DNA of 64,000 nt, taken from assembly GCA_902486425.1 (NCBI GenBank), contig CABTOK010000009.1, positions 42,194 to 106,193 of the forward strand, given 5' to 3'. A model generated the notes under the pieces. That model saw only the letters and a program-made list of their open reading frames with translations, made no database searches and had not been told where the DNA came from. Numbering within the stretch: position 1 is the stretch's first letter; the number at the start of each line of letters is the position of its first letter. Both the position numbers and the translations under genes were made by a program. Below, in pieces: positions 1 to 64,000 of the stretch. Source of the stretch: an uncultured Eubacteriales bacterium. GTDB taxonomy: Bacteria; Bacillota; Clostridia; Christensenellales; Borkfalkiaceae.

Positions 1-820
1 TTGCTATAAATTTGAGTTTAACGTTTTCCGGGACGAATTTCATAAGAGTGTATAAAGATTTGTTCCAGAATCCGGGTATTACGAGTTTTTTGTTTTTGCG
101 AACGCCTTTTACGGATTTATTAACCACAAAGTCGGGCGTCTTTGCCGAAATTTTGCCCCAAAGTCCCTGTCCTTTTATATCGTCGCATATGTCGGGACGG
201 GTGTAAACTCCGCCCGGGAGAACCGTTGTTACGTTTACTTTGCCTTTGAGTTCAACTCTTAACGACTTGAAAAAGTTCGTAAGACAAGCTTTCGTCGCCG
301 AGTAAAGCTGAAAGTAAGGCATGGGCGAAACGCCCGAAAGCGAAGATACGGTTATTATTTCGGGCAAGTTCCTTTTCTTTCCGCTTGTTGTATTACCGGC
401 ATTTTTTCGGTTGGCTTTTGTATTACCTGTATCGCCGAAGTCTAACCTTTCCAAAAACATATGTGTTAAAGAAATCGTCGCTTCGACGTTTACGCGAATC
501 TGGAAAATCACCTTATCGTCCGTGTAGCTTAAAAAGGCTTTCTGAATATCTGCTCCCGCAACGTTCACGAGACGGGTTACCGATATTTCATTGTTATCGG
601 CATAAGTGAAAAGATTGTCGCGACTCTGTCTGTTTGTAAGATCCGCCGGGAGATATTTAACCGAAATCGAATCGTTAAGCATTAAAAGCTCTTCTTTTAA
701 TGCGGCAAGTTTTTCTTCCGACCGTCCTGTGATAAAAAGGTTACATCCTTCCTTTGCGTAATAGCGGCAAAAAGCCTTGCCTATTCCGCCGGTCGCGCCC
801 GTTATAAAGGTGTATTCCAT
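1..820 (-). CDS. Short-chain dehydrogenase/reductase (SDR) family oxidoreductase; C-terminal part cut by window edge
   Basis: Minus-strand ATG at 820-818. The N-terminus MEYTFITGATGGIGKAF carries the SDR Rossmann motif TGxxxGIG. The frame stays open to position 1. It is absent from the ORF track because it runs off the edge. Confidence 0.7.
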   Translation of the reverse strand, partial: MEYTFITGATGGIGKAFCRYYAKEGCNLFITGRSEEKLAALKEELLMLNDSISVKYLPADLTNRQSRDNLFTYADNNEISVTRLVNVAGADIQKAFLSYTDDKVIFQIRVNVEATISLTHMFLERLDFGDTGNTKANRKNAGNTTSGKKRNLPEIITVSSLSGVSPMPYFQLYSATKACLTNFFKSLRVELKGKVNVTTVLPGGVYTRPDICDDIKGQGLWGKISAKTPDFVVNKSVKGVRKNKKLVIPGFWNKSLYTLMKFVPENVKLKFIA

Positions 821-822
821 AA

Positions 823-1062
823 TTATTTTGCGAGTAAAAGCTTGCTTGTAACGCCTTTAAGCATGCCGAGTTTTCCGGAAAGCGCATTAAGAACTTCCTG
901 CGGGGCGTCGAGAATAACGCTTATCACGCTCAAATTTCTTTCTTTTTGGGGGATTCCCATTCTGCCGTTTATGTATTTTGCGTTTTCATGCAAAAGTTCG
1001 TTGATTTTTACGGTGCTTTCGGGATCCTTTACGACTATCGCGAGTATTGCGAGAACGTTCAT
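823..1062 (-). CDS. Small CopG/ACT-like regulator resembling the TM1266-type putative iron-only hydrogenase system regulator
   Basis: 79-aa ORF with the motif GRMGIP...ERNLSVISVILDAP...LSGKLG, typical of this small family. Its stop lies 2 nt before the SDR start, so the two are translationally coupled in an operon. Confidence 0.45.
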   Translation of the reverse strand: MNVLAILAIVVKDPESTVKINELLHENAKYINGRMGIPQKERNLSVISVILDAPQEVLNALSGKLGMLKGVTSKLLLAK

Positions 1063-1207
1063 TTTATATTCTCCGATGTTAAAGTTTAAGAGAATGCGAT
1101 ATCAGATATTCTCTTAAATTATATTTTACCATATTTTATTTTATATTTCAATAGTTCACAGATTAAAAGGTATCTCGCGCGGAGTTATTTTTACGAATTT
1201 CCTTTCG

Positions 1208-1912
1208 TCAGATAATTGTCCCGAATGTTTCGGGAGAGATGACCGTTTTTAATTTTTCAAGCGCACGCTTTTCTATTCTCGAAACGTACGAGCGTGAAAT
1301 TTTGAGTATCTTCGCGACTTCTCTCTGTACAAAACACCTGCCGTTATACAGTCCGTATCTTAAACAGATTACGGTGAATTCCCGCTTGTTAAGGACTTTC
1401 CGCATTTTTCCCAAGATGGACGTTCTGAGCATCATATTGTCGGCGTTTTTGAATACCGAGTCTTCGTCTTCGGTCAAAACGTCGATGATTTTCAGCGTGT
1501 TCCCGTCCTTATCGGTACCGACTTCGGAATCTAACGAGATTGTTCCGCGGTGCTTTTTATCGGAACGTATCAGCATCAGAATTTCGTTCTCGATACAGCG
1601 ACCGGCGAAAGTCGCGAGTCGCACGTTTTTATCGAGGGAATAGGTGTTTATCGCCTTCGCAAGACCGAGACTGCCTACGGATAAAAGATCGTCCGTTTCC
1701 GCCGCACCCTTATACTTTTTTACGACGTGGGCGACAAGGCGCATGTTGTGTTCGAGAAGCTTTTCCTTGGCGGCTTTGTCGCCTGCTTTCGCTTTCAGTA
1801 TAAGTTCTTTTTCTTCTTTTTCCGAGAGAGGCTTTTTAAAAGAACTGCCGGTCAGTACCGATCCGGTAAAAAATATTATCTTGCTTAAAAAGTATAAAAG
1901 TTTTTCTAACAT
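1208..1912 (-). CDS. sigK: Sporulation RNA polymerase sigma factor with N-terminal pro-sequence (pro-sigma-K-like)
   Basis: 234 aa. Hydrophobic pro-sequence FFTGSVLTGSSFKKPLSEKEE followed by LEHNMRLVAHVVKKY, ATFAGRCIENEILM and a region 4 ending ISRSYVSRIEKRALEKL; this matches sigK/sigE-family sporulation sigmas. Strong RBS TAAGGAGCAAAAATG. Confidence 0.6.
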   Translation of the reverse strand: MLEKLLYFLSKIIFFTGSVLTGSSFKKPLSEKEEKELILKAKAGDKAAKEKLLEHNMRLVAHVVKKYKGAAETDDLLSVGSLGLAKAINTYSLDKNVRLATFAGRCIENEILMLIRSDKKHRGTISLDSEVGTDKDGNTLKIIDVLTEDEDSVFKNADNMMLRTSILGKMRKVLNKREFTVICLRYGLYNGRCFVQREVAKILKISRSYVSRIEKRALEKLKTVISPETFGTII

Positions 1913-2095
1913 TTTTGCTCCTTATAAGTAGTTAAAAATTTTGCAACCCGAAATTTTTGCGTTGCGGTTTATTAAAACTTATGAAAAAGAACGCCGTTTT
2001 ATATCGGATTTTGTCGTGAAAACTTTTTTATGCCGAAATAACGTGCAGTAGTAAAAGAGCTTTACTTTTTTGCCGTAAAATCGTAAAATTATGGT

Positions 2096-2794
2096 ATGAC
2101 AAGAGAAAATAACAAAAAAAACGAAATAAAAGACAAAACCGTGAAATATTTTGCGGTATTCGATCTCGACGGAACCATTCTGAATACGGCCGAAGATCTT
2201 GCCGACGCAGTGAACTACGGTCTTAAAAGAAACGGGCTTGAAACGTATTCTACCGAAGAAGTTTTAAAAATGGTCGGCAACGGGGTGAAAAATCTCGTTT
2301 TAAGAGCTATCGGCGATAAGAAAGAACTGTTTGACGCATGCTTCAAGGACTTTAAAGAATATTATTCCGCTCATTATGCGGTAAAAACTTATGCTTATAA
2401 TGGTGTTAAGGAAGCGCTTTTATCGCTTAAAAACAGCGGTGTTACATTAGGCGTTTTATCGAATAAATACGACGCTGCAGTGAAAGACCTTGCCGAAATT
2501 TATTACGGAGGTATTTTCGATTTTGTTTCCGGCGAGAAAGAAGGAACGCCGCGTAAACCCGATCCGACTTCTCTTAACGATATGATAAGACTTTGCGGAG
2601 CCGAAAAGAAACATACCGTATATATAGGCGATTCGGACGTAGACGTAAAAACGGCGGATAACGCCGGGGTAAAGTGCGTTTCGGTTACGTGGGGTTTCAG
2701 AAGCAAAAACTTTATAAAAGAAAACGGCGGTTACGACTTTGCCGATACGCCGGAAGAAATGGCAGCAAAAATCAAAGCAGATTCCGGACTATGA
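2096..2794 (+). CDS. HAD-IA family hydrolase (phosphoglycolate phosphatase-like)
   Basis: N-terminal FDLDGTILNT (HAD motif I) and C-terminal YIGDSDVDVKTADNAG (motif III). Confidence 0.7.
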   Translation: MTRENNKKNEIKDKTVKYFAVFDLDGTILNTAEDLADAVNYGLKRNGLETYSTEEVLKMVGNGVKNLVLRAIGDKKELFDACFKDFKEYYSAHYAVKTYAYNGVKEALLSLKNSGVTLGVLSNKYDAAVKDLAEIYYGGIFDFVSGEKEGTPRKPDPTSLNDMIRLCGAEKKHTVYIGDSDVDVKTADNAGVKCVSVTWGFRSKNFIKENGGYDFADTPEEMAAKIKADSGL

Positions 2795-2852
2795 TAAAAA
2801 TTTCAGGACTATGATGAAAGTTCCGAAAAGAGCGATAACTTAAAAACGGAAA

Positions 2853-2882
2853 AAAAGACCTTTGTAAAAGGTCTTTTTTGGT
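2853..2882. terminator. Bidirectional rho-independent terminator between convergent genes
   Basis: AAAAAGACCTTTGTAAAAGGTCTTTTTTG: an 8-bp stem with a GTAA loop, flanked by an A-run and a T-run. Confidence 0.7.
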
Positions 2883-2917
2883 TTTAAATTAAATATGTTA
2901 TTATCGTAAAACGAGAA

Positions 2918-3460
2918 TTATAAAAGGGGAATGGTCGCAAGGTAAACCACGTCCGGTCTGTTAGCCGCGTCGCCTTCCGCAAGAACGAAGCCTTTTTTAT
3001 AGATTTCGCCGCCGGCTTTTATAACGAGATCTTCAAGTCCGAGAAGAGAAGCTCCCGTAGAAACTACGTCGTCGACTATGCCGACTTTTTTGCCCTTTAT
3101 AAGGTCCATATCGTGTTTGCTTAAATAAAGTCTCTGTTCTTTGCCGGTCGTTATCGAAGAACCGTACGCAACGTCGATGCCGTCCTGCATGTATAATTTT
3201 TTGGATTTTCTCGCAACGGCGTAGAAGGGCATGCCGAGTTCTCTCGCGGTAACGTGAGTGAGCTGAAGACCTTTCGATTCCGCCGTAATCAAAACGTCGC
3301 AGCCGGTCATGAGTTTAGCAAGTTCTTTGCCGCAATGTTCGGTAAGAACCTGATTGCCGTGAAGGTTGAAAAATGCGATGTTGATTCCGCTGGGAAGGGG
3401 AAGTATGGGAAGTTCCGCTTCCATACCTTTGATGTTGACTTTGAAAACTTTATCCGACAT
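2918..3460 (-). CDS. Purine/xanthine-type phosphoribosyltransferase (type I PRTase)
   Basis: 180 aa. The PRPP-binding motif KVGIVDDVVSTGASL and the upstream VLITAESKG resemble Xpt-like PRTases. Confidence 0.55.
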   Translation of the reverse strand: MSDKVFKVNIKGMEAELPILPLPSGINIAFFNLHGNQVLTEHCGKELAKLMTGCDVLITAESKGLQLTHVTARELGMPFYAVARKSKKLYMQDGIDVAYGSSITTGKEQRLYLSKHDMDLIKGKKVGIVDDVVSTGASLLGLEDLVIKAGGEIYKKGFVLAEGDAANRPDVVYLATIPLL

Positions 3461-3666
3461 GGTAAATCCTCCGTTTGTCGTTTATTGTCATATGTTGTTC
3501 CGTATCGAAACACCATAATATTTTAGCACACTTTATTGTATTTTGCAATACATAATGCAGAAAGAAACGACATAATTTTAAATATATTCCGTCCCTCGTC
3601 AGCATTTTTATATTTTTATATAATGCTCGGACAGAAGGCGGCGGATAAAAAACTTTTGGGGGAAAT

Positions 3667-6327
3667 ATGGATTTTATATCGGAAAAAAGGGAAGAAGTAT
3701 TAAAAAAGTTTTCTTCCTTTCCCGACGGCATAGACGAACAAAAAGTTTTAAAGTCGCGCGAATCGTTCGGCGAAAACGTTCTCGAAAAACCTAAAAAAAA
3801 GAGTTTTATAAAAAGGCTTTTGTCCGCTTTGTCCGAGCCTATGATGCTTATACTTCTCGTATCTGCGGCGATAACGCTCGGGATAAATCTCGGCAAGTAT
3901 TTTAAATGCGGCGAAGCCGATTTTTCGGAATTTTTCGGAATAATTTTTGCAGTGGGGCTTTCGGTTTCGATAACCCTTATCATGGAAAGCAGTTCTCAAA
4001 AAGCCTTCGATGCGCTTAAAAAGTCTTATCGGAATGTTTTCGTCAAGGTCAGAAGAAACGGTAAAATTTTAAAAATACCGCAGTCCGAAATTGTCTGCGG
4101 CGACATAGTTATAATTTCATCCGGAGATAAGGTGACGGCCGACGGAAGACTGCTAAAATCCGATTCGCTGTCGCTCGACGAATCGGCGCTTACGGGGGAA
4201 AGTTCTCCCGTACAAAAGGACGCTGAAGCCGTTCTTAACGAAAACGTACATATAGCGGAAGCGAAAAATTATGTATTTTCCGGAACTTTCGTTTCGGGCG
4301 GCAGCGGCGAATATGTGGTTACCGCCGTCGGAGCGAATGCCGAAATAGGAAAAATAGCGAAAGAAATCGGCAAAGAGCGTGAAGAAAAAACACCGCTCTC
4401 CGAGAAGCTGAATTCGCTTTCCAAAACGGTTTCGCTTATAGGCGTGATAGTGTCGGCGTGCATATTTATAGCGGAAGCGATAAAACTCGCCGTTTCGGGA
4501 GAATTTACCTTTTCCGCCGTGCAGGAAATTTTCGTTTCGTGCATAGTTTTAATTGTCGCCGCCGTGCCGGAAGGTTTGCCGACGATAGTCGCCGTTTCGC
4601 TCGCTCTCAATATGATAAAGCTCTCGGGCGAAAAGGTTCTTATAAAAAAACTCGTTGCGACCGAAACAACAGGCATGGTGAGCGTGATATGTTCGGATAA
4701 AACGGGAACTCTCACCGAGAATAAGATGAAGGTCGTAAAAATCTGTACGACGACGTTTTGCAAAAACGCCGAAGAAGTAAAAAGCGATATATTGTACGAA
4801 AATTTTTGCATAAATTCGACTGCCGATCTTATTCCGGGCATCGGCTCCGAAATCGGTACCGAAGCCGCCCTTTTAACTCATTATCGCGACGTTACAAAAA
4901 AAGATTATAAAGTTTTAAGAAACAAATACGGTAAGGTTTCGACGATACCGTTCTCGTCGAAAACGAAGTATATGATGACCGCGGTAAGAACGGACGGCGG
5001 CGAAAGAAGATACCTTAAAGGCGCGCCGGAAGTTATTCTTACCCACTGCGATCTGACGGATTACGAGCTTAAAGCCGTAAAGAAAAATATGGAAGAGTAC
5101 GAAAAGGTTTCTTACCGTATTCTTGCCTTTGCCCATCTCGATATTACCGAAACGGAAGATGCTGCGTACAAAAACAAAAAAGAGTTAAAGTACGTTTTCG
5201 ACGGGTTTGCGGTTATTGCGGATAAGATACGTAAGGAAGTATTTTCTGCGGTGGAAACGGCTAAAAAAAGCGGCGTGGACGTAAAAATGCTCACGGGCGA
5301 CAATATCGTCACGGCGAAAGCTGTCGCGAAGCAGCTGAAAATAATAACTTCGGAAAGTCAGGCGGTGACCGGCGCGGATATAGAAAGGCTCTCTGACAAG
5401 GAGCTTAAAGAAGCGATAAAAGATATAAAAGTCATCGCGAGAAGTACTCCTTCCGTGAAACTTCGGGTGGTAAAGGCGTTAAAAGAGCTCGGCGAAGTAG
5501 TTGCGGTAACAGGCGACGGTATAAACGACGCGCCGGCAATACGGCATGCGGACGTCGGCATTGCGATGGGCGTTTCGGGATCCGAAATAACCAAAGAAGC
5601 CGCCGAAGCCGTGCTTTTGAACGACAGTTTCGAAGGCGTCATAAAAGCGATAGAATTCGGCAGGACGGTACATAAAAACATCAAACGGTTTATAATGTTT
5701 CAGCTTTCGGTAAACGTTTCGGCTCTTATATTCGTTGCGGCTTCGTGCTTGTTCGGACTGAATATGCCGTTCAGCGCGCTGGAGCTGTTGTTTATAAACG
5801 TAATTATGGACGGACCGCCCGCGATAACGCTTGGACTTTATAAGCCGGACAAAGACATAATGGAAAAACCGCCCGTAAAGAGAAACGCAAAACTCATAGA
5901 CAAAAGCATGTGGATAAGGATAATTCTGCACGGCGTGTATATGGCGGCGGTAACTCTTTTTGAGTACAGGTTCAATTTTCTCAAAGTTCCCGAAAAAGAA
6001 ATAACCGCTTGCGTTTTCGTGCTGTTCACTGCGTTTCAGCTGTTCAACGCATTCAACGCCAAGGAACTCGGAAGAACGAGCGTTTTTAAAACCCACGGAA
6101 ATTATCTGATGCCGGTAACGTTTTTTATAACCTTTCTGGTACTTGTTTTTGCGGTTACGTTTATTCCGTCGGGCTTCGGAATATGTCCGATGTCCTTTAT
6201 AAGCTGGGTAAAAACGGTAGCGACGGGATTTTCGATAATCATTATATCCGAAGTATCGAAGCTCGTTCCGATAAGACGCATCGGAAAATCGAAAAAGGCT
6301 TTCCGCAAAATTACGGCGGTAAAATAA
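3667..6327 (+). CDS. P-type ATPase, Ca2+-transporting (P2A/SERCA-PMCA-like cation pump)
   Basis: 886 aa. Phosphorylation motif CSDKTGTLTENKM, hinge motifs MLTGDN and VTGDGINDAPAIRHADVGIAMG, PEGLP in TM4, and 10 predicted TM segments. Confidence 0.85.
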   Translation: MDFISEKREEVLKKFSSFPDGIDEQKVLKSRESFGENVLEKPKKKSFIKRLLSALSEPMMLILLVSAAITLGINLGKYFKCGEADFSEFFGIIFAVGLSVSITLIMESSSQKAFDALKKSYRNVFVKVRRNGKILKIPQSEIVCGDIVIISSGDKVTADGRLLKSDSLSLDESALTGESSPVQKDAEAVLNENVHIAEAKNYVFSGTFVSGGSGEYVVTAVGANAEIGKIAKEIGKEREEKTPLSEKLNSLSKTVSLIGVIVSACIFIAEAIKLAVSGEFTFSAVQEIFVSCIVLIVAAVPEGLPTIVAVSLALNMIKLSGEKVLIKKLVATETTGMVSVICSDKTGTLTENKMKVVKICTTTFCKNAEEVKSDILYENFCINSTADLIPGIGSEIGTEAALLTHYRDVTKKDYKVLRNKYGKVSTIPFSSKTKYMMTAVRTDGGERRYLKGAPEVILTHCDLTDYELKAVKKNMEEYEKVSYRILAFAHLDITETEDAAYKNKKELKYVFDGFAVIADKIRKEVFSAVETAKKSGVDVKMLTGDNIVTAKAVAKQLKIITSESQAVTGADIERLSDKELKEAIKDIKVIARSTPSVKLRVVKALKELGEVVAVTGDGINDAPAIRHADVGIAMGVSGSEITKEAAEAVLLNDSFEGVIKAIEFGRTVHKNIKRFIMFQLSVNVSALIFVAASCLFGLNMPFSALELLFINVIMDGPPAITLGLYKPDKDIMEKPPVKRNAKLIDKSMWIRIILHGVYMAAVTLFEYRFNFLKVPEKEITACVFVLFTAFQLFNAFNAKELGRTSVFKTHGNYLMPVTFFITFLVLVFAVTFIPSGFGICPMSFISWVKTVATGFSIIIISEVSKLVPIRRIGKSKKAFRKITAVK

Positions 6328-6361
6328 ATAATTATTATTTTAATAGGCAAAATATCTTAAA

Positions 6362-7063
6362 ATGATCAGAATATCCGAAAAACTTTCGAACTTAAATTTT
6401 TTAGAATATATAAAAAGCACGCTTTCGGAAGCGTTCAGTATGACTTGTATCGCCGAAATCGTGTCGTCCGACAGCGAAAGATGTTATCTTACCGTGAACG
6501 AAAAACCTATGTATACGTCTCTCGTAATCGGCGAAATATTATCTAAAATAGCGGACGTCATAACGATAGGCTATAAGTATTCGTTTTTATCGAAAATGGT
6601 AAAATGCTCCGGGCTGAAGCTCTCGGAAAACGAATTGTTTTTAACCGGAGTAATCGCCGCGGATTATCCGGACGACAAAGAGTACGTATTAAAAAAGCTC
6701 GAAGGTTTTACGGACGTCGCAATAGACGGCTTTTATAATTTCAGGATAAAAAATCTCAGAAAAAAGTGGGAAGAAGTCTCCGCTATGCTTCCGAAAACTT
6801 TCGAAAAGGAAGATCTTACCGAATTTTTTTCTTACATGCAGGCGGAGTCGGATAAAAAAGTATATCTCGATAAAAATTCGCTTTACGACGAACATTTCAA
6901 AAAACTCGACTTATCTACGCTTTTATCGGCGGAAGGCGACATTATAAAAGAGATTATTTTATCGAATCCCGCCGAAATCATAGTTAAAAGAAATTCGTTC
7001 TGCGGCGAAACCGAACTATCCGGAATAAAAGAATATTACGGCAAATGCGTAAGATTTGCTTAA
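6362..7063 (+). CDS. ytxC: YtxC-like putative sporulation protein
   Basis: 233-aa protein immediately upstream of thrS, the conserved Firmicutes ytxC-thrS synteny. Unremarkable soluble protein. The call rests on position and size, not on a recognised motif. Confidence 0.4.
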   Translation: MIRISEKLSNLNFLEYIKSTLSEAFSMTCIAEIVSSDSERCYLTVNEKPMYTSLVIGEILSKIADVITIGYKYSFLSKMVKCSGLKLSENELFLTGVIAADYPDDKEYVLKKLEGFTDVAIDGFYNFRIKNLRKKWEEVSAMLPKTFEKEDLTEFFSYMQAESDKKVYLDKNSLYDEHFKKLDLSTLLSAEGDIIKEIILSNPAEIIVKRNSFCGETELSGIKEYYGKCVRFA

Positions 7064-7174
7064 AAATTCAATGAAGCGGATAAAAACCGCGAGACGCTTA
7101 AAAAATATCCGATACGCATCAAAAAAATTTTGACCACTATATCTTGGGTAGAGGTAAAATAAAAAAAATTTCTC

Positions 7175-7203
7175 TTGACTTTTTTCTTATAAATAAGTAG
7201 TAT
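7175..7203 (+). promoter_or_regulatory. Sigma-A type promoter for thrS (TTGACT-17-TAGTAT)
   Basis: Hexamers at 7175-7180 and 7198-7203, 37 bp upstream of the thrS ATG. The leader is only about 30 nt, so no T-box fits. Confidence 0.4.
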
Positions 7204-7239
7204 TTATAAGCCGCTTAAACGCGGAAAGGAAAAAGTTAA

Positions 7240-9171
7240 ATGATCGTAACGCTTGAAAGAGGGGTAAAAAAAGAATTGACGAGCGGTCTTACCGCAGCCG
7301 AAGTTCTTCATAAAGCGTACCTGTATCCGGACGGAACCGAAGGCAGATACGATAAAACCGCCGTCGCCGTAAACATCGGCGGCGATATTTTACCGCTTTC
7401 ATTTAAAATAGACGATGATTGCGAACTTTTGCCCGTAACGTTAAAAGACGAAGCAGGCATGAAGGTTTACCGCCATACGCTTTCGCATATTTTAGCGCAC
7501 GCGGTGAAAACCATTTTCCCGACGAGTAAGTGCGCCGGCGGCGACGATACCGAAAACGGGTTTTATTACGATTTCGATTTCAACACGCCGATAAACGAAG
7601 ACGATCTTGTAAAAATAGAAAACGAAATGCTTGCGGTTATACGAGCGGATCTTCCTATCGAGAGATTTATGCTTTCTGAGGAAGAAGCAGTTACCCTGAT
7701 GCGTAACTTTTCGGAACCGTACGTTACGCAGAAAATAGAAGAGTGCGGAAAAGAATACGTTTCGTTTTACAAGCAGGGCGATTTTATAGACGCATGCCTT
7801 AACGTTCATCTTCCGTCCACGGGCAGAATAAAAGCCTTTAAGCTGACGGGAATATCGGGCGCGTACTGGAACGGAAAAGCGACGAACAAAATGCTTACGA
7901 GAATTTCGGGCGTGGCGTTCGAAAAAAGGTCCGAACTTGAAAGCTTTTTGAAAAGTCTCGAAACGGCTAAAACGATTCAGCATAACGTTTCGGGAAGACG
8001 TCTCGGCTATTTTACAGACATTCCGGGAGCGGGAAGAGGACTCCCCGTGATACTCCCGAAGGGCGCGATGGCGATAAGAGAGATGAAACGCTTTGTCGAA
8101 GACGAAGAATTCAAACGCGGATTCGTTCCCGTTCTTACCCCCGTCATGGCAAAGGCGGAATATCTTAAATCGAGCGGAAAAATAAGCGACCGCTTTACCG
8201 TCGGCGACGACAGAAAGGCTAAAGATGCTTACGCGCTTAAAAGCAACGCTTCGCCGTTTGTTTTTTCGGCTTTTACCGAAAGACAGAGAAGCTATCGCGA
8301 ACTCCCGTTCAGGATTTCCGAAACGGCGACGGTATTCAAAAACGTTCCGTGCGGAAAGGCTCACGGGCTTACCGTTTTAAGACAGCTTACCGCGAGCGAA
8401 GAATATATAATATTTAAAAATTCCGATGCCGAAAGGGTAGTGGGCGAGTCGCTGGACTTTATAAGAACGGTTTTAAGAGAGCTGCGTTTAGACGACGCAT
8501 GCGTTACCGTCTCCAGTCTCGGCGAAGGCAGACGGCAGAGATATTACGGAACTTCGAAGGACTGGAACGCGGCTACCGCTTTATATAAAAAAGTTCTGAC
8601 AGAGAGGGGAATAAACTTTACGGACGATATCGAATCGACTTCGCCTTTCGGACCGGGAATAGACTTTTTCGTAAAAGACGTTTTCGGCAAAAAGGTGTTC
8701 CTGTCGTTTTTGAGATACGATTTCGGCTCGGCTAAAAAGTTGAAGCTCGGCTTTGTTGATTCGGACGGCGAAAAAAAGACTCCGTCTGTTATATATATGA
8801 GCGCAGCGGGTTGTTACGAAAGGGTTCTCGCGATGCTTATCGAAAAAAACGAAGGCGTTCTGCCCGTAAGATTCGCGCCCGTTCAGGTTAAAGTTTTAAG
8901 CGTTTCGGACAAGGTTTCGGACTATGCGGAAACGGTGAAGAATAAGTTTTTAAGTCTCGGCGTCAGGGCTGCGATCGACAATTCTTCGTCAAAGCTCTCG
9001 AAAAAGCTAAAAAACGCTTACGGCGACCCCGTTCCTTTTATTGCAGTAGTAGGCGAAACGGAAGAAAAATCCAGAATCGTTTCGCTTAAAAAACTCTGTT
9101 TTAAGGGAGAAGAAGAAATAACCGAAGAATTACCCGTCGAAAGTGCGGCGGAGCTTATACTGCGTTCCTAA
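7240..9171 (+). CDS. thrS: Threonine--tRNA ligase
   Basis: 643 aa with N-terminal TGS domain, HxxxH editing-domain motif (HTLSHILAHAV), class II aaRS core and C-terminal anticodon-binding domain. RBS GGAAAGGAAAAAG. Confidence 0.9.
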   Translation: MIVTLERGVKKELTSGLTAAEVLHKAYLYPDGTEGRYDKTAVAVNIGGDILPLSFKIDDDCELLPVTLKDEAGMKVYRHTLSHILAHAVKTIFPTSKCAGGDDTENGFYYDFDFNTPINEDDLVKIENEMLAVIRADLPIERFMLSEEEAVTLMRNFSEPYVTQKIEECGKEYVSFYKQGDFIDACLNVHLPSTGRIKAFKLTGISGAYWNGKATNKMLTRISGVAFEKRSELESFLKSLETAKTIQHNVSGRRLGYFTDIPGAGRGLPVILPKGAMAIREMKRFVEDEEFKRGFVPVLTPVMAKAEYLKSSGKISDRFTVGDDRKAKDAYALKSNASPFVFSAFTERQRSYRELPFRISETATVFKNVPCGKAHGLTVLRQLTASEEYIIFKNSDAERVVGESLDFIRTVLRELRLDDACVTVSSLGEGRRQRYYGTSKDWNAATALYKKVLTERGINFTDDIESTSPFGPGIDFFVKDVFGKKVFLSFLRYDFGSAKKLKLGFVDSDGEKKTPSVIYMSAAGCYERVLAMLIEKNEGVLPVRFAPVQVKVLSVSDKVSDYAETVKNKFLSLGVRAAIDNSSSKLSKKLKNAYGDPVPFIAVVGETEEKSRIVSLKKLCFKGEEEITEELPVESAAELILRS

Positions 9172-9186
9172 AATAATGAATACAAA

Positions 9187-9212
9187 AAAGCCGCGCTTAA
9201 ACGCGGCTTTTT
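9187..9212 (+). terminator. thrS rho-independent terminator
   Basis: AAAGCCGCGCTTAAACGCGGCTTTTT, 15 bp after the stop. Confidence 0.75.
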
Positions 9213-9439
9213 AAGTGAAAATTTTTAGTCGGACGGTAAATGTGTATAAAAACTTCGTAAAAGTTTCAGGATATTAAACAATTTTCAGGTTTTTTAATAT
9301 AATAAACGGGGTTATTGCGGCGGTAGCGTAATAACCGAAAAATAAAGCCGCATTTTTAAACTTAAAAATGACGGAATAAATCTTGATAATTTTACTTTAT
9401 TATAGTAAAATATAATAATAAGTATAATATAAGGGGAGT

Positions 9440-10321
9440 TTGCCGTTATGTTTTACAGTCGGCAAAAAGGAGAAAACGGTGAATTTTTCTTCGTTTAATT
9501 ATACTTACGGAAGAGAAATCACTACATATAAGCTTGGCGGAAGATTAAGAGCTTTTTCGCCCGAAAACGAATACGAACTTATAGAAGCGGTCGATTTTTT
9601 AAAAAAGACCGGAAATGATTTTACTGTAGTCGGCGGCGGGAGCAAAATTTTATTTCCGGACGAAGACACGGACAGATTTATAATAAAAACCGACAAGCTC
9701 AAAGGTATTTTTATAAAGGGTAACAAAGTAACGTTCGGCGCAGGAGTAACCGTACCCGAGGCGATAAGATTTTGTCTTTACAACGGACTTACGGGAATAG
9801 AGTATCTTGTAAAAATACCAGCGCATATGGGCGGCGTCGCGGCGATGAACGCAGGCGTTTCCGGCAAAAACTTTTCGGATACCGTAAAGTATGTCACAGT
9901 GTTAAGAAACGGCGTCGTTACGGCTGTATTCCCTGAAAAAAGTTGTTATCGGGAACCTTTTATATTGGACGGCGACGTAGTGTTAAATGCGACCTGTATC
10001 GTTGAACCCGCACCGGAAAAGAAGATAAAAGAGAACCTTTTATACTATATAAACCGCAGAAAGAACCAACCTTTCGGGAGAAATTGCGGCAGCGTTTTCA
10101 TAAACCCCGAAGGCGACTTTGCCGGCAGGCTTATCGAAGAAGCGGGACTTAAAGGAACAAGAATCGGCGGAGCATACGTTTCGGACAGACATGCGAATTT
10201 TATCGTTGCGGACGGCGTAAAGTCCGACGACGTGAAAAAGCTTATAGACGTTTGTTACGAAACCGTTTACGAAAGATTCGGAACAGAGCTTAAAAAAGAA
10301 GTTAAAATAATCGGAGACTGA
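9440..10321 (+). CDS. murB: UDP-N-acetylenolpyruvoylglucosamine reductase
   Basis: FAD-binding N-terminal domain (DFTVVGGGSKILF), AMNAGVSGKNFSD and GSVFINPEG motifs. The likely true start is the GTG at 9479, preceded by AAAGGAG. Confidence 0.8.
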   Translation: MPLCFTVGKKEKTVNFSSFNYTYGREITTYKLGGRLRAFSPENEYELIEAVDFLKKTGNDFTVVGGGSKILFPDEDTDRFIIKTDKLKGIFIKGNKVTFGAGVTVPEAIRFCLYNGLTGIEYLVKIPAHMGGVAAMNAGVSGKNFSDTVKYVTVLRNGVVTAVFPEKSCYREPFILDGDVVLNATCIVEPAPEKKIKENLLYYINRRKNQPFGRNCGSVFINPEGDFAGRLIEEAGLKGTRIGGAYVSDRHANFIVADGVKSDDVKKLIDVCYETVYERFGTELKKEVKIIGD

Positions 10322-10322
10322 A

Positions 10323-11102
10323 ATGATTCTTACGGCAGATTATCATACACATACGACTTACAGCCACGGCAAAGGCAGCGTTATGGACAATGCCGAAGCC
10401 GCAAAAAAAGCAGGACTTAAGGAGATTGCAATAAGCGACCACGGGTTCGGACAGCTCGCTTTCGGATTGAAAAAGAAGGATCTCGACTCGCTTATAAAAG
10501 ACTGCAAAAACGCGACCGAAGTAACGGGAGTTAAGACTCTCGTCGGAATTGAATCGAACTTTTTGTCGGACGGCGGCAAATGCGACTTAATAGAAGATTT
10601 ATATGATAAATTCGACGTGTTTTTAGCGGGCGCGCATAAGTTCGTCGCGTACAAAACGGGTACGTTCTTCAAATATTTCGTACCGACTTTATTTGACGGA
10701 ACATTTAAAATAAAGCCTTCGAAAGGTCTTATAAAAGAAACGACCGGAATGTATATAAACGTTATAAAGAACAATCCAGTGGACGCAATAACGCACCTTA
10801 ACTTCTGCTGTTTTGCCGACGCATACGAAGTGGCGAAAGCAGCCGCCGATTACGGCACTTATATTGAAATAAACGCTAAAAAAATCCATTTATCGGAAGA
10901 AGAACTCGAAAAGATTTTAAAAACAGACGCAAGATTTATTCTCTCTTCGGACGCGCACACGCCTGGCAGAGTGGGAGAAGTAAGTCTTGCTCTTAAAGTA
11001 GCCGAAGCCGCCGGCGTACCTGCGGACAGAATAGACAACGTCGACGGAAGAACTCCGAACTTCAGATTCGCTGCTTTCAAGAGTGCGGCGGGCAGATCTT
11101 AA
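10323..11102 (+). CDS. PHP-domain (histidinol-phosphatase-like) metal-dependent phosphoesterase
   Basis: N-terminal DYHTHTTYSHGKGS and later ISDHG and SSDAHTPGRVG His clusters typical of PHP. The start overlaps the murB stop. Confidence 0.7.
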   Translation: MILTADYHTHTTYSHGKGSVMDNAEAAKKAGLKEIAISDHGFGQLAFGLKKKDLDSLIKDCKNATEVTGVKTLVGIESNFLSDGGKCDLIEDLYDKFDVFLAGAHKFVAYKTGTFFKYFVPTLFDGTFKIKPSKGLIKETTGMYINVIKNNPVDAITHLNFCCFADAYEVAKAAADYGTYIEINAKKIHLSEEELEKILKTDARFILSSDAHTPGRVGEVSLALKVAEAAGVPADRIDNVDGRTPNFRFAAFKSAAGRS

Positions 11103-11135
11103 AAAAATCCGGACAAGCAATCAAGGCGGAAAATT

Positions 11136-12077
11136 ATGAATTTTACCGAAACAATAAAAGACGAAATAATTAAAAAAAATTCCGGGCAAAAGTGCTGCAA
11201 AAAGGCGTTTTTGGCGGGTTTTATAAGATCAACGGGTTCGATAGTGAGATCGGGCGGGAATTACGGTTTCATGTGTTCGACCGAAACACCTTCCGCCGCG
11301 GAATACGCCGCAAGGCTTATAAAAGCTCTGTATGGTTACGAAGGGGCGGAAATTTTCGCATCCGAAGACAAGCTCAACAAAAAAACGAGAGTCGATCTCG
11401 AATGTATAGGAGATAAACCCGTCGAAATACTTTTCGATCTCGGAATAATCGCTTACGACGAAGAAGGAGCTTTCGAATTAAGGCTCAAATCTAACAGAGA
11501 GCTTCTGAAAAAAGAATGTTGCAAAAAAGCGTTTATAAAGGGAATGTTTTTAGGAAGCGGTCACTGCACCGTACCTAATAATTCTTCCGCTACGGGCTAT
11601 CATCTCGAAGTCGTGTTCACTCACAACGTACCTGCATCGGATTTTGCGGAATATCTGGCGGAGTTCGGTATAATCGCAAAGACCATCGTAAGAAGAAGGT
11701 CTGTTGTCGTCTACATAAAGAGCGCGGAAGAAATCTCGGACTTTTTAGCGCTTATAGGTTGTCCTTCGGCGGTTCTCAAGCTTACCGAAAAGGTTGTCGA
11801 AAAGCAGCTTAATAACCGTATAAACCGTCAGAAGAATTGCGATCTCGCGAACGTAAACAAGCAGGTCGAAGCGCTTGAAAAATATTCGCAGGCGATAAAC
11901 TTAATTGCGTCTACCGTGGGGCTGTTTTCGCTCTCGGAGGAATTGCGTTCGGCGGCGGAAGCCAGAATAAATTATCCGGACGATACGCTTTCGGAACTTG
12001 CCGAAAGGCTTAACGTATCGAAGAGCTGTTTAAACCACAGGTTGAGACGTCTCGTGGCGATTGCGGATGAATTATAA
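11136..12077 (+). CDS. whiA: Sporulation/cell-division transcription regulator WhiA
   Basis: 313 aa with degenerate LAGLIDADG-like repeats (CCKKAFLAGFIRSTGSI ... CCKKAFIKGMFLGSG) and a C-terminal HTH. Confidence 0.85.
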   Translation: MNFTETIKDEIIKKNSGQKCCKKAFLAGFIRSTGSIVRSGGNYGFMCSTETPSAAEYAARLIKALYGYEGAEIFASEDKLNKKTRVDLECIGDKPVEILFDLGIIAYDEEGAFELRLKSNRELLKKECCKKAFIKGMFLGSGHCTVPNNSSATGYHLEVVFTHNVPASDFAEYLAEFGIIAKTIVRRRSVVVYIKSAEEISDFLALIGCPSAVLKLTEKVVEKQLNNRINRQKNCDLANVNKQVEALEKYSQAINLIASTVGLFSLSEELRSAAEARINYPDDTLSELAERLNVSKSCLNHRLRRLVAIADEL

Positions 12078-12233
12078 TAAACCTGTGTTTCCGGAACATA
12101 ACCAAAATATAAAATTATCCGTTCCGGAGCGATAGCATCATATCGCATGTATCGGCGAAACACTGCCATACATAGGGCGTACACAATGTTTTTCCGTCGG
12201 GAAACGTTACCATATTTATCAAAGGAAGAAAAA

Positions 12234-15200
12234 ATGTCTGATTTCGTTCACTTACATCTGCATACCGAATACAGTCTTTTAGACGGCGCGGTAAGAATAA
12301 AAAAGATTTTCGGAGAATGCAAAAAAAGGGGTATGGATACCGTCGCGATAACCGACCACGGCAACATGTTCGGCACGCTTAAATTTGCCGAAGCCGCAAA
12401 GCAAGCCGGTATAAAGGCGATAATCGGTTGCGAAATGTATATCTGCGACGATTATAAAGATAAAACCGGAAAGCAGAATTACGACCACATAATTCTTCTT
12501 TGCAAAAATAAAACGGGCTATAAAAACCTTATAAAACTTGATTCGATAGCTTACGTAGACGGATTTTACTATAAACCGAGAATAGATTATAAAACTCTCG
12601 CCGAACACAGCGAAGGTCTTATATGTCTTTCGGCGTGTCTTGCGGGCAGAGTGCAGAAGCGTCTCGTGCAGAACGATTACGAAGGAGCGAAGGAAACAGC
12701 TCTCTTTTTAAAAAGCGTGTTTAAGGACGACTTTTATCTTGAGATTCAGGACCACGGACTTGCCGATCAGAAGAGAATAAACCCGAGTCTTATAAGGCTT
12801 TCGAAGGAAACGGGTATTCCGATAGTCGCAACGAACGACGTGCATTATCTCAACAAAGAAGACGCCGAAATGCAGGACGTTATCATGTGCATTTCGATGA
12901 AAACGACAATCGACGATCCGAACAGACTTAAAATGGAAGCGAGCGAAAGCTATCTTAAAACTCCAGAAGAGATGAAGGAACTTTTTTCATATCTTCCGGA
13001 AGCCATCGAAAACACCGTAAAAATCGCGGATAAAGTTACCGAAGAAGTTTTTCCTTTGGACGATAAGGGCGTTCCGATAAAAGACTGGTCGCTTATCCCG
13101 AAGTATTATCCCGAAAACGGTCAGACGCCGAAAGAATATCTTTTCGATCTCGCGACAAAAGGACTTCACAAAAGATATAAAGAAATAACCAAAGAAATTC
13201 AGGACAGATTCGATTACGAATTCGATGTTATAAGTTCGATGGGCTTCTGCGACTACTATCTGATCGTATGGGACTTTATCAACTATGCCAAAAGCGTCGG
13301 CATCCCCGTCGGCGCGGGGAGAGGGTCGGGCGTTTCGAGCATCATAGCGTATTCTATCGGTATAACCGACGTGGAACCTTTAAGGTATCAGCTCATTTTC
13401 GAAAGATTTTTGAACAGAGAACGTGTATCCATGCCGGACTTCGACGTAGATATTTCGGATGCGAGAAGAGGCGAAGTAGTAGAATACGTAAGACACAAGT
13501 ACGGCTTCGACAAAGTCGCGCAGATAGTAACCTTCGGTACGCTCGCTTCGAAGCAGGCTATAAAAGACGTCGCGAGAGTTTACCGCATACCTTACGCTGA
13601 CAGCGATAAAATAACCAAGCTTATGGACGGAAAGTCCACCATAAAGCAGTCGCTCGGAATGGAAAATTTACCGGACGGCACCTATGTGGGCGTTCAGGAT
13701 CTAATAGATATTTACAATTCCGATCCGCAGCTTAAAAAGATTATAGACATGGCTGTAAAGGTCGAAGGCTTGCCGAGAAACACTTCCATGCACGCCGCCG
13801 GCGTAGTTATATGCGAAAAGCCTATTATGAACAACGTTCCGCTTCAGCGTAACGGCGACGACGTCACGACGCAGTTCGACATGATCGAAGTCGAATCTCT
13901 CGGCATGCTCAAGATGGACTTTTTGGGGCTCCGTACTCTTACCGACGTTCAGGACGCATGCAAATACGTTAAAGAAGACTTCGGCAAAGATCTCGACTTC
14001 CACGAAATAGGTTACGAAGATCAGGGCGCGTACGAACTCATCGGTTCCGGCCTTACCGACGCCGTGTTCCAGCTTGAAAGTCCGGGCATGAAAAAGTTCA
14101 TGAAGGAACTTAAACCGACCACCTTCGAAGATATCATAGCGGGTATTTCGCTTTATCGTCCCGGTCCTATGGATTCCATACCGCAGTATATAAGGAACAA
14201 GCATCATCCGGAAGACATAGTTTACGACCACCCGATGATGGAACCCATACTTAAAAACAGTTACGGCGTTCTTATTTATCAGGAACAGGTTATGCAGGTT
14301 TGTCAGCAGCTCGGCGGATTTACTTTAGGTCACGCGGACATCGTTCGTAAGGCAATGGGTAAAAAGAAAATAAAGATAATGGACGAGCAGGAAGAAATTT
14401 TTATCCACGGAGGTATAAACGAACACACCGGTCTCCCCGTAGAAGGCGCGGTCAAACGCGGCGTCCCCGAAGACGTAGCGTTCAAAATTTACGAGGGCAT
14501 GAAGCCTTTCGCCAGATATGCGTTCAACAAGTCGCACGCCGCGGCTTATGCGGTGCTTGCGTACGAAACGGCATATCTTAAAAAATATTATCCAACGCAG
14601 TTCATGACGTCCATTCTGAACAACAGAATAGATAAGTCGGACGAAATTTCAAAATATCTCGCTTACTTAAAATCGATTGGAACGAAAGTATATCAGCCGG
14701 ACATAAACCTTTCGAAGGCTTATTACCACACCGAAGGCAACGGTATACGAATAGGTCTCGTTTCGCTTAAGAATATCGGTATAAACGTAATAAACGATAT
14801 AGTAAACGAAAGAGATGCAAACGGCAAGTACACGTCGTTCGAAGATTTTATTTCGCGCTGTGCGGACTTCGGAATGAACAAGCGTATGATCGAAAACCTG
14901 ATTTACGCCGGCGCTTTCGACTGCTTCGGCGTGAAAAGATCGCAGCTTATCGCGGTATATTCGGGATTTACCGATAAAATCATTGAAAGAAACAAGAAAA
15001 AGGCTTCCGCGCAGATGTCGATTTTCGGAACGCTCATAAAAGACGACGATCTTTATAAGCTCGAATATCCCGACATACCGGAATACGATTCGAAGTATAA
15101 ACTTCAGAAAGAAAAGGAAGTTATAGGCGAATATATAACGGGACATCCGCTCGCGGATTTTTCGGAACAGTTTTCAAAATACAAGTTCGACACGAGGCAG

Positions 15201-15758
15201 CTCACCTATTACGACGAAGACGAAAACGGTGACAGAACTTACACTGCCGTAAAAGAGGGCGACAGAGTAAGATTCGGCGGGATAATCACCAAGTTCGAAA
15301 AGATAGTTACAAAAAAGAACACGAACATGGGTGTTATGACGGTCGAAGATTTGTACGGTCCTATAGAATGTACTCTCTTTTCGAGAACGTACGAACAGTA
15401 TAAAAACATCGCGAAGGAAGACGAAGTAGTCGAAATCGGCGGAAGACTCCACATAAAAGACAACAGAGTTTCGGTTAATCTCGACGACCTTAAACTTATA
15501 AAGACCGAAGCGGCGGAAAAAAACGAACCCGTCGATCAGGAATATTTAGGACTTATAATTCCCGATAAAACGCTCGGATATCTCGACAATATTTTAGACG
15601 TTTTAACTTGTTACGAAGGCGATATTCCCGTATTTATAAGCAAAGAAGGCAAAAAATTCGACGCGAAATGCAGCGTGAGAAAGTGCGACGGGCTTTTAAG
15701 CGAACTTTCGATTTATCTTGACGACGGCGACATAGTTTTCTTCAAAAAGAAAAAATAA
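12234..15758 (+). CDS. dnaE: DNA polymerase III alpha subunit
   Basis: 1174 aa. N-terminal PHP (MSDFVHLHLHTEYSLLDGA), polymerase core (GRGSGVSSIIAYSIGITDVEP) and OB fold. Start taken at 12234 (RBS AAAGGAAGAAAAAATG), not the upstream in-frame ATG at 12147. Confidence 0.9.
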   Translation: MSDFVHLHLHTEYSLLDGAVRIKKIFGECKKRGMDTVAITDHGNMFGTLKFAEAAKQAGIKAIIGCEMYICDDYKDKTGKQNYDHIILLCKNKTGYKNLIKLDSIAYVDGFYYKPRIDYKTLAEHSEGLICLSACLAGRVQKRLVQNDYEGAKETALFLKSVFKDDFYLEIQDHGLADQKRINPSLIRLSKETGIPIVATNDVHYLNKEDAEMQDVIMCISMKTTIDDPNRLKMEASESYLKTPEEMKELFSYLPEAIENTVKIADKVTEEVFPLDDKGVPIKDWSLIPKYYPENGQTPKEYLFDLATKGLHKRYKEITKEIQDRFDYEFDVISSMGFCDYYLIVWDFINYAKSVGIPVGAGRGSGVSSIIAYSIGITDVEPLRYQLIFERFLNRERVSMPDFDVDISDARRGEVVEYVRHKYGFDKVAQIVTFGTLASKQAIKDVARVYRIPYADSDKITKLMDGKSTIKQSLGMENLPDGTYVGVQDLIDIYNSDPQLKKIIDMAVKVEGLPRNTSMHAAGVVICEKPIMNNVPLQRNGDDVTTQFDMIEVESLGMLKMDFLGLRTLTDVQDACKYVKEDFGKDLDFHEIGYEDQGAYELIGSGLTDAVFQLESPGMKKFMKELKPTTFEDIIAGISLYRPGPMDSIPQYIRNKHHPEDIVYDHPMMEPILKNSYGVLIYQEQVMQVCQQLGGFTLGHADIVRKAMGKKKIKIMDEQEEIFIHGGINEHTGLPVEGAVKRGVPEDVAFKIYEGMKPFARYAFNKSHAAAYAVLAYETAYLKKYYPTQFMTSILNNRIDKSDEISKYLAYLKSIGTKVYQPDINLSKAYYHTEGNGIRIGLVSLKNIGINVINDIVNERDANGKYTSFEDFISRCADFGMNKRMIENLIYAGAFDCFGVKRSQLIAVYSGFTDKIIERNKKKASAQMSIFGTLIKDDDLYKLEYPDIPEYDSKYKLQKEKEVIGEYITGHPLADFSEQFSKYKFDTRQLTYYDEDENGDRTYTAVKEGDRVRFGGIITKFEKIVTKKNTNMGVMTVEDLYGPIECTLFSRTYEQYKNIAKEDEVVEIGGRLHIKDNRVSVNLDDLKLIKTEAAEKNEPVDQEYLGLIIPDKTLGYLDNILDVLTCYEGDIPVFISKEGKKFDAKCSVRKCDGLLSELSIYLDDGDIVFFKKKK

Positions 15759-15985
15759 CTTAAGAATATAAAAAATCGTTGTATTTTTAAAGTTTTTTTG
15801 CTAAAATATACGTAAAAGAGCCGTATAAAAGATTTGAGTTTTTATAAAGAACGGTTATTTTTAAAAGTTATTACGGTTTTTGCGGCAATTCTGCAATAAA
15901 CCGATTCATAAAATCATTTAAGATTCGGACGGCGGATAAAATCCCGCTTCCTAAAAAATCGGGTACTTTCAAGGAGGTATCTAGC

Positions 15986-16951
15986 ATGAAAAGAATAGGT
16001 ATTTTAACGAGCGGCGGCGACGCCCCCGGCATGAACGCCGCGATAAGAGCGGCTGTAAGATCGGCGCTTTCTTTCGGGCTCGAAGTTTACGGAATCGAAA
16101 GAGGATACGAAGGTCTTATTCACGGTCAGATCGAAAGACTCGAAAGTCGCTCTGTTTCCGATATGATTCAGCGCGGCGGCACTTTTTTGAAGACTGCGAG
16201 AAGCGAAGAATTCAAAACGGAAGAAGGTCAGCGTAAAGCTGCGGACGAGCTTGAAGCGTACGGAATAGACGGACTTATCGTAATCGGCGGCGACGGATCA
16301 TTCCACGGGGCGAAAATTCTTTCCGAAAAGTTCGGCATAAAGTGTATGGGTATTCCCGGAACCATCGACAACGATCTTGCTTATACCGATTATACTCTTG
16401 GCTTCGATACGGCGGTGAACACCGTTCTGACGGCTATCAATAATTTAAGAGACACGATGCAGTCGCACGACAGAGTTTCTTTAATAGAAGTTATGGGAAG
16501 AAGCTGCGGCGACATAGCTCTTTATGCGGGCGTAGCCGGCGGCGCGGAATATATTCTTATACCCGAAAAGCCCTACGATCTCGACGAAATCGCAAAATCT
16601 TTGATAAAGAGCAAACTCCGCGGAAAAACTTCCAACATGATAGTTCTTGCGGAAGGCGCTGGTGACAGAGACCAGATAGTAAGCTATCTTATGGAAAAGG
16701 CGGGCGTCGATATAAAGATGACTCACTTAGGTCACGTTCAGCGCGGCGGTTCGCCTACAATGGCGGACAGAATCCTCGCAAGCCGGTTTGCAGTGAGAGC
16801 GGTAAAGGAACTTATGGACGAAAATTCCGTTCCGGCGGCTATCGGCATAAAGGGTAACGAGGTCGTTGCCGTTCCTTTCGAAGAAGTATTCAATACCCCG
16901 AAAACTTTCGACGAAGAACTTTATAACATAGCGCAGATTCTCGGAAAATAA
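15986..16951 (+). CDS. pfkA: ATP-dependent 6-phosphofructokinase
   Basis: 321 aa with GILTSGGDAPGMNAAIRA, GGDGS and MGR motifs. Perfect RBS CAAGGAGGTATCTAGCATG. Classic dnaE-pfkA neighbourhood. Confidence 0.9.
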   Translation: MKRIGILTSGGDAPGMNAAIRAAVRSALSFGLEVYGIERGYEGLIHGQIERLESRSVSDMIQRGGTFLKTARSEEFKTEEGQRKAADELEAYGIDGLIVIGGDGSFHGAKILSEKFGIKCMGIPGTIDNDLAYTDYTLGFDTAVNTVLTAINNLRDTMQSHDRVSLIEVMGRSCGDIALYAGVAGGAEYILIPEKPYDLDEIAKSLIKSKLRGKTSNMIVLAEGAGDRDQIVSYLMEKAGVDIKMTHLGHVQRGGSPTMADRILASRFAVRAVKELMDENSVPAAIGIKGNEVVAVPFEEVFNTPKTFDEELYNIAQILGK

Positions 16952-17052
16952 TAAAATAAAAGCCGGTTACGGCGTTAAAAAGTTAGTAATTTCCGCAAAT
17001 ATCGCGGAATTATCATAAAACACTAATAAAAAAGGTTAAAGGAGACTTAATC

Positions 17053-18300
17053 ATGAAAAATCTTAAAGGCGCGTTAATGTTCGCGCAGTCGGGCGGTCCT
17101 ACTTCAGTTATCAACGCAAGTGCGGCAGGCGTATTTATCGAAGGTCTTAAATCCGAAGCCGTTACGGCTGTTTACGGCGCGGCTCACGGTATAAAGGGCG
17201 TTCTTAACGAAGAATTTTACGATATTTCGAAAGAAGATCCGAAAGAACTCGAACTTTTGAAATATACTCCCTCGTCGGCTTTAGGTTCTGTAAGATACAA
17301 ACTTAAAGACGCGAAGGTAGACGACACCGATTATAAGAGAATTCTCGAAGTATTCAAAAAATATAACGTTCGTTTCTTCTTCTACAACGGCGGAAACGAT
17401 TCTATGGACACCTGCAACAAGATCTCGAAGTATCTTGCTAAATCCGGCTACGATTGCAACGTAATCGGCGTTCCCAAAACAATCGACAATGACCTTTACG
17501 GAACCGATCACTGCCCCGGATACGCTTCGGCGGCTAAATACATCGCTACCACCATTATGGAAGTAAATCTCGACGCGAGAGTTTACGACACCCCGATGGT
17601 TTGCGTTATCGAATGTATGGGCAGAAATGCAGGCTGGCTTACCGCCGCTGCTAAACTCGCTACCTACAAAGGACTCGGCGCGGATCTTATTTATCTTCCC
17701 GAAGTTGATTTCGATATCGACAAATTCGTTGCGGACGTAAAAGACGTTTGTGCGAAGAAGAACAATAAGTGTATTGCTGTCGTTTCGGAAGGTATCCACA
17801 ATAAAGAAGGCAAACTTATCTGCGAAGTTTTGGGCGAAACCGGCGCGAGAGACAGCTTCGGCCACGCTCAGCTCGGCGGCGTTGCTGCGGGACTTGCTAA
17901 CCTTATCAAGAACGAAACGGGCTTCAAGACGAGAGGAATCGAACTTTCGCTTATGCAGAGATGCGGCGCTCATTTAGCGTCGAAGACCGACGTCGAAGAA
18001 ACCTTCAAAGCGGGCAGAAAGGCTGTTCAGGCTGCGGTTTCCGGCAAGACCGACAAGATGGTTTGCTACGAAAGAAAGGACGGCGATAAATATAAGATCG
18101 CTTATAAACTTCTTCCGCTTAAACTTGCCGCTAATACCGAAAAGACCGTTCCCCTCGAATGGATAACCGATAACGGAACCAACGTTTCGGACGAATACGT
18201 TAAATACGCTCTTCCGCTTATTCAGGGCGACGCTAAAGCTCCGCTCGAAGACGGACTTCCGAGATTTGCTAAACTCAAAAAGGTTCTCGTTAAAGAATAA
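17053..18300 (+). CDS. pfp: Second phosphofructokinase of the long (about 415 aa) PPi-type group
   Basis: PFK fold with GGPTSVINAS and YNGGNDSMDT (GGxDS where ATP enzymes have GGDGS) and MGR. Length and motif substitutions are typical of pyrophosphate-dependent PFKs. Confidence 0.6.
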   Translation: MKNLKGALMFAQSGGPTSVINASAAGVFIEGLKSEAVTAVYGAAHGIKGVLNEEFYDISKEDPKELELLKYTPSSALGSVRYKLKDAKVDDTDYKRILEVFKKYNVRFFFYNGGNDSMDTCNKISKYLAKSGYDCNVIGVPKTIDNDLYGTDHCPGYASAAKYIATTIMEVNLDARVYDTPMVCVIECMGRNAGWLTAAAKLATYKGLGADLIYLPEVDFDIDKFVADVKDVCAKKNNKCIAVVSEGIHNKEGKLICEVLGETGARDSFGHAQLGGVAAGLANLIKNETGFKTRGIELSLMQRCGAHLASKTDVEETFKAGRKAVQAAVSGKTDKMVCYERKDGDKYKIAYKLLPLKLAANTEKTVPLEWITDNGTNVSDEYVKYALPLIQGDAKAPLEDGLPRFAKLKKVLVKE

Positions 18301-18338
18301 TCGGATATAGCGAATAAGTCTTATAATAAAATAATTCA

Positions 18339-18376
18339 TAAACCGTTCCTTGAATAAGGGACGGTTTATTTTTTTG
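18339..18376 (+). terminator. Rho-independent terminator after the PFK pair
   Basis: AAACCGTTCCTTGAATAAGGGACGGTTTATTTTTTT. Confidence 0.7.
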
Positions 18377-18714
18377 GTATTAAAAATATATGAAGCCGTT
18401 TTTTGCTCATAAAAAATGGCACATATAAAGCAAATTATTTTTATATAAAAGATAGAGACCGTATAAAAAACGGTCGCTTTTTCTCGCAAACGGTTCGCCG
18501 AAAGTCTATCATAACATAAAAAGAGCTACGATAAAAATATAATATAAAGTTATTTAATTGGTAACATTTTGAATAACAAAACTGCGTCTTAAAAAATCTA
18601 TTTTTAAATCTTAACGCCTATTGAAAAACAAAAAAAATTATGATACAATATCGATAAGCAAGAAAAGACATTATAAAGATATATTTTTTTATTTTAGTAT
18701 AGGAGGTTAATCTG

Positions 18715-19230
18715 ATGGAAAAGAAAAATTTTAACCGTGGAACTATGGGCGGCGGCATTGCCAGAATAATTATTGCGTTGGTTGCGGCGATAATTGCCGT
18801 TACGGTTATCTGTTCCGGTATAAAGTCGTACGATCCTGAAGATAAGTTCGGAACGGTGTTCATGTGTCTGATCGGGGGAATAATGATTGTCGCGTCGATC
18901 GGCTTTATTTGTAACGGCGTAAAAATGATTCTTGACGGCAAAAAGTCGTTTGAAGTTTCTCGTAAAGGTCACTCAGAGAACGGAAGAATAACAGACTTAT
19001 CCGAAACCGAAGTAACCGAAAATAACAACGGATGCATATCTAATTACACGATATATAACCTGAAGTTTGAATATACGGACGATTCCGGCAACTTGTGCGA
19101 AAGTCAGGAACAGATCAGTCAGAATGTTTACGAAAAGTTACGGCAAATGGCTCTCGTTCCGATTCTTGTATACGGTGAGCGCGCTATATTCGATAAAAAA
19201 AGATTCGATAACGAAAACAATATAGGCTAA
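18715..19230 (+). CDS. Hypothetical small membrane protein (2 TM helices plus soluble C-terminal domain)
   Basis: 171-aa ORF with RBS TAGGAGGTTAATCTGATG and two hydrophobic helices near the N-terminus. A terminator hairpin lies at 19279-19312. Confidence 0.5.
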   Translation: MEKKNFNRGTMGGGIARIIIALVAAIIAVTVICSGIKSYDPEDKFGTVFMCLIGGIMIVASIGFICNGVKMILDGKKSFEVSRKGHSENGRITDLSETEVTENNNGCISNYTIYNLKFEYTDDSGNLCESQEQISQNVYEKLRQMALVPILVYGERAIFDKKRFDNENNIG

Positions 19231-20271
19231 ACCTGTATTTATTACGAATTTATTTATGATCTTATATTAACAAAATCAACTCGTCTGAAACTAAGAACTT
19301 CGGACGAGTTTTTTATTATTTGTCCGCTTATCGGAAATATGTCGTGGAACTAAAAATAAAAAACGGGAAAAGAACGGGGGAGAAGATTTGTTCTTAAAAA
19401 AAGACCGTTCTGCGAAAATTTAAAAGTAAAAAACCGACGATTTTATCCGCCGGCTGTATAGTTCGAAAGTATTCAGTTGTGCCTGCCGTTTTTGCGTAGC
19501 CGACTTTTACCGCTGTAAGCGAATGAATATCGTTTGTTCCTTTTAAGTAAGTCTTTTACGTTTGAGAGCAGGAGTTAATAGAGTAGATCGGACCATACCT
19601 CCTTTATAAAATGCGTCCTTGTATCCTTATCATAAATAATTCTCCCTATTAAGGATTGTATATAGGCTTGGTTCGTGTGAGCCTGTTTGAAATTAAACCG
19701 CTTGATGTCTCCTTTTGTATTGTATTTTGGTTTAATTATCGGGTTATAACTGCATCGGTCTGTACCTCCTTTTGATATTAAGTAGTTGTGATGTGCATCG
19801 GACCATACCTCCTTGTGTAAATTTTGGCTGAATTGCGATCTTTGTATCAAAAACCGACTTTGTAATTATTTCATCGGACCGTACCTCCTTGTGTGGCTTA
19901 TCTATATCTGCTTGCCTTTACGGGGCAAGGTATCATATCATAATTCCGTTTAATATCTTCGGTGGTCTGTACCTCCTTTATTTTCAGTCTGATTTATGTT
20001 TCACTTCTGCATCGGTCTGCACCTCCTTTATTATTTAAGAATCTGTTTTAAGGTTAAATTTTATTTTAATAGATTATTTGAATTTTCGGGGTATACCTCC
20101 TTTTTGTTATTATGTTGCCGTTATAAGATCAGTTATATTTCGGACCGTACCTCCTTGGTATTATTTTATAGAATGTTTGAAGTTTACGTTTCGGGTGGTC
20201 TGTACCTCCTTGTTTATTTTGGGTGGAAACTCTGAATTTTTTGTTTAAGTTCTTGCCGTTCCCTTATTTCT
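19231..20271 (-). ncRNA. Candidate long noncoding transcript carrying the nine SD-like repeats
   Basis: Transcription is inferred from the consensus promoter at 20278-20306 (minus strand) firing into the array. The 3-prime end is unknown; a possible stop is the bidirectional hairpin at 19279-19312. There is no coding potential. Confidence 0.3.
19587..20211. repeat. Array of 9 direct repeats of a 17-21 nt motif with core TACCTCCTT; on the minus strand each reads AAGGAGGTA(C/T)(A/G)G(A/T)CCGA, a perfect Shine-Dalgarno
   Basis: Copies at 19587-19604, 19754-19771, 19797-19814, 19873-19890, 19958-19978, 20011-20028, 20085-20102, 20139-20156 and 20191-20211. Spacers are non-homologous and range from 25 to 149 nt. 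No ORF of 60 aa or more lies in the region apart from a read-through artefact. Confidence 0.85.
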
Positions 20272-20277
20272 GCCTTT

Positions 20278-20306
20278 ATTATAGCAGACGGAAAAGCGTT
20301 TGTCAA
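20278..20306 (-). promoter_or_regulatory. Perfect consensus extended-minus-10 sigma-70 promoter (TTGACA-17-TGcTATAAT) on the minus strand, reading into the repeat array
   Basis: Minus-strand TTGACA equals plus 20301-20306. The 17-nt spacer is plus 20284-20300. TATAAT equals plus 20278-20283, preceded by TG. Confidence 0.7.
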
Positions 20307-20350
20307 TAGGTAAATGAAAATTTTCTTAAATTTTTATTTACAAAAACCGC

Positions 20351-20379
20351 TTGACAAAGGAGCCGTGTTCTGATATAAT
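20351..20379 (+). promoter_or_regulatory. Perfect consensus extended-minus-10 sigma-70 promoter (TTGACA-17-TGaTATAAT) on the plus strand, divergent from the previous one
   Basis: TTGACA at 20351-20356, 17-nt spacer, TGATATAAT at 20371-20379. Confidence 0.7.
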
Positions 20380-20384
20380 AGAAA

Positions 20385-20481
20385 ATGGCGGGAAAAATCT
20401 AAAAATTACCGTAAAATCTTATAAAAAACGGCAAAAATGCACAAAAAACAGGCTCAAAAGGATATTTTTAGCCTGTTTTTT
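20385..20481 (+). ncRNA. Candidate small RNA of about 95 nt: consensus promoter followed by an intrinsic terminator
   Basis: Predicted TSS about 7 nt after the minus-10. Terminator hairpin AACAGGCT(15-nt loop)AGCCTGTT at 20447-20477 followed by TTTTTT. No ORF. Confidence 0.4.
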
Positions 20482-21242
20482 ATATTTTTTTACAAAATCG
20501 CAATTTATTAAATATTAAGTAATTGTTTAATAAAATTAAATTTACAGGGCAATTTTAAGCCGGAAAACATAAAAAATATTAAAAAAAGCAAAAAAATTAA
20601 AAAATATTTTTTTAAAAAAAATTTTAAATAAAAAATAAATTTTTCGAAATTTTTAAGTAAAATTAAGTTTCGGGTGTTAAAACAAATCTGAAAATAAAAA
20701 TCCGGTTTTATAAAGAACGAACTTATATCTTACCGATATATAACACCTGAATTTAATGATAATGATAGAACTATGAAAATAGATAATCAGGATTTTACTA
20801 TTTACTATAGTAAGGAGTGTCCTTATGCAGAATACGAAGTAAAAGAACTAAATGAATATTCCAAAAATAATAATGTTAAAATTAACTTTATAAAAATAGA
20901 TTCACCTGAAAAAGTAAAAATGCTTCCTGTGTATAAAAGCAAAATAAAACAACGCAGCTTCCATAGAGGAGCCGCGTTGTTTTTATCTTTTATATGAAGG
21001 GTTTGCTTTTATGTATTTGGCAATTATTTGGCGATATAGGTATAGGCGATATAGGTATATAAATATAATACCGTAATCTTTGCCGAAAAGTTGCCGGTTG
21101 TATAATTGTTTGCTTTAATGTATCGCCGGAACGGTGCCGTAACCGTTAAACAGATAAAAATATGTTTATAAGTTGCGGTTTCACTACCGACGGCATGACC
21201 GCAGTGAACCGCGATACCGTGTTTTTTGTTTAAATAGCAGTA

Positions 21243-23162
21243 TTATTCCGAAATAAGCTCTGCGATAAGGTCAGTCGTCTCGGTTGCGTTTTCCAAGGGA
21301 AGACCTTCGATTATACGCGCTTCGGCATAAAGGACGAGAGCGTATTTTTTAAGCTTTTCTTCGTCGGTTATAAGCGATTTAAGCTTTTCGTAAATCTTGT
21401 GGTTGCCGTTTATTTCGAGAACTTTTTGAGCTTTCACGCTGCCGTTCGAGTTGGGCATGGAGTTAAGGACTTTTTCCATTTCTACGGAAACGTCGCCTTC
21501 GGTCGAAATGCAGACGGGGTGAGAATCGGATCTTAAAGCAACCTTGACTTTTTCGACTTTGTCGCCAAGAGCGGATTTGAATACTTCGCAAATCTTTTTA
21601 GATTCTTCGGATTCGTCGGTTTCGCCGGCTATTCCGAGATCGGAATCGGATACCGAGCGGAATTCTTTTTCTCCGGAGCCTTTCATGAATTTAGCTGCAA
21701 ATTCGTCAACGTCGTCCGTAAAGCACAAAACGTCGTAACCCTTTGCCGTAACGGCTTCGACTCTCGGTAAAAGCTTGATCGCTTCGGCGGATTCGCCGGT
21801 TGCGTAGTAAATATATTTCTGATCTTCGGGCATAGCGGAAACGTATTCTTCGAGCGTGACGAATTTATCCTGTTTTACCGAGCGGTAAATGATAAGATCT
21901 TTAAGTTCGTCGGCTTTCGCTCCCCAGCTTTCGTAAATACCGAATTTAAGCTGCAAACCGAACGCTTTGAAGAACTTTTCATACTTTTCGCGGTCGTTTT
22001 TAAGCATATCGGCGAGTTCCGATTTAATTTTCTTTTCGATGCTGTTCGCAATGAGTTTAAGTCTTCTGTTATTCTGTACGGTTTCTCTCGAAACGTTAAG
22101 GTCGATGTCGCAGTCGACCAAACCTCTCATGAAGCCGAAACAGTCGGGGAGAAGGTCTTTACACGTTTCGGTTATCATAACGCCGTTGGTGTAGAGCCTT
22201 AAACCCTTTTCGAAATTCTTCGAGTAGTAATTTATGGGAGCTACCGCGGGGATAAAGAGAAGAGCCTTGAAGTCTACCGAGCCTTCCATAGAAGTATGGA
22301 TGACTTTAAGGGGATTTTCGTAATCGTAGAACATGTTTTTGTAGAATTCGTTATATTCGTCTTCGGTTATCTCTGACTTGTTTCTCTTCCACAAAGGAAC
22401 CATGCTGTTGACCGTTTCAACCGCTACCGTCTGCGTCGAACTCTTACCGTCTTCGGTCGGTGTAAAATGCGTAACCTGCATTTTTACGGGGTATTTTATA
22501 TAATCCGAATACTTTTTGATAAGGCTTTTAAGTTTGTATTCGGTAAGATAGTCGGAGTAGTTTTCTTCTTCGGAGTCCGGCTTTAAGTGAAGAATAACGT
22601 CGGTGCCGTTTCCTTCTTTTTCGGCGGGCTTTATATCGTATCCTTCCGCACCGGAACTCGTCCACAGATTGGCGGCGTCCGAGCCGTAAGCTTTAGATAA
22701 AACTTCAACCTTGTCCGCAACCATAAAAGCACTGTAAAAACCTACGCCGAACTGACCTATAATGCTTATATCGTCCGACTTTTCTTTATTTTCCGCCTTG
22801 AAATCCCTCGAACCGCTCTTTGCTATTACGCCGAGATTGTTTTCAAGATCTTCGGCTGTCATGCCGATACCGTTATCCGAAATCGTTATGGTACGTTTAT
22901 CCTTGTCGAAAGCAACGTTAATCGAAAAATCCGATCTGTTGAGACCGCTCGCTCCGCCGTTCAGACTTTTGAAGTACAATTTATCTATCGCGTCCGAAGC
23001 GTTTGAGAGAAGTTCTCTCATAAAAATTTCTTTATTGGTGTAGATGGAGTTTATCATCATATCCAAAACTTTTTGCGATTCCGCTTTAAACTTTTTCATA
23101 ATAATTCTCCCGTGATTTTTATTTGTATGAATATAGGCGCCGGATTCAAACGTTTTTTGCAC
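21243..23162 (-). CDS. htpG: Molecular chaperone HtpG (Hsp90)
   Basis: 639 aa. N-terminal GHKL ATPase motifs (RELLSNASDAIDK, ISDNGIGMT, GQFGVGFYS) with middle and C-terminal dimerisation domains. Confidence 0.9.
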   Translation of the reverse strand: MQKTFESGAYIHTNKNHGRIIMKKFKAESQKVLDMMINSIYTNKEIFMRELLSNASDAIDKLYFKSLNGGASGLNRSDFSINVAFDKDKRTITISDNGIGMTAEDLENNLGVIAKSGSRDFKAENKEKSDDISIIGQFGVGFYSAFMVADKVEVLSKAYGSDAANLWTSSGAEGYDIKPAEKEGNGTDVILHLKPDSEEENYSDYLTEYKLKSLIKKYSDYIKYPVKMQVTHFTPTEDGKSSTQTVAVETVNSMVPLWKRNKSEITEDEYNEFYKNMFYDYENPLKVIHTSMEGSVDFKALLFIPAVAPINYYSKNFEKGLRLYTNGVMITETCKDLLPDCFGFMRGLVDCDIDLNVSRETVQNNRRLKLIANSIEKKIKSELADMLKNDREKYEKFFKAFGLQLKFGIYESWGAKADELKDLIIYRSVKQDKFVTLEEYVSAMPEDQKYIYYATGESAEAIKLLPRVEAVTAKGYDVLCFTDDVDEFAAKFMKGSGEKEFRSVSDSDLGIAGETDESEESKKICEVFKSALGDKVEKVKVALRSDSHPVCISTEGDVSVEMEKVLNSMPNSNGSVKAQKVLEINGNHKIYEKLKSLITDEEKLKKYALVLYAEARIIEGLPLENATETTDLIAELISE

Positions 23163-23178
23163 TCGAAGTGCGTAAGTG

Positions 23179-23205
23179 TTAGCACTCTATATTCAAGACT
23201 GCTAA
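23179..23205. promoter_or_regulatory. CIRCE (HrcA operator) inverted repeat in the htpG leader
   Basis: TTAGCACTC-tatattcaa-GACTGCTAA matches the CIRCE consensus TTAGCACTC-N9-GAGTGCTAA at 17 of 18 positions. It sits 17 bp upstream of the htpG ATG and directly downstream of a minus-strand TTGACA-17-TATTAT promoter (plus 23207-23235). Confidence 0.65.
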
Positions 23206-23373
23206 TATAATAACTCTTGAAAATTCAGTTGTCAAGGTTTTTTTAAAATTTTTTTAATTTTTATAAAAAGCGATATTGAGGCTATTTTCTGCACACATGT
23301 ATGTTATCGGTACAAAATTAAAAATTACATCCCATAAAAATATGAAAATCTTGTCGAAATTTTTTTTGATAAG

Positions 23374-23403
23374 TTGACATCACTGTTAAAAACAATATAT
23401 AAT
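23374..23403 (+). promoter_or_regulatory. Strong distal sigma-70-like promoter (TTGACA-18-TATAAT) about 430 bp upstream of the giant lipoprotein gene
   Basis: TTGACA at 23374-23379 and TATAAT at 23398-23403. The leader it would produce contains a 9-bp-stem hairpin at about 23573-23600 with no U-tract. Confidence 0.35.
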
Positions 23404-23692
23404 AAATAATAATAAGGTATAGAATAAACGATATAAAGATACAACGGCGATCCGGTCGGAGTGTCGTAATCTTAACGCTAATGGTTGTTAAGGTATACGT
23501 ATATGCTTAATTTTTATTATCGTTTAAGAACGTTTTATCGTAAAATTACATATTAATACGAGTGACATAAATAACGGGCGGCTTTTTCGGCTGCCCGTTA
23601 CGCTTTGAACTTCTCCGCAATTTTTTCGATATTGTCAAGGTAAAAAATAAAAACCGGTAAAAATATTTTTTATAAAATATTTACAAAAATGA

Positions 23693-23723
23693 TTGACAAT
23701 TTTTGCGGGGGGGGGGGTATGAT
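23693..23723 (+). promoter_or_regulatory. Proximal promoter of the giant lipoprotein gene, with an 11-G homopolymer (23707-23717) inside a 19-nt minus-35/minus-10 spacer; candidate phase-variable switch
   Basis: TTGACA at 23693-23698, spacer ATTTTTGC plus G11, then TATGAT at 23718-23723. The ATG follows at 23808, preceded by GGAGGAAATAAAATG. Confidence 0.55.
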
Positions 23724-23807
23724 TTAAATGAGAGGTTAAAAAAAGGCAATATCTTCGGTATCGGCGGAGATATTACCTTAAAATTTATTTTTTATGGAGG
23801 AAATAAA

Positions 23808-26800
23808 ATGAAAAGAAAAGCGCGTTTGATTCTCTGCGTCCTTTTCGCCGTACTCGCGTCGGCTTCGATGCTTTTTGCCGCGTGCAACTTCGGCGACGGC
23901 GCGGCGGAATGCGAGCATCTCTACGGCGAATGGGAAATAACCGTTCCCGCAACCTGTTCGAAGGAAGGCGAACAAAAGAGAGTTTGCTCGAGATGCAACA
24001 ACGAAGAAACTATGCCGATCGCAAAAATCGCGCATACGATCGTTCACGTCGAAGGAAAGGCGGCGACATGCGACGAAGCCGGTTACAAAGCTTACGACAA
24101 ATGTTCCGTATGCGATTATACCGAGTGTTATGAAAAGATTCCCGCTCTCGGTCATAATTACGGCGAAGCGACTTACGCCTGGAGTAAATATTATTCGACG
24201 TGCGTCGCGACGAGAGTCTGCGTCAGAGATAATTTTCACGTCGATACCGAAAGAGTAACTGTTACCGCGACCGTCGTGCAGCAAAAAACCTGCACACAGG
24301 ACGAACTTACAAAGTATACGGCAACCTTTACGGGCGAACTCGGCTCGGACGAAAAGACGGTAGTTACCAAAAAAGCGGGACACGAACTTATAAACGTACC
24401 CGCAAAAGCCGCTACTTGCGAAAAGCCCGGTTACAAAGCTTACGTAAAGTGCGCAAACTGCGATTATACCGAAGACTATGAAGAATTGCCCGCTCTCGGT
24501 CATAACTACGGCGAAGTAGCCTACGTCTGGAACGCCGATTACACCGTATGTAAGGCGGAAAAGGTTTGTTCGAGAGACGCAAAGCACGTTCTCACCGCAA
24601 ACGGAACAATAACCGAAACCGTTGTACAGGAAAAAAATTGTACGCAGGACGAACTCACAAAGTATACAGCTACGTTCGAAAGCGGCTTCGCCCCGACCGA
24701 AAAGACGGTAACGACAAAGAAAGCGGGACACGATCTTACAGACGTTTCCGGCAAAGCCGCAACTTGTACCGAAACCGGTTACAAGGCGTATAAAAAATGT
24801 AAAAATTGCGACTATACCGAAGGTTATGAAGAGATACCCGTTCTCGGACACGATTATGATTACAGCGACGTGGTCTGGAACGACGATTACACAGCTTGTT
24901 CGGTAAACGTGGTCTGCAAAAACGACGGTGCGCATAACTTTACCGTAAACGGAACGGTTACTAAAAAGGTAACAAAAGAAGCGACGTGTACCGAAGACGG
25001 TGAAATAAAAATCACCGTAACGTTCGAAAAAGGCGTTCCCGCGGTTGAAAAGACGGTTGCTGTTCCCAAAAAAGGTCATAAGCTTACCCATTACGAAGCT
25101 ACTCCCGCAACTTGCGAAAAGGAAGGCAAAGAAGCTTACGATAAGTGCGCGAGCTGCGACTACACCGTCGGCGGAAACGCTATCCCGGCTCTCGGTCATA
25201 ACTACGGCGAAGTAACTTACGTCTGGAGTACGGACTACGCCGCATGCACGGCTACGAGAGTTTGTTCGAACGACGAAAGCCACGTTCTTACCGTAAACGG
25301 CACCGTAACGAAAACGGTTGTACAGGAAAAGACCTGTACTAAGGACGAAATTACTAAATACACCGCTGTATTCACGGGAGACATCGCTTCGGCAGAAAAG
25401 ACGGCAGTTACCGAAAACGCCGGACACGAACTCACCGTTATAGAAGGAAAAGCGGCGACCTGTGAAGAAGACGGTTACAAATCCTACAAAAAGTGCGGAA
25501 AATGCGATTATGCGGAAGAAAAAGAAGTTATTCCCGCGCTCGGACACAATTTCGGCAAGTATGAAAAATCTTCCGAAGTCGCTACCGGAAATGCTTGCGA
25601 ATACACCGTAACTCTCACCGCAAAATGCTCGCGCTGCGACAAGGCCGACAGCAAGACTTCGACCATATATAAGCACGAATACCGCGAAGAAATCGTAAAA
25701 GCGGCCACCTGTGCGGAAGAAGGCTTAAAACATAAAATCTGTAAAAACTGCGACGTAGTTTACGGCGAAAATTATTCTTACTCCGATCCCGAAGCCCACA
25801 GCTGGGACGAAGGAACGGTTAACGAAAAGGGATACGTCGTATACTCCTGCACGACTTGCGGCGCAACGAAAACGCAGACTTCGGTAACGACGAAGGACGA
25901 AGACGGAGCATATACCGCTACCGTAAAAGCGGAGTCCAAAAACGAAGTAAGCGAAATCAGAATTATAGAAACCGAGAACGAAAAGTCGACCACTACCGTA
26001 ATTTCGCTCGATCAGAATACGAGAAACGGCTTGAACGGAGACATCACGCTTTCCGCAAAGAGCTATAATAAAGAAGAACTCCCGAAACTCACGGAAGAAC
26101 TTAAAGAAAAGATCGGCGAATCCAGGATTTATAACTTCACCATGACTGCGGGCGGCGAAAGCGTTACCAATTTCAAAGGAAACGTTACTATAACCATCGA
26201 TCACACGCTCGCTCCCGGCGAAGATTCCGATAATATAGTCGTATGGTGGATAGCCGACGACGGAACCGTCGAATCTATAAAAGTTACTTATTCGGACGGA
26301 AAGGTTACGTTTACGACGACTCACTTTTCCTATTACGTTGTAGCTAAGACTACGGCGGCAGAAAAGTGTAAAGCCTTCGGACACGATTATCTTGTAACCG
26401 AATCCGAATCCGCAACTTGCGAAACCGCGGGTTATATTGTAAAGGTATGCTCGGTATGCGGCGATTCTACTGTAGAAACCATTCCCGCAAAGGGACATAA
26501 GGTCGGCGGCGACGGAAACTGCAAATTATGCGGCAAGCATATCACAGACAAAGTTCAGACCGGATTTACCGAAACGTTAAAGAGTCTTTTAGGCGGCGAA
26601 CTCACCGTAAAATTCAATAACGTCGAAATGGAAATGTGGGATTTTGCAGACCTTTCGCTTGACAGCAAATTCTTCATGAGCTTTGCGGAACTTTACATAG
26701 GAGTAACTGCGGACGGCGAAGTCAGCGTATACGGCTACGGCGTAGGTTACTATACCACGAAGGATTTACCCAAAGATACGTTCAGGTTTGAAGCGACTCT

Positions 26801-29800
26801 CGCTATCGACAGCGAAAACTTCTATCTTAAAGCCGATATCCCGATGATATCGTCGTCTTCGACGAGCGATTATCTCGGCAAGACCGAATGGTTCAAAGTA
26901 AACGGCATGAATCAGGTAATTCCGCTCTCTTCGATGGTGGGATCGGGCGTTTATCAGATGATGAACGGCGTTCTCCCGGAAACCGTAAAGTGGATGAAGA
27001 CGGAACTTATCCCCGCGATAGAAAACGTTATAGACCTTAACTATTCTGTGATAAATTCCGTTATAGAAACGTTTGTAGATAGCTTATTTACTTCGTCGGA
27101 AGCCGAAGGCAACACCGTTTACGCTCTCGACGCGGATAAACTTAAAGCGGTTGCCGAAGTATTGATAAACGGTTCCGTAAAAGACGTATTCGAATATTTT
27201 GCCGGCGAAGGTTCGTTTGAGGCCTTTACCGCAGAACTCAAAAAACTCCTTGATATGCCTTTCGGCAAAATGCTTGAAAATGCGAAAGAAAAAGGCATTA
27301 ACATAAAAGCGGCTCTTGCAAGCGTAAACGGATTGCTTGCAAAATTCGTACCCGAAGGACAGGAAGCGCAGGCGGATATAGTAGCTATTATTTCCAATAT
27401 GTCTACCAAAGGGCAGATGACGATGACTACCGCAGAGCTTCTGGATCAGCTCGAATCGGAAGACTTCAAGTCGATGACTCTCGTAGACGTTATCAATATG
27501 ATGTCGAATAGCGGAAACGGCGGCTCCGGCGGCTCGGATAGCGAAGGAAACGTAACGGGCGGAAACGAAGGCAAAGGTAATGAAGAAAAGACGGAAAAAT
27601 ATGCTGCGGACGAATGCGTAAACGAAACTACCGAACAGCCGGCCGAGACGAAAATGACTTCGGACGATATAATAAACGGCTTGAAAGGCACCGCGGAAAT
27701 GGGTATTGTCGAAATAATACTCAACTTTAAAGGACAGCGCCCCGAAGCGGATCAGCTCGCCGAAATGAAGAAAAATTATCTTTCTACGGCGAATCAGATG
27801 ATCGACGTTATTACTTCTATAGCAAACGTTTCGTTTACTCTTAACGGGACGGGCGAATTTGTAAAAGCGGACGTAGACACTTCGATAAATCTTGCGAACT
27901 TCATTCCCGAACAGTCTTTAAGAAGCGTCGGCATCACGAGCATAACGGGCAAAATAAGCGTTGTAAAAGGTAAAGAACTTACTCAGGATTACGCTTCGTT
28001 CCTTAAAGAAGTTGTAGCCGAATCCGAAAAGGTAAGCTCGCTTATAACGGACGTCATAAAAGATTATTTTAAGGGCAGCGAATACGAAATCGTTTATAAT
28101 CAGCAAGGCTACGTCGATTATGTCGAAAAAACGTATTATAAAGAAGAAAATTTAGACGCAGGTTGCTTCAAGGAAGAAACGAGCCTTATGGTTCTTCTCG
28201 CAGCGATGAATCGTTGCGGCGCGGAATACGGAGCGGAAAGATACGTCGAACTTTACAAACAGTACGGCGAAAAGCTCAATATTTCGTTCAGAAAGGTTTC
28301 CGAAAACGAACTTACCGAAAGACTTTATTTCGGCAGCGGCGTCGGCGGATATATGTATTCGTTCAAAAAGACCTGCGGCAACAAATATTCGGTATCGCTC
28401 AATACTTCGACTCGCGGACCGATATCTGCTTTCGGCAGCAGCTCGGAAAACAACAATAATAATGAATATTATTACAATCTTACAGTAACTTTGAGCGTGG
28501 ACGATACAGCCAATAACAGACCTTCGGATATTGTTTATACCGCTTCGATGAGAGAGATTAACAGCATTCTCGGATATGAAGATACCGCGGATAACATAAT
28601 TCAGAGTATCATCGCCATGATGACTTCGGAAAGCGGCACCCAGATAACCGACGAAAACAGAAACGAGATCGAATCCGCAATCCGCATGAGAATAAACGAA
28701 GTATCGGATGTCGTAAGAAGAAACGCTACGTTCTATAATTACAATAACTTCTATTATAACGGCTATAGTTACTTCCCTTCGTTTACGGTAAATGCGGATA
28801 ACGGTTCTTACGTAGTTGAAGAAAGCGGTAACGATTACAGAATCTGCCACAACGACGTACTTGTAAAAGAAGATTCGCACACTCCCGAAAATTGTACCGA
28901 CTGGGGCTGGAAGTCCTATAAATGCGTCGCCTGCGGAGAAGTGTTCGTTAAGTATTACAGAACGGGACACAAGCACGTAACGAGCGAAGTAGTGTTCGAC
29001 GATCCCGAAAACCCGAACTGTACGACGGGCGTAACGGTAACTTATACATGTACGGACTGCAATCAGGTAATCTATATCGACAGATCGCAAGGCGGCGGAC
29101 ACGTATATCTTTATCAGAACGACGCGTTTGAAGATATGGGCCTTCCGGAAGCCGGACATAGGCACGTAACGGGAACTCTTACCTGCGTATGCGGCAAAAT
29201 GAACGGCGGATACAACAGTTCGTTTGAAAACATCTACGGATATTATGAAAAGAGCGAAGACGGAACAAAGACTTTTGTCTCCGGAGACGTATACCTTTGC
29301 CGCGAGTGCGATTTAGGCTTTGTTCTTACTGCGGACGTAAAACCGGGTACCGAAAAATGTACTTATATCATAACTCCGACTTATAAGCTCATGCAGCTCG
29401 TTTACGAAACCGAAATCGGAAAGGAAGATTATAAAGAAGTTTATGAAGCTTATATAAGCTTGCTCGAAGCTAAGGTCAGCGAAATCAATAAGGAAATCGA
29501 AAACGGCACATACGACGGTATTGACGATTTCTCGGGACGTCTTGAAGAAGCGAGAGCTCGCTACGCAGAAGCGCAGAATAGAGTAAACAGCTCTTCCGAC
29601 GCGCGTAACGTATACAGAGAAGCTTTGCGTATGTGGGCAGAAGTTAAAGATACTCTCGGAACCGGGCAGTACGAAAAGTTTGCCGAAAAGGCTTATCCCG
29701 TTCTTAAAGCTAATTACGGCGTAAAGGTCGGCGAACCTTATACTTATGAAAGACACGGTTCTGTCAGCGAAAGATACGAGCTCATCGGCAAGACCTGCGA

Positions 29801-31190
29801 AGAAGGCTATTACGTTATAGAAACATGCAGCGATTGCGGCAAAGTTATAGACAAGAGCGAAAGACGTGGTCACAGATATGACAAAGAAAAAAGAGAAATC
29901 GTCGGATCGAACGACGTTTGTTACAGAATCGTAACAAAATGCGAAATATGCGGCGAAATTATCGACAGCTATGAAAGAAGACATGAAAAGTATGTCGAAG
30001 TCGGTAAAGCTCTTAACGACGGATCTGTGTCCTGCGAAGACGGCTGGCATTATATTTATCGTTGCGACGAATGCGGCGCTACCTTTAACGGCGAAACGAG
30101 ATGCGATCATTATACAGAAAGAACTTTGATTGATCTTACGTCGATCGGCGGACCGAAAACGGAACACGAACATTATTGCTACGGTTGCTTATGCGGCAAT
30201 AGGATCGATAGTATAGAGGGCTTCGATAATTACTGCTACGAATATACTCTTAACGGAGAACTCGTAAACGGTGAATTGAATTACTGCTCCGAATGTAAAA
30301 TCGGTTACATACTTACTTACGAATCTTCAAACGAAAATTGCTTGCACACCGAAAGAAGAACTTATACTTTTGTACAAATAAGCATCGACGACGAAACGAA
30401 AGCCGTTACGGTATTAAAAACTTACGGCGAAAAATCAAGCGTCTATAGTTACGAGTCTCATAACGAAGAAGTTATAAATCAAGAAACGTTTACCGATATT
30501 GACGGCAAAGGCGAGGGCTTCAGGTTAACATTCAGATGCGGTAATTGCGGTAAAGAAAGAACCGAAACTCATTACGGACATTACTACGGAGATTCCGCTC
30601 CCGAATATAAACTTCTCGGCAAGACTTGCGAAGACGGAGTAGAAGTAACGAGAAGGTGCCTGATTTGCGGCGAAACCGATACCCATACGGAACACAAGCA
30701 TTTCGGCGAAGTCAAAGAAGTAACGACTCTTCAAGGCAAATACTGCACCGACGGCGTAAAGGTTTCTCGCGTTTGCACGATATGCGAGGGCGAGTTAAGT
30801 TCCGAAATTTATGACTATCACTTACATTATAATAACGGGGTAGAGCTTACAACGGGCGAAGATACCGATTGTAAACATATTCTTTTAGGTAACTATTGTC
30901 CGGATTGCGGTTATATCGAAATCATAAACTTTGAAAACGAAGTAGAGTACGGCGGGTTTGAAGTTTATAACTCGGACGGCGAATCGGTCGGAAATGCGTT
31001 GGGTTACTGCAAAAATTGCGCGTATGTTCTGTACAGATCCGTTAATCCGGACGGTAAGGAAGGCGATTTAAAGTTAGCCGTATGTTTATTCACTCTCGAC
31101 GAAAATAACGAAGGAATAGTAAAAGCGGTTATTTTAAGAGAACTCGAAGTTAAAGTCGTAAACAGAAATTACGAGTACGAAGGAAAATAA
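23808..31190 (+). CDS. Giant (2460 aa) cysteine-rich surface lipoprotein with five tandem ~115-aa Cys modules and a CxxC-dense C-terminal region
   Basis: MKRKARLILCVLFAVLASASMLFAAC is a signal peptide with a lipobox Cys. The module signature C-x3-GYKAY-x-KC-x2-CDYTE-x-YEE-IPALGHNYGE recurs every 340-350 bp at 24151, 24491, 24841, 25187 and 25532. A Gly/Ser/Asn/Glu linker (GSGGSDSEGNVTGGNEGKGNEEK) follows. Twenty or more CxxC(x)nH/C pairs lie between aa 1720 and 2440. No sortase or SLH signals were seen. Confidence 0.8.
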   Translation: MKRKARLILCVLFAVLASASMLFAACNFGDGAAECEHLYGEWEITVPATCSKEGEQKRVCSRCNNEETMPIAKIAHTIVHVEGKAATCDEAGYKAYDKCSVCDYTECYEKIPALGHNYGEATYAWSKYYSTCVATRVCVRDNFHVDTERVTVTATVVQQKTCTQDELTKYTATFTGELGSDEKTVVTKKAGHELINVPAKAATCEKPGYKAYVKCANCDYTEDYEELPALGHNYGEVAYVWNADYTVCKAEKVCSRDAKHVLTANGTITETVVQEKNCTQDELTKYTATFESGFAPTEKTVTTKKAGHDLTDVSGKAATCTETGYKAYKKCKNCDYTEGYEEIPVLGHDYDYSDVVWNDDYTACSVNVVCKNDGAHNFTVNGTVTKKVTKEATCTEDGEIKITVTFEKGVPAVEKTVAVPKKGHKLTHYEATPATCEKEGKEAYDKCASCDYTVGGNAIPALGHNYGEVTYVWSTDYAACTATRVCSNDESHVLTVNGTVTKTVVQEKTCTKDEITKYTAVFTGDIASAEKTAVTENAGHELTVIEGKAATCEEDGYKSYKKCGKCDYAEEKEVIPALGHNFGKYEKSSEVATGNACEYTVTLTAKCSRCDKADSKTSTIYKHEYREEIVKAATCAEEGLKHKICKNCDVVYGENYSYSDPEAHSWDEGTVNEKGYVVYSCTTCGATKTQTSVTTKDEDGAYTATVKAESKNEVSEIRIIETENEKSTTTVISLDQNTRNGLNGDITLSAKSYNKEELPKLTEELKEKIGESRIYNFTMTAGGESVTNFKGNVTITIDHTLAPGEDSDNIVVWWIADDGTVESIKVTYSDGKVTFTTTHFSYYVVAKTTAAEKCKAFGHDYLVTESESATCETAGYIVKVCSVCGDSTVETIPAKGHKVGGDGNCKLCGKHITDKVQTGFTETLKSLLGGELTVKFNNVEMEMWDFADLSLDSKFFMSFAELYIGVTADGEVSVYGYGVGYYTTKDLPKDTFRFEATLAIDSENFYLKADIPMISSSSTSDYLGKTEWFKVNGMNQVIPLSSMVGSGVYQMMNGVLPETVKWMKTELIPAIENVIDLNYSVINSVIETFVDSLFTSSEAEGNTVYALDADKLKAVAEVLINGSVKDVFEYFAGEGSFEAFTAELKKLLDMPFGKMLENAKEKGINIKAALASVNGLLAKFVPEGQEAQADIVAIISNMSTKGQMTMTTAELLDQLESEDFKSMTLVDVINMMSNSGNGGSGGSDSEGNVTGGNEGKGNEEKTEKYAADECVNETTEQPAETKMTSDDIINGLKGTAEMGIVEIILNFKGQRPEADQLAEMKKNYLSTANQMIDVITSIANVSFTLNGTGEFVKADVDTSINLANFIPEQSLRSVGITSITGKISVVKGKELTQDYASFLKEVVAESEKVSSLITDVIKDYFKGSEYEIVYNQQGYVDYVEKTYYKEENLDAGCFKEETSLMVLLAAMNRCGAEYGAERYVELYKQYGEKLNISFRKVSENELTERLYFGSGVGGYMYSFKKTCGNKYSVSLNTSTRGPISAFGSSSENNNNNEYYYNLTVTLSVDDTANNRPSDIVYTASMREINSILGYEDTADNIIQSIIAMMTSESGTQITDENRNEIESAIRMRINEVSDVVRRNATFYNYNNFYYNGYSYFPSFTVNADNGSYVVEESGNDYRICHNDVLVKEDSHTPENCTDWGWKSYKCVACGEVFVKYYRTGHKHVTSEVVFDDPENPNCTTGVTVTYTCTDCNQVIYIDRSQGGGHVYLYQNDAFEDMGLPEAGHRHVTGTLTCVCGKMNGGYNSSFENIYGYYEKSEDGTKTFVSGDVYLCRECDLGFVLTADVKPGTEKCTYIITPTYKLMQLVYETEIGKEDYKEVYEAYISLLEAKVSEINKEIENGTYDGIDDFSGRLEEARARYAEAQNRVNSSSDARNVYREALRMWAEVKDTLGTGQYEKFAEKAYPVLKANYGVKVGEPYTYERHGSVSERYELIGKTCEEGYYVIETCSDCGKVIDKSERRGHRYDKEKREIVGSNDVCYRIVTKCEICGEIIDSYERRHEKYVEVGKALNDGSVSCEDGWHYIYRCDECGATFNGETRCDHYTERTLIDLTSIGGPKTEHEHYCYGCLCGNRIDSIEGFDNYCYEYTLNGELVNGELNYCSECKIGYILTYESSNENCLHTERRTYTFVQISIDDETKAVTVLKTYGEKSSVYSYESHNEEVINQETFTDIDGKGEGFRLTFRCGNCGKERTETHYGHYYGDSAPEYKLLGKTCEDGVEVTRRCLICGETDTHTEHKHFGEVKEVTTLQGKYCTDGVKVSRVCTICEGELSSEIYDYHLHYNNGVELTTGEDTDCKHILLGNYCPDCGYIEIINFENEVEYGGFEVYNSDGESVGNALGYCKNCAYVLYRSVNPDGKEGDLKLAVCLFTLDENNEGIVKAVILRELEVKVVNRNYEYEGK

Positions 31191-31270
31191 ATAAGCTTAA
31201 AACTTTAATGGCTCCGTAAAACTATCGACGTACCTAAGCGGTACGCGGAAGGCAGGAGAAGGGTAAGGGA

Positions 31271-31298
31271 AGAGCGGAACGAAAGTTCCGCTCTTTTC
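31271..31298 (+). terminator. Rho-independent terminator of the giant gene
   Basis: AGAGCGGAAC-GAAA-GTTCCGCTCT-TTTC. Confidence 0.75.
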
Positions 31299-31512
31299 AC
31301 GTTAAAATTTATTGTGACATTATGGCTGTGTTTTAATTATACCTGTGTCGCCTGAATATTACCGAAAAAAATATAAGCTTTTATCGGACGTGTCTTTGAA
31401 ACATGACCGCGGCGATTTATCGTAAAATAAAAGAGGCGTAGTCGGTTAACGACCACGTCTTTTCGGTTAAAATGTTCACCATAAATTAACCTGCAACTAA
31501 GTATGTTGATGG

Positions 31513-32847
31513 TTAATGTTTTTGAAAATAGAAAAATAATAGTATCAAAGCAACTAAAATAACGGCTCCGAAGATAAGAGTTTTTCTGAAGCTTTCTTTT
31601 TTTGCTTCCTTATTTAAAGAATACTTTTTTTCAATTATAAAATGACTTTTTATAAATGCTATAGTAGTTGATTTACAACCTGCTTCTACTTCAAAATAAT
31701 CTACGTCTTCTTGTTTTTGTTCCTGATATCTGCGGGAATACCCTGAAAAGTCCGTAGAAATTTCACCAGCTTCTATTATATTTGTTATGTTTTTTGTTAA
31801 AACAAATTTTTCGAAGCATCTACAGCCTCCTCCTAAAACAATAGTATGTATCTTAGGATCATCTACTTTTATGGTGACAAATTCATTTTCGGTTCCACGA
31901 TTTTCTATTGTTGCATATTTAAAGTTTTTACAAGGCAAATAAGAAGAAGATTTTAAATACAATATGCCGGCGTTCTCATCTACGAAATACATTCTTTTCG
32001 CAAGCAAGTCATACATTTCTTCTTTTCTGTTAGGCATATAATCGGATAAACGATCGTACAATGCTATACAAAAAATATCTATATTTTGATAGCTATTTTG
32101 TAAGCTATAGACATAATCGATTGAATTAAGAGCATATTTAATATCATCAACGTTGCCCGGTCTCAAATCTTTTAAAACTTTGCAAACTGAATTAAATACT
32201 TTTTCTTCAAATTTTTGTTTGTATTTTTCTTGTTTCAAAGCGTCAAATATTCTTATTACGCTATTCAAACTATGTGTATCATAATATAGTTTTCCGTTAT
32301 CGTGATTGAATCTATAGCCGAAATTGTTTTTTAAGTAAATTGCTTCCGCCGAATCTACAATGAATGCTTCATAGCAAGAAAAATCCATGCCGTATTCTTT
32401 TTCGAATTTTTGTTTTTCTTCTTCCGTTGTAAGTTCGAAAAAGCTGGTTAAATCATTTGGCTTATTAAAACCGCTAAAAGGGAAAGGCGTTTTTTCGAAG
32501 TTATCCGTTGAAGCAATAAAATAATACATATAGTACTTAGAAACTTCAGGCGAAAGTTCTATGGATTTTTCAAAATTATCTCTTGCGTCAACATATTTTT
32601 TTAATTTGAGATTAGTTAATCCTCTGTTAAAAAAGTTTTCCGCATCGTCGCTATCCTTGCCGCCTTTTATTATTTTTGTAACATGATTTGTAATATTATT
32701 TACGGTTGTATAATTGTTTGTGTAATTTGCAATAACTTTTTCTGTAATAAAAGCAGTGCCGCAATGTTTGCAGATGCCTGCTTCTTTGCTATCGTCTACT
32801 TCAATTTTTGCACCGCATTGTGTGCAAATTGCAGGTTTTAACGACAT
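31513..32847 (-). CDS. Hypothetical protein: N-terminal zinc ribbon, TPR-like central region, single C-terminal TM anchor
   Basis: 444 aa. CTQCGAKIEV...CKHCGTAF forms a 2xCxxC ribbon. The C-terminus LIFGAVILVALILLFFYF is tail-anchored. The gene lies in a roughly 30% GC island. Confidence 0.5.
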   Translation of the reverse strand: MSLKPAICTQCGAKIEVDDSKEAGICKHCGTAFITEKVIANYTNNYTTVNNITNHVTKIIKGGKDSDDAENFFNRGLTNLKLKKYVDARDNFEKSIELSPEVSKYYMYYFIASTDNFEKTPFPFSGFNKPNDLTSFFELTTEEEKQKFEKEYGMDFSCYEAFIVDSAEAIYLKNNFGYRFNHDNGKLYYDTHSLNSVIRIFDALKQEKYKQKFEEKVFNSVCKVLKDLRPGNVDDIKYALNSIDYVYSLQNSYQNIDIFCIALYDRLSDYMPNRKEEMYDLLAKRMYFVDENAGILYLKSSSYLPCKNFKYATIENRGTENEFVTIKVDDPKIHTIVLGGGCRCFEKFVLTKNITNIIEAGEISTDFSGYSRRYQEQKQEDVDYFEVEAGCKSTTIAFIKSHFIIEKKYSLNKEAKKESFRKTLIFGAVILVALILLFFYFQKH

Positions 32848-32955
32848 ATATTTATCCTCCGTTTTATCCTATGTGTTTTGTAATAAAAAACTCCAATATA
32901 ATAATATCAAATTTTTTAGTGTTTTACAAGTGGTGTGCAATTTTAAATTTGTATT

Positions 32956-34461
32956 TTACTCGACTTCGGCGTTTGTATCGTCAGTGCTTTCTTCGGTAAA
33001 CGCGGCGTTTGAAACTACGTTTAATTCGGGTTTGCCGCCTGCTTTAATTATTTTATCGACGTTATCTTGCATGCGCTTTTTAAAGAACACTATCATATAC
33101 GGCAGCGACACTGCGAAGGTTAAAAAGTCGGAGATCGGCTGGGCGAGCTGTATGCCTAAAATTCCGACGAGTCTCGGCATGATAAGTATTACCGGGATAA
33201 AGAAGATTCCCTGTCTGCAACTTGCGAGAAGGGTTGCCGAAAACTTGAAACCGAGCGACTGCAAGGTCTGGTTTGCGTATGTAGAGAATGCGAGAAACGG
33301 CATTACCGCGCAACCCGCTATCAAAGCGGTTTTGCCTATTCCGATAACGTCCTGTTCGGTCGAAAACAGCTTCATAACGCCTTCTGCGAAAAATCCGAGC
33401 AAAGCTGCGCAGACGACGCACGCAGCCGTTCCCAAAAGGCACGTAAAATAAAAGCCTTTTTTAACTCGGTCGTTTCGCCCCGCGCCGTAATTGTAGCCGG
33501 CGACGGGCTGATACCCGTGACCTATACCCAGAACGAGATTGCGGACGAACATATAAATTTTGTTTGAAATCGTTATCGCGGCTACTGCGGCGTCGCCGTA
33601 AGTTACCGCCTGTATATTAAGGAGTGCCGAAGAAACCGCTCCTAAACCTTGCCTGAATACGGTAGGAATACCCGTTGAAAATATTTTACCGTAAGTTTTT
33701 ATGTTTTTCGAAATATTTTTAAGCGAAAGGTTCACAACAGATTTTTTAATAAGATAGGGGACGAGAAGAACTACAAAGCTCACCGCCTGCCCGACGCCCG
33801 TCGCGAGCGAAGCGCCCATTGTTCCCATATCGAGCGTGAATATAAAAATCGGATCGAGAATAACGTTTATAACGCCGCCGACACCTATGCCTATCATCGC
33901 AAGCGTCGTGTTGCCTTCCGCGCGTAAAGCGTTGTTAAGGACGAAAGCCGCGCAGTTTACGGGCGCTACGATAAATATAAAAAGAGCATAGCCCTCGGCA
34001 TAAGGGAGCATTGTTTCGGAGCAGCCTAAAACTTTCAGAATCGGTTCCGAAAATATGAGTCCGACAGTTCCTACAACGGTTCCGAAAAAGAAGGCTTCTA
34101 TTACCGCCGAAGAGGCGTATTTGTCAGCCTCGGACTTCTTTTTTTTACCTAAAACCACACTGATGAGAGAACCCGCGCCCATGCCTATTCCGTAGCCGAA
34201 AGCCTGAATAACCGACATTATCGTAAAGACCACGCCTACGCCGGCCGCGGCGGATTTGTTTATCTTTGCGACGAAAAACGTATCGACGGTGTTATAAATT
34301 ACCGAAATCAGCGCGCTTATAATCGTCGGTACGGCGAGCGTTAAAATAAGTTTGCCGACCGGCGTTTCGGTCATTTTATAAAATTGTTCTTCCGAAGTTA
34401 GTTTTTTATTCATACCGTTATTTATTATATTCTTAAATTGCTTTCGTGTCAACAGCGGCAA
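32956..34461 (-). CDS. MATE family efflux transporter
   Basis: 501 aa with 12 TM helices and an N-terminal ETPVGKLILTLAVPTIISALISVIYNTVDTFFV typical of MATE (NorM/DinF). The true start may be an internal Met, at 34413 or later. Confidence 0.75.
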   Translation of the reverse strand: MPLLTRKQFKNIINNGMNKKLTSEEQFYKMTETPVGKLILTLAVPTIISALISVIYNTVDTFFVAKINKSAAAGVGVVFTIMSVIQAFGYGIGMGAGSLISVVLGKKKKSEADKYASSAVIEAFFFGTVVGTVGLIFSEPILKVLGCSETMLPYAEGYALFIFIVAPVNCAAFVLNNALRAEGNTTLAMIGIGVGGVINVILDPIFIFTLDMGTMGASLATGVGQAVSFVVLLVPYLIKKSVVNLSLKNISKNIKTYGKIFSTGIPTVFRQGLGAVSSALLNIQAVTYGDAAVAAITISNKIYMFVRNLVLGIGHGYQPVAGYNYGAGRNDRVKKGFYFTCLLGTAACVVCAALLGFFAEGVMKLFSTEQDVIGIGKTALIAGCAVMPFLAFSTYANQTLQSLGFKFSATLLASCRQGIFFIPVILIMPRLVGILGIQLAQPISDFLTFAVSLPYMIVFFKKRMQDNVDKIIKAGGKPELNVVSNAAFTEESTDDTNAEVE

Positions 34462-34667
34462 AAAAAGAATATAACGTTAAGCGTGATCGAAACGGGGTGT
34501 ACGGCTATAATTCGGCGATACAGACGGCGTAAGATAAGACCGTAAACGAATAAAAGACGTTGAAATAAAAATCGCAACAAGAAAGTTCCGGTAAAACCCG
34601 GAACTTTAATTTTTTATTTAACTGCTTAATATGATTTTATCGTAAATTATAAGGTATACCGATTATA

Positions 34668-35813
34668 TCAGTACAAAACCGCAAAGTCCGGAATAAAAGC
34701 GGTATCCGTCTTCCATAAAACCGAGAGTTTTGCGGAACTTAATGTGTTGCCTATAATCTTAAAGGAAGCGTTCTTCGCCATATTTACGCAAGTTTCGGAA
34801 GCAAATGCGATAAGAGCGAGAACGTCGCCCGATACAGTATTGTTTTTAACCGAAACGCCGGCAAGAGAACCTTTCGTCGAAGAAAAGATTATTGCGTCGG
34901 CCTTTTTCGTGTCGTCGGTATCGGTTGACAGGCGGCTCATTTCAAACGTATTGTATTCGATGTTTATAATAACGTTTTCGGCATACTGTTCTGCGACTTT
35001 AATAGGTCTCGTCGCTTTGAAAGTGTTGTTTTTAATAGTGAGGTTGCAGGCTGAACCTTTGTACCAACCTAAGTCCTGACTTCCGCCGTTTATAAACCAT
35101 ATGGGATTCGAGTTGTTGCCGTTGTCGAAACCGTTGAAGTAACATTCGTCTATCGTAAGGCTTTTCGCAAATCCGCCGTTCTGAAAGATCCCGCCGTCTG
35201 AAAAGATGCATTTTCTGAGCGTAAGGCTTTTTACCGTATGCGGGAAAACGGATTCCGGATTATAACCTGCCGCATGTATCTGTTGCCATTGACACGAAAA
35301 TGCCACGGAACCCGTAAACGTCACGTTATCTATGATTATATCCGTCGCGTCGGGAACGTAAAAACAGAGGGCGGTCTTATTGTTGTTTACCTGATTGGGA
35401 TCGGAATACTTCGGCGCGGTATATGAGCCGTCTTTTATCACGAGGGTAAAGCCCGCTTTATTTGTGTTCATATAGCTTATATCGCCGTTTGTCCCGATAA
35501 CGTGAGGTTGTTCTTCTTCCGTTACGTCGGCGGTCTTTTTCGAAGTATGAAAGTCCGCCATGTTTTTGTTTCCGATAACGAAGTAAGAGCCTTCGGTCGC
35601 GGCAATGTTGTCTATATCCACGACAAGAGTTTTAGTTCCTTCCGGAATGGCTTCGAGAGCGTTGAATTCTTCGAGAGTATAGACCGGAGCTCCCTTATAA
35701 GGATCCTCGTTTCCGGTTATTTTGGTTATGTTGCAGCCGGAAGACAGAAAAGCCGCTGATACGGCGGTTATCGAAAACACTCCGGTTAACAAGAGCTTAA
35801 TAAAATTCTTCAT
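34668..35813 (-). CDS. Secreted lipoprotein, probable right-handed beta-helix (pectin-lyase-like fold)
   Basis: Signal peptide plus lipobox (AAFLSSGC). Repeated motifs of the form NNT-hydrophobic-G/N (IKNNTFKAT, VKNNTVSGD, IGNTLSSA) are typical of parallel beta-helix repeats. Confidence 0.45.
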   Translation of the reverse strand: MKNFIKLLLTGVFSITAVSAAFLSSGCNITKITGNEDPYKGAPVYTLEEFNALEAIPEGTKTLVVDIDNIAATEGSYFVIGNKNMADFHTSKKTADVTEEEQPHVIGTNGDISYMNTNKAGFTLVIKDGSYTAPKYSDPNQVNNNKTALCFYVPDATDIIIDNVTFTGSVAFSCQWQQIHAAGYNPESVFPHTVKSLTLRKCIFSDGGIFQNGGFAKSLTIDECYFNGFDNGNNSNPIWFINGGSQDLGWYKGSACNLTIKNNTFKATRPIKVAEQYAENVIINIEYNTFEMSRLSTDTDDTKKADAIIFSSTKGSLAGVSVKNNTVSGDVLALIAFASETCVNMAKNASFKIIGNTLSSAKLSVLWKTDTAFIPDFAVLY

Positions 35814-36097
35814 ACAAATACTCCTTCTTATTATATCTTTACGGTAGCCGTTACAATATTACGACTATTGCAATATATATTATAAACTGCATTACTTTAA
35901 TTGTCAATATCAAAAAAATAAAAAATGAATATTTATGATTAAAAATCGCCGAAAGACGATTATTTATAAAAAAAGTTGCAAAAAAGAAGTATAATAAAAA
36001 CAAATGCGCCCGTAAAAGCGGGCGCAAAGAGAATAATATTTTATTTTAGTATAACCATATAACTGATATATTGCGGCTTATTTAATACGGTCTGCGA

Positions 36098-36790
36098 TTA
36101 TTCCGCAGCTTCGGCAGAATCCGAATCCTCGCCTTTCGTTATTTTTATCCTGAACTTTTTTTTGGAACCTTTCTTTTTTTCGACCGGCTTGTGTTTGGTA
36201 AAAAGCGTATAGATAACTATCATCGCCTGAAGCGGCGCGCCAAGAAAGAATAAAGGCCACAGATTATATTCGATCATTTGTAAGTATATTGCAGTAAGCA
36301 AAGTCCACAAAAAAATCGTGAGAGTGAGAGTGTCCAGCCATTTTATGGCGGTGTTGTACCGGTTGAATCTGTACACGATAATGGCGGAAGGGCAGATTGC
36401 CCATATAAATATCTGCCAGAAATTGATATTGCGCAGAATTCTTAAAGCGACGTAGACGAAAACGGCTATCATATAAACGGTAAGAACCGAAAGACAGACC
36501 ATCGCTATTTCATTGGACCTGTTTTCCTTCGCTTCTTTGCTTGAAAGGGAAATAAACTTGTCCGAAGCGTTTTCTTTGGTAAGGTCGTCCACCGTAACGT
36601 GAAAGACTTCCGCAAGAGCGCACAAAGCGGTTATATCGGGAACCGACGAACCGTTTTCCCATTTCGAGACCGTTTTGTCCGAGTATGCCACAAGCTCGCC
36701 GAGTTCGGACTGTTTAAGACCGCTTTGAAGTCGTAACGCCTTTATGTTGTCGGCAATGTTTTTTTCGATGTTTGTTTCTTTTGCTTCCAT
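36098..36790 (-). CDS. XRE-family HTH transcriptional regulator fused to a C-terminal multi-TM domain
   Basis: N-terminal LRLQSGLKQSELGELVAYSDKTVSKWENGSSVPD is an HTH_3 motif. Four or five hydrophobic helices follow. Confidence 0.6.
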   Translation of the reverse strand: MEAKETNIEKNIADNIKALRLQSGLKQSELGELVAYSDKTVSKWENGSSVPDITALCALAEVFHVTVDDLTKENASDKFISLSSKEAKENRSNEIAMVCLSVLTVYMIAVFVYVALRILRNINFWQIFIWAICPSAIIVYRFNRYNTAIKWLDTLTLTIFLWTLLTAIYLQMIEYNLWPLFFLGAPLQAMIVIYTLFTKHKPVEKKKGSKKKFRIKITKGEDSDSAEAAE

Positions 36791-36936
36791 AGTAATTAAA
36801 TTATAATGCTAAAACAGGTTGCTGTCAAGCTTAAAAATAAGGTTCTCTACAGCTCTCTTATTAGTAGAAAGCCGGTTTTTTACATAAAAAGGAGCGGTTT
36901 AAAAGAACCTGTGTCGTTCAAGCCGCTCCGTAATTA

Positions 36937-37668
36937 TTAAGCTGCCGTATTTTCGGAAATTTCGTCGGTTAAGTCGTTTTCCTGCGCTTTTTGTTGTTTT
37001 GCTCTCGCCGTCCAGCTGAAAAAACCGTGCATATCGTTTACTAAAAAGACGGTAAAGCATATTACGACCGATAGATAGGAGATATCTTTGAAAGAAGCCA
37101 TTATCCATAATATTATCAGAATAATATCATTTAATGCGTATCCTATGGCGTAAAGGGGACTTCTTCTGAAAGTGAAGCTTACCGCAAGAAAACTCGTTGC
37201 AACCGAAATCGTGCTCGGAATAAGGTTTGCCGTCCCGAAAAATTTAAGAATAAAGTAGAATACAACCGTAATAACGAGCGTCGAAACCGCTATTAAGATA
37301 TAGTCTTTTGCTTTCAGGTTGGCGTTTATTTTCGCTTCCGAGCGTTTGCCCTTGAAGGGGTGTCTTATCCAGCTTATAAGAGAGATGAAAGCCATCGGCA
37401 CCGACATTCCGATATATGTCATCATTTCGCCGTAGTATCTGAACGAATATGATATAATCGCATAAAGGATCCCGAACGATATCATAAATATTTGTCCTAA
37501 AGGGTTGCCTCTTGCGCAAAATATAAGAGCGGTCGCACCGATGATCGAAGCCGCAAGCGAAAGGTAGTTACGTTCTTTGAAGATAAAAAACGATATTATT
37601 ATGGTTGCTACCGAGCAGCTCCACAATATTATTTCGCCTTTTGAAAAGTAGTTTAAAATCTTTTTCAC
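36937..37668 (-). CDS. pnuC: PnuC-like nicotinamide riboside transporter (7-TM membrane protein)
   Basis: 243 aa and polytopic. Spacing of conserved W, Y and G residues fits the PnuC family. Call is by resemblance only. Confidence 0.4.
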   Translation of the reverse strand: MKKILNYFSKGEIILWSCSVATIIISFFIFKERNYLSLAASIIGATALIFCARGNPLGQIFMISFGILYAIISYSFRYYGEMMTYIGMSVPMAFISLISWIRHPFKGKRSEAKINANLKAKDYILIAVSTLVITVVFYFILKFFGTANLIPSTISVATSFLAVSFTFRRSPLYAIGYALNDIILIILWIMASFKDISYLSVVICFTVFLVNDMHGFFSWTARAKQQKAQENDLTDEISENTAA

Positions 37669-37981
37669 GTTGAATTCTCCTTGGTTAGTTATTTGTTTGT
37701 TTTTGTATAAGCGTAAAACGCAGTTCCGTTATTGCTTTTACTTCTTAAATAAAAAAGCACCTATGAACGCTTCTTCAAAGACCTATCGAAGCGATCATAA
37801 ATGCTTTTGCATTATTTACCCGGTGGCAAAATGTATCCCATACATTTGGTATTATTAAGTTTTTCTGTTGCTTTTGGTAAATTGAAGCAATCTTTTGTTT
37901 GATTATATAAAACGCCTTTTAAGTTTGTCAAGCGATTTTATGCCGTAAAGAGCATTGTTTTGCTTTGTTTTATAAAAACGC

Positions 37982-39136
37982 TTATTTAAGTTCTTCGGCA
38001 AGAGCGTTGAGAGCGGTAACCGTTTCGTCGTTCATTGCCGAAAGAATTTTAACGTTGTTTTCGGCAAAAGTTATGTTTTTGCTGTTTTCGAACATAGACT
38101 TCATAACCTTCGTCGCGACGGGAGCCCACGAACCGTTTTCGATAAACGCAATCGTTCTCGACTGATAATTTCTTTCGGTAAGGTGTTCGATGAACGTTCT
38201 CATAAAGGGGAATATATCTCCGTTATAAGTGGTGGTTGCAAGGACGAGTTCAGAGTATCTGAAAGCGTCTTCGACCGCTTCCGCCATATCGCATCTCGCT
38301 AAGTCGAAAAGACTTACTTTTTGTCCCTTCGTTATAAGGAGAGCCGCAAGTTTTTCCGCCGCGGCTTTCGTATGACCGTAAACGGAAGTATAGGCTACGG
38401 TAACGCCTTCGTCTTCGGGCTTATATGAAGACCAGATGTCATAAAGGTTTATGTAGTAGCCTAAATTTTCGGTAAGAACGGGACCGTGAAGGGGGAGTAT
38501 CTTTTTTATGTCGAGATTAGCTGCTTTTTTGAGAAGAGCCTGCACCTGCACGCCGAACTTGCCGACGATGCCGATATAATATCTTCTCGCTTCGCACGCC
38601 CAGTCGCCTTCGGCGTCGCTTGCTCCGAACTTGCCGAAGCCGTCCGCAGAGAATAAAATTTTATCGTGAGAATCGTAAGTAACCATAACTTCGGGCCAGT
38701 GAACCATCGGCGCGGCGACAAAGGTGAGTTCGTGTTTGCCTAAGTTCAGAGTATCGCCTTCTTTTACGATAATTCTTCTGTCTTCGTATTCCTTTCCGAA
38801 GTAATTCTTCATCATCGTAAACGCCTGTCTGGACGAAACGATCGTAGCCTCGGGATATTCGGTCATAAAAGCCGCGATATTGGCGGAATGATCGGGTTCC
38901 ATATGCTGAACGACGAGATAGTCAGGTTTTCTTTCTTTTAACGCCGCAGATAAGTTTTTGAGCCATTCGGTTCCGAAGTTTGCGTCAACGGTGTCGAATA
39001 CCGCGGTCTTTTCGTCGGTGATCACGTAAGAATTGTAGCTCATTCCTTCGGGAACTACGTACTGACCTTCGAAAAGGTCTATTTTTTTGTCGTCTACGCC
39101 TATATATGTAACGTCTTTTGTGATTTGTTTGTTCAT
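37982..39136 (-). CDS. Flavodiiron protein (FprA-type O2/NO reductase; metallo-beta-lactamase plus flavodoxin domains)
   Basis: 384 aa. HMEPDHS di-iron motif in the N-terminal MBL domain. C-terminal flavodoxin-like domain (TTTYNGDIFPFMRTFIEHL). Confidence 0.75.
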   Translation of the reverse strand: MNKQITKDVTYIGVDDKKIDLFEGQYVVPEGMSYNSYVITDEKTAVFDTVDANFGTEWLKNLSAALKERKPDYLVVQHMEPDHSANIAAFMTEYPEATIVSSRQAFTMMKNYFGKEYEDRRIIVKEGDTLNLGKHELTFVAAPMVHWPEVMVTYDSHDKILFSADGFGKFGASDAEGDWACEARRYYIGIVGKFGVQVQALLKKAANLDIKKILPLHGPVLTENLGYYINLYDIWSSYKPEDEGVTVAYTSVYGHTKAAAEKLAALLITKGQKVSLFDLARCDMAEAVEDAFRYSELVLATTTYNGDIFPFMRTFIEHLTERNYQSRTIAFIENGSWAPVATKVMKSMFENSKNITFAENNVKILSAMNDETVTALNALAEELK

Positions 39137-39391
39137 AACGGTCCTTTTATCGAGAAGAAAATATCGTCCTTTCTCTCGGTTATTTTTATTTTCGATATAA
39201 TTTTAGTATATAAAAATAAAAAAATCAACCGCTTAAGGGGAGTTAAACCGAAAATTTGAAGGGATGAACACAAAGTTGATAAACAGCCGACTATAACGCT
39301 ATATAAAAATTTTTATAAATAGTTTGTCCCGGACTTAAAAGGTGGTATAATGGTATCGGGGTATCCCATATAAAAAAGAGGTATTTGCAAT

Positions 39392-39931
39392 ATGAAAAAA
39401 GTTCTTATAGTATCATCGAGTTTAAGGGCAGGAAGCAATTCTGAGATTTTAGCGAAAGAATGTCTTAAAGGCGCGCTTGACGCCGGGAATAAAGCGGAAC
39501 TTATTTCGCTCAAAAACAAAAACATAAAATTCTGCATAGGCTGTCTTTCGTGTCAGAAAACGGGCAAGTGCGTTATACAGGACGATGTCCCCGAGATTAT
39601 GGAAAAGGTTAAAAATGCGGACGTACTCGTATTCGCTACGCCGATATATTATTACGAGATAAGCGGTCAGTTAAAAACGCTTCTCGACAGGCTCAACCCT
39701 TTATATTCGTCAGACTATAAGTTCAGAGAAGTTTATATGATCGCAACGGCTGCCGAGGACGGCGACGCTACTTTCGATTACGCTTACGGCGGGCTTACAG
39801 GCTGGGTGGATTGCTTTATGAAGGCCAAGCTCAAAGGCATGGTTACCGGCGGAGGTCTCGAATACGCCAAAGAAGCGATTGCCGATAAAACTGCGCTTAA
39901 GCAGGCTTACGAACTTGGCAAAAACTTATAA
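39392..39931 (+). CDS. NADPH-dependent FMN reductase family flavoprotein (iron-sulfur flavoprotein-like)
   Basis: 179 aa with MKKVLIVSSSLRAGSNS, CIGCLSCQKTGKC and LVFATPIYYYEISGQLKTLLDR. Confidence 0.65.
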   Translation: MKKVLIVSSSLRAGSNSEILAKECLKGALDAGNKAELISLKNKNIKFCIGCLSCQKTGKCVIQDDVPEIMEKVKNADVLVFATPIYYYEISGQLKTLLDRLNPLYSSDYKFREVYMIATAAEDGDATFDYAYGGLTGWVDCFMKAKLKGMVTGGGLEYAKEAIADKTALKQAYELGKNL

Positions 39932-39978
39932 TTCAGAAATTAAGAGTTCTGTAAAATTTTACAAAATAAGGCTTTTTT

Positions 39979-40962
39979 ATGTGGATAGTTTTTGCATGCC
40001 TGTCGGCGGTATTTGCGGGGCTTACGGCGATATTGTGTAAATGCGGAATAAAAAAGACCGATTCGGACGTGGCGACTGCTTTACGAACGATAGTCGTTCT
40101 TATTTTTGCCTGGATAATGACCTTTGTGGTCGGATCGTATAAAGATATATCAAACGTTTCTGCCAAGTCGTTTTTGTTTTTGATTTTGTCGGGACTTGCG
40201 ACCGGCGCGTCCTGGATATGTTACTTCAAGGCGCTCTCTATGGCGGATATAAATAAAGTCGTACCCATAGACAAGTCGAGTACGGTAATAACGGTTCTCT
40301 TCGCAATAATGATTTTCCACGAGACGAACAATCTATGGATTAAGCTTGCAGGTACTATACTTATCGGCGCGGGGGTAATGCTCACCGTTGAAAAGAAGGA
40401 TATAAAGTCCGTTCCCGTTACGGTAACTGCGTCAGTAACTGCCGATAGCGGTAGCATTCCGACGGAAACGGTATTGCCGGAAGCAACCGAAAAAGGGGAT
40501 CTACAGCCGGCTCCCGCAAAGGTAAAAGCAAAACATAGCGTCGGATGGATTGTTTTTGCGGTGCTTTCGGCGGTGTTTGCGGCGGCGACAGCTATTTTAG
40601 CTAAAATCGGGATCGAAAACGTAGAATCCAACCTTGCGACGGCTATACGGACAACGGTCGTGCTTGTCGCGGCGTGGTTTCTCGTAATAGCGAAAAAGAA
40701 AACGCATATGATAAAAGAAACAGACAAAAAAGAGCTTTTGTTTATCTCGCTTTCGGGCATATCGACGGGGGCTTCGTGGCTTTGCTATTATTACGCAATC
40801 GCAAATGGCGTCGTAAGCGTAGTAGTTCCGATAGATAAGCTTAGCGTACTTCTGACTGTGGCGTTTTCGTGCATTTTCTTAAAAGAAAAACTTAAATTAA
40901 AGTCTGCCGTTGGCCTTATAATAATGACCGCCGGCACTCTTTTAATGGCAATATTCGCTTAA
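39979..40962 (+). CDS. DMT superfamily transporter with two EamA-like halves joined by a long hydrophilic linker
   Basis: Internal duplication: MWIVFACLSAVFAGLTAILCKCGIKK repeats as VGWIVFAVLSAVFAAATAILAKIGIEN. Each half is a 4-TM unit. The roughly 45-aa linker is PVTVTASVTADSGSIPTETVLPEATEKGDLQPAPAKVKAK. Confidence 0.65.
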   Translation: MWIVFACLSAVFAGLTAILCKCGIKKTDSDVATALRTIVVLIFAWIMTFVVGSYKDISNVSAKSFLFLILSGLATGASWICYFKALSMADINKVVPIDKSSTVITVLFAIMIFHETNNLWIKLAGTILIGAGVMLTVEKKDIKSVPVTVTASVTADSGSIPTETVLPEATEKGDLQPAPAKVKAKHSVGWIVFAVLSAVFAAATAILAKIGIENVESNLATAIRTTVVLVAAWFLVIAKKKTHMIKETDKKELLFISLSGISTGASWLCYYYAIANGVVSVVVPIDKLSVLLTVAFSCIFLKEKLKLKSAVGLIIMTAGTLLMAIFA

Positions 40963-41014
40963 AATCAATGTATAAAATAATGCTAAAATAAACAGCGGCG
41001 GCAAAACTCCGTCG

Positions 41015-41254
41015 CTATTTTTTTGCATTTTTTTTGTATATCGTGGGTGCAACTCCGTAAAACTTTTTAAAACTGTTGCTGAAATGATATTCGTCCGAAA
41101 ATCCGCATATATCCGAGATTTCTTTGATGCTTTTTTCACCGGATAAAATGAGCTCCTTCGATAACTGGAGCCTTATTCTTAACAGAGTAAAAAGGGGAGC
41201 TTCGCCGGTAGCTTTACGGAATTTGTATATAAGTCCGTTGTGCGAAAAAGACGG
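41015..41254 (-). pseudogene. AraC-family transcriptional regulator, C-terminal HTH fragment only
   Basis: The minus-strand frame encodes ...YKFRKATGEAPLFTLLRIRLQLSKELILSGEKSIKEISDICGFSDEYHFSNSFKKFYGVAPTIYKKNAKK*. There is no start codon. An in-frame stop lies at 41255-41257, and the sense ORF of a different gene sits immediately upstream. Confidence 0.55.
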
Positions 41255-41599
41255 CTATGAAGTAAGACAATGTTCTGTTTGCGGCAAAATTGAAACTAAT
41301 AGTATTAGCAGAACCGGACATAAATTCACTGCGTGGCGAAAAGATGGCAACGACTATGTTCGTGACTGTTCCTTATATGCCACGACGGTGAGTATGAAGA
41401 AACCATTGACGGAATAATATACGATTTTCCTACTATTTTCGGTTATTATGCCACTGAACGCGAAGCGAATGAAGTAGCCGAATATAAAAAGAAGTATTCG
41501 CGAGTGGGAAAGAAACATCCGGAAAATATCTCTGTCGATGCAGATCCGGTTGATACCTATAACGATTGGAGTAAAGGATTTGTTCCTTTTGACGAGTAA
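41225..41599 (+). pseudogene. Frameshifted fragment encoding a Cys module paralogous to the giant lipoprotein repeats, followed by an unrelated C-terminal tail
   Basis: Frame 1 encodes CEKDGYEVRQCSVCGKIETNSISRTGHKF, which matches the C-E-K-x-G-Y-...-C-x2-C-...-GH signature of the 23808-31190 protein, and stops at 41415-41417. The +1 frame continues from 41366 to 41599 as ...DGEYEETIDGIIYDFPTIFGYYATEREANEVAEYKKKYSRVGKKHPENISVDADPVDTYNDWSKGFVPFDE*. Confidence 0.4.
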
Positions 41600-41910
41600 A
41601 TAATTTTTATCCACAAAAAATACGAACTCTGTTTTCTAATGGGGTTCGTATTTTTTTAATATTTACTTGACAGCTTGTTGTTTTTGTTGTAAAAAATAAT
41701 TAAGAACCATAAAAGGCAAAAGTATACTTTAAAAAATAATCAGATACGGAGGTCATTAAAAATAAAATAAAGAATTATGATTAAATATTTTTTCGATTTA
41801 GATTACTATAAAGACAGCTTACTATAAAGACAGCGGTGACCTTTTTTGTTTAGGTACATTTTCTTGCTTAAAGAACGCAAGAAAAAAACAAAAACAAGTT
41901 GAAAATTAAC

Positions 41911-42488
41911 CCGGCTTCAGGGATAATCCCAACAATTTTAAAATTACAAGATGCGGGGTAAAATTTGACGATAATGCCGTTGTAAAAAAGTCGGAAGCTA
42001 AATTATACTGCGTTTGGTTAGATAATGCGACTTATAACGAGAATACCGGCAAAGAAGAGGTGCAAACGGCAAAGTTTACCTATAACAGCGGTACGATGAT
42101 ATGGGCGGGCGTTTTGTTGTATGAACTTACAAACGAACAGAAATATCTTTCCGAAGCAAAACAAACAGCCGAAGGCGCATACGGATATTTTTGTTCACGC
42201 ACGCCGAAAGGCATAGAGTATTATCCGTCCACTTCCTGGTTTAACCTTTATCTGCTTCAAGGTTATTACGCATTGTATAAAGTCGACGGCAACGACGCCT
42301 ATATGGAATCTTTTAAAGCCAACCTCGACCTCGCCTGGCAAAAAGGGCGCGACGAAAACGGCTGCGTTATGCCTAACTGGGGTGCCGGCGCCGTCCTTGA
42401 CGAATATAAGTACGTATCGCTTTTACAGGAAACCGCAACTGCCGAATGTTATGCCATTATAGGCGATTATCAATTAAAAAAATCATGA
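41911..42488 (+). pseudogene. 5-prime-truncated glycoside hydrolase with (alpha/alpha)6 features, GH76-like
   Basis: The reading frame is open from 41911 with no start codon until a Met at 42060. The encoded 190 aa (...YNSGTMIWAGVLLYELTNEQKYLSEAKQTAEGAYGYF...NWGAGAVLDEYKYVSLLQETATAECYAII) look like the C-terminal half of a glycosidase. The stop overlaps the GH125 start. Confidence 0.4.
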
Positions 42489-43765
42489 AATATCAACAAA
42501 CATATAAGTGGCTTGAAGAAAAATGCAATTTTATTGTTGACGAAAAACTGCGCAAACTGTTTAAAAACTGCTTTTTAAGCACGCTTACCACTACGGTGAA
42601 AGAAGAGAGCGACGGAAGCGTATACGTTTTTACGGGAGATATTCCGGCTATGTGGCTGCGCGATTCGTCTTCGCAAATAAATCCGTATGTAAGGCTTTGC
42701 AAAATCGATCCGGATATGGCAAAAACCGTTAAGGGCGTTATAAAAAGACAGTTTTTCTATATCGGCATAGATCCTTATGCAAACGCTTTCAACGAAGCCC
42801 CCAACGGTAACGGGCATAAAGATATTACTTTGCGGAACGATTGGGTGTGGGAGCGCAAATTCGAAATAGACAGTTTGTGTTACCCGGTTTGGCTTACCGA
42901 AAAATATTTTGAACAGACGGGCGACCGCGGTATATTCGACGAGTCGTTCGTGAAAACGATTAAAATAATTTTAGACGTATTTGAAACCGAACAAAATCAC
43001 GACTTGAAATCCGGGTATTATTTTTTACGCGAGGGAATGTATTCCGGCGATACGCTCGACAGAGACGGTAAGGGCTGTAAATGTAAAGTGAACGGGCTGG
43101 TATGGTCGGCTTTTCGCCCCAGCGACGATAAATGCAAATACGGTTATCTTATACCGTCGAATATGTTTATCGTGGTAATAACGAATTTTTTAATCAACGT
43201 TTTCGAAAAAATAATTCCCGATTCGGGGTTGCTCGAAAGATGCAGGGCGTTAAGGGATTCGGTTAAACGCGGGCTTGACGAATGCGCTGTTTTCACCGAC
43301 GAAAACGGCGTGCGTCGATACGCTTACGAAACCGACGGCTTCGGAAACGCATATTTTGTGGACGACGCGAATATGCCGTCGCTGTTGTCGTTGCCTTATC
43401 TCGGTTATTGCGATGCCGATTCGCCGATATATAAAGACACAAGAAACTTCTTGTTGTCGGAATCGAACAGATATTTTTACGCAGGGAAGTATGCTCGCGG
43501 AATAGGTTCTCCGCACACGCCTGAAAACTATATCTGGCATCTGGGGCTTATTATTCAGGGGCTGACGTCTTCTGACGACGACGAAAAGATCGAAGTTTTA
43601 AAAATGCTGAAAGATACGCACGGCGGTACGTTTTATATGCACGAGGGGTTTGATAAAGACGATCCTTCGAAATATACGCGAGAGTGGTTCGGTTGGGCCA
43701 ATTCGTTATTCGCGGAATTTTTTATGGATAATTTCGATTTATTTAAAAACATTGTGTTCGATTGA
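42485..43765 (+). CDS. Glycoside hydrolase family 125 exo-alpha-1,6-mannosidase
   Basis: TGDIPAMWLRDSSSQ is the signature motif of GH125 (formerly DUF1237). About 426 aa. Start taken at MKYQQTYKW (42485); an upstream in-frame ATG at 42446 is also possible. Confidence 0.75.
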   Translation: MKYQQTYKWLEEKCNFIVDEKLRKLFKNCFLSTLTTTVKEESDGSVYVFTGDIPAMWLRDSSSQINPYVRLCKIDPDMAKTVKGVIKRQFFYIGIDPYANAFNEAPNGNGHKDITLRNDWVWERKFEIDSLCYPVWLTEKYFEQTGDRGIFDESFVKTIKIILDVFETEQNHDLKSGYYFLREGMYSGDTLDRDGKGCKCKVNGLVWSAFRPSDDKCKYGYLIPSNMFIVVITNFLINVFEKIIPDSGLLERCRALRDSVKRGLDECAVFTDENGVRRYAYETDGFGNAYFVDDANMPSLLSLPYLGYCDADSPIYKDTRNFLLSESNRYFYAGKYARGIGSPHTPENYIWHLGLIIQGLTSSDDDEKIEVLKMLKDTHGGTFYMHEGFDKDDPSKYTREWFGWANSLFAEFFMDNFDLFKNIVFD

Positions 43766-43802
43766 CAAAATTAAATTTGCAGTATGTTGCCGATTTGTTT
43801 AA

Positions 43803-43828
43803 AGCACCCGCGTTTGCGGGTGCTTTTT
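43803..43828 (+). terminator. Rho-independent terminator after the GH125 gene
   Basis: GCACCCGC-GTTT-GCGGGTGC-TTTTT. Confidence 0.8.
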
Positions 43829-44103
43829 GCCACAGGATTCCGGATGTGGAATTTTTGCCCGAAAAAATCGAAAACGGAAGAAGCTTCAGACTATTCTCGA
43901 TAGACTTTGAATAATAAAATCGAAAAATTCGGATAAAACCGCTTATCACGGTATAAAAGCCTTAAAAATTGTCAATCAACTATATGAAGGTAAATTTAAA
44001 GCGTTGCCGTTTATTAAAGCAAAGCGGATTAACGTTTTACGGGCTTTTTACATAAAATAACATAGGTCGATAAAAGCCTTAAATACTTTCAAAGGAAAAA
44101 GCG

Positions 44104-44460
44104 ATGATAAGACGCGGTGAACTATACTATGCGGATTTAAGTCCTGTCGTCGGCAGCGAACAAGGCGGAATAAGACCTGTTCTCGTTGTGCAGAACGATA
44201 TAGGCAATAAATACAGTCCCACCGTGATTGCGGCGGCGATTACAAGCAAAATGACTAAGGCAAAGCTCCCTACGCATATCGAATTATCCGATAAAAGTTA
44301 CGGGCTTTTAAAAGATTCGGTGGTGCTTCTGGAGCAGATACGAACTCTCGATAAGCGAAGATTAAAAGAGCGTATAGGCGAACTTTCACCCTATACTATG
44401 AAGCGCGTCGATACCGCTCTCGCGATAAGCTTAGGGGTGAACAAGGCGGAAAATCTTTAA
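44104..44460 (+). CDS. mazF: MazF/PemK-family endoribonuclease toxin (EndoA/NdoA-like)
   Basis: 118 aa. [48 protein letters not shown]...LPTHIEL is a near-canonical EndoA sequence. No small antitoxin ORF lies within 270 bp upstream or 190 bp downstream. Confidence 0.85.
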
Positions 44461-44540
44461 CGCTATTTGCATTGTGAACTAAAACAGACAGATAAACTTA
44501 AACAACCAAATAAATATGAGCAAAAAAGAATAAAAAAATA

Positions 44541-44566
44541 AAAGCCCGGCGAAACCGGGCTTTTAT
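44541..44566. terminator. Bidirectional terminator between mazF and the convergent MFS gene
   Basis: AAAGCCCGGCGAAACCGGGCTTTT flanked by A-runs and T-runs. Confidence 0.75.
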
Positions 44567-44649
44567 TATGCTGTTTAATTATAAATAGGTAGTTATTACA
44601 AAATTAGGTAATTATAATAAAATCGAGTTTTGATAAACCGACCGATTTA

Positions 44650-45930
44650 TCAGTCGTCGGTGACAGCAAGCATTTCGAGCTTATCTTTGGGGGCTTCGGG
44701 TTTAGAATCGCCGTGCTTTACAAAGAGCATCGTGATAAACGAACCTATAACGAAAATCGCAGCGTAGGGGAACAGGGGATACATGTTTCCCGCAAGATCC
44801 ATAACTGCGCCCGATAAAATCGGAGTGGCTATCTGCGCCGCCATGCTCGCCGTGTAATAAAAGCCTGTGTATTTGCCGATGTCAGAGTTCTTGGAAAGTT
44901 CTACAACCATCGGGAAGGAGTTTACGTTAATCGTTGCCCAGCCTATGCCCGCAACCGCAAAGAGTATGTACATAACGAAGGTCGGGGAGCCGCTTCTTAT
45001 AAACGACGCCGATAAAAACGCTGTCGCAAGGAGAGCTACGCCCGCTAAAATGGTCTTCTTTCTGCCTATTTTGGAAGCTATCATTCCGACCGGAATGTAA
45101 GTGATTATAGCCGCTCCCTGAGCAATCATAAGGGTTAAGTCGTAGCTTTGATTAAGCACGTCTTTTGCGTAGACCGAATATTTCGAAGTAACAGCGTTGT
45201 AACCCATATACCATAATGCTACCGAAGCGAGTATGAGGATAAGAGACGAAAGCTGGCTTTTCGTGAGTTTGCCGCCGATTTCTTCACGCTCTTCGGTTTC
45301 TTTGTCGGGGAAGTACTTTTCGGTGTCGATACGCATATCTTCAGCCCACTTCTTTTCTTTTACGGTTAAGACGAAGATTATAAGAGCTGCCAGCATAAGG
45401 GCGCACGTTGCGAGAATATACGGGAAGAAGTTGAGTTCTTCGGTCTGCTTTTTGAAGATCATACCGAATACGAGTACTATAATACCGCCGGCGGTACCCA
45501 TAAGGTTGATAACGGCGTTGCCTTTACTGCGGTGCGGTTTACACGTTACGTCCGGCATAAGAGCGACCGCTGGCGAGCGGAAAGTCGCCATCGCTATAAG
45601 CGTTATCAGAAGGACTATCATAAAGAGACATATACTGTTTATGAGCGGGATAAAGATGAACGAAATTATCGCTACTATCGTTCCGCATACGATAAACGGC
45701 GTACGTCTGCCGAATTTGGTGTTCGTTTTATCCGAAAGCGATCCGAAAAGGGGAAGCATGAACAAAGCGAGTATGTTGTCGAGCGCCATTATAAATCCCG
45801 AAAGCGTATGGTTCATGCCGAATTTGTCTACGAGAATAAGCGGAATCGTTTTGTCGTACGCCTGCCAGAACGCCATTATCAGAAAGAAAGCGAATCCGAC
45901 GAGTATGGTCCTTTTGTAGTTAAGTTTCAT
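44650..45930 (-). CDS. MFS transporter, glycoside-pentoside-hexuronide (GPH):cation symporter-like
   Basis: 426 aa with 12 TM. The GRRTPFI motif after TM2 is typical of the GPH/MelB family. It is adjacent to the mannosidase genes. Confidence 0.65.
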   Translation of the reverse strand: MKLNYKRTILVGFAFFLIMAFWQAYDKTIPLILVDKFGMNHTLSGFIMALDNILALFMLPLFGSLSDKTNTKFGRRTPFIVCGTIVAIISFIFIPLINSICLFMIVLLITLIAMATFRSPAVALMPDVTCKPHRSKGNAVINLMGTAGGIIVLVFGMIFKKQTEELNFFPYILATCALMLAALIIFVLTVKEKKWAEDMRIDTEKYFPDKETEEREEIGGKLTKSQLSSLILILASVALWYMGYNAVTSKYSVYAKDVLNQSYDLTLMIAQGAAIITYIPVGMIASKIGRKKTILAGVALLATAFLSASFIRSGSPTFVMYILFAVAGIGWATINVNSFPMVVELSKNSDIGKYTGFYYTASMAAQIATPILSGAVMDLAGNMYPLFPYAAIFVIGSFITMLFVKHGDSKPEAPKDKLEMLAVTDD

Positions 45931-46131
45931 AAAGTCTCCTTACGGCGTTTTCGTTTTTGTCCCGAAAGACTTATTTTTATATCCGCCGCCTAAACTATTT
46001 TAGCACAGAAAACCTTTATTGTCCATACCGCTTTGAAAAATTGTTTCAGAAAAATGTAATAAATTTGTAAAAATTAGTTATAAACGGCTTTTAATTTACT
46101 TCGATACAGGCGTTATACAATAATATCGTTA

Positions 46132-47469
46132 TTAAATCGCCGTTATTGTGTTTTTTATAGCCGCCCGAAGATGCCTGTCTAGATCGCCCGCGCCGAGAAC
46201 CAGAACGTTATCGTAACCCTTAAAAGATTTTATCAGGTCTTCCACGTCGTCGTAGTAGGCTGAGTCGGTTTTTTCGAGCGAAATAAAAAGATCTTTTGCC
46301 GAGCCTATGTATTTTACGTCTTCGCGCGCGGCGTAAGTTCTGAACAGGACGAGCTTTTTAATCGGCTTCAGAACACGTATAAAATCAGACTTTAATGCAG
46401 CCGTACGGGAATACGTGTGCGGCTGAAACACTACCAAAGTTTTTCCTTTTTTGAGAGATAAAAAGGCTTTCGAAGTTTTTTCGATCTCGTCCGGATGGTG
46501 GGCGTAGTCGGAGTATACGGCGGCTCCGTTTATAGTTCCTATTTTTTCGGCGCGGCGCATCACTCCGCGGAATTTTTCGAGTGCGGAGACAGAACATTCG
46601 ACGGGCACGCCCGTTATATATGCGGCGGCTATCGCAGCGAGCGCATTGTAGACGTGATGTTTACCGAGAACGGGAACGAATGCTTTATATTTTTTATTTT
46701 TATGTAAAACGGTAAATTTCAAGCCGTTTTCGGTGGCTTTTATATTTTTTGCGATAAAATCCGCATTGTTTTTTATTCCGAAAGTGAGATAAGCCGGTAT
46801 GCTTTCCGATCCCGGATCGTCCGCGTTTTTAACCGTTATCGAGTTCTTCGAAAACGTTCTGAAAGCTTTTATTACTTCGGTCAGATTTTTGTAAGTGTCC
46901 ACATGGTCGTAGCAAACGTTAAGTATAACCGCTACGGTAGGCTTTACGTCATAAAAATTGCGGTTGTATTCGCACGTTTCGGCGACACAGGTGTTGTAAA
47001 GTCTGTCCGAATAGTAGTCTGAATACTCTATAGTATCGCCGCCGACGAAAACGGTTGCGGAAGAAAATCTTTTCAGAATAGTTCCGAGCATCGCCGTGGC
47101 TGTAGTCTTGCCGTGAGTGCCCGATATCGAAATGCTCTTATTAAAAAGGGTAAACACGTAACCTAAAAGTTCGCTCCGCTTGATAATCGGCACTCCGTTT
47201 TTTACGGCGTACTTCATTTCGGGGTTATCGCCTTTAATAGACGACGAAACGACGAGCGCATCGAAATTTTTAAGGCGTTTTCCGTCGTGCGTATCGTAAA
47301 CTTTTATACCGTACTCTTTTAGTTCCGGAAAAAATTCCGTATTGAGATCGGCTCCCGCAACGGTATATCCGGTTGCGCTAAAAAATTTCGCGAGCGGTTT
47401 CATTCCCGTTCCCGCAATTCCCGAAAAGTAAAACGACCTGAATTTTTTTATTTCTTCGAAATTTATCAT
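46132..47469 (-). CDS. murC: Mur ligase family protein, UDP-N-acetylmuramate--L-alanine ligase-like
   Basis: 445 aa with an N-terminal Rossmann motif (FSGIAGTGMKPLAKFF) and the Mur ligase P-loop ISGTHGKTTATAMLGTIL. Confidence 0.6.
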   Translation of the reverse strand: MINFEEIKKFRSFYFSGIAGTGMKPLAKFFSATGYTVAGADLNTEFFPELKEYGIKVYDTHDGKRLKNFDALVVSSSIKGDNPEMKYAVKNGVPIIKRSELLGYVFTLFNKSISISGTHGKTTATAMLGTILKRFSSATVFVGGDTIEYSDYYSDRLYNTCVAETCEYNRNFYDVKPTVAVILNVCYDHVDTYKNLTEVIKAFRTFSKNSITVKNADDPGSESIPAYLTFGIKNNADFIAKNIKATENGLKFTVLHKNKKYKAFVPVLGKHHVYNALAAIAAAYITGVPVECSVSALEKFRGVMRRAEKIGTINGAAVYSDYAHHPDEIEKTSKAFLSLKKGKTLVVFQPHTYSRTAALKSDFIRVLKPIKKLVLFRTYAAREDVKYIGSAKDLFISLEKTDSAYYDDVEDLIKSFKGYDNVLVLGAGDLDRHLRAAIKNTITAI

Positions 47470-47672
47470 GCTATATTATATGATTATCGTTTATAAATGG
47501 TAACGGCGGCGGACCGTATTAAAACCGACGGAATTATCCGATAAAAGCTTATAAAAAGCAGGCAAAAACGAAATAAAACAAAAAACGTAAAAAAATTTTT
47601 AAAAACCTATTGAAATTGTCTTAAAAGTATGATAAAATAGCCGTAGTATATGAAAGGCAGGTATATTAATAC

Positions 47673-47942
47673 ATGAAAATTACAGACGTAAGAGTACGTA
47701 TCGTTAAAAAAGACGACAGCAAACTTAAAGCGGTAGCGTCGATAACCATCGACGATTGCTTTGTAGTTCACGATATCAAGGTTATTGAAGGAAGCGAAGG
47801 CTATTTTGTAGCTATGCCGTCCAGAAAGTCCAGCGAAGGCGAACATAAGGACATCGCTCATCCAATAAATACCGAAACGAGAGAAATGATCATTAAAATG
47901 ATTCTGGACGCGTTTAACGAAGAACTTAAAAAAGGGGAGTAA
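47673..47942 (+). CDS. spoVG: Septation/sporulation regulator SpoVG
   Basis: 89 aa. [52 protein letters not shown] is highly conserved SpoVG sequence. Confidence 0.9.
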
Positions 47943-48096
47943 ACTAAAAAGAGGGTGTAAGCTCTCTTTTTTTATGGGACTTTGATTTCGGGTTTACCGC
48001 CGCGGCGATCGTCTGTTTTCCGGCTTTATTAGTTTTACAGGACATAAAAATCGGAAAGTTTATTTACAAAAGGCAATAATTAAAAGAGGTATATAT

Positions 48097-48726
48097 ATGA
48101 ACAAAAAAGTAGTAGTTTTCGACCACCCCCTTATTACGCATAAAATTTCTCTGATGAGAGATAAAAACACTTCGTCGAAGCAGTTCAGAGAACTCGTAGA
48201 AGAAGTAGCGATGCTCATGACTTATGAAGTTTTCAGAGATTTCCCGATGAAAGAGGTCGAAGTCGAAACGCCCATTACGACTACAAAGTGCAAAGTTCTC
48301 GCTTCCGACGTAGCGGTAGTTCCCATTTTAAGAGCGGGACTCGGACTTGTCGAAGGCGTACTCGACCTTTTCCCGACGGCAAAGGTAGGACATATCGGCA
48401 TGTACCGCGACGAAGAAACTCTCGAACCGCACGAATACTTCTGCAAACTTCCTTCCGACATTGCAGAAAGAAACGTTTTAGTTGTAGATCCCATGATGGC
48501 GACCGGCGGATCGGCTATAGACGCGGTTAAAGCTCTTAAAAAGAGAAACTGCAAAAACATATCGTTTATGTGTATGATAGCCGCTCCCGAAGGAATAAAG
48601 ACGTTCACCGAAATGTATCCGGACGTTCCCGTATACTGCGGCGCGCTCGACGAAAAACTTAACGAAAACGGCTATATCGTTCCCGGTCTCGGCGATGCGG
48701 GCGACAGAATTTTCGGAACGAAATAA
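48097..48726 (+). CDS. upp: Uracil phosphoribosyltransferase
   Basis: 209 aa with [24 protein letters not shown], the PRPP motif [13 protein letters not shown] and [16 protein letters not shown]. Confidence 0.9.
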
Positions 48727-48744
48727 AATCATAATAAAAATAAA

Positions 48745-48770
48745 AAAGAGCGGTAAGCCGCTCTTTTTTA
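48745..48770 (+). terminator. upp rho-independent terminator
   Basis: AAAAAGAGCGG-TAAG-CCGCTCTTTTTT. Confidence 0.8.
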
Positions 48771-49105
48771 CGTCTTAGAAACGACTGAAGTCAGACTTTG
48801 TAAAAAATTCCCGTGTAGCGTAATTTGCGTTTCGGTTTTATGATTTTTTATAAAAAAGCGACCGGTATTTTATATAAAACCAAAAAAAATATTAAAAATC
48901 ATAAAACAAATAAAACGGATGGTATTCGGCGGTAACGGTATCTGCTAAACCGTACCGTAAAATTAAAAAAGAACGCGATTTTATCGCTGAAAAACGGCTT
49001 GAAAAGTTAAAATTTTAAAAAAATAACAAAAAATCTTGAAAACCGTTAAATTTTATGATAATATTATAAATAATAAATATAAAAGGGCGAAGAGGTGAAT
49101 TTTTA

Positions 49106-49747
49106 ATGGGCAATCTCGTAATAACCGTAGGAAGAGAATTCGGCTCGGGAGGGCGTACCGTCGCAAAACTTGTCGCCGAACATTTCGGAATAAAATGTTA
49201 CGATAAAAACATTCTCGCGCTGGCTGCCGAAAAGAGCGGTCTTAACGAAAAATTTATTGAAAGTTATGACGAAAAAGCGGTGTCGAGTCTCGGATTTTTA
49301 ACAGGACAGGGATTTTATTTTTCTCCGAGAGGAGCGAATAACGACATTCATGTCGAAGCGTATTTTTCGCAGTTCAACGTAATAAGAGAACTTGCGAAAA
49401 AAGAATCGTGCGTTATCGTCGGAAGAGCCGGAAACTACATTCTGCGCGACGAACCGGGTATGATTTCGGTATTTATCTCTGCGGACAGAGCCGACAGAGT
49501 AGACCGTATAATGAAGTACGAAAAGATTTCGGACAAACAGGCGGAGAAGGCCGTCGACAAGTACGACAAAAACAGAGCCAAATACTATAACTTTTTTTCG
49601 AACATGAAGTGGGGCGAAGCCAAAACTTACGACCTTTGCATCAACAGTTCGAAGTTAGGTATCGAAGGCGCCGCTAAAATCGTCATCGATTACGTCGAAG
49701 CGAGACTTAAAGCCGAAGCGGATAAAAATTCGGGCAAAACCGTTTGA
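49106..49747 (+). CDS. Cytidylate kinase-like family protein (P-loop NTPase)
   Basis: 213 aa. N-terminal ITVGREFGSGGRTVAKLVAEHFGIKCYDK resembles the CMP-kinase-like family. Confidence 0.55.
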   Translation: MGNLVITVGREFGSGGRTVAKLVAEHFGIKCYDKNILALAAEKSGLNEKFIESYDEKAVSSLGFLTGQGFYFSPRGANNDIHVEAYFSQFNVIRELAKKESCVIVGRAGNYILRDEPGMISVFISADRADRVDRIMKYEKISDKQAEKAVDKYDKNRAKYYNFFSNMKWGEAKTYDLCINSSKLGIEGAAKIVIDYVEARLKAEADKNSGKTV

Positions 49748-49926
49748 TTATTCAATCGGTTAACCGTTTGATCGGGTTAAATTTTATTTTATAAATACGG
49801 CGAAGAACTTTCGCATAATATTTAGAAGGGTAATAACACGGAACGCTTTATCATAGAAGGGTAAACGGAGTAAGGCTTTCCGGATTTTACGAATATATTG
49901 CGGCAGGGGCCGCTTATGGAGGAATT

Positions 49927-51327
49927 ATGAGCGCAAAATTTGTAGCGAGTACTTATCCGAAGACCAATCCTTACGGAAAAGAAGTCGTTAAAAAAAGTAA
50001 AGGCTTACGCGCCTTCGGAATAATCTTCGGAATTATATCGGTCGCGCTGTTTGCCGTATCGATGGTTTTACTTTTTGTTCTCAAAACGAACTTTAAGACA
50101 GCCGGAGGCGAAACCGTTACGGCGGGACTTTTAGACTATATAATAAACTACGCCACGGGCAAAACTATAGTAGTACCGGAAGAACTTAACGGGAACGGGA
50201 AAATTTTCCAGATAGTTCACGCCGCTATAACGGGCGTATTTATTTTTTGTTCTCTTTTGTATCTTATCATTTCGATTATTTCGATGTTCAAAAAGAGAAT
50301 GCAGAAGAATACAAACTTAAGCTTTACCGCAGGTATAGTTTTGGCGGCGTTATGGTATATGTCGGTAAAAGAACTTTTCAATATGGGAGCATTCTATTAT
50401 TCCGGCACTATCTTAGCAGAACCCGTAAAAGCCGGACTTATTCCTTTTACTCTCGCCGGCTATCTTACTTCGGCGGCGCTTATTTTATGCTCGGTATACG
50501 ACGTTATAAAAATGTATTCGAACGCCGGAAGATTTAAAAAAGAAAACGAAGTCGCTCTTTCGTCCGGAAAAGTTGTCTTTCTTAAAATATTCGCTCTTTT
50601 ATCCACGGCGGCGTTACTTGTCGGACTTGTAATGTTCGCAAAGATAATCGGCGCAAACACATTTAAAGATAATATGAATTGCAAGGGATATTTCGACTAT
50701 GCGACGGATGCTCCTTTCGGAACGCTTGCAATGTCGATATTTATGTTTACGGTGAAGATCGACGGCGTAACCAAAGGCTTATGTATACAGATTCTTGCCG
50801 AATCGTTATTCATGTTTGCGACAACGCTCTCGATAGTATATCTTGTGGCAAATCTCATTATGTGCGTTTTAAGACTTTTTGTTCCGAACGGATATATGAG
50901 AATGTCCGATTATTTCGATAAATATTCGGTAGGCAACGCAGTTTTGAGAACGGCTACCTTCGTAGTTCTCGCCGACTTAGTCATGCTTGTAGGCAAGTTC
51001 ATGGAAATGAAAGATTTTTCCGAAATAACTTCGCTGTTCACTCTCGATAGTCTGTGGGATATAATTTTGTTCGGCGCGGCGATAGTTCTTGCGATTATCT
51101 ACACCGTCGTAAGAAACAAGGACAGAAACGCCTATTATGAAAACGTGGTTTACGGTCATTTTTTCGAAACCGAAGATGTTCGCATAAAAGCTAATGCGGC
51201 TCCTTCGGTACCCGTAAAAGAGGCAAAACCCGAAAAACTTAAAAAGGGAACTAAGCCCCCTCTCACGACAGATTCCGACAAAGGAAGTCTTATCGAAGCC
51301 AACGGCTCGCCTTTCTCGTCGCTGTAA
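49927..51327 (+). CDS. Hypothetical polytopic membrane protein (about 10 TM)
   Basis: 466 aa with multiple hydrophobic helices, a Lys/Pro-rich C-terminal tail and no recognisable motif. Confidence 0.5.
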   Translation: MSAKFVASTYPKTNPYGKEVVKKSKGLRAFGIIFGIISVALFAVSMVLLFVLKTNFKTAGGETVTAGLLDYIINYATGKTIVVPEELNGNGKIFQIVHAAITGVFIFCSLLYLIISIISMFKKRMQKNTNLSFTAGIVLAALWYMSVKELFNMGAFYYSGTILAEPVKAGLIPFTLAGYLTSAALILCSVYDVIKMYSNAGRFKKENEVALSSGKVVFLKIFALLSTAALLVGLVMFAKIIGANTFKDNMNCKGYFDYATDAPFGTLAMSIFMFTVKIDGVTKGLCIQILAESLFMFATTLSIVYLVANLIMCVLRLFVPNGYMRMSDYFDKYSVGNAVLRTATFVVLADLVMLVGKFMEMKDFSEITSLFTLDSLWDIILFGAAIVLAIIYTVVRNKDRNAYYENVVYGHFFETEDVRIKANAAPSVPVKEAKPEKLKKGTKPPLTTDSDKGSLIEANGSPFSSL

Positions 51328-51704
51328 TAAAAAGGACTTGTTAAACGCTACACGGTGCGGCGAAACCGTACCGCAGAACTAAAATAAGACCGGAATAAAA
51401 AAAACAAAAAGGACTCTTTGCGGTCCTTTTTTAACGCAAAGTAACGGTAAGATTGCTTTCAGACCGTGTCGCCGCCGATATTTAAGGAACGGTTATATGG
51501 CTAAAAATAACCAAGCGATTTGTGCAAAAAGCCACAAAATTAAAGTTAAAGAGTAAAAATTTTAAATTAACTGTTGACTAAGTCGTTTTTTTATTATATT
51601 ATTATTTTAGTGCGATTTAATATACAACTATTATATTAAATATTTATATATTAAAAAATGCAAATTTCGTACTGAGACGCGATACTACGCAAAAAGGAAA
51701 GATT

Positions 51705-52013
51705 ATGAACGAAACTATTTCATCTATACTCGCAGCCGAAAAACAGGCGGAAGAAATAATAGAACAAGCTGCCGAAACTGCGAAAGAAACCGTTTATAAT
51801 GCGGAGCAGGCGGCGGACAAACTTAAAAAAGCCGCAGCGGAAGAAATCAAAACCCGTCGCGCAGAGAATGCGAAAGCAATCGCCGCAAAGTCCGACGAAG
51901 TTTACGCCGCGGAAATAGCGAGCGGCGAAGAAAAAGCCGAAGAGCTTAAAAAAGCGGTAAGCGGAAAAATCGACGCGTGCGCGGACGAAGTAGTAAAGGA
52001 AATTATCGGATAA
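51705..52013 (+). CDS. ntpF: V/A-type ATPase small stalk subunit (E. hirae NtpF-type; G/H-like)
   Basis: 102 aa, Ala/Glu/Lys-rich coiled coil, first gene of the ntp operon. Confidence 0.6.
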   Translation: MNETISSILAAEKQAEEIIEQAAETAKETVYNAEQAADKLKKAAAEEIKTRRAENAKAIAAKSDEVYAAEIASGEEKAEELKKAVSGKIDACADEVVKEIIG

Positions 52014-52014
52014 A

Positions 52015-54036
52015 ATGGCAATCGTCGAAATGACAAAGCTCAAACTTTGCGCTTTGTCCTCACAGAAAAACGAAATACTCGACGCGCTTACGAAAACGCG
52101 TTCGGTCGAGGTTATCGACACCGAGGAGGTAGCCGATACTTTTCTGCCGTCCGAAACCGTTCCCGAAGAACTTTTGAAAAAGTCGGGCGAAGTGAAGGAC
52201 TGCATAGAGTTCGTGCTTAAAACTTTATCCGCAGTAAAAGGCGAAGATTTTTACGATAAATCCCGCGACGTAAAGGGGCTTTCCGGCGTGCCGGTAATAG
52301 GCTTCGACGAGTTCTTTTCGATAAAAGAAAGGGAAGACGAACTTAACGAATACGTCGAAAGGACTTTGAGTTACGAAAAAAGAATCGCAGAAGAAGTTTC
52401 CGCCCGTCAGAAGATAAAGGCTTTACACGAGCAGTATATTCCTTACGAAGCGGTCGAAGGCGTGTTTTCGGATTATAAAGACACGTTAAAGACCAAGGTA
52501 AGACTCGGTCAGATAAAAAAAGACGGAATAAAACTTCTTTCGGCTCTTTCGGAGACCGGCGTTCCGGTAGTCGTAACCGAATATTCGACGTCTGATCCCG
52601 TTACCGTTTCGATAGTGAGCCTTAAAGAAAACGACGATCTTATAACTCCAGTTCTTTCGTCCAACGGATTTACGAAATGTCCGTTTACGGACGGCGTGTC
52701 GGCTTCGGAAGAAATAAAACGATTGAGCGAAGAATATAAAGAGTCGTTAAAAAAGGAAACGGAATTATTAAAAGCCGTTTACGACGAAGCGGATAAAATA
52801 AAAGATCTGTATGTTCTCGCCGATTACTATAAATTCGGACTCGAAAAGTTCAAAGATTCCGAAAAGTTCAGATATACGTCCAAGACTTTCGTTCTCGAAG
52901 GATACCTTCCGAAAGAAAAGGAAGACGAAGTAAAATCCGCGCTTAATAAAGTAACGGAAGCGGTTGTTGTCGAATATTCCGTTCCGACGGACGACGACAC
53001 CCCGCCGACCTTATGCAAAAACAACAAACTCGTAAGCCAGGCGGAATTCGTAACCGATATGTATTCGACGCCCGATTACAGAGAATACGATCCGAACGGC
53101 TTTGTGTTCTTCTTTTACATGATGTTCATGGGTGTAATCATGGCGGACGTAGGTTACGGCGCGCTTATGATAATGTTGGGACTTGTTCTTGCAAAAAGAA
53201 CCAAACCCGGCAAATCGCCGAAACTCTGGAACGTCATTGCGATAAGCGGAGCTTTCACCATTTTATGGGGAGCGTTGTTCAACTCGTATTTCGGGTTCGC
53301 TCTTCCGTACAAAGCGATTCTTCCGAGTCCGATACCGGACGGCGGAGACACGAGCGGAATGAAACTTATACTACTGTTGTGTCTGTTGATGGGAGTTATA
53401 CATATCGCGGCGGGATACCTCGTAAAAGCGATAAATTTCTTCCGCAAAGGCGATATATTCGGCGGTATATGCGAAGGCATTGCGTGGGTGGTATTCTTTA
53501 TAGGATTCGTCTTCGGAGTGTTCGTATTCATACTCAACTATCTCGTTCCGGGATTTATCGATTCGCTTAAACCGAACGTCAAAAACTTTTTCGAAACAAT
53601 GACTGTCCCCGGACTTATTACGGCGGGCGTCGGACTTGCTTTTGCGGCTATATTTGCGGGAAGGCACGAAAGAGGTTTCGGTAAATTTACCAAAGCGTTC
53701 GGAGCGGTATACGGACTTATCAATCTTATGAGCGACATACTCTCGTATGCGAGACTTTTCGGACTTATGCTTTCGGGTATGATGATAGCTCAGACATTCA
53801 ACGTGAACTTAGCCGCTCCAATAATGGCTAACGGCGGATTCGGTATAGTTGCAGGTATACTTATAATGATTGCGGGACACGCTTTCAACCTCGCAATGGG
53901 CGTACTCGGCGCGTATATACACGACAGCAGACTTCAGTATATCGAATTCTTCGGCAAATTCTACACGGGCGAAGGCAGACCTTTCGTACCGCTCGGATCG
54001 AAGTACGATTATATTTACGTTTCGCCCGAAAAGTAA
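52015..54036 (+). CDS. ntpI: V-type ATPase subunit I (a-subunit)
   Basis: 673 aa with a hydrophilic N-terminal half and a 7-8 TM C-terminal half. Confidence 0.85.
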   Translation: MAIVEMTKLKLCALSSQKNEILDALTKTRSVEVIDTEEVADTFLPSETVPEELLKKSGEVKDCIEFVLKTLSAVKGEDFYDKSRDVKGLSGVPVIGFDEFFSIKEREDELNEYVERTLSYEKRIAEEVSARQKIKALHEQYIPYEAVEGVFSDYKDTLKTKVRLGQIKKDGIKLLSALSETGVPVVVTEYSTSDPVTVSIVSLKENDDLITPVLSSNGFTKCPFTDGVSASEEIKRLSEEYKESLKKETELLKAVYDEADKIKDLYVLADYYKFGLEKFKDSEKFRYTSKTFVLEGYLPKEKEDEVKSALNKVTEAVVVEYSVPTDDDTPPTLCKNNKLVSQAEFVTDMYSTPDYREYDPNGFVFFFYMMFMGVIMADVGYGALMIMLGLVLAKRTKPGKSPKLWNVIAISGAFTILWGALFNSYFGFALPYKAILPSPIPDGGDTSGMKLILLLCLLMGVIHIAAGYLVKAINFFRKGDIFGGICEGIAWVVFFIGFVFGVFVFILNYLVPGFIDSLKPNVKNFFETMTVPGLITAGVGLAFAAIFAGRHERGFGKFTKAFGAVYGLINLMSDILSYARLFGLMLSGMMIAQTFNVNLAAPIMANGGFGIVAGILIMIAGHAFNLAMGVLGAYIHDSRLQYIEFFGKFYTGEGRPFVPLGSKYDYIYVSPEK

Positions 54037-54116
54037 TCGGGATACATCAAAAAATAAAACAAAAGGCAGGCTTTGCCGCCTTATAAAAAAGTAACATAAT
54101 AACGGAGGAATATATT

Positions 54117-54557
54117 ATGTCAGGACAAGTTATCGCAATTTTGAGTTTGGCTCTTACCGCCGCGCTTTGCGGCGTAGGTTCTGCGCTCGGACTTTTCAAA
54201 ACCGGCAGCGCGGCTGCGGGCGTTTTGTCTGAAGATCCCAAAAAGTTCAGCAAAGTACTCGTACTCGTAGTTTTACCCGCTACTCAGGGTATTTACGGTT
54301 TCGTATTCGGAATCATCGGCTTAGGCAGCGTAACCGCGACCATGACGGTAGCGGCAGGCTTAAAAGTATTGATGGCTTCGCTTCCGATGATGGTAACGGG
54401 TTTAATCACCGCCATCTTCCAGGGACTTACTTCGGTTGCGTGTATCAACACCATCGCAAAGCAGGATTCGCTTTCGGGTAAGCTCATTCTTTTCCCGGCA
54501 ATGGTCGAAACTTACGCGATTTTAGGTCTTGTCGTTTCGATTCTTTTAATCGCTTAA
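54117..54557 (+). CDS. ntpK: V-type ATPase proteolipid subunit K (c-subunit)
   Basis: 146 aa. Two-hairpin, four-TM proteolipid with Gly/Ala-rich helices. Confidence 0.85.
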   Translation: MSGQVIAILSLALTAALCGVGSALGLFKTGSAAAGVLSEDPKKFSKVLVLVVLPATQGIYGFVFGIIGLGSVTATMTVAAGLKVLMASLPMMVTGLITAIFQGLTSVACINTIAKQDSLSGKLILFPAMVETYAILGLVVSILLIA

Positions 54558-54589
54558 TTTTGCCGGAAATAAATTAAAAGGTAAATTAA

Positions 54590-55165
54590 ATGGACAGCAA
54601 AGAAGCTATAATCGGCACGATAATGTCCGAAGCAGAAGAAAAAGCGGCTAAAATCACCCAAAAGGGTAACGAAGACGCCGATAAACTTATTTCCGACGCG
54701 AAGGCTTTTGCCGAAGATCTTAACAATAAACTTAAAAGCGAATACGCTTTTAACGAAGCCGAAACTCTCCGCCGCAGAAAAACGGTGGCGGCTCTCGACG
54801 CGAAGAAGCTCGTTCTCAAAGCGAAACAGGAAGTTTTGTCCGAAGTTTTTTCAAGAGCGTACGACAAACTTTGCGCCCTTCAAAAGTCCGACTATCTGGC
54901 TCTCGTCGACAAACTTCTCGTATTAAGCGCGGAAGACGGGGATGAAGTCGTTTTATCGGACGACGGCGTGATCGCAGACGGCGATATAAAATCGCTTGGC
55001 GTTTATAAAGAGAGAAACTTAACCGTTTCGTCCGAAAAGGGAGACTTTAAGGGCGGCGTAAAACTTATAGGCAAAATATGCGACAAAGATTTGTCGTTCA
55101 GACAGGTTCTTGACGAAAAGAAGGATTCTCTTTCCGCAAAAATGGCGGAAGAACTCTTTTCGTGA
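54590..55165 (+). CDS. ntpE: V-type ATPase subunit E
   Basis: 191 aa with an N-terminal coiled coil (EEKAAKITQKGNEDADKLISDAKAFAEDLNNKLK). Confidence 0.8.
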   Translation: MDSKEAIIGTIMSEAEEKAAKITQKGNEDADKLISDAKAFAEDLNNKLKSEYAFNEAETLRRRKTVAALDAKKLVLKAKQEVLSEVFSRAYDKLCALQKSDYLALVDKLLVLSAEDGDEVVLSDDGVIADGDIKSLGVYKERNLTVSSEKGDFKGGVKLIGKICDKDLSFRQVLDEKKDSLSAKMAEELFS

Positions 55166-55184
55166 AATAAAAGATAATTAAAAC

Positions 55185-56156
55185 ATGAAAAATTCCACGT
55201 ACTCAAATGCGCTTGCCATTGCTTCCGAAAAGTATTTTTTGGGCAACGAACGCATCAACAGAATGACCGGGGCAACTCCCGAAGAGGCTCTCGGAATATT
55301 GGCGGAAGTCGATTTCGGCGGCGGCGTAAGCGTTAAATCGCCGCTTGAATTCGAGCTTCTTATCCGCGCGGAAGAAAATAAGCTGTTCGATTTTATAAAA
55401 GAATACTGCACGTCGGAAGCTTTTACCGAATTTTTTATTACCGGCAACGATTTTTATAACGCGCAGGCATATTTAAGAGCAAAATATCTTAAATTCGATC
55501 CGGAACCTATGCTTATGGCCGAAGGTCTTATGAAATGCGCGGAGCTTAAAGAAAAGATTCTCGTAGACGAATACGACGGTTTCGGAAAAGAACTTAAAGA
55601 AGCTCTTTTAGCCGCCGACAGAATGTTCGTCAAACACACGGCGACAGGCTCTAAAATAGACGAACTTTTCAAATCCGCTCTTTATAAAAGGCTTTACGTC
55701 GTTTCAAAGAAGGATTCCGATCTTAAAAATCTTTACGGCTTAAAGGCGGACGAAATAAACGTTTCGCTCGCTCTCCGCAAACCTTACGAAGAAGCCGAAA
55801 AATCGTTCGTTCCGGGTGGCAGTTTCGATAAAAGCGAACTTAAAGCCATATCTATGGGAACTATAGATATAAGTTCCGTAAAAAAGAATAAAGAAAAGGC
55901 AGAAACGTTATCGCTCGCATTCAGGGCGAAAGAAGGAAACCGCGCGCTTTCGGAATTTGAAAAACATTCGGACGATCTTATTATGGAATATCTTCTTAAA
56001 AAGAAGTATTCTTCCGAAAAAATCTATCCCTTCATGTTATACTGCTATTATAAAAAACGCGAACTCGAAAACGTGCGCATAGTAATGGTAGGATTGCTGA
56101 ACGGCATGTCCGAAGCGGATATAAAGGGGAGGCTGAGAAAGAGCTATGAATGGTAA
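55185..56156 (+). CDS. ntpC: V-type ATPase subunit C (d-subunit)
   Basis: 323 aa. Helical protein positioned between the E and F genes. Confidence 0.8.
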   Translation: MKNSTYSNALAIASEKYFLGNERINRMTGATPEEALGILAEVDFGGGVSVKSPLEFELLIRAEENKLFDFIKEYCTSEAFTEFFITGNDFYNAQAYLRAKYLKFDPEPMLMAEGLMKCAELKEKILVDEYDGFGKELKEALLAADRMFVKHTATGSKIDELFKSALYKRLYVVSKKDSDLKNLYGLKADEINVSLALRKPYEEAEKSFVPGGSFDKSELKAISMGTIDISSVKKNKEKAETLSLAFRAKEGNRALSEFEKHSDDLIMEYLLKKKYSSEKIYPFMLYCYYKKRELENVRIVMVGLLNGMSEADIKGRLRKSYEW

Positions 56157-56484
56157 AATGGCGATAATCGGCGACGGGGACGGCGTAACCGTCTTTTCGT
56201 CGGTAGGTATAGTTCCGTTCCCCGTAAAAGGTGCGGAAGAAGCAGCCTCGACACTAAAAAAACTCGCAAAAGAATATAAAATAATTTTCGTAACCGACGA
56301 TATAGCAGAGCAGATAGACGAAACGATAAAAAAATACGTTTCGGCTTCGTACCCGATAGTTCTCTCCGTTCCGTCGGGCAAGGGAAGCAACGGTTACGGC
56401 ACGGCGGTACTCAAAGACGCTATGGAAAAGGCTCTCGGCGTTGATATTTTATTTAACGTCAAAGACAAGGAAGGAAACAAATAA
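56146..56484 (+). CDS. ntpG: V-type ATPase subunit F
   Basis: 112 aa. [21 protein letters not shown] is the typical subunit F N-terminus. The gene overlaps its neighbours. Confidence 0.8.
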
Positions 56485-58244
56485 TGCAAGGTAAAGTTAT
56501 AAAAGTTGCCGGACCGCTCATCGTTGCGGAAAACATGGCAGACAGCAAAATTTACGACGTAGTCCGCGTTGGCGAATTAGGTCTTGTCGGCGAAATAATA
56601 GAACTCCGCGGCGACAAGGCTTCCATTCAGGTTTACGAAGAAACCAGCGGCTTAGGTCCAGGCGACATCGTCGAATCGACTTTCGCTCCTCTCTCGGTCG
56701 AACTCGCTCCCGGACTTATCGAAGGCATTTTCGACGGTATTCAGAGACCGCTCGACAAGGTTTACGCAAAGTACGGCGACAGAATTTCGAGAGGTATTAA
56801 GGTAAACAATATCGACAGGGACAAAAAGTGGACATTTAAACCGGTCAAAAAAGTCGGCGACAAGGTTTCGGCCGGAGATATAATCGGCGTCGTCGACGAA
56901 ACGGCTATCGTTTCGCATAAAATAATGGTTCCTTACGGCGTCGAAGGCGAACTTACCGCAATATATCCGGGAGATTTCACCATAACGGATACCGTCGCAA
57001 AGGTAAAAACGAAAGACGGCGAAAAAGAACTTTGCATGCTTCAGAAGTGGCCCGTCCGTCGCGGCAGACCTTATAAATCGAAAATCACCCCCAATGAACC
57101 GCTTATCACCGGTCAGAGGGTTATAGATACTTTGTTCCCCGTCGCAAAAGGCGGCGTGGCATGCGTTCCGGGACCTTTCGGAAGCGGCAAAACGGTAGTT
57201 CAGCATCAGCTCGCGAAATGGGCGGACGCAGACATAATCGTATATATAGGCTGCGGCGAACGCGGTAATGAAATGACCGACGTTCTTAACGAATTCCCCG
57301 CGCTTAAAGATCCCAAATCGGGCGAACCGCTTATGAAGAGAACGGTTCTTATAGCAAACACATCGGATATGCCCGTCGCCGCGCGTGAAGCGTCTATATA
57401 TACGGGTATAACCATTTCGGAATATTTCAGAGACATGGGTTACAACGTAGCGATCATGGCGGACTCCACTTCCCGCTGGGCGGAAGCTTTGCGTGAAATG
57501 AGCGGACGTCTCGAAGAAATGCCCGGCGAAGAAGGTTACCCCGCATATCTTTCGTCGAGACTTGCCGAATTCTATGAAAGAGCAGGTTACGTTTACACGT
57601 TAGGCTCCGACGAAAGAAAAGGCTCTATAACGGCGATCGGCGCGGTTTCGCCTCAGGGCGGCGACCTTTCGGAACCCGTTTCGCAGGCAACACTCCGAAT
57701 AGTAAAAGTATTCTGGGGACTTTCTGCCTCGCTCGCTTATAAAAGACACTTCCCGGCGATCGACTGGCTTACGAGTTATTCGCTCTATGCGGACAGACTT
57801 ACCCCGTGGTACGAAGACAACGTATCGGCGGAATTTGCAAAATACCGCTTATTCATAGCGACAGTTTTGCAGGAAGAAGCCGAACTCGACGAAATCGTAA
57901 GACTCGTTGGCGCAGACGCGCTTTCGTATAAAGACAGACTTACGATGGAAACCGCCCGTACCATAAGAGAAGACTATCTTCATCAGAACGCTTTCAACGA
58001 AGTAGACACGTATACTTCTCTTTCAAAACAGCACAAAATGCTGAAACTTATTTACGACTTTAACGAATTCGGACAGGCTGCACTTTCAAGAGGCGCAGAG
58101 TATTCCGATATTATAAATCTTCCCGAAAAGGAAAAAATCGGCAGAGCGAAATACGTTCCCGAAGAAAACATAAGCGAACTCGACGATCTCGACATAACGC
58201 TCTGCTCGGAACTCAAAGCGCTCGGAGGAGAAAGCGATGCTTAA
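56484..58244 (+). CDS. ntpA: V-type ATPase catalytic subunit A
   Basis: 586 aa. Walker [11 protein letters not shown] and the non-homologous insert region. Confidence 0.95.
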
Positions 58245-59613
58245 GGAATATAAAACCATTAAAGAGGTCGTAGGACCTATAATGCTCGTCGAAGGCGTCG
58301 AAGGCGCAAAGTATAACGAACTCGTCGAAATAAGACAAAAAAACGGCGAAGTCCGTTACGGCAAGGTTCTCGAAGTAAATAAAGATAAAGCTCTCGTTCA
58401 GCTTTTCGAAAGCGCGCAGGGCTTGCAGATTTCTACGTCCAAAGCCGTTTTTATCGGTAAAGGACAGGAACTTGCCGTTTCCGAAGACATGCTCGGAAGA
58501 GTTTTCGACGGCATGGGCAACCCCAAAGACGGCGGCGCGCCGATTATTGCCGAAAAGTACATGGATATAAACGGCGAACCGATTAACCCCGCCGCGAGAG
58601 AATGTCCGGACGAGTTTATTCAGACGGGCGTTTCCGCAATAGACGGCCTTAACACGCTCGTAAGAGGTCAGAAGCTCCCCGTGTTCTCGATGAGCGGTCT
58701 TCCTCATGCGGAACTTGCCGCGCAGATAGCTCGTCAGGCTAAGGTTTTAGGTACGGACGAAAAGTTCGCGGTCGTATTCGCGGCGGTCGGCATCACTTAC
58801 GAAGAAGCCGATTATTTCGTACAGGACTTTAAAAAGACCGGAGCTATCGAAAGAACGGTTATGTTCACAAACCTTGCAAACGATCCCGCGATCGAACGTA
58901 TAGCGACGCCGCATCTTGCGCTTACCGCTGCGGAATATCTCGCTTACGATCTCGGTATGCACGTCCTCGTAATAATCACCGATATCACCAACTATTGCGA
59001 AGCTCTGAAAGAAGTTTCGGCAGCCCGTAAAGAAGTTCCCGGAAGAAGAGGATACCCCGGTTATCTTTATACCGACCTTGCTTCCATGTACGAAAGAGCG
59101 GGCAGAATAAAGGGCAAAAAAGGTTCCATTACCCAGATACCCATTCTCACCATGCCCGAAGATGATAAAACGCATCCCATTCCCGACCTTACCGGATACA
59201 TTACCGAAGGTCAGATCATCTTATCGCGTGAACTTTATAAAAAAGGCGTAAATCCGCCTATCGACGTTCTTCCGTCGCTTTCCCGTCTTAAAGACAAGGG
59301 TATAGGCAAAGGAAAAACGAGAGAAGACCACGCCGACACCATGAACCAGCTCTTCGCGGCGTACGCGAGAGGCAAAGAAGCGAAAGAACTCGCCGCTATC
59401 TTAGGCGAAGCCGCTCTTACCGACATCGACAAACTTTACGCAAAATTTGCCGAAGAGTTTGAAAAGAAGTACGTTTCGCAAGGATTTACCGCAAACAGAA
59501 GCATTGAAGAAACTCTCGACATCGGCTGGGAACTTCTTAAAATATTACCGAGATCGGAACTTAAACGTATTAAAGAAGTTTATATCGAACAGCATCTCGG
59601 CAAAGAAGAATAA
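58237..59613 (+). CDS. ntpB: V-type ATPase subunit B
   Basis: 458 aa, regulatory B subunit; the P-loop is degenerate, as expected. Confidence 0.95.
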
Positions 59614-59660
59614 TTTACCGAAAATATCTTAACCCGAAAATATAAAAAACGGAGTAAAAA

Positions 59661-60293
59661 GTGGCAAGAATAAACGTTAACCCGACGCGAATGGAGCTTA
59701 AAAAGCTTAAAGCAAGACTCAAAACGGCGGAAAGGGGTTATAAATTATTAAAGGACAAAACGGACGAAATGGTTCGCCGGTTTTCCGTAATAGTAAGAGA
59801 AAACAAAGCTTTAAGGGACGAAGCGGAAGCCGACGTCGCAAGCGTTCTCGCACAGTTTTCGGTTGCGAGAAGCTTAATGTCAGAACCGGCAATAAACCTT
59901 GCTTTTTCTATGCCGGCGGTTTCGGTGGAACTCGAATGTTCGACTTCGAACATAATGAGCGTAGAAGTTCCGAAACTCGAACTGAAAGAAACCCGTTCGG
60001 GCGATAAACTGCCCTATTCCGTAATAGACGTTACGAGCGAAGCGGATAAATCCGTCGAACTTGCGGGAAAGGTGCTTAATAAACTTATCCGTCTTGCCGA
60101 AGTCGAAAAGAGCGTATGTATGCTCGCAGACGAAATCGAAAAGGGCAAAAGAAGAGTAAACGCTCTCGAAAACGTTATGATCCCCAACTTAAAGGAAACC
60201 ATAAAGTATATTTCGATGAAACTTGAAGAAGACGACCGCAGTTCGAGAACCAGACTTATGAAGGTAAAAGAAATGCTTGCCGAAAGACAGTAA
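59661..60293 (+). CDS. ntpD: V-type ATPase subunit D
   Basis: 210 aa, MARINVNPTRMELKKLKARL. Confidence 0.9.
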   Translation: MARINVNPTRMELKKLKARLKTAERGYKLLKDKTDEMVRRFSVIVRENKALRDEAEADVASVLAQFSVARSLMSEPAINLAFSMPAVSVELECSTSNIMSVEVPKLELKETRSGDKLPYSVIDVTSEADKSVELAGKVLNKLIRLAEVEKSVCMLADEIEKGKRRVNALENVMIPNLKETIKYISMKLEEDDRSSRTRLMKVKEMLAERQ

Positions 60294-60487
60294 TTTATCT
60301 GTAGGCTGTCAAAAACGGGGCGGTTTCACACTACCTGTTTTACCGAAACGCTGCCACAATATGTTTTGTAAATCATAAACGTATCGGAAACGTTGCTAAG
60401 ACGTAAACCGCGGTAAAAACAACCGCTTAAAAGCTGATAAAAGCAACCGCCCAAAAAGCGGAAAAATAAACAATAAAAATATAAACA

Positions 60488-60512
60488 AGCCGGATTTTCA
60501 TCCGGTTTTTTA
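60488..60512 (+). terminator. ntp operon terminator
   Basis: AGCCGGATTTTCATCCGGTTTTTTATTT. Confidence 0.7.
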
Positions 60513-60616
60513 TTTAAAAATATTTTTTCGGTTTATAACTCAGACATGCTTTTGTTTACGCTTGAAAAATTTTGCATTATATGTTAATCTAAAATAAAGG
60601 GAAAAAGGACTGAAAA

Positions 60617-61699
60617 ATGGAAAACGAAAATATAAAAGAAGAATATTTTCTCGGAAGAAGCGTCGAAGTTTTTACTTATAAAGAAACGGAAGAGATTATA
60701 AAAGGAAAAGTCGTTTTAGTAACGGGCGGGGGCGGATTTATCGGCGGCGAGCTTTGCCGTCAGGTAGCCGCGTATTCGCCTGAGTCTCTCGTGATTTTAG
60801 ATATTTACGAAAACAACGCTTATTTAACAGAGCTTGATCTGAAAGAAAAGTACCCCGATATAAACATAAAAACGGTTATCGCGAGCGTGAGAGACAAGGA
60901 TAAAATAAACGAAGTTTTCAAAACTTACCGTCCGCAGATAGTATTTCATGCGGCGGCGCACAAACATGTTCCGCTTATGGAAGAAGAACCCGCCGAAGCC
61001 GTAAAAAACAACGTCTCCGGTACTTTGAACGTCGCTCTTGCCGCGAATAATTACAAAGCGGAAAAATTCGTGCTTATTTCAACCGATAAGGCGGTCAGTT
61101 CATCGAGCGTTATGGGGGCGACGAAAAGAATTGCCGAGATGATCGCCGGATATATGAACGAAAGGTCAAAAACTAATTTTTCGGCAGTCAGATTCGGCAA
61201 CGTATTCGGTTCCGGCGGCTCGGTCGTTCCTATTTTTAAAATGCAGATAGAAAGGGGCGGTCCGGTTACCGTTACCGACAAAACCGTTACGAGATATTTT
61301 ATGACGGTGAAGGAAGCAGTTTCGCTCATTCTTCATGCGGCGGCGTTTTCGGCCGGCGGAGAAATATTCATACTCGATATGGGCAGTCCCGTAAATATTT
61401 ACGATTTAGCGATAAAAATGATAAAAAGTTTCGGCTTGACGCCCGACAAAGATATAAAAATACGCGTTACCGGTTTACGTGCAGGAGAAAAATTATCGGA
61501 AGATCTTTTTGGTAAAAAAGAGACCGTAACGCCGACAAAAAACAAAAAAATAAGTTCCGTAAAAACCGAAAAGGTTGCGGACGATTTTTTACCAAAACTT
61601 AATCTGCTTATAAAAGAAGCAGAAAAAAATCCTTCACCCGACAAGGCGAAGCAAATGATTTCGGAATTTTTGCCGGAATATCGCATAACGAAAAAATAA
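60617..61699 (+). CDS. Polysaccharide biosynthesis NAD-dependent sugar 4,6-dehydratase/epimerase (CapD/PseB-like)
   Basis: 360 aa with Rossmann motif VTGGGGFIGGEL, a YxxxK region and GNVFGSGGSVVP. Confidence 0.7.
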   Translation: MENENIKEEYFLGRSVEVFTYKETEEIIKGKVVLVTGGGGFIGGELCRQVAAYSPESLVILDIYENNAYLTELDLKEKYPDINIKTVIASVRDKDKINEVFKTYRPQIVFHAAAHKHVPLMEEEPAEAVKNNVSGTLNVALAANNYKAEKFVLISTDKAVSSSSVMGATKRIAEMIAGYMNERSKTNFSAVRFGNVFGSGGSVVPIFKMQIERGGPVTVTDKTVTRYFMTVKEAVSLILHAAAFSAGGEIFILDMGSPVNIYDLAIKMIKSFGLTPDKDIKIRVTGLRAGEKLSEDLFGKKETVTPTKNKKISSVKTEKVADDFLPKLNLLIKEAEKNPSPDKAKQMISEFLPEYRITKK

Positions 61700-61787
61700 A
61701 TATAAAATAAATAAAAATTTTGCAACAAAACCATATGTTAAAGCGTTTAAGTTAACGAAGGGAACAAAAGAGTATAAAGGGATAAAA

Positions 61788-62315
61788 ATGAATAAAAGGG
61801 AAATCGACGCCGCGCTTTACAGGGTATCTTTAGGCGATAACGAAGCGTTCGGCAGACTTTACGAGGAAACTCGTCGCGGCGTATACGCGTTTTTGTTTTC
61901 GTATTTCAACAATTCGTGCGATTGCGAAGACGCCGTTCAGACGACATATCTCAAAATAAAAACGAATATTTCTCACTACCAAAAGGGGACCAACGGGCTT
62001 GCCTGGATTTTACAGATAGCGAAGAACGTTGCTCTTTCGGAACTGAGAAAGAAAAAGTCGGACGAAAAGCGGCTCGATAATTACATAGACAGCGAAGAGA
62101 CTGTTTCGGAACCGCAATACAAAGGCGAGATAATCGACCTTATGAAGCGTACTCTGGACGAAGATGAACAAAGAATAGTAATTCTGCATGCGGTGTGGGA
62201 TTATAAACATAAAGAAATCGCAGAGATGTTGAACTGTCCCACCGGAACCGTAACTTCAAAATACAAACGGGCGGTGGACAAAATGAAAAAAGCATGGAAG
62301 GAGGGAAACAGGTAA
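61788..62315 (+). CDS. ECF-type sigma-70 family RNA polymerase sigma factor
   Basis: 175 aa with region 2 (AFGRLYEETRRGVYAFLFSYF...DAVQTTYLKI) and region 4 (HKEIAEMLNCPTGTVTSKYKRAV). Confidence 0.75.
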   Translation: MNKREIDAALYRVSLGDNEAFGRLYEETRRGVYAFLFSYFNNSCDCEDAVQTTYLKIKTNISHYQKGTNGLAWILQIAKNVALSELRKKKSDEKRLDNYIDSEETVSEPQYKGEIIDLMKRTLDEDEQRIVILHAVWDYKHKEIAEMLNCPTGTVTSKYKRAVDKMKKAWKEGNR

Positions 62316-62318
62316 CGT

Positions 62319-63770
62319 ATGAAAAACTTTAAAAAACTTTTAAACGACGAATTCGAAGCCGCGTCTCCCGAGCTTTCGGAAGAAGTAAAAAACGCTCCGA
62401 TAATAACTGGCAAAGAAGCCGTTGAAATCGAAGTTGCGGCGCGTTACGGCAATACCGTTGCCGCCGAAAGTAAACGCAAGCTGTATATAGGAGCGGCGTT
62501 TATCGCAGTGCTTATCGCTCTTGTTTTCGCCGTTCTCGCGGCGACGGGAATATTCAAAAACGGCGGCGTTACGATAAAGACCGACTACGTTTTCGCTTAT
62601 GAAATAAACCCCGCCGTGGCTTTCGTTACGGACGAGAACGGGGTTGTAAAAAACGTTTCGTCGTTAAATAAAGACGCGGACGTCGTTCTTTCGGATGAAG
62701 AAACGGCAAATAAAATTAAAAACGTTCCGCTCGAAACCGCAGTGGTAACTTATACCAAAGCGGTAGCAAAACTCGGCTATCTCGATATTAAAAAGTCCGA
62801 AACGAAGGAATCGCTTTCGGCGGTAAGAATTTCGTTTGCGGAAAGCGCGGATAAAATTATTTCGTCGGTGAAATCTTCGCTCGAAGGATTTTTTAAGTCT
62901 CACGGCATTTTTTCGGCAGTGGTAGACGATAAAGTGGACGTAAAAGAATTATGTTCGAGAGTTAACGTCGAATACGACGAGGAGGGCGGATTAAAAGCTC
63001 TTTCAAATACTCTCGAAACCGAGAATAACACTTATTACGGCAAAGTAAACAAAAACGCTACCGAAGCCGAAATAAAAGATCTGTACGAAAGCGAAATTGT
63101 CGGAAGCGACATTCTCGATATCGTGCGGGGCGGACTTATCGAAAATCTTAACAAGATAAAAAAGAACGCCGAAATGATTAAAAACATTTACGATCTTAAT
63201 AACGAGATAACGGATCACCCCGATAACCCTAAGAGATTCGGCAAATTGGCGGCAGACTTCTGGACTCTTAAAAAATGGTACGGACTCGACTATGATTACT
63301 CCGAAAATTTTTCGGCTCTTATGATTAAAACCAATCTCGCCGTCGAAGAATATAAGGAATATTTTAATAAAGAACTTAAATCTTCCGACGATCTCGAAGA
63401 AGCCGGAAACGTATATAAGAATTTAGGCGACGTTTTCGGAACAGGTATAGAAGCGATATTGAAAAATTTCACTTCGGAAGATTTTATAGTTTCGCCGGAT
63501 AAATTTATTTCGCTGCTTAAACTTATCGGAATAGACGTAACCGGTATCGAAAATATTATAAATTCCGTTCCGACTACCGTCGAAAAGTATATTGCCGAAA
63601 TGAAGTCCGCCGTCTCTATGTTAAAGACCGCAAGATACGAAAAGTTTTCGGCTGTTTACGAAGAAGCAAGAAGCGAAATCACATCCGCCGATTACGACGA
63701 ATATATAAATAGTATAATAAGAACTTACGGATCGCTTGCAAACTTCTGGACAGATACGCATAAGGCGTAA
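62319..63770 (+). CDS. Putative anti-sigma factor: short cytoplasmic N-terminus, single TM, large extracytoplasmic domain
   Basis: 483 aa immediately downstream of the ECF sigma, 3-bp gap. TM helix LYIGAAFIAVLIALVFAVLAATGIF at about aa 55-80. Confidence 0.5.
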   Translation: MKNFKKLLNDEFEAASPELSEEVKNAPIITGKEAVEIEVAARYGNTVAAESKRKLYIGAAFIAVLIALVFAVLAATGIFKNGGVTIKTDYVFAYEINPAVAFVTDENGVVKNVSSLNKDADVVLSDEETANKIKNVPLETAVVTYTKAVAKLGYLDIKKSETKESLSAVRISFAESADKIISSVKSSLEGFFKSHGIFSAVVDDKVDVKELCSRVNVEYDEEGGLKALSNTLETENNTYYGKVNKNATEAEIKDLYESEIVGSDILDIVRGGLIENLNKIKKNAEMIKNIYDLNNEITDHPDNPKRFGKLAADFWTLKKWYGLDYDYSENFSALMIKTNLAVEEYKEYFNKELKSSDDLEEAGNVYKNLGDVFGTGIEAILKNFTSEDFIVSPDKFISLLKLIGIDVTGIENIINSVPTTVEKYIAEMKSAVSMLKTARYEKFSAVYEEARSEITSADYDEYINSIIRTYGSLANFWTDTHKA

Positions 63771-64000
63771 GGACAGCGGTTATCAGACCTGTTCCGCCGA
63801 AAGTTTACCAAATAAATTTATCGCGCGACAGTTATAATAGTTATAAAAAGCTCATAATCCTTTAATCAGATAATCAAAATAAAAAAGTTCCGGAGTAATT
63901 CGGGGCTTTTTTATTTCCCGATATGTTTTTTATTTATAGCCTATAGTTTATATTTTTATTTTTAAAAGAAAGAGAAAGGCTTTTAATTTTTTATTACATT

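Follow-up and report, generated by a model that had tools for sequence, protein, structure and literature searches.

The analysed stretch of DNA (hereafter the window, 64 kb in length) carries, at 19588-20211, nine matches to the pattern AAGGAGGTRYRGWCCGA (with at most two mismatches), all of them on the minus strand; in dinucleotide shuffles of the window 0.07 matches were expected, and none of the 100 shuffles contained nine. Nine of the ten AAGGAGGT octamers present in the 64 kb fall inside the array, and the tenth is the Shine-Dalgarno (SD) sequence of pfkA at 15971. These results bear out the initial annotation, which had counted nine copies of an SD-like repeat, had equated its SD with that of pfkA and had given spacers of 25-149 nt: measured between the 17-nt cores, the spacers are 26-150 nt long, with start-to-start distances between the copies of 55, 54, 74, 50, 88, 76, 43 and 167 nt. 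The 17-mer taken there for the complete repeat unit proved, however, to be part of a longer conserved block of about 30 nt. The features of the locus, starting from the promoter, are as follows.

20278..20306, minus strand: promoter, TTGACA, 17-nt spacer and TG-extended TATAAT (sigma-70 score 12/12)
20212..20271, minus strand: A-rich leader of about 60 nt, from the putative start site to the first block
20195..20211, minus strand: block 1 core AAGGAGGTACAGACCAC, without start codon (CCC GAA ACG TAA after the core)
20140..20156, minus strand: block 2 core AAGGAGGTACGGTCCGA, without start codon
20086..20102, minus strand: block 3 core AAGGAGGTATACCCCGA, the most divergent copy, with the lowest nhmmer score (9 bits)
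20001..20028, minus strand: block 4 core AAGGAGGTGCAGACCGA and mini-ORF ATG CAG AAG TGA (MQK*)
19962..19978, minus strand: block 5 core AAGGAGGTACAGACCAC, without start codon
19866..19890, minus strand: block 6 core AAGGAGGTACGGTCCGA and mini-ORF ATG AAA TAA (MK*)
19778..19814, minus strand: block 7 core AAGGAGGTATGGTCCGA and mini-ORF MHITTT*
19744..19771, minus strand: block 8 core AAGGAGGTACAGACCGA and mini-ORF MQL*
19588..19604, minus strand: block 9 core AAGGAGGTATGGTCCGA, without start codon at canonical spacing
19456..19587, minus strand: 3' domain, strongly conserved within the species, the conservation reaching to about 19680 in the long spacer
19425..19455, minus strand: intrinsic terminator with a U-run, its 9-bp stem closing a 6-nt loop (predicted at 19455-19432), absent from the initial annotation
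19425..20271, minus strand: predicted whole transcript, about 850 nt, 43% A

The promoter, which had been claimed at 20306-20278 of the minus strand with TG ahead of the -10 element, and the terminator bracket the array, no cistron was found between the array and the terminator, and the gene next to the 3' side of the array is convergent. The array encodes no protein, and the promoter-driven noncoding unit proposed earlier is probably a stand-alone gene for an RNA without a protein product. We infer the ends of the transcript and its abundance from the consensus signals only. Its predicted folding does not exceed that of shuffled sequences (z = +0.46), the SDs are about as likely to be unpaired as the transcript on average, and the 3' domain is weakly structured (z = -1.5). 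Rfam gave no relevant match either for the window at the gathering threshold or for 19200-20800 at E<=10, and a tRNA/tmRNA scan found nothing. The genome of the window carries the sporulation sigma factor SigK and therefore belongs to a spore-forming Clostridia-type Firmicute, in agreement with the assignment implied by the initial annotation. The 91-aa ORF at 19575-19850, previously described as the repeat read in frame, does contain KEVWSD twice; it has no Pfam match, and its only homologue among 5.8 billion proteins is the copy in its own species, which argues against the alternative of a decayed coding sequence.

Comparison of strains of the same species revealed 97.4-100% identity in the cores, 97-100% in the promoter, 88-95% in the spacers and 87-97% in the leader, while the neighbouring gene is 91-97% identical (100% in strain L002). 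The interval 19432-19587 is 97.4-100% identical, the terminator is invariant, and the 3' domain exceeds the adjacent protein gene in conservation in all but one of seven strain comparisons. Selection on the cores, the promoter and the 3' domain is thereby demonstrated. Within the sequence covered, the array is a single locus and not a dispersed REP-like repeat: no AAGGAGGTRYRGWCCGA-type copies were found outside it in the 64 kb, in the flanks on the strain contigs or in 61 loci of related species. As to synteny, when 62 species loci of the neighbouring 171-aa gene were compared, the array accompanied it only in the same-species representative (L013, UBA11475), and in other species the gene sits in differing contexts.

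Nor is the locus unique, as it had seemed it might be, since the same architecture occurs in Lachnospiraceae metagenome-assembled genomes (MAGs), in a MAG of a Eubacterium sp. and in two unplaced contigs; genomes with an array include DPQQ01 (UBA11475) and GCA_024693545.1. The common layout consists of a TTGACA-17-TATAAT promoter, an A-rich leader, 3-9 copies of the block of about 30 nt and a terminator, and the block consensus reads A-rich / AAGGAGGUAC / RGN / CC / R / NNN / AAR / ACN / UNA. We defined the family by a sigma-70 promoter, an A-rich leader, a terminator, the lack of a cistron and at least three blocks of the form (A)AGGAGGUAC-RGN-CC-R...U-N-A lying at least 43 nt apart, and the window array belongs to it under this definition. 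Promoter, blocks and terminator are all present in L154, L131, L168, L150, L103/L083, L214 and L159 (with L121, L097 and L091); L155 has the promoter and the blocks on a contig that stops ahead of any terminator, and L177 has the blocks only. Each of the eight family loci has a TTGACA-17-TATAAT or TACAAT promoter, and the orientation of promoter and terminator is kept in every lineage. The smallest distance between blocks is 43 nt (median 57, 11 loci), and the A content of the RNAs is 36-43%. Conservation of the block spans about -6 to +25, within which UAC (+5 to +7) and CC (+11/+12) are invariant to the same degree as the SD itself; in eight L131/L154 units the SD is weakened to AGGAAGGUAC, but GGUAC is retained. 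For the L131 RNA, folding predicts SDs that are paired in part (P(unpaired) 0.24-0.41).

A search of the 1.64 Mb of collected loci with the block profile (nhmmer) matched these arrays only, seven family loci gave nothing relevant in Rfam at the gathering threshold, and no description of the element was found in the literature by concept or by sequence string. The arrays represent a previously unannotated family of predicted RNAs in gut Clostridia, absent from Rfam. The leader of the window array resembles that of L154 by eye; by eye, too, no 3' domain common to the window and the other lineages was found. No neighbouring gene is conserved across the family loci, so that a trans-acting role is likelier than a cis-regulatory one. 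Consensus folding of four Lachnospiraceae RNAs yielded small spacer hairpins and the terminator only, with no informative covariation. Two local structures were considered and dismissed: the mini-hairpin GG-A-GGU[ACAG]ACC-A-CC, which forms only in AGACC(A)CC variants and shows no covariation, and the pairing of GGUCC with a 'GGAAC' element that lies upstream of the blocks in some lineages without covarying with the variable triplet. With a two-copy pattern, most of the 99 metagenome matches and nearly all matches in viral contigs proved to be collagen- or LRR-like tandem repeats in GC-rich coding sequence and were discarded, and blastn against plasmid and phage collections returned chance AT-rich matches only.

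Direct repeats with unrelated spacers between them, present in numbers that differ by strain (8 vs 9 in the species of the window, the unit of block 6 being missing from strain L004; 3 vs 4 in Lachnospiraceae), are also what a non-RNA element would display, be it iterons or another protein-binding DNA array, a CRISPR-like or type III antitoxin array, a REP-like repeat or a decayed gene. This explanation is already largely refuted, and we give it hardly any credence: every lineage keeps the promoter and the terminator, oriented alike, the irregular spacers are common to all strains rather than variable, neither the 64 kb nor the 61 related-species loci hold further copies, the 91-aa ORF lacks a homologue beyond its own species' copy, and among the larger ORFs of the window Pfam and NCBIfam recognized no cas, toxin or recombinase families. 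As to CRISPR, the 17-nt core lies in a block of about 30 nt, the spacers of 26-150 nt are shared, and no cas gene was seen in the scanned ORFs. Type III toxin-antitoxin systems are common in Clostridia (PMC3401426), and the antitoxin RNAs ToxI, CptI and TenpI resemble the array in having a promoter, direct repeats and a terminator; their repeats, however, are of equal length (about 34-45 nt) and run head-to-tail into a toxin gene, whereas the array has irregular spacers, with 43-167 nt from copy to copy, and a convergent gene downstream.

An ATG follows GGAGG in four of the nine copies of the window, opening the same four mini-peptides that the initial annotation had listed, and start codons, where present, stand exactly 9 nt past GGAGG. 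The RNA might accordingly be taken for a polycistronic minigene transcript, in which ORFs of 2-6 codons would be translated to give formyl-tripeptides or peptidyl-tRNA drop-off, as with the lambda bar minigenes. The likeness to bar and to start-stop ORFs in general lies in the strong SD, the ideal spacing, the 2-6 codons and the immediate stop, found in four of the nine window units and in most units of L131 and L154, where ATG or GTG stands at the ideal 9-nt spacing in seven of eight and five of seven blocks, respectively, and the units encode (M/V)KT* with codon variation (AAA/AAG, ACA/ACT/ACC, TAA/TGA). Four of the five strain differences within the four window mini-ORFs are synonymous by manual count: block 4 in strain L002 has the codons AAA TAA, retaining both peptide and stop, the ATC/ATT difference in block 7 and the TTA/CTA difference in block 8 are synonymous, and CCA in block 8 of L004 gives MQP*. 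Against translation stands the lack of any ATG or GTG at canonical spacing in L168/L103/L150, L155 and L177 and its presence in one of the four units of L159; the bar minigenes, moreover, sit in a phage transcript, whereas the array units lie on a dedicated RNA and most units of the other lineages have no start codon. A stop triplet falls exactly at the fourth codon in 25 of 39 units, but the middle base of this 'stop' tracks the background composition (A in 19, G in 8, U in 10 and C in 2 units, with UUA in the ten), so that the conserved feature is U-N-A and we rejected the stop as a sign of translation. The conservation profile of the blocks has no clean 3-nt periodicity, and no peptide is common to different lineages. 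Since start codons are missing from the blocks of several lineages, production of micro-peptides is not the conserved function: the mini-ORFs are present in the window but do not characterize the family, and the minigene explanation appears to us quite improbable.

Pairing of the blocks with the 3' end of 16S rRNA, for which a Firmicute sequence was assumed in place of the organism's own, is predicted at -12.6 to -15.9 kcal/mol, and the same calculation for 37 genes of the window gave a median of -7.4, the range of the blocks being reached by two genes only, pfkA (-14.5) and one more (-13.1). With this assumed tail, the repeat is a maximal-strength SD mimic, in line with the perfect SD of the initial annotation. 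Translation initiation in Firmicutes relies heavily on strong SD pairing, and a conserved block of about 30 nt corresponds roughly to one ribosome footprint. By its anatomy the array suits a ligand of ribosome size better than CsrA, because the blocks are of that length, lie at least 43 nt apart and keep the full GGAGGU, and because GGA is not consistently found in a hairpin loop; the A-richness of an RNA no more folded than its shuffles would count, as accessibility, for ribosome docking. No genuine gene in the 1.64 Mb of collected loci starts with the extended motif.

The following reading is the one we tentatively prefer, while giving it somewhat less than an even chance. The consensus sigma-70 promoter would drive synthesis of an abundant, A-rich and essentially unstructured RNA ended by the intrinsic terminator. 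Each block would imitate an ideal translation-initiation region, with AAGGAGGU after an A-rich approach and, beyond a 9-nt spacer, an A-rich 'early coding' region, and would dock a 30S subunit or a 70S ribosome through pairing of SD and anti-SD. Several ribosomes could then occupy one RNA at once, resembling a polysome without a message, and the outcome would be a decoy that sequesters or buffers free ribosomes and/or an RNA shielded, together with its 3' domain, from 5'-exonuclease. The original idea of an RNA whose many SD or GGA motifs titrate something is still the best class of explanation; it stands as to the predicted unit and is a proposal as to the ligand; that ribosomes are bound, and what the RNA does in the cell, we infer from the sequence. 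If ribosomes do dock here, an RNA bearing only super-strong docking sites would mean a new layer of global translational control. It counts against docking that a constitutive drain on ribosomes looks expensive for a genome of about 1.5 Mb (a size guessed from the longest contig), that the eight L131/L154 units mentioned above have a weaker SD, and that the SDs of the L131 RNA are predicted to be paired in part. Likewise, the invariant UAC and CC are not required by plain SD:anti-SD pairing and point to an additional or different ligand; no model considered here accounts for them. A bolder version, which we hold to be doubtful, would make the RNA the first natural 'ribosome sponge', i.e., a heavily and constitutively transcribed, message-free molecule holding up to nine 30S subunits or 70S ribosomes by its initiation-site mimics, with UAC and CC locking the ribosome in a non-productive state; such an RNA would serve gut Clostridia as a buffer or reserve of idle ribosomes, e.g., while growth is slow or spores are formed.

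A sequence-specific protein would account for the invariant UAC and CC more easily than the anti-SD does, and the blocks might titrate such a GGA/SD-binding protein, either CsrA, as the initial annotation had suggested, or another one reading GGAGGUAC...CC, in the manner of CsrB and RsmZ. Every block contains AAGGAG or AAGGAA, in accordance with the A(N)GGA(N) core, and nine AAGGAG lie on one noncoding RNA between promoter and terminator. With CsrB, CsrC, RsmY and RsmZ of Gammaproteobacteria the array shares the organization as a stand-alone noncoding RNA (its expression here being predicted) with many short SD-like (GGA) motifs, whose number varies between relatives. The CsrA antagonist of B. 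subtilis is a protein, FliW, unlike its Gram-negative counterparts (PMC13443453), and no CsrA sponge RNA of Firmicutes was found in the literature, as the initial annotation had stated; the niche for such an RNA is therefore open, and if the ligand were CsrA or another protein, it would be the first antagonist of this type made of RNA to be described in Gram-positive bacteria. One clade of Lachnospiraceae has the RNA flanked by a GGDEF/EAL response regulator and a YjfB_motility gene, which would fit such a role; this adjacency was examined at five further yjfB loci and proved limited to the EAL-array-yjfB clade, being absent from four of them. The sites of CsrB and RsmZ are packed every 16-17 nt or so. 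Their ANGGAN motifs mostly occupy closely spaced hairpin loops (about 10-30 nt, typically about 16 nt apart), whereas the sites of the array, belonging to a different phylum, are 43-167 nt apart in the window and at least 43 nt apart (median 57) in the family, are presented by an unstructured RNA with no covarying stem and with GGA not consistently in a loop, and consist of the full AAGGAGGUAC..CC block of about 30 nt. Furthermore, neither the window nor the other family loci match the curated CsrB/Rsm models of Rfam, and the promoters are of the sigma-A type, not flagellar. Neither CsrA nor FliW had a tblastn match in the 1.6 Mb of loci, which is uninformative given that 64 kb of the host genome is covered. 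On balance, a protein ligand strikes us as unlikely.

The strong conservation of the 3' domain, 97-100% among strains, would acquire a meaning of its own if ribosome-bound blocks served as serial 5' stabilisers similar to STAB-SD and the 3' domain acted as a base-pairing small RNA. Stabilisers of this sort, SD-like and devoid of a start codon, are established for Bacillus (e.g., cryIIIA STAB-SD and hbs; PMC5737220, PMC4113751). The likeness to these Firmicute elements, to which the ermC leader also belongs and in which a bound ribosome blocks RNase J1, consists in an SD-like sequence without a productive start: five of the nine blocks combine complementarity to the assumed 16S tail with the lack of a start codon, ribosome binding here being a proposal. 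However, a STAB-SD is a single element in the 5' UTR of an mRNA and one is normally enough, while the array has 3-9 copies under selection (nine in the window, which stay unexplained) and no cistron before the terminator. The putative effector, besides, is weakly structured, has no counterpart by eye between the window and the other lineages, and showed no identified complementarity to a target, so that we consider the stabiliser explanation improbable.

The blocks are also perfectly complementary to CCUCCUU and could in principle serve as a sponge for anti-SD-type small RNAs, either C-rich and CCUCC-bearing ones similar to RoxS/RsaE or csRNA-like ones. Bacillus possesses sponge RNAs for small RNAs of this sort, e.g., RosA. 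On the other hand, the window and the collected loci contain no complementary GTACCTCC or GGNNNGTACCTCC beyond the arrays themselves, a single fixed pairing partner is hard to reconcile with the variable triplet at the centre of the block, and nine sites far exceed those of known small-RNA sponges, which leaves this explanation very little probability.

Whether ribosomes or a protein are bound, the arrays form a recognisable RNA gene family that is absent from Rfam and mis-annotated by gene callers as small hypothetical ORFs (e.g., a 77-aa call in L003), and it occurs in abundant Clostridia of the human and animal gut. The block consensus and the architecture suffice for building a model and surveying genomes, and the Lachnospiraceae members may open an experimental route, if they are carried by cultured strains.

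Nine copies of AAGGAGGTRYRGWCCGA (at most two mismatches) were found in the window, all of them on the minus strand at 19588-20211 and none elsewhere in the 64 kb, as compared to 0.07 copies expected by chance from shuffled sequences. The nine-copy repeat claimed in the initial annotation is real and highly non-random, while its alternative of a dispersed repeat finds no second site in the 64 kb. Nine of the ten AAGGAGGT octamers of the window belong to the array, the tenth being the Shine-Dalgarno (SD) sequence of pfkA. The minus-strand promoter was recovered as claimed, and an intrinsic terminator missing from the original list was located on the same strand, so that the two delimit a predicted transcription unit of about 850 nt:

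20306-20278, minus strand: promoter (score 12/12, 17-nt spacer, TG extension)
19455-19432, minus strand: intrinsic terminator

The mini-ORFs MQK*, MK*, MHITTT* and MQL* and the 91-aa ORF derived from the repeats are also as first described. The latter gave no match in a Pfam search, and its sole relative among 5.8 billion proteins is the copy of its own species, on which grounds the alternative of a decayed gene was rejected.

As judged from sequence, the array RNA is a member of a family, not an orphan. Homologues of its 171-aa neighbour occur in 62 species representatives in differing contexts, and the array accompanies only the one from the same species (locus L013, representative UBA11475); the loci of the other species had no array. 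A metagenomic scan for pairs of neighbouring AAGGAGGTNNNGNCC copies yielded chiefly irrelevant coding repeats, and in addition several unrelated contigs with the array architecture. Family discovery (one metagenome scan and one genome scan) required a pair of exact cores at a distance of 25-55 nt, so the prevalence is underestimated.

Family loci outside the species of the window
L168/L150/L103/L083, with L214 added later: 3-4 blocks
L159/L121/L097/L091: 4 blocks
L154 and L131: 7-8 blocks in ~52-nt tandem units
L155: 3 blocks, contig-limited
L177: 3 blocks, chimeric 'viral' contig, contig-limited

According to neighbouring proteins, the L103 and L131 groups are carried by Lachnospiraceae MAGs and the L159 group by a Eubacterium sp. 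MAG. All eight loci examined for a promoter possess TTGACA-17-TATAAT (TACAAT in L159) behind AT-rich DNA, followed by an A-rich leader, and the complete loci finish at an intrinsic terminator. A profile of 41 units matched only SD arrays in 1.64 Mb of window and loci sequence, and the array RNA had no Rfam match either in the window or in the family loci. Gene neighbourhoods vary from group to group; the order EAL/GGDEF regulator - array RNA - YjfB_motility gene, one suggestive context, is confined to one clade, and no array was found at four other yjfB loci. Contig L177 (1-1318) contains about 1080 nt that are tobamovirus-like by eye (RdRp GDD motif, movement-protein-like ORF), fused mid-unit to the three SD-array blocks; should this data set be RNA-derived, it would hint at array transcription. 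In L159, a TwoAYGGAY RNA (RF01731, 52.6 bits, 5' truncated by the locus edge) occupies 1-94 (+), ~7.4 kb from the SD array.

Alignment of 39 units, which are paralogues within a locus, so that their counts are not independent observations, upheld the core of the previously described 17-mer but revealed a considerably longer conserved block of about 30 nt, (A)nAAGGAGGUAC-RGN-CC-R-NNN-AAR-ACN-UNA. Positions G0, A2, G3, G4, U5, A6, C7, G9, C11 and C12 are (nearly) invariant, U23 and A25 are conserved in 33/39 units each, and an A-rich run upstream is complemented by A-rich positions downstream at +13, +14, +18 and +20. The NNN triplet, exactly 9 nt past GGAGG, is ATG or GTG in 4/9 units of the window, 7/8 of L131 and 5/7 of L154, in one of four in L159, and in none of L168/L103/L150, L155 and L177. 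Since the blocks of several lineages thus have no start codon, mini-ORF translation is ruled out as the conserved function, although it may tune ribosome residence where start codons exist. A stop triplet occupies the fourth codon in 25 of the 39 units; its middle base tracks background composition (A19, G8, U10, C2), and the conserved feature is therefore U-N-A, not a stop.

The array locus is present in more than 12 metagenomic contigs of the window's species at 90-97% identity. Between the window and seven contigs spanning it, identity amounted to 97.4-100% in the 17-nt cores, 97-100% in the promoter and 97.4-100% in the 3' domain (downstream of the last block) with terminator, versus 88-95% in the spacers, 87-97% in the leader and 91-97% in the adjacent protein gene (100% in strain L002). 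Purifying selection therefore acts on the cores, the promoter and a 3' domain, but not on most of the spacer sequence. Rare core polymorphisms coincide with positions also variable between copies, and strain differences inside the four mini-ORFs are mostly synonymous (small numbers). Strain L004 lacks exactly one unit, as would fit a repeat-mediated deletion. Between blocks 8 and 9, the long spacer contains, on the minus strand (19642-19671 and 19701-19715), a degenerate block (AAAGGAGACAUCAAG) and a strain-invariant 9-codon ORF, MIRIQGRIL*, with GGGAG 9 nt upstream; both belong to the highly conserved 3' portion of the RNA.

Every block looks, in sequence, like an ideal translation-initiation region. 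With an assumed canonical Firmicute 16S tail, the nine blocks reach pairing energies of -12.6 to -15.9 kcal/mol, compared to a median of -7.4 for 37 window genes, and a bulged extension (GGUC:GAUC) is seen for GGUCC variants only. Blocks are spaced by 43-167 nt (median 57) and never by less than 43; both the length of a block and the smallest spacing would match roughly one ribosome footprint, as its size is generally given. The array RNAs contain 36-43% A, folding of the window transcript does not surpass that of shuffled sequences (z = +0.46), the SDs are of roughly average accessibility, and comparison of folds revealed no stem common across lineages; such an unstructured, A-rich RNA would favour 30S access. 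As all lineages have consensus promoters, expression is presumably high and probably constitutive. Considering this strong SD pairing, footprint-size blocks and spacing, open A-rich RNA and consensus promoters, we assume, at somewhat less than an even chance, that one RNA docks several 30S/70S ribosomes simultaneously. Docked ribosomes would be sequestered or buffered; alternatively, the RNA would protect itself against 5'-exonuclease, like STAB-SD elements. The weak point of ribosome docking is that UAC and CC are conserved as strongly as the SD, though SD pairing has no need of them. This makes a sequence-specific protein that binds the blocks a serious, albeit unlikely, rival; its candidate, CsrA, would suit the AAGGA core, but not the wide spacing, the missing hairpin presentation, the retention of full GGAGGU or the sigma-A promoters. 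CsrA of B. subtilis is antagonised by the protein FliW, not by sponge RNAs (PMC13443453), and our literature search, in line with the initial statement on CsrB/RsmZ-type sponges, found no CsrA sponge RNA in Firmicutes.

By its proposed working, the array RNA may be classed with the repeat-motif decoy RNAs, being most similar to sponges of the CsrB/RsmZ kind and also to STAB-SD elements, yet it lacks defining features of both. Type III antitoxin and CRISPR arrays were considered and rejected. Searches of the open literature by concept and by sequence string found no description of it; should its ligand turn out to be the ribosome, the RNA would be categorically new.

The array is flanked by housekeeping genes, with dnaE, two phosphofructokinases and the 171-aa hypothetical gene on one side, the opposite flank comprising a 74-aa ORF, htpG and a giant ORF. 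Array and 171-aa gene converge, and hence no gene is co-transcribed downstream of the array. The remaining content is ordinary (ThrRS, MurB, WhiA, a V-type ATPase operon and others), with no Rfam match at gathering threshold and no tRNA in the whole 64 kb; neither a T-box nor another Rfam family was found at 7064-7239, upstream of the threonyl-tRNA synthetase gene (7240-9171). The SigK-type sporulation sigma factor scores 260.7 bits against an NCBIfam subfamily cutoff of 252, and neighbouring proteins bear NCBI names such as 'Clostridiales bacterium', which marks the host (UBA11475) as a spore-forming Clostridia-type MAG, its small genome notwithstanding. The longest contig of this MAG measures about 1.5 Mb.

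1208-1912, minus strand, and 61788-62315, plus strand: SigK-type and ECF-type sigma factors
within 20351-20485, plus strand: second promoter, TTGACA-17-TATAAT (12/12, TG-extended), pointing away from the array promoter at a distance of 44 bp

Downstream of the second promoter lies a putative A-rich transcript of ~100 nt, closed by a strong terminator hairpin (z = -3.4). This region lacks an Rfam match and is almost invariant among strains, L013 changing two stem positions, one of them still G-U paired; it looks like a small RNA gene in its own right. The adjoining ~300-nt intergenic stretch (20486-20770), extremely AT-rich (18-27% GC), is nearly identical in the window and L013, the most divergent strain, while array spacers of the same pair differ by ~10%. 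The giant ORF (23703-31190, plus strand, about 2460-2495 aa) carries an exact 10-mer every 348 nt (24351, 24699, 25047, 25395), indicating 116-aa tandem domains; for the incomplete versions of this gene called in L003 and L005, no Pfam family is on record. Between the AT-rich region and htpG (window 20770-21240), L013 (8000-10100) bears a ~1.8-kb insertion encoding a 223-aa Gly-rich ORF and a 229-aa ORF whose sequence suggests a fusion of a response regulator with part of a histidine kinase. The 74-aa ORF of the window (20773-20997) matches this insertion over its last 22 residues only and is thus probably a gene remnant; between it and the htpG 3' end, a 15-nt sequence, GGCGATATAGGTATA, is perfectly duplicated in tandem (21030-21059).

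What the first reader, a model, noticed from the sequence alone, without database searches (positions are those of the whole stretch)
20278..20379. Two back-to-back textbook-perfect sigma-70 promoters 44 bp apart
The minus-strand promoter is TTGACA-17 nt-TGCTATAAT. The plus-strand promoter is TTGACA-17 nt-TGATATAAT. Both have full consensus hexamers, the optimal 17-nt spacer and the TGn extended minus-10. A full-consensus promoter is rare in natural genomes.

Two divergent full-consensus promoters inside a gene-free 2-kb island imply very strong transcription of noncoding RNAs on both sides. That is the repeat array to the left and a short terminated RNA to the right. The pair could also be a landing pad or remnant of a mobile or engineered cassette.
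Basis: seen in the sequence. Interest (0 to 1): 0.7.

Follow-up and report, generated by a model that had tools for sequence, protein, structure and literature searches.

The report
Perfect promoters driving a mini-ORF-array RNA
The two textbook promoters are real and conserved, and one of them drives an ~850-base RNA carrying nine very strong ribosome-binding sites, each followed by a tiny reading frame of a few codons; I found no prior description of this RNA family, which is common in gut Clostridia.

Summary
Both promoters are TTGACA-17-TGnTATAAT, and their -35 boxes lie 44 bp apart. Such promoters are not rare here: five perfect ones occur in 64 kb, and the others precede ordinary genes.

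Three related genomes keep all four hexamers while the plus-strand spacer drifts.

The plus promoter makes a ~100-nt terminated RNA found only in this lineage. The minus promoter makes a ~850-nt terminated RNA with nine AAGGAGGUAYNGNCC units.

Pattern scans found the same units in about 21 genomes and about 90 gut-metagenome contigs from Lachnospiraceae and other Clostridia. Almost all sit behind an 11-12/12 consensus promoter.

- Each unit is a perfect Shine-Dalgarno sequence plus a conserved spacer.
- A stop falls at codon 4 in 61 of 94 non-redundant units, and ATG sits at the ideal spacing in about a third.
- Substitutions between close relatives are silent only in that frame (6/6 here; 10/15 family-wide, 0.2 expected).

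Rfam 15 and the literature searches gave no match.

Best reading: a highly transcribed tandem "minigene" RNA that works by engaging ribosomes. Its physiological role is unknown. A CsrA-type protein sponge is the main rival. An engineered or mobile origin is rejected.

The parts
20278..20306 (-). Promoter of the array RNA: TTGACA-17 nt-TG-C-TATAAT. The TSS is inferred at about 20271-20274.
   Evidence: scores it 12/12 with TG. The hexamers are invariant in L035, L188 and L190, with 1/17 spacer changes. The same promoter type precedes arrays in other Clostridia.
20307..20350 (.). A/T-rich 44-bp block between the two -35 boxes. It is probably a shared UP-element region (inferred).
   Evidence: It shows 0/44 differences to L035, although the surrounding non-coding DNA differs by about 10%.
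20351..20379 (+). Promoter of the short plus-strand RNA: TTGACA-17 nt-TG-A-TATAAT. The TSS is inferred at about 20385-20387.
   Evidence: scores it 12/12 with TG. The hexamers and TG are invariant in L035 and L188, while the spacer shows 7/17 changes against L035.
20385..20487 (+). A ~100-nt RNA ending in a strong intrinsic terminator (stem 20443-20481 plus a U run). It begins with AUG GCG GGA AAA AUC UAA. It is specific to this lineage.
   Evidence: Folding gives z = -4.0, driven by the terminator. It has 5/100 differences to L035. There is no Rfam match. No counterpart lies next to arrays in other genomes.
19425..20271 (-). Predicted ~850-nt array RNA. It is A-rich and, as a whole, folds no better than shuffled sequence.
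   Evidence: The fold z-score is 0.0. AAGGA occurs at 15.3 per kb against 1.4 per kb in the window.
20184..20211 (-). Unit 1 ('closed' type): AAGGAGGUACAGACC-A-CCC GAA ACG UAA.
   Evidence: The SD hairpin folds at -3.8 kcal/mol and the SD:anti-SD duplex at -12.6 kcal/mol.
20129..20156 (-). Unit 2: AAGGAGGUACGGUCC-G-AAA UAU AAC UGA.
   Evidence: The AAC>AAU change in L188 is silent.
20066..20102 (-). Unit 3 (deviant core AAGGAGGUAUACCCC). In the window the frame closes at codon 7. In the four relatives a 1-nt deletion gives AAA UUC AGA UAA, with the stop at codon 4.
20001..20028 (-). Unit 4: AAGGAGGUGCAGACC-G-AUG CAG AAG UGA.
   Evidence: Relatives read AUG CAG AAA UAA, which is Lys to Lys and stop to stop.
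19933..19978 (-). Unit 5 ('closed' type): AAGGAGGUACAGACC-A-CCG AAG AUA UUA ...
   Evidence: The hairpin folds at -4.2 kcal/mol.
19866..19890 (-). Unit 6: AAGGAGGUACGGUCC-G-AUG AAA UAA.
   Evidence: The mini-frame is invariant in all 5 sequences; the core has one C/U change in L190/L189.
19778..19814 (-). Unit 7: AAGGAGGUAUGGUCC-G-AUG CAC AUC ACA ACU ACU UAA.
   Evidence: The AUC>AUU change is silent.
19744..19771 (-). Unit 8: AAGGAGGUACAGACC-G-AUG CAG UUA UAA.
   Evidence: The UUA>CUA change is silent.
19556..19604 (-). Unit 9: AAGGAGGUAUGGUCC-G-AUC UAC ... ACG UAA (11 codons, no canonical start).
   Evidence: It is invariant in all 5 sequences.
19530..19716 (-). Non-repeat stretch flanking unit 9 (unit 9, 19556-19604, lies inside it). 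It holds four further AAGGA motifs (at 19712, 19626, 19618 and 19540) and one AGGGA (at 19645).
19425..19455 (-). Intrinsic terminator of the array RNA: a 9-bp stem with 5 G-C pairs, then a U run.
   Evidence: It is invariant in all 5 sequences.

Best explanation
Shown:
- The two sites are genuine, selectively maintained housekeeping-sigma promoters of two independent small transcription units.
- The plus one makes a ~100-nt terminated RNA confined to this lineage.
- The minus one makes a ~850-nt terminated RNA that belongs to a widespread Clostridia family not found in Rfam 15 or the searched literature.
- The family architecture is: a (near-)perfect consensus promoter; then 2-9 tandem units spaced 43 nt or more apart; then a terminator.
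- Each unit has an 8-nt perfect Shine-Dalgarno sequence (AAGGAGGU), a conserved spacer (AYNGNCC + 1 nt), and a frame that usually stops at codon 4.

Inferred mechanism:
- Each unit is a ribosome-loading site, a natural 'minigene'.
- 30S/70S ribosomes bind the very strong SD.
- On units with AUG/GUG/UUG they initiate, decode two or three codons and terminate.
- 'Closed' units hide the SD in a GGAGGU-ACRG-ACCRCC hairpin and lack a start codon. They bind weakly or conditionally.
- The RNA therefore acts through ribosome engagement rather than through a folded structure or a protein product.

More speculative:
- Bound ribosomes protect the RNA from 5' exonuclease, as STAB-SD elements do.
- Together with the maximal promoter, this would make the RNA an abundant sink, buffer or sensor for ribosomes or initiation components.
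- The physiological purpose is not established.
For: Promoters:
- Both are 12/12 with TG.
- Hexamers show 0/24 differences to L035 while the plus spacer shows 7/17.
- A 12/12 promoter precedes 16 of 22 genome arrays. Among metagenome loci, 34 score 12/12 and 44 score 11/12.
- The background rate is about 0.08 perfect promoters per kb.

Family:
There was 1 viral hit.

Selection:
- Unit cores differ from L035 at 2/135 positions, against 72/716 in the rest of the transcript (p = 3.5e-4).

Ribosome engagement:
- 9 of the 10 AAGGAGGT sites in the 64 kb window lie in the array.
- Predicted SD:anti-SD duplexes are -12.6 to -15.9 kcal/mol, against a median of -7.2 for 34 gene starts.
- ATG sits exactly 8 nt after GGAGGU in 30 of 97 non-redundant units, and at no more than 6 at any other offset.
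- A stop falls at codon 4 in 61 of 94 units (TAA 45, TGA 9, TAG 7). The other two frames mostly stay open.
- Conservation shows a 3-nt periodicity.
- In the window lineage, 6 of 6 substitutions in the first four codons are silent in this frame, including TGA>TAA and TTA>CTA. The other frames give 2/8 and 2/9, with 0.17 expected.
- Family-wide, 10/15 are silent, against 2/17 and 2/19 in the other frames (p = 1.4e-4).
- Terminal ORFs (MDQSE, MD[ES]IV, MDIIENH, MDLIIEH) show synonymous changes and a 3-nt indel.
- Units are never closer than 43 nt and the median is 55. That is room for one ribosome each.
- The whole RNA folds no better than shuffles.

STAB-SD-type protection by initiating ribosomes is established in Bacillus (PMC5737220).
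Against: - About 65% of non-redundant units have no canonical start codon (AAG, ACA, CCR, AAA). They keep the codon-4 stop just as often (40/61 against 21/33). Simple initiation does not explain this.
- The spacer AYNGNCC is as conserved as the SD, which ribosome binding alone does not require. In 1.36 Mb of fetched Clostridia DNA this spacer never serves a real gene.
- Four of the six silent changes sit at one hyper-variable column, so the p-values overstate independence.
- The peptides differ between lineages (MQK, MK, MQL here; mostly MKT in Lachnospiraceae).
- The 16S tail was assumed, not read.
- No expression or ribosome-occupancy data were available.
Confidence: 0.5

Rival explanations
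1. Protein sponge. The array is a CsrB/RsmZ-like decoy that titrates CsrA or another RNA-binding protein that recognises translation-initiation regions. The units mimic a target TIR.
For: - There are 13 AAGGA motifs in 847 nt, 11 times the window average.
- Several units read ACAAGGAGGU, close to CsrA sites predicted in C. difficile fliC (TGACAAGGATGT, CTAAGGAGGG; PMC8523840).
- The motifs sit in single-stranded linkers between hairpins in type A RNAs.
- Type A arrays lie between a REC-GGDEF-EAL-PAS gene and a YjfB_motility gene.
- A strong promoter followed by a repeat array and a terminator, as a stand-alone gene, is the CsrB/RsmZ architecture.
- An RBP would also explain the array-specific conserved spacer.
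Against: - CsrA needs only A(N)GGA. The full 8-nt SD, the ATG at ideal spacing, the codon-4 stop, the 3-nt periodicity and the silent-only substitutions are not expected.
- Unit spacing of 43 nt or more is unlike the dense packing I recall for CsrB (about 17 nt per site; own knowledge, not checked here).
- No csrA lies in the window or in 1.36 Mb of array flanks, which is weak evidence.
- From my own knowledge, no sRNA antagonist is described for FliW-type CsrA systems of Firmicutes.
- Constitutive consensus promoters replace a two-component-activated promoter.
Confidence: 0.2
2. Peptide factory. The purpose is mass production of tiny (formyl-)peptides such as fMet-Lys-Thr, acting as signals or metabolites.
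For: Coding-type constraint holds at the amino-acid level. MKT recurs in Lachnospiraceae units. The terminal M-D peptides are conserved.
Against: - Peptide identity is not conserved between lineages or even between units of one RNA.
- Most units lack a start codon.
- No linked exporter or processing gene was seen, and contexts differ.
Confidence: 0.08
3. Cis-acting leader or attenuator. The array and its terminal ORF, which abuts the terminator, control read-through into a downstream gene.
For: In many members the stop of the terminal 5-9-codon ORF touches the terminator stem. Type B arrays always lie upstream of a GH51-like gene, and type A arrays upstream of a yjfB-like gene.
Against: - In the window the next gene is convergent, so nothing can be read through into.
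- Downstream genes differ between subgroups and have their own consensus promoters.
- The window RNA lacks the terminal M-D ORF.
Confidence: 0.06
4. A DNA-level or artificial feature: iterons or protein-binding repeats of a replication origin or mobile element, an engineered cassette, or a type III toxin-antitoxin RNA array.
For: The repeats are direct with irregular spacing and lie next to a block with about 20% GC. Tandem RNA repeats behind a strong promoter are also the ToxI layout.
Against: - The repeat is the exact SD, oriented with the promoter and terminator, and carries a frame-specific substitution pattern.
- The locus is chromosomal and syntenic in relatives.
- No toxin gene lies downstream, there are no PADLOC hits, and there was only one viral hit.
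Confidence: 0.03

Closest known systems
Lambda bar-type 'minigenes' and laboratory pentapeptide minigenes (SD + AUG + 1-4 codons + stop)
   Same: An individual 'open' unit is formally a minigene: a strong SD, a start at optimal spacing, 2-3 sense codons and a stop. Minigene expression is known to engage ribosomes and tRNAs out of proportion to its size (PMC2490762 and PMC8708949, listed; the rest is my own knowledge).
   Different: Known minigenes are single, incidental or phage-borne, and are known mainly through toxicity in Pth-deficient cells. Here they form conserved tandem arrays as a stand-alone chromosomal gene under a perfect promoter. They have a conserved spacer, and many units lack a start codon.
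STAB-SD / ribosome-mediated 5' stabilisers of Bacillus mRNAs (cryIIIA, hbs)
   Same: A very strong SD, not necessarily followed by a real ORF, binds ribosomes and blocks RNase J1 (PMC5737220 and PMC4113751). The units have equally strong or stronger SDs.
   Different: STAB-SD is one element at the 5' end of a protein-coding mRNA. Here there are up to nine per RNA and no protein-coding cargo.
CsrB/RsmY/RsmZ sponge RNAs
   Same: It is a stand-alone, strongly transcribed, terminated RNA built from repeated GGA-containing motifs separated by hairpins.
   Different: - The motif is the full SD plus a 7-nt extension.
- Units are 43 nt or more apart.
- Reading-frame signatures are present.
- The taxon is Clostridia, where I know of no Csr sRNA.
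- Rfam's families, which include the Csr/Rsm models, gave no match.
Type III antitoxin arrays (ToxI, CptI)
   Same: Tandem RNA repeats lie behind a strong promoter and end at a terminator. Such systems occur in Lachnospiraceae (PMC3401426, listed).
   Different: There is no downstream toxin gene in the window or in other family contexts, and no PADLOC hit for the window's neighbours. The units are heterogeneous in length in the window.
6S RNA (conceptual analogue)
   Same: An abundant RNA that mimics the substrate of a core machine in order to bind it: an open promoter for RNA polymerase, and here a translation-initiation region for the ribosome.
   Different: There is no sequence or structure relationship. 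The analogy is functional and unproven.

Membership tests
Sigma-70/sigma-A consensus promoter | -35 TTGACA, 17-bp spacer, -10 TATAAT | tested here: met
   Both sites score 12/12 with a 17-nt spacer.
Sigma-70/sigma-A consensus promoter | Extended -10 (TGn) | tested here: met
   The sequences are TGCTATAAT and TGATATAAT. The TG is kept in L035 and L188.
Sigma-70/sigma-A consensus promoter | Evolutionary maintenance of the hexamers relative to the spacer | tested here: met
   Hexamers show 0/24 differences. Spacers show 7/17 and 1/17.
Sigma-70/sigma-A consensus promoter | Mapped transcription start | not testable with these tools
   No RNA-seq or TSS data are available.
SD/mini-ORF array RNA (family defined here) | Two or more tandem units with the core AGGAGGUAYNGNCC on one strand | tested here: met
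   Nine units lie on the minus strand against 0.3 expected.
SD/mini-ORF array RNA (family defined here) | (Near-)perfect consensus promoter within about 300 nt upstream, and a terminator downstream | tested here: met
SD/mini-ORF array RNA (family defined here) | Frame starting 1 nt after the core and closed by a stop at codon 4 | tested here: inconclusive
   In the window, 4 of 9 units stop at codon 4 and 1 at codon 3. A fifth conforms in the four relatives. The family figure is 61/94.
SD/mini-ORF array RNA (family defined here) | Terminal unit with an M-D... ORF abutting the terminator | tested here: not met
   The last unit lies about 150 nt from the terminator and reads AUC UAC.... The feature is present in Lachnospiraceae members. 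The window RNA is therefore a divergent member.
CsrB/RsmZ-type CsrA sponge | Many A(N)GGA motifs in unpaired regions or loops | tested here: met
   There are 13 AAGGA motifs in 847 nt.
CsrB/RsmZ-type CsrA sponge | Match to the Csr/Rsm covariance models | tested here: not met
   No Rfam hit at E <= 1.
CsrB/RsmZ-type CsrA sponge | csrA present in the genome and binding shown | not testable with these tools
   No csrA lies in the 64 kb window or in array flanks.
Type III toxin-antitoxin (ToxIN/CptIN/TenpIN) | Tandem RNA repeats followed by a terminator and a toxin gene on the same strand | tested here: not met
   The next gene is convergent. There is no PADLOC hit.
Lambda bar-type minigene | SD + start codon + 1-4 sense codons + stop | tested here: met
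   Units 4, 6 and 8 fit this definition; unit 7 has 6 sense codons and exceeds it. The other five units lack a canonical start.
Lambda bar-type minigene | Peptidyl-tRNA drop-off or tRNA sequestration | not testable with these tools
   This needs biochemistry.
Any Rfam 15 family | Covariance-model match | tested here: not met
   The window region 18500-21500 gave nothing at E <= 1. Fourteen family loci at gathering threshold gave only tRNAs.

The most novel reading that the evidence does not exclude
Gut Clostridia carry a dedicated 'ribosome-trap' RNA: a maximally transcribed tandem array of minigenes. Its job would be to bind and cycle ribosomes or initiation components, and so set or sense global translation capacity. 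It would be the ribosomal counterpart of 6S RNA for RNA polymerase. 'Open' and 'closed' units would tune how many ribosomes each RNA holds.
Probability: 0.3. Interest if true: 0.9.

Novelty: categorically new. Interest (0 to 1): 0.78.

Why it matters
If the reading holds, abundant human-gut and rumen Clostridia, including Roseburia-like Lachnospiraceae, devote their strongest possible promoter to an RNA whose only recognisable content is a row of perfect ribosome-binding sites with 3-codon frames.

That would be a new way of regulating or buffering the translation machinery. I know of no natural, conserved use of 'minigenes'; so far they are known to me as phage or laboratory curiosities.

It also matters practically:
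- Such loci are probably among the most highly transcribed and ribosome-occupied non-rRNA regions in gut metatranscriptome and MetaRibo-seq data.
- They may break assemblies. Contigs of relatives end next to the locus.
- Their promoters and SD units are ready-made maximal expression parts for genetically difficult Clostridia.

Even if the RNA turns out to be a CsrA-type sponge, I know of no such sponge described in Firmicutes.

Tried and rejected
- **Rfam.** The window region was searched at E <= 1 and 14 family loci at gathering threshold. Only tRNAs were found.
- **Literature.** Nine searches and a read of the '224 candidate structured RNAs' paper. No description was found. The motif strings occur in none of about 8 million papers.
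- **Synteny through HtpG homologues**. The downstream side is not conserved at 70-81% identity, and contigs of the 81% relative end about 40 nt after htpG. The approach was abandoned for pattern scans.
- **A protein search** with only an 80-aa fragment of a neighbouring aspartokinase gave no species names. It was wasted.
- **Pairing between the plus-strand RNA and the array.** The best duplex is -19.3 kcal/mol, and 20% of shuffles do as well. Rejected.
- **Protein coding on the plus strand across the array** (79-aa ORF 19996-20235). Rejected, because unit spacings are not multiples of 3 and relatives differ by 1-nt indels there.
- **Units as start sites of real genes.** The core never precedes a long ORF in 1.36 Mb. 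The only hits were GC-rich coding repeats, which are false positives of the scan.
- **Type III toxin-antitoxin, iterons, engineered cassette.** Rejected; see the rivals.
- **A stable global fold.** Rejected, z = 0.0.
- **csrA** in the window or in array flanks. None was found, which is not decisive.

Full report
**1. The observation**

On the minus strand the site is TTGACA-17-TGCTATAAT (20306..20278). On the plus strand it is TTGACA-17-TGATATAAT (20351..20379). Both match 12/12 and both carry the TG of an extended -10. The two -35 boxes are 44 bp apart.

Chance does not explain this. Allowing one mismatch, the window holds 6 such sites against 0.38 expected, and none of 100 shuffles reached 6.

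The premise that full-consensus promoters are rare fails for this genome.
- Five perfect 17-spacer promoters and one perfect 18-spacer promoter occur in 64 kb.
- The others sit in front of ordinary genes, two of them apparently with almost no leader.
- A second divergent pair (11/12 and 12/12) lies at 23207-23403, between htpG and a 2495-aa ORF.

**2. What the promoters drive**

- *Surroundings.* The neighbours are dnaE, two pfk genes, a 171-aa membrane-like ORF on the plus strand, and htpG on the minus strand. The organism is a Clostridia-type Firmicute. Its HtpG is 63% identical to one from a Borkfalkiaceae MAG, and the closest genome hit is 'Clostridiales bacterium UBA11475'.
- *Plus promoter.* It is followed by a ~100-nt A-rich RNA ending in a strong terminator (z = -4.0).
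- *Minus promoter.* It is followed by ~850 nt with no credible ORF, ending in a terminator at 19455-19432.
- *The units.* That RNA holds nine copies of AAGGAGGTAYRGWCC against 0.3 expected. They account for 9 of the 10 AAGGAGGT sites in the whole window. There are four more AAGGA motifs.
- *Fold.* The RNA as a whole folds no better than shuffles (z = 0.0).
- *Rfam.* Nothing was found at E <= 1.

**3. Close relatives**

Four related sequences, 92-95% identical, were recovered:
- L035, where the htpG side is replaced by another gene and homology ends at window 20739;
- L188, with the same htpG linkage;
- L189 and L190, which are partial.

All promoter hexamers and both TG motifs are invariant. 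The plus spacer has 7/17 changes, and the 44-bp inter-promoter block has none. Unit cores differ at 2/135 positions, against 72/716 in the rest of the transcript (p = 3.5e-4). Promoters and cores are therefore under purifying selection. This is natural chromosomal DNA, not a cassette.

**4. A wider family**

- *Hits.* A two-unit pattern scan of 185,579 species genomes gave 60 hits. About 21 are arrays in Lachnospiraceae, Roseburia, Eubacterium and unclassified Clostridiales or Eubacteriales. The rest are unrelated coding repeats. Most contigs are from human gut, and about two dozen are GC-rich coding false positives. A viral scan gave one short contig.
- *Architecture.* It recurs across members: consensus promoter, leader, 2-9 units, and often a 200-300-nt A/G-rich stretch. 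Then comes a terminal unit whose SD is often in a perfect GGAGG-NNN-CCUCC hairpin. A 5-9-codon M-D... ORF follows, and its stop touches the terminator.
- *Promoters.* Sixteen of 22 genome arrays have a 12/12 promoter. Among metagenome loci, 34 have 12/12 and 44 have 11/12. The background is about 0.08 perfect promoters per kb. The 'textbook' promoter is therefore a hallmark of this RNA gene.
- *Context.* Flanking genes differ between subgroups, so it is a stand-alone gene. One subgroup lies between a REC-GGDEF-EAL-PAS gene and a YjfB_motility gene.
- *The divergent partner.* The divergent promoter and short RNA exist only in the window's lineage.
- *Prior description.* Rfam at gathering threshold on 14 family loci found only tRNAs. 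Nine literature searches found no description, including the motif strings themselves.

**5. Anatomy of a unit**

- *SD strength.* The core begins with the 8-nt perfect complement of the 16S 3' end. Predicted SD:anti-SD duplexes are -12.6 to -15.9 kcal/mol, against a median of -7.2 for 34 gene starts in the window. This uses a generic 16S tail, which is an assumption.
- *Start codon.* One nucleotide after the 14-nt core a frame begins. ATG occupies that position in 30 of 97 non-redundant units, and no other offset has more than 6.
- *Stop codon.* The frame ends at codon 4 in 61 of 94 units (TAA 45, TGA 9, TAG 7). The other frames mostly stay open.
- *Codon usage.* Codon 2 is mostly AAR, GAR or GAY, and codon 3 is mostly ACN. 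Conservation shows a 3-nt periodicity.
- *Substitutions in the window lineage.* All six substitutions in the first four codons are silent in this frame: AAC>AAT, CAA>CAG, AAG>AAA, TGA>TAA, ATC>ATT and TTA>CTA. The other frames give 2/8 and 2/9, with 0.17 expected. One of the six is affected by an indel.
- *Substitutions family-wide.* Close variants give 10/15 silent, against 2/17 and 2/19 in the other frames (p = 1.4e-4).
- *Caveat on those statistics.* Several of these changes fall in one hyper-variable column, so the statistics are not fully independent. The first-position Leu change and the stop-to-stop change are still specific to a coding reading.
- *Spacing.* Units are never closer than 43 nt, and the median is 55.

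**6. What does not fit simple translation**

- About 65% of units have AAG, ACA, CCR or AAA where the start should be. They keep the codon-4 stop equally often (40/61 against 21/33).
- Units fall into two classes. 'Open' units read ...GUCC-A-AUG. 'Closed' units read ...GACC-R-CCR, where GGAGGU-ACRG-ACCRCC forms a hairpin over the SD. The association is 24/34 against 4/61 (p = 8e-11). Mean folding energy is -4.5 against -2.3 kcal/mol.
- The spacer AYNGNCC is as conserved as the SD, and it never serves a real gene in 1.36 Mb of fetched DNA. Something beyond plain SD pairing is therefore recognised or formed. Candidates are the small hairpin, extra pairing of GGUCC with the GGAUC of the 16S tail (-15.1 against about -13.4 kcal/mol), or a protein.

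**7. Mechanism**

- *Shown.* There are two conserved consensus promoters. There is a terminated ~850-nt RNA made of selected SD units with frame-specific constraints. It belongs to a broad Clostridia family with no Rfam or literature match.
- *Inferred.* Ribosomes load on the units and decode the mini-frames, so the RNA acts through ribosome engagement.
- *Speculative.* Bound ribosomes stabilise the RNA, as at STAB-SD elements (PMC5737220). The abundant RNA then buffers or senses ribosomes or initiation components.
- *Main rival.* A CsrA-type or other protein sponge. It is supported by the AAGGA density, by the similarity to predicted clostridial CsrA sites (PMC8523840), and by the motility and c-di-GMP context of one subgroup. 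It does not explain the reading-frame signatures.
- *Minor rivals.* Peptide production, a cis attenuator, type III antitoxin, iterons and engineered DNA are less likely, for the reasons listed under the rivals. The plus-strand RNA shows no significant complementarity to the array.

**8. Comparison with known systems**

Each open unit is formally a minigene, like lambda bar or the laboratory pentapeptide minigenes. Each SD resembles a STAB-SD. The overall layout resembles CsrB/RsmZ or ToxI. Membership of these last two was tested and not met: there is no covariance-model match and no toxin gene.

I know of no natural, conserved, stand-alone tandem array of SD-minigene units. I therefore rate it categorically new as a gene family. 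The caveat is that its working parts are familiar and its function is unproven.

**9. Verdict**

The promoters themselves are ordinary for this genome. What one of them drives is unusual and widespread. Interest is 0.78.

Noticed in passing
window 23207-23403: A second back-to-back pair of (near-)perfect promoters lies between htpG and the 2495-aa ORF. The minus-strand one is TTGACA-17-TATTAT (11/12) and the plus-strand one is TTGACA-18-TATAAT (12/12), 138 bp apart. Divergent consensus pairs are a habit of this genome.
   Followed up: partly
window 36800-36828, 35879-35907, 34424-34452 (minus strand): Three more perfect TTGACA-17-TATAAT promoters sit in front of ordinary genes. At 36828 and 34452 the ATG follows the -10 by only 9-10 nt, which suggests (nearly) leaderless mRNAs.
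   Followed up: partly
window 20385-20402: The short plus-strand RNA would begin at or next to AUG GCG GGA AAA AUC UAA, a 5-codon frame at the very 5' end. The AUG is kept in L188 but is UUG in L035, so translation is doubtful.
   Followed up: partly
window 20486-20740: An extremely A/T-rich block (GC about 20%) with long A and T runs lies downstream of the short RNA's terminator. It is conserved in L035 up to 20739, where synteny breaks. L188 aligns up to 20714 and again from 20933. Its function is unknown.
   Followed up: partly
window 20773-20997: A 74-aa ORF (MKIDNQDFTIYYSKECPYAEY...) has no Pfam or PADLOC match and no obvious SD. It lies in the stretch that is not conserved in L035 or L188, so it is probably not a gene or is a remnant.
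   Followed up: partly
window 21030-21059: A perfect tandem duplication of the 15-mer GGCGATATAGGTATA lies just downstream of the htpG stop.
   Followed up: no
window 23703-31190: A 2495-aa ORF with a TTG start has no Pfam domain at E <= 0.001. A homologous giant gene also flanks htpG in the 81% relative L001.
   Followed up: no
L001 and L002 (contigs of an htpG relative at 81% identity): Both contigs end about 40 nt after htpG, where the array locus would lie. This suggests that the repeat or A/T-rich region breaks short-read assemblies.
   Followed up: no
L044, L018, L036, L050, L090, L138, L150 (family members): A second conserved motif, CAUAUAGAUGU-like, recurs in the leader or in the non-repeat middle of the RNAs. 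In type A loci it lies just after the terminator. Many type B units also carry an anti-SD-like UACC(C/U)C about 20 nt after the SD. Neither was analysed.
   Followed up: no
L038 (Pseudobutyrivibrio MAG), about 1150-1900: A different 53-nt tandem array (AAGGAGGTAGAGCCCAGCGGGC...CTACCCCACAG...) also starts each unit with AAGGAGGT. It may be a related or parallel family.
   Followed up: no
window 21243-23162: The listed htpG ORF (639 aa, GTG start) is probably about 21 codons too long. All close homologues are 616-625 aa and cover 97% of it.
   Followed up: no
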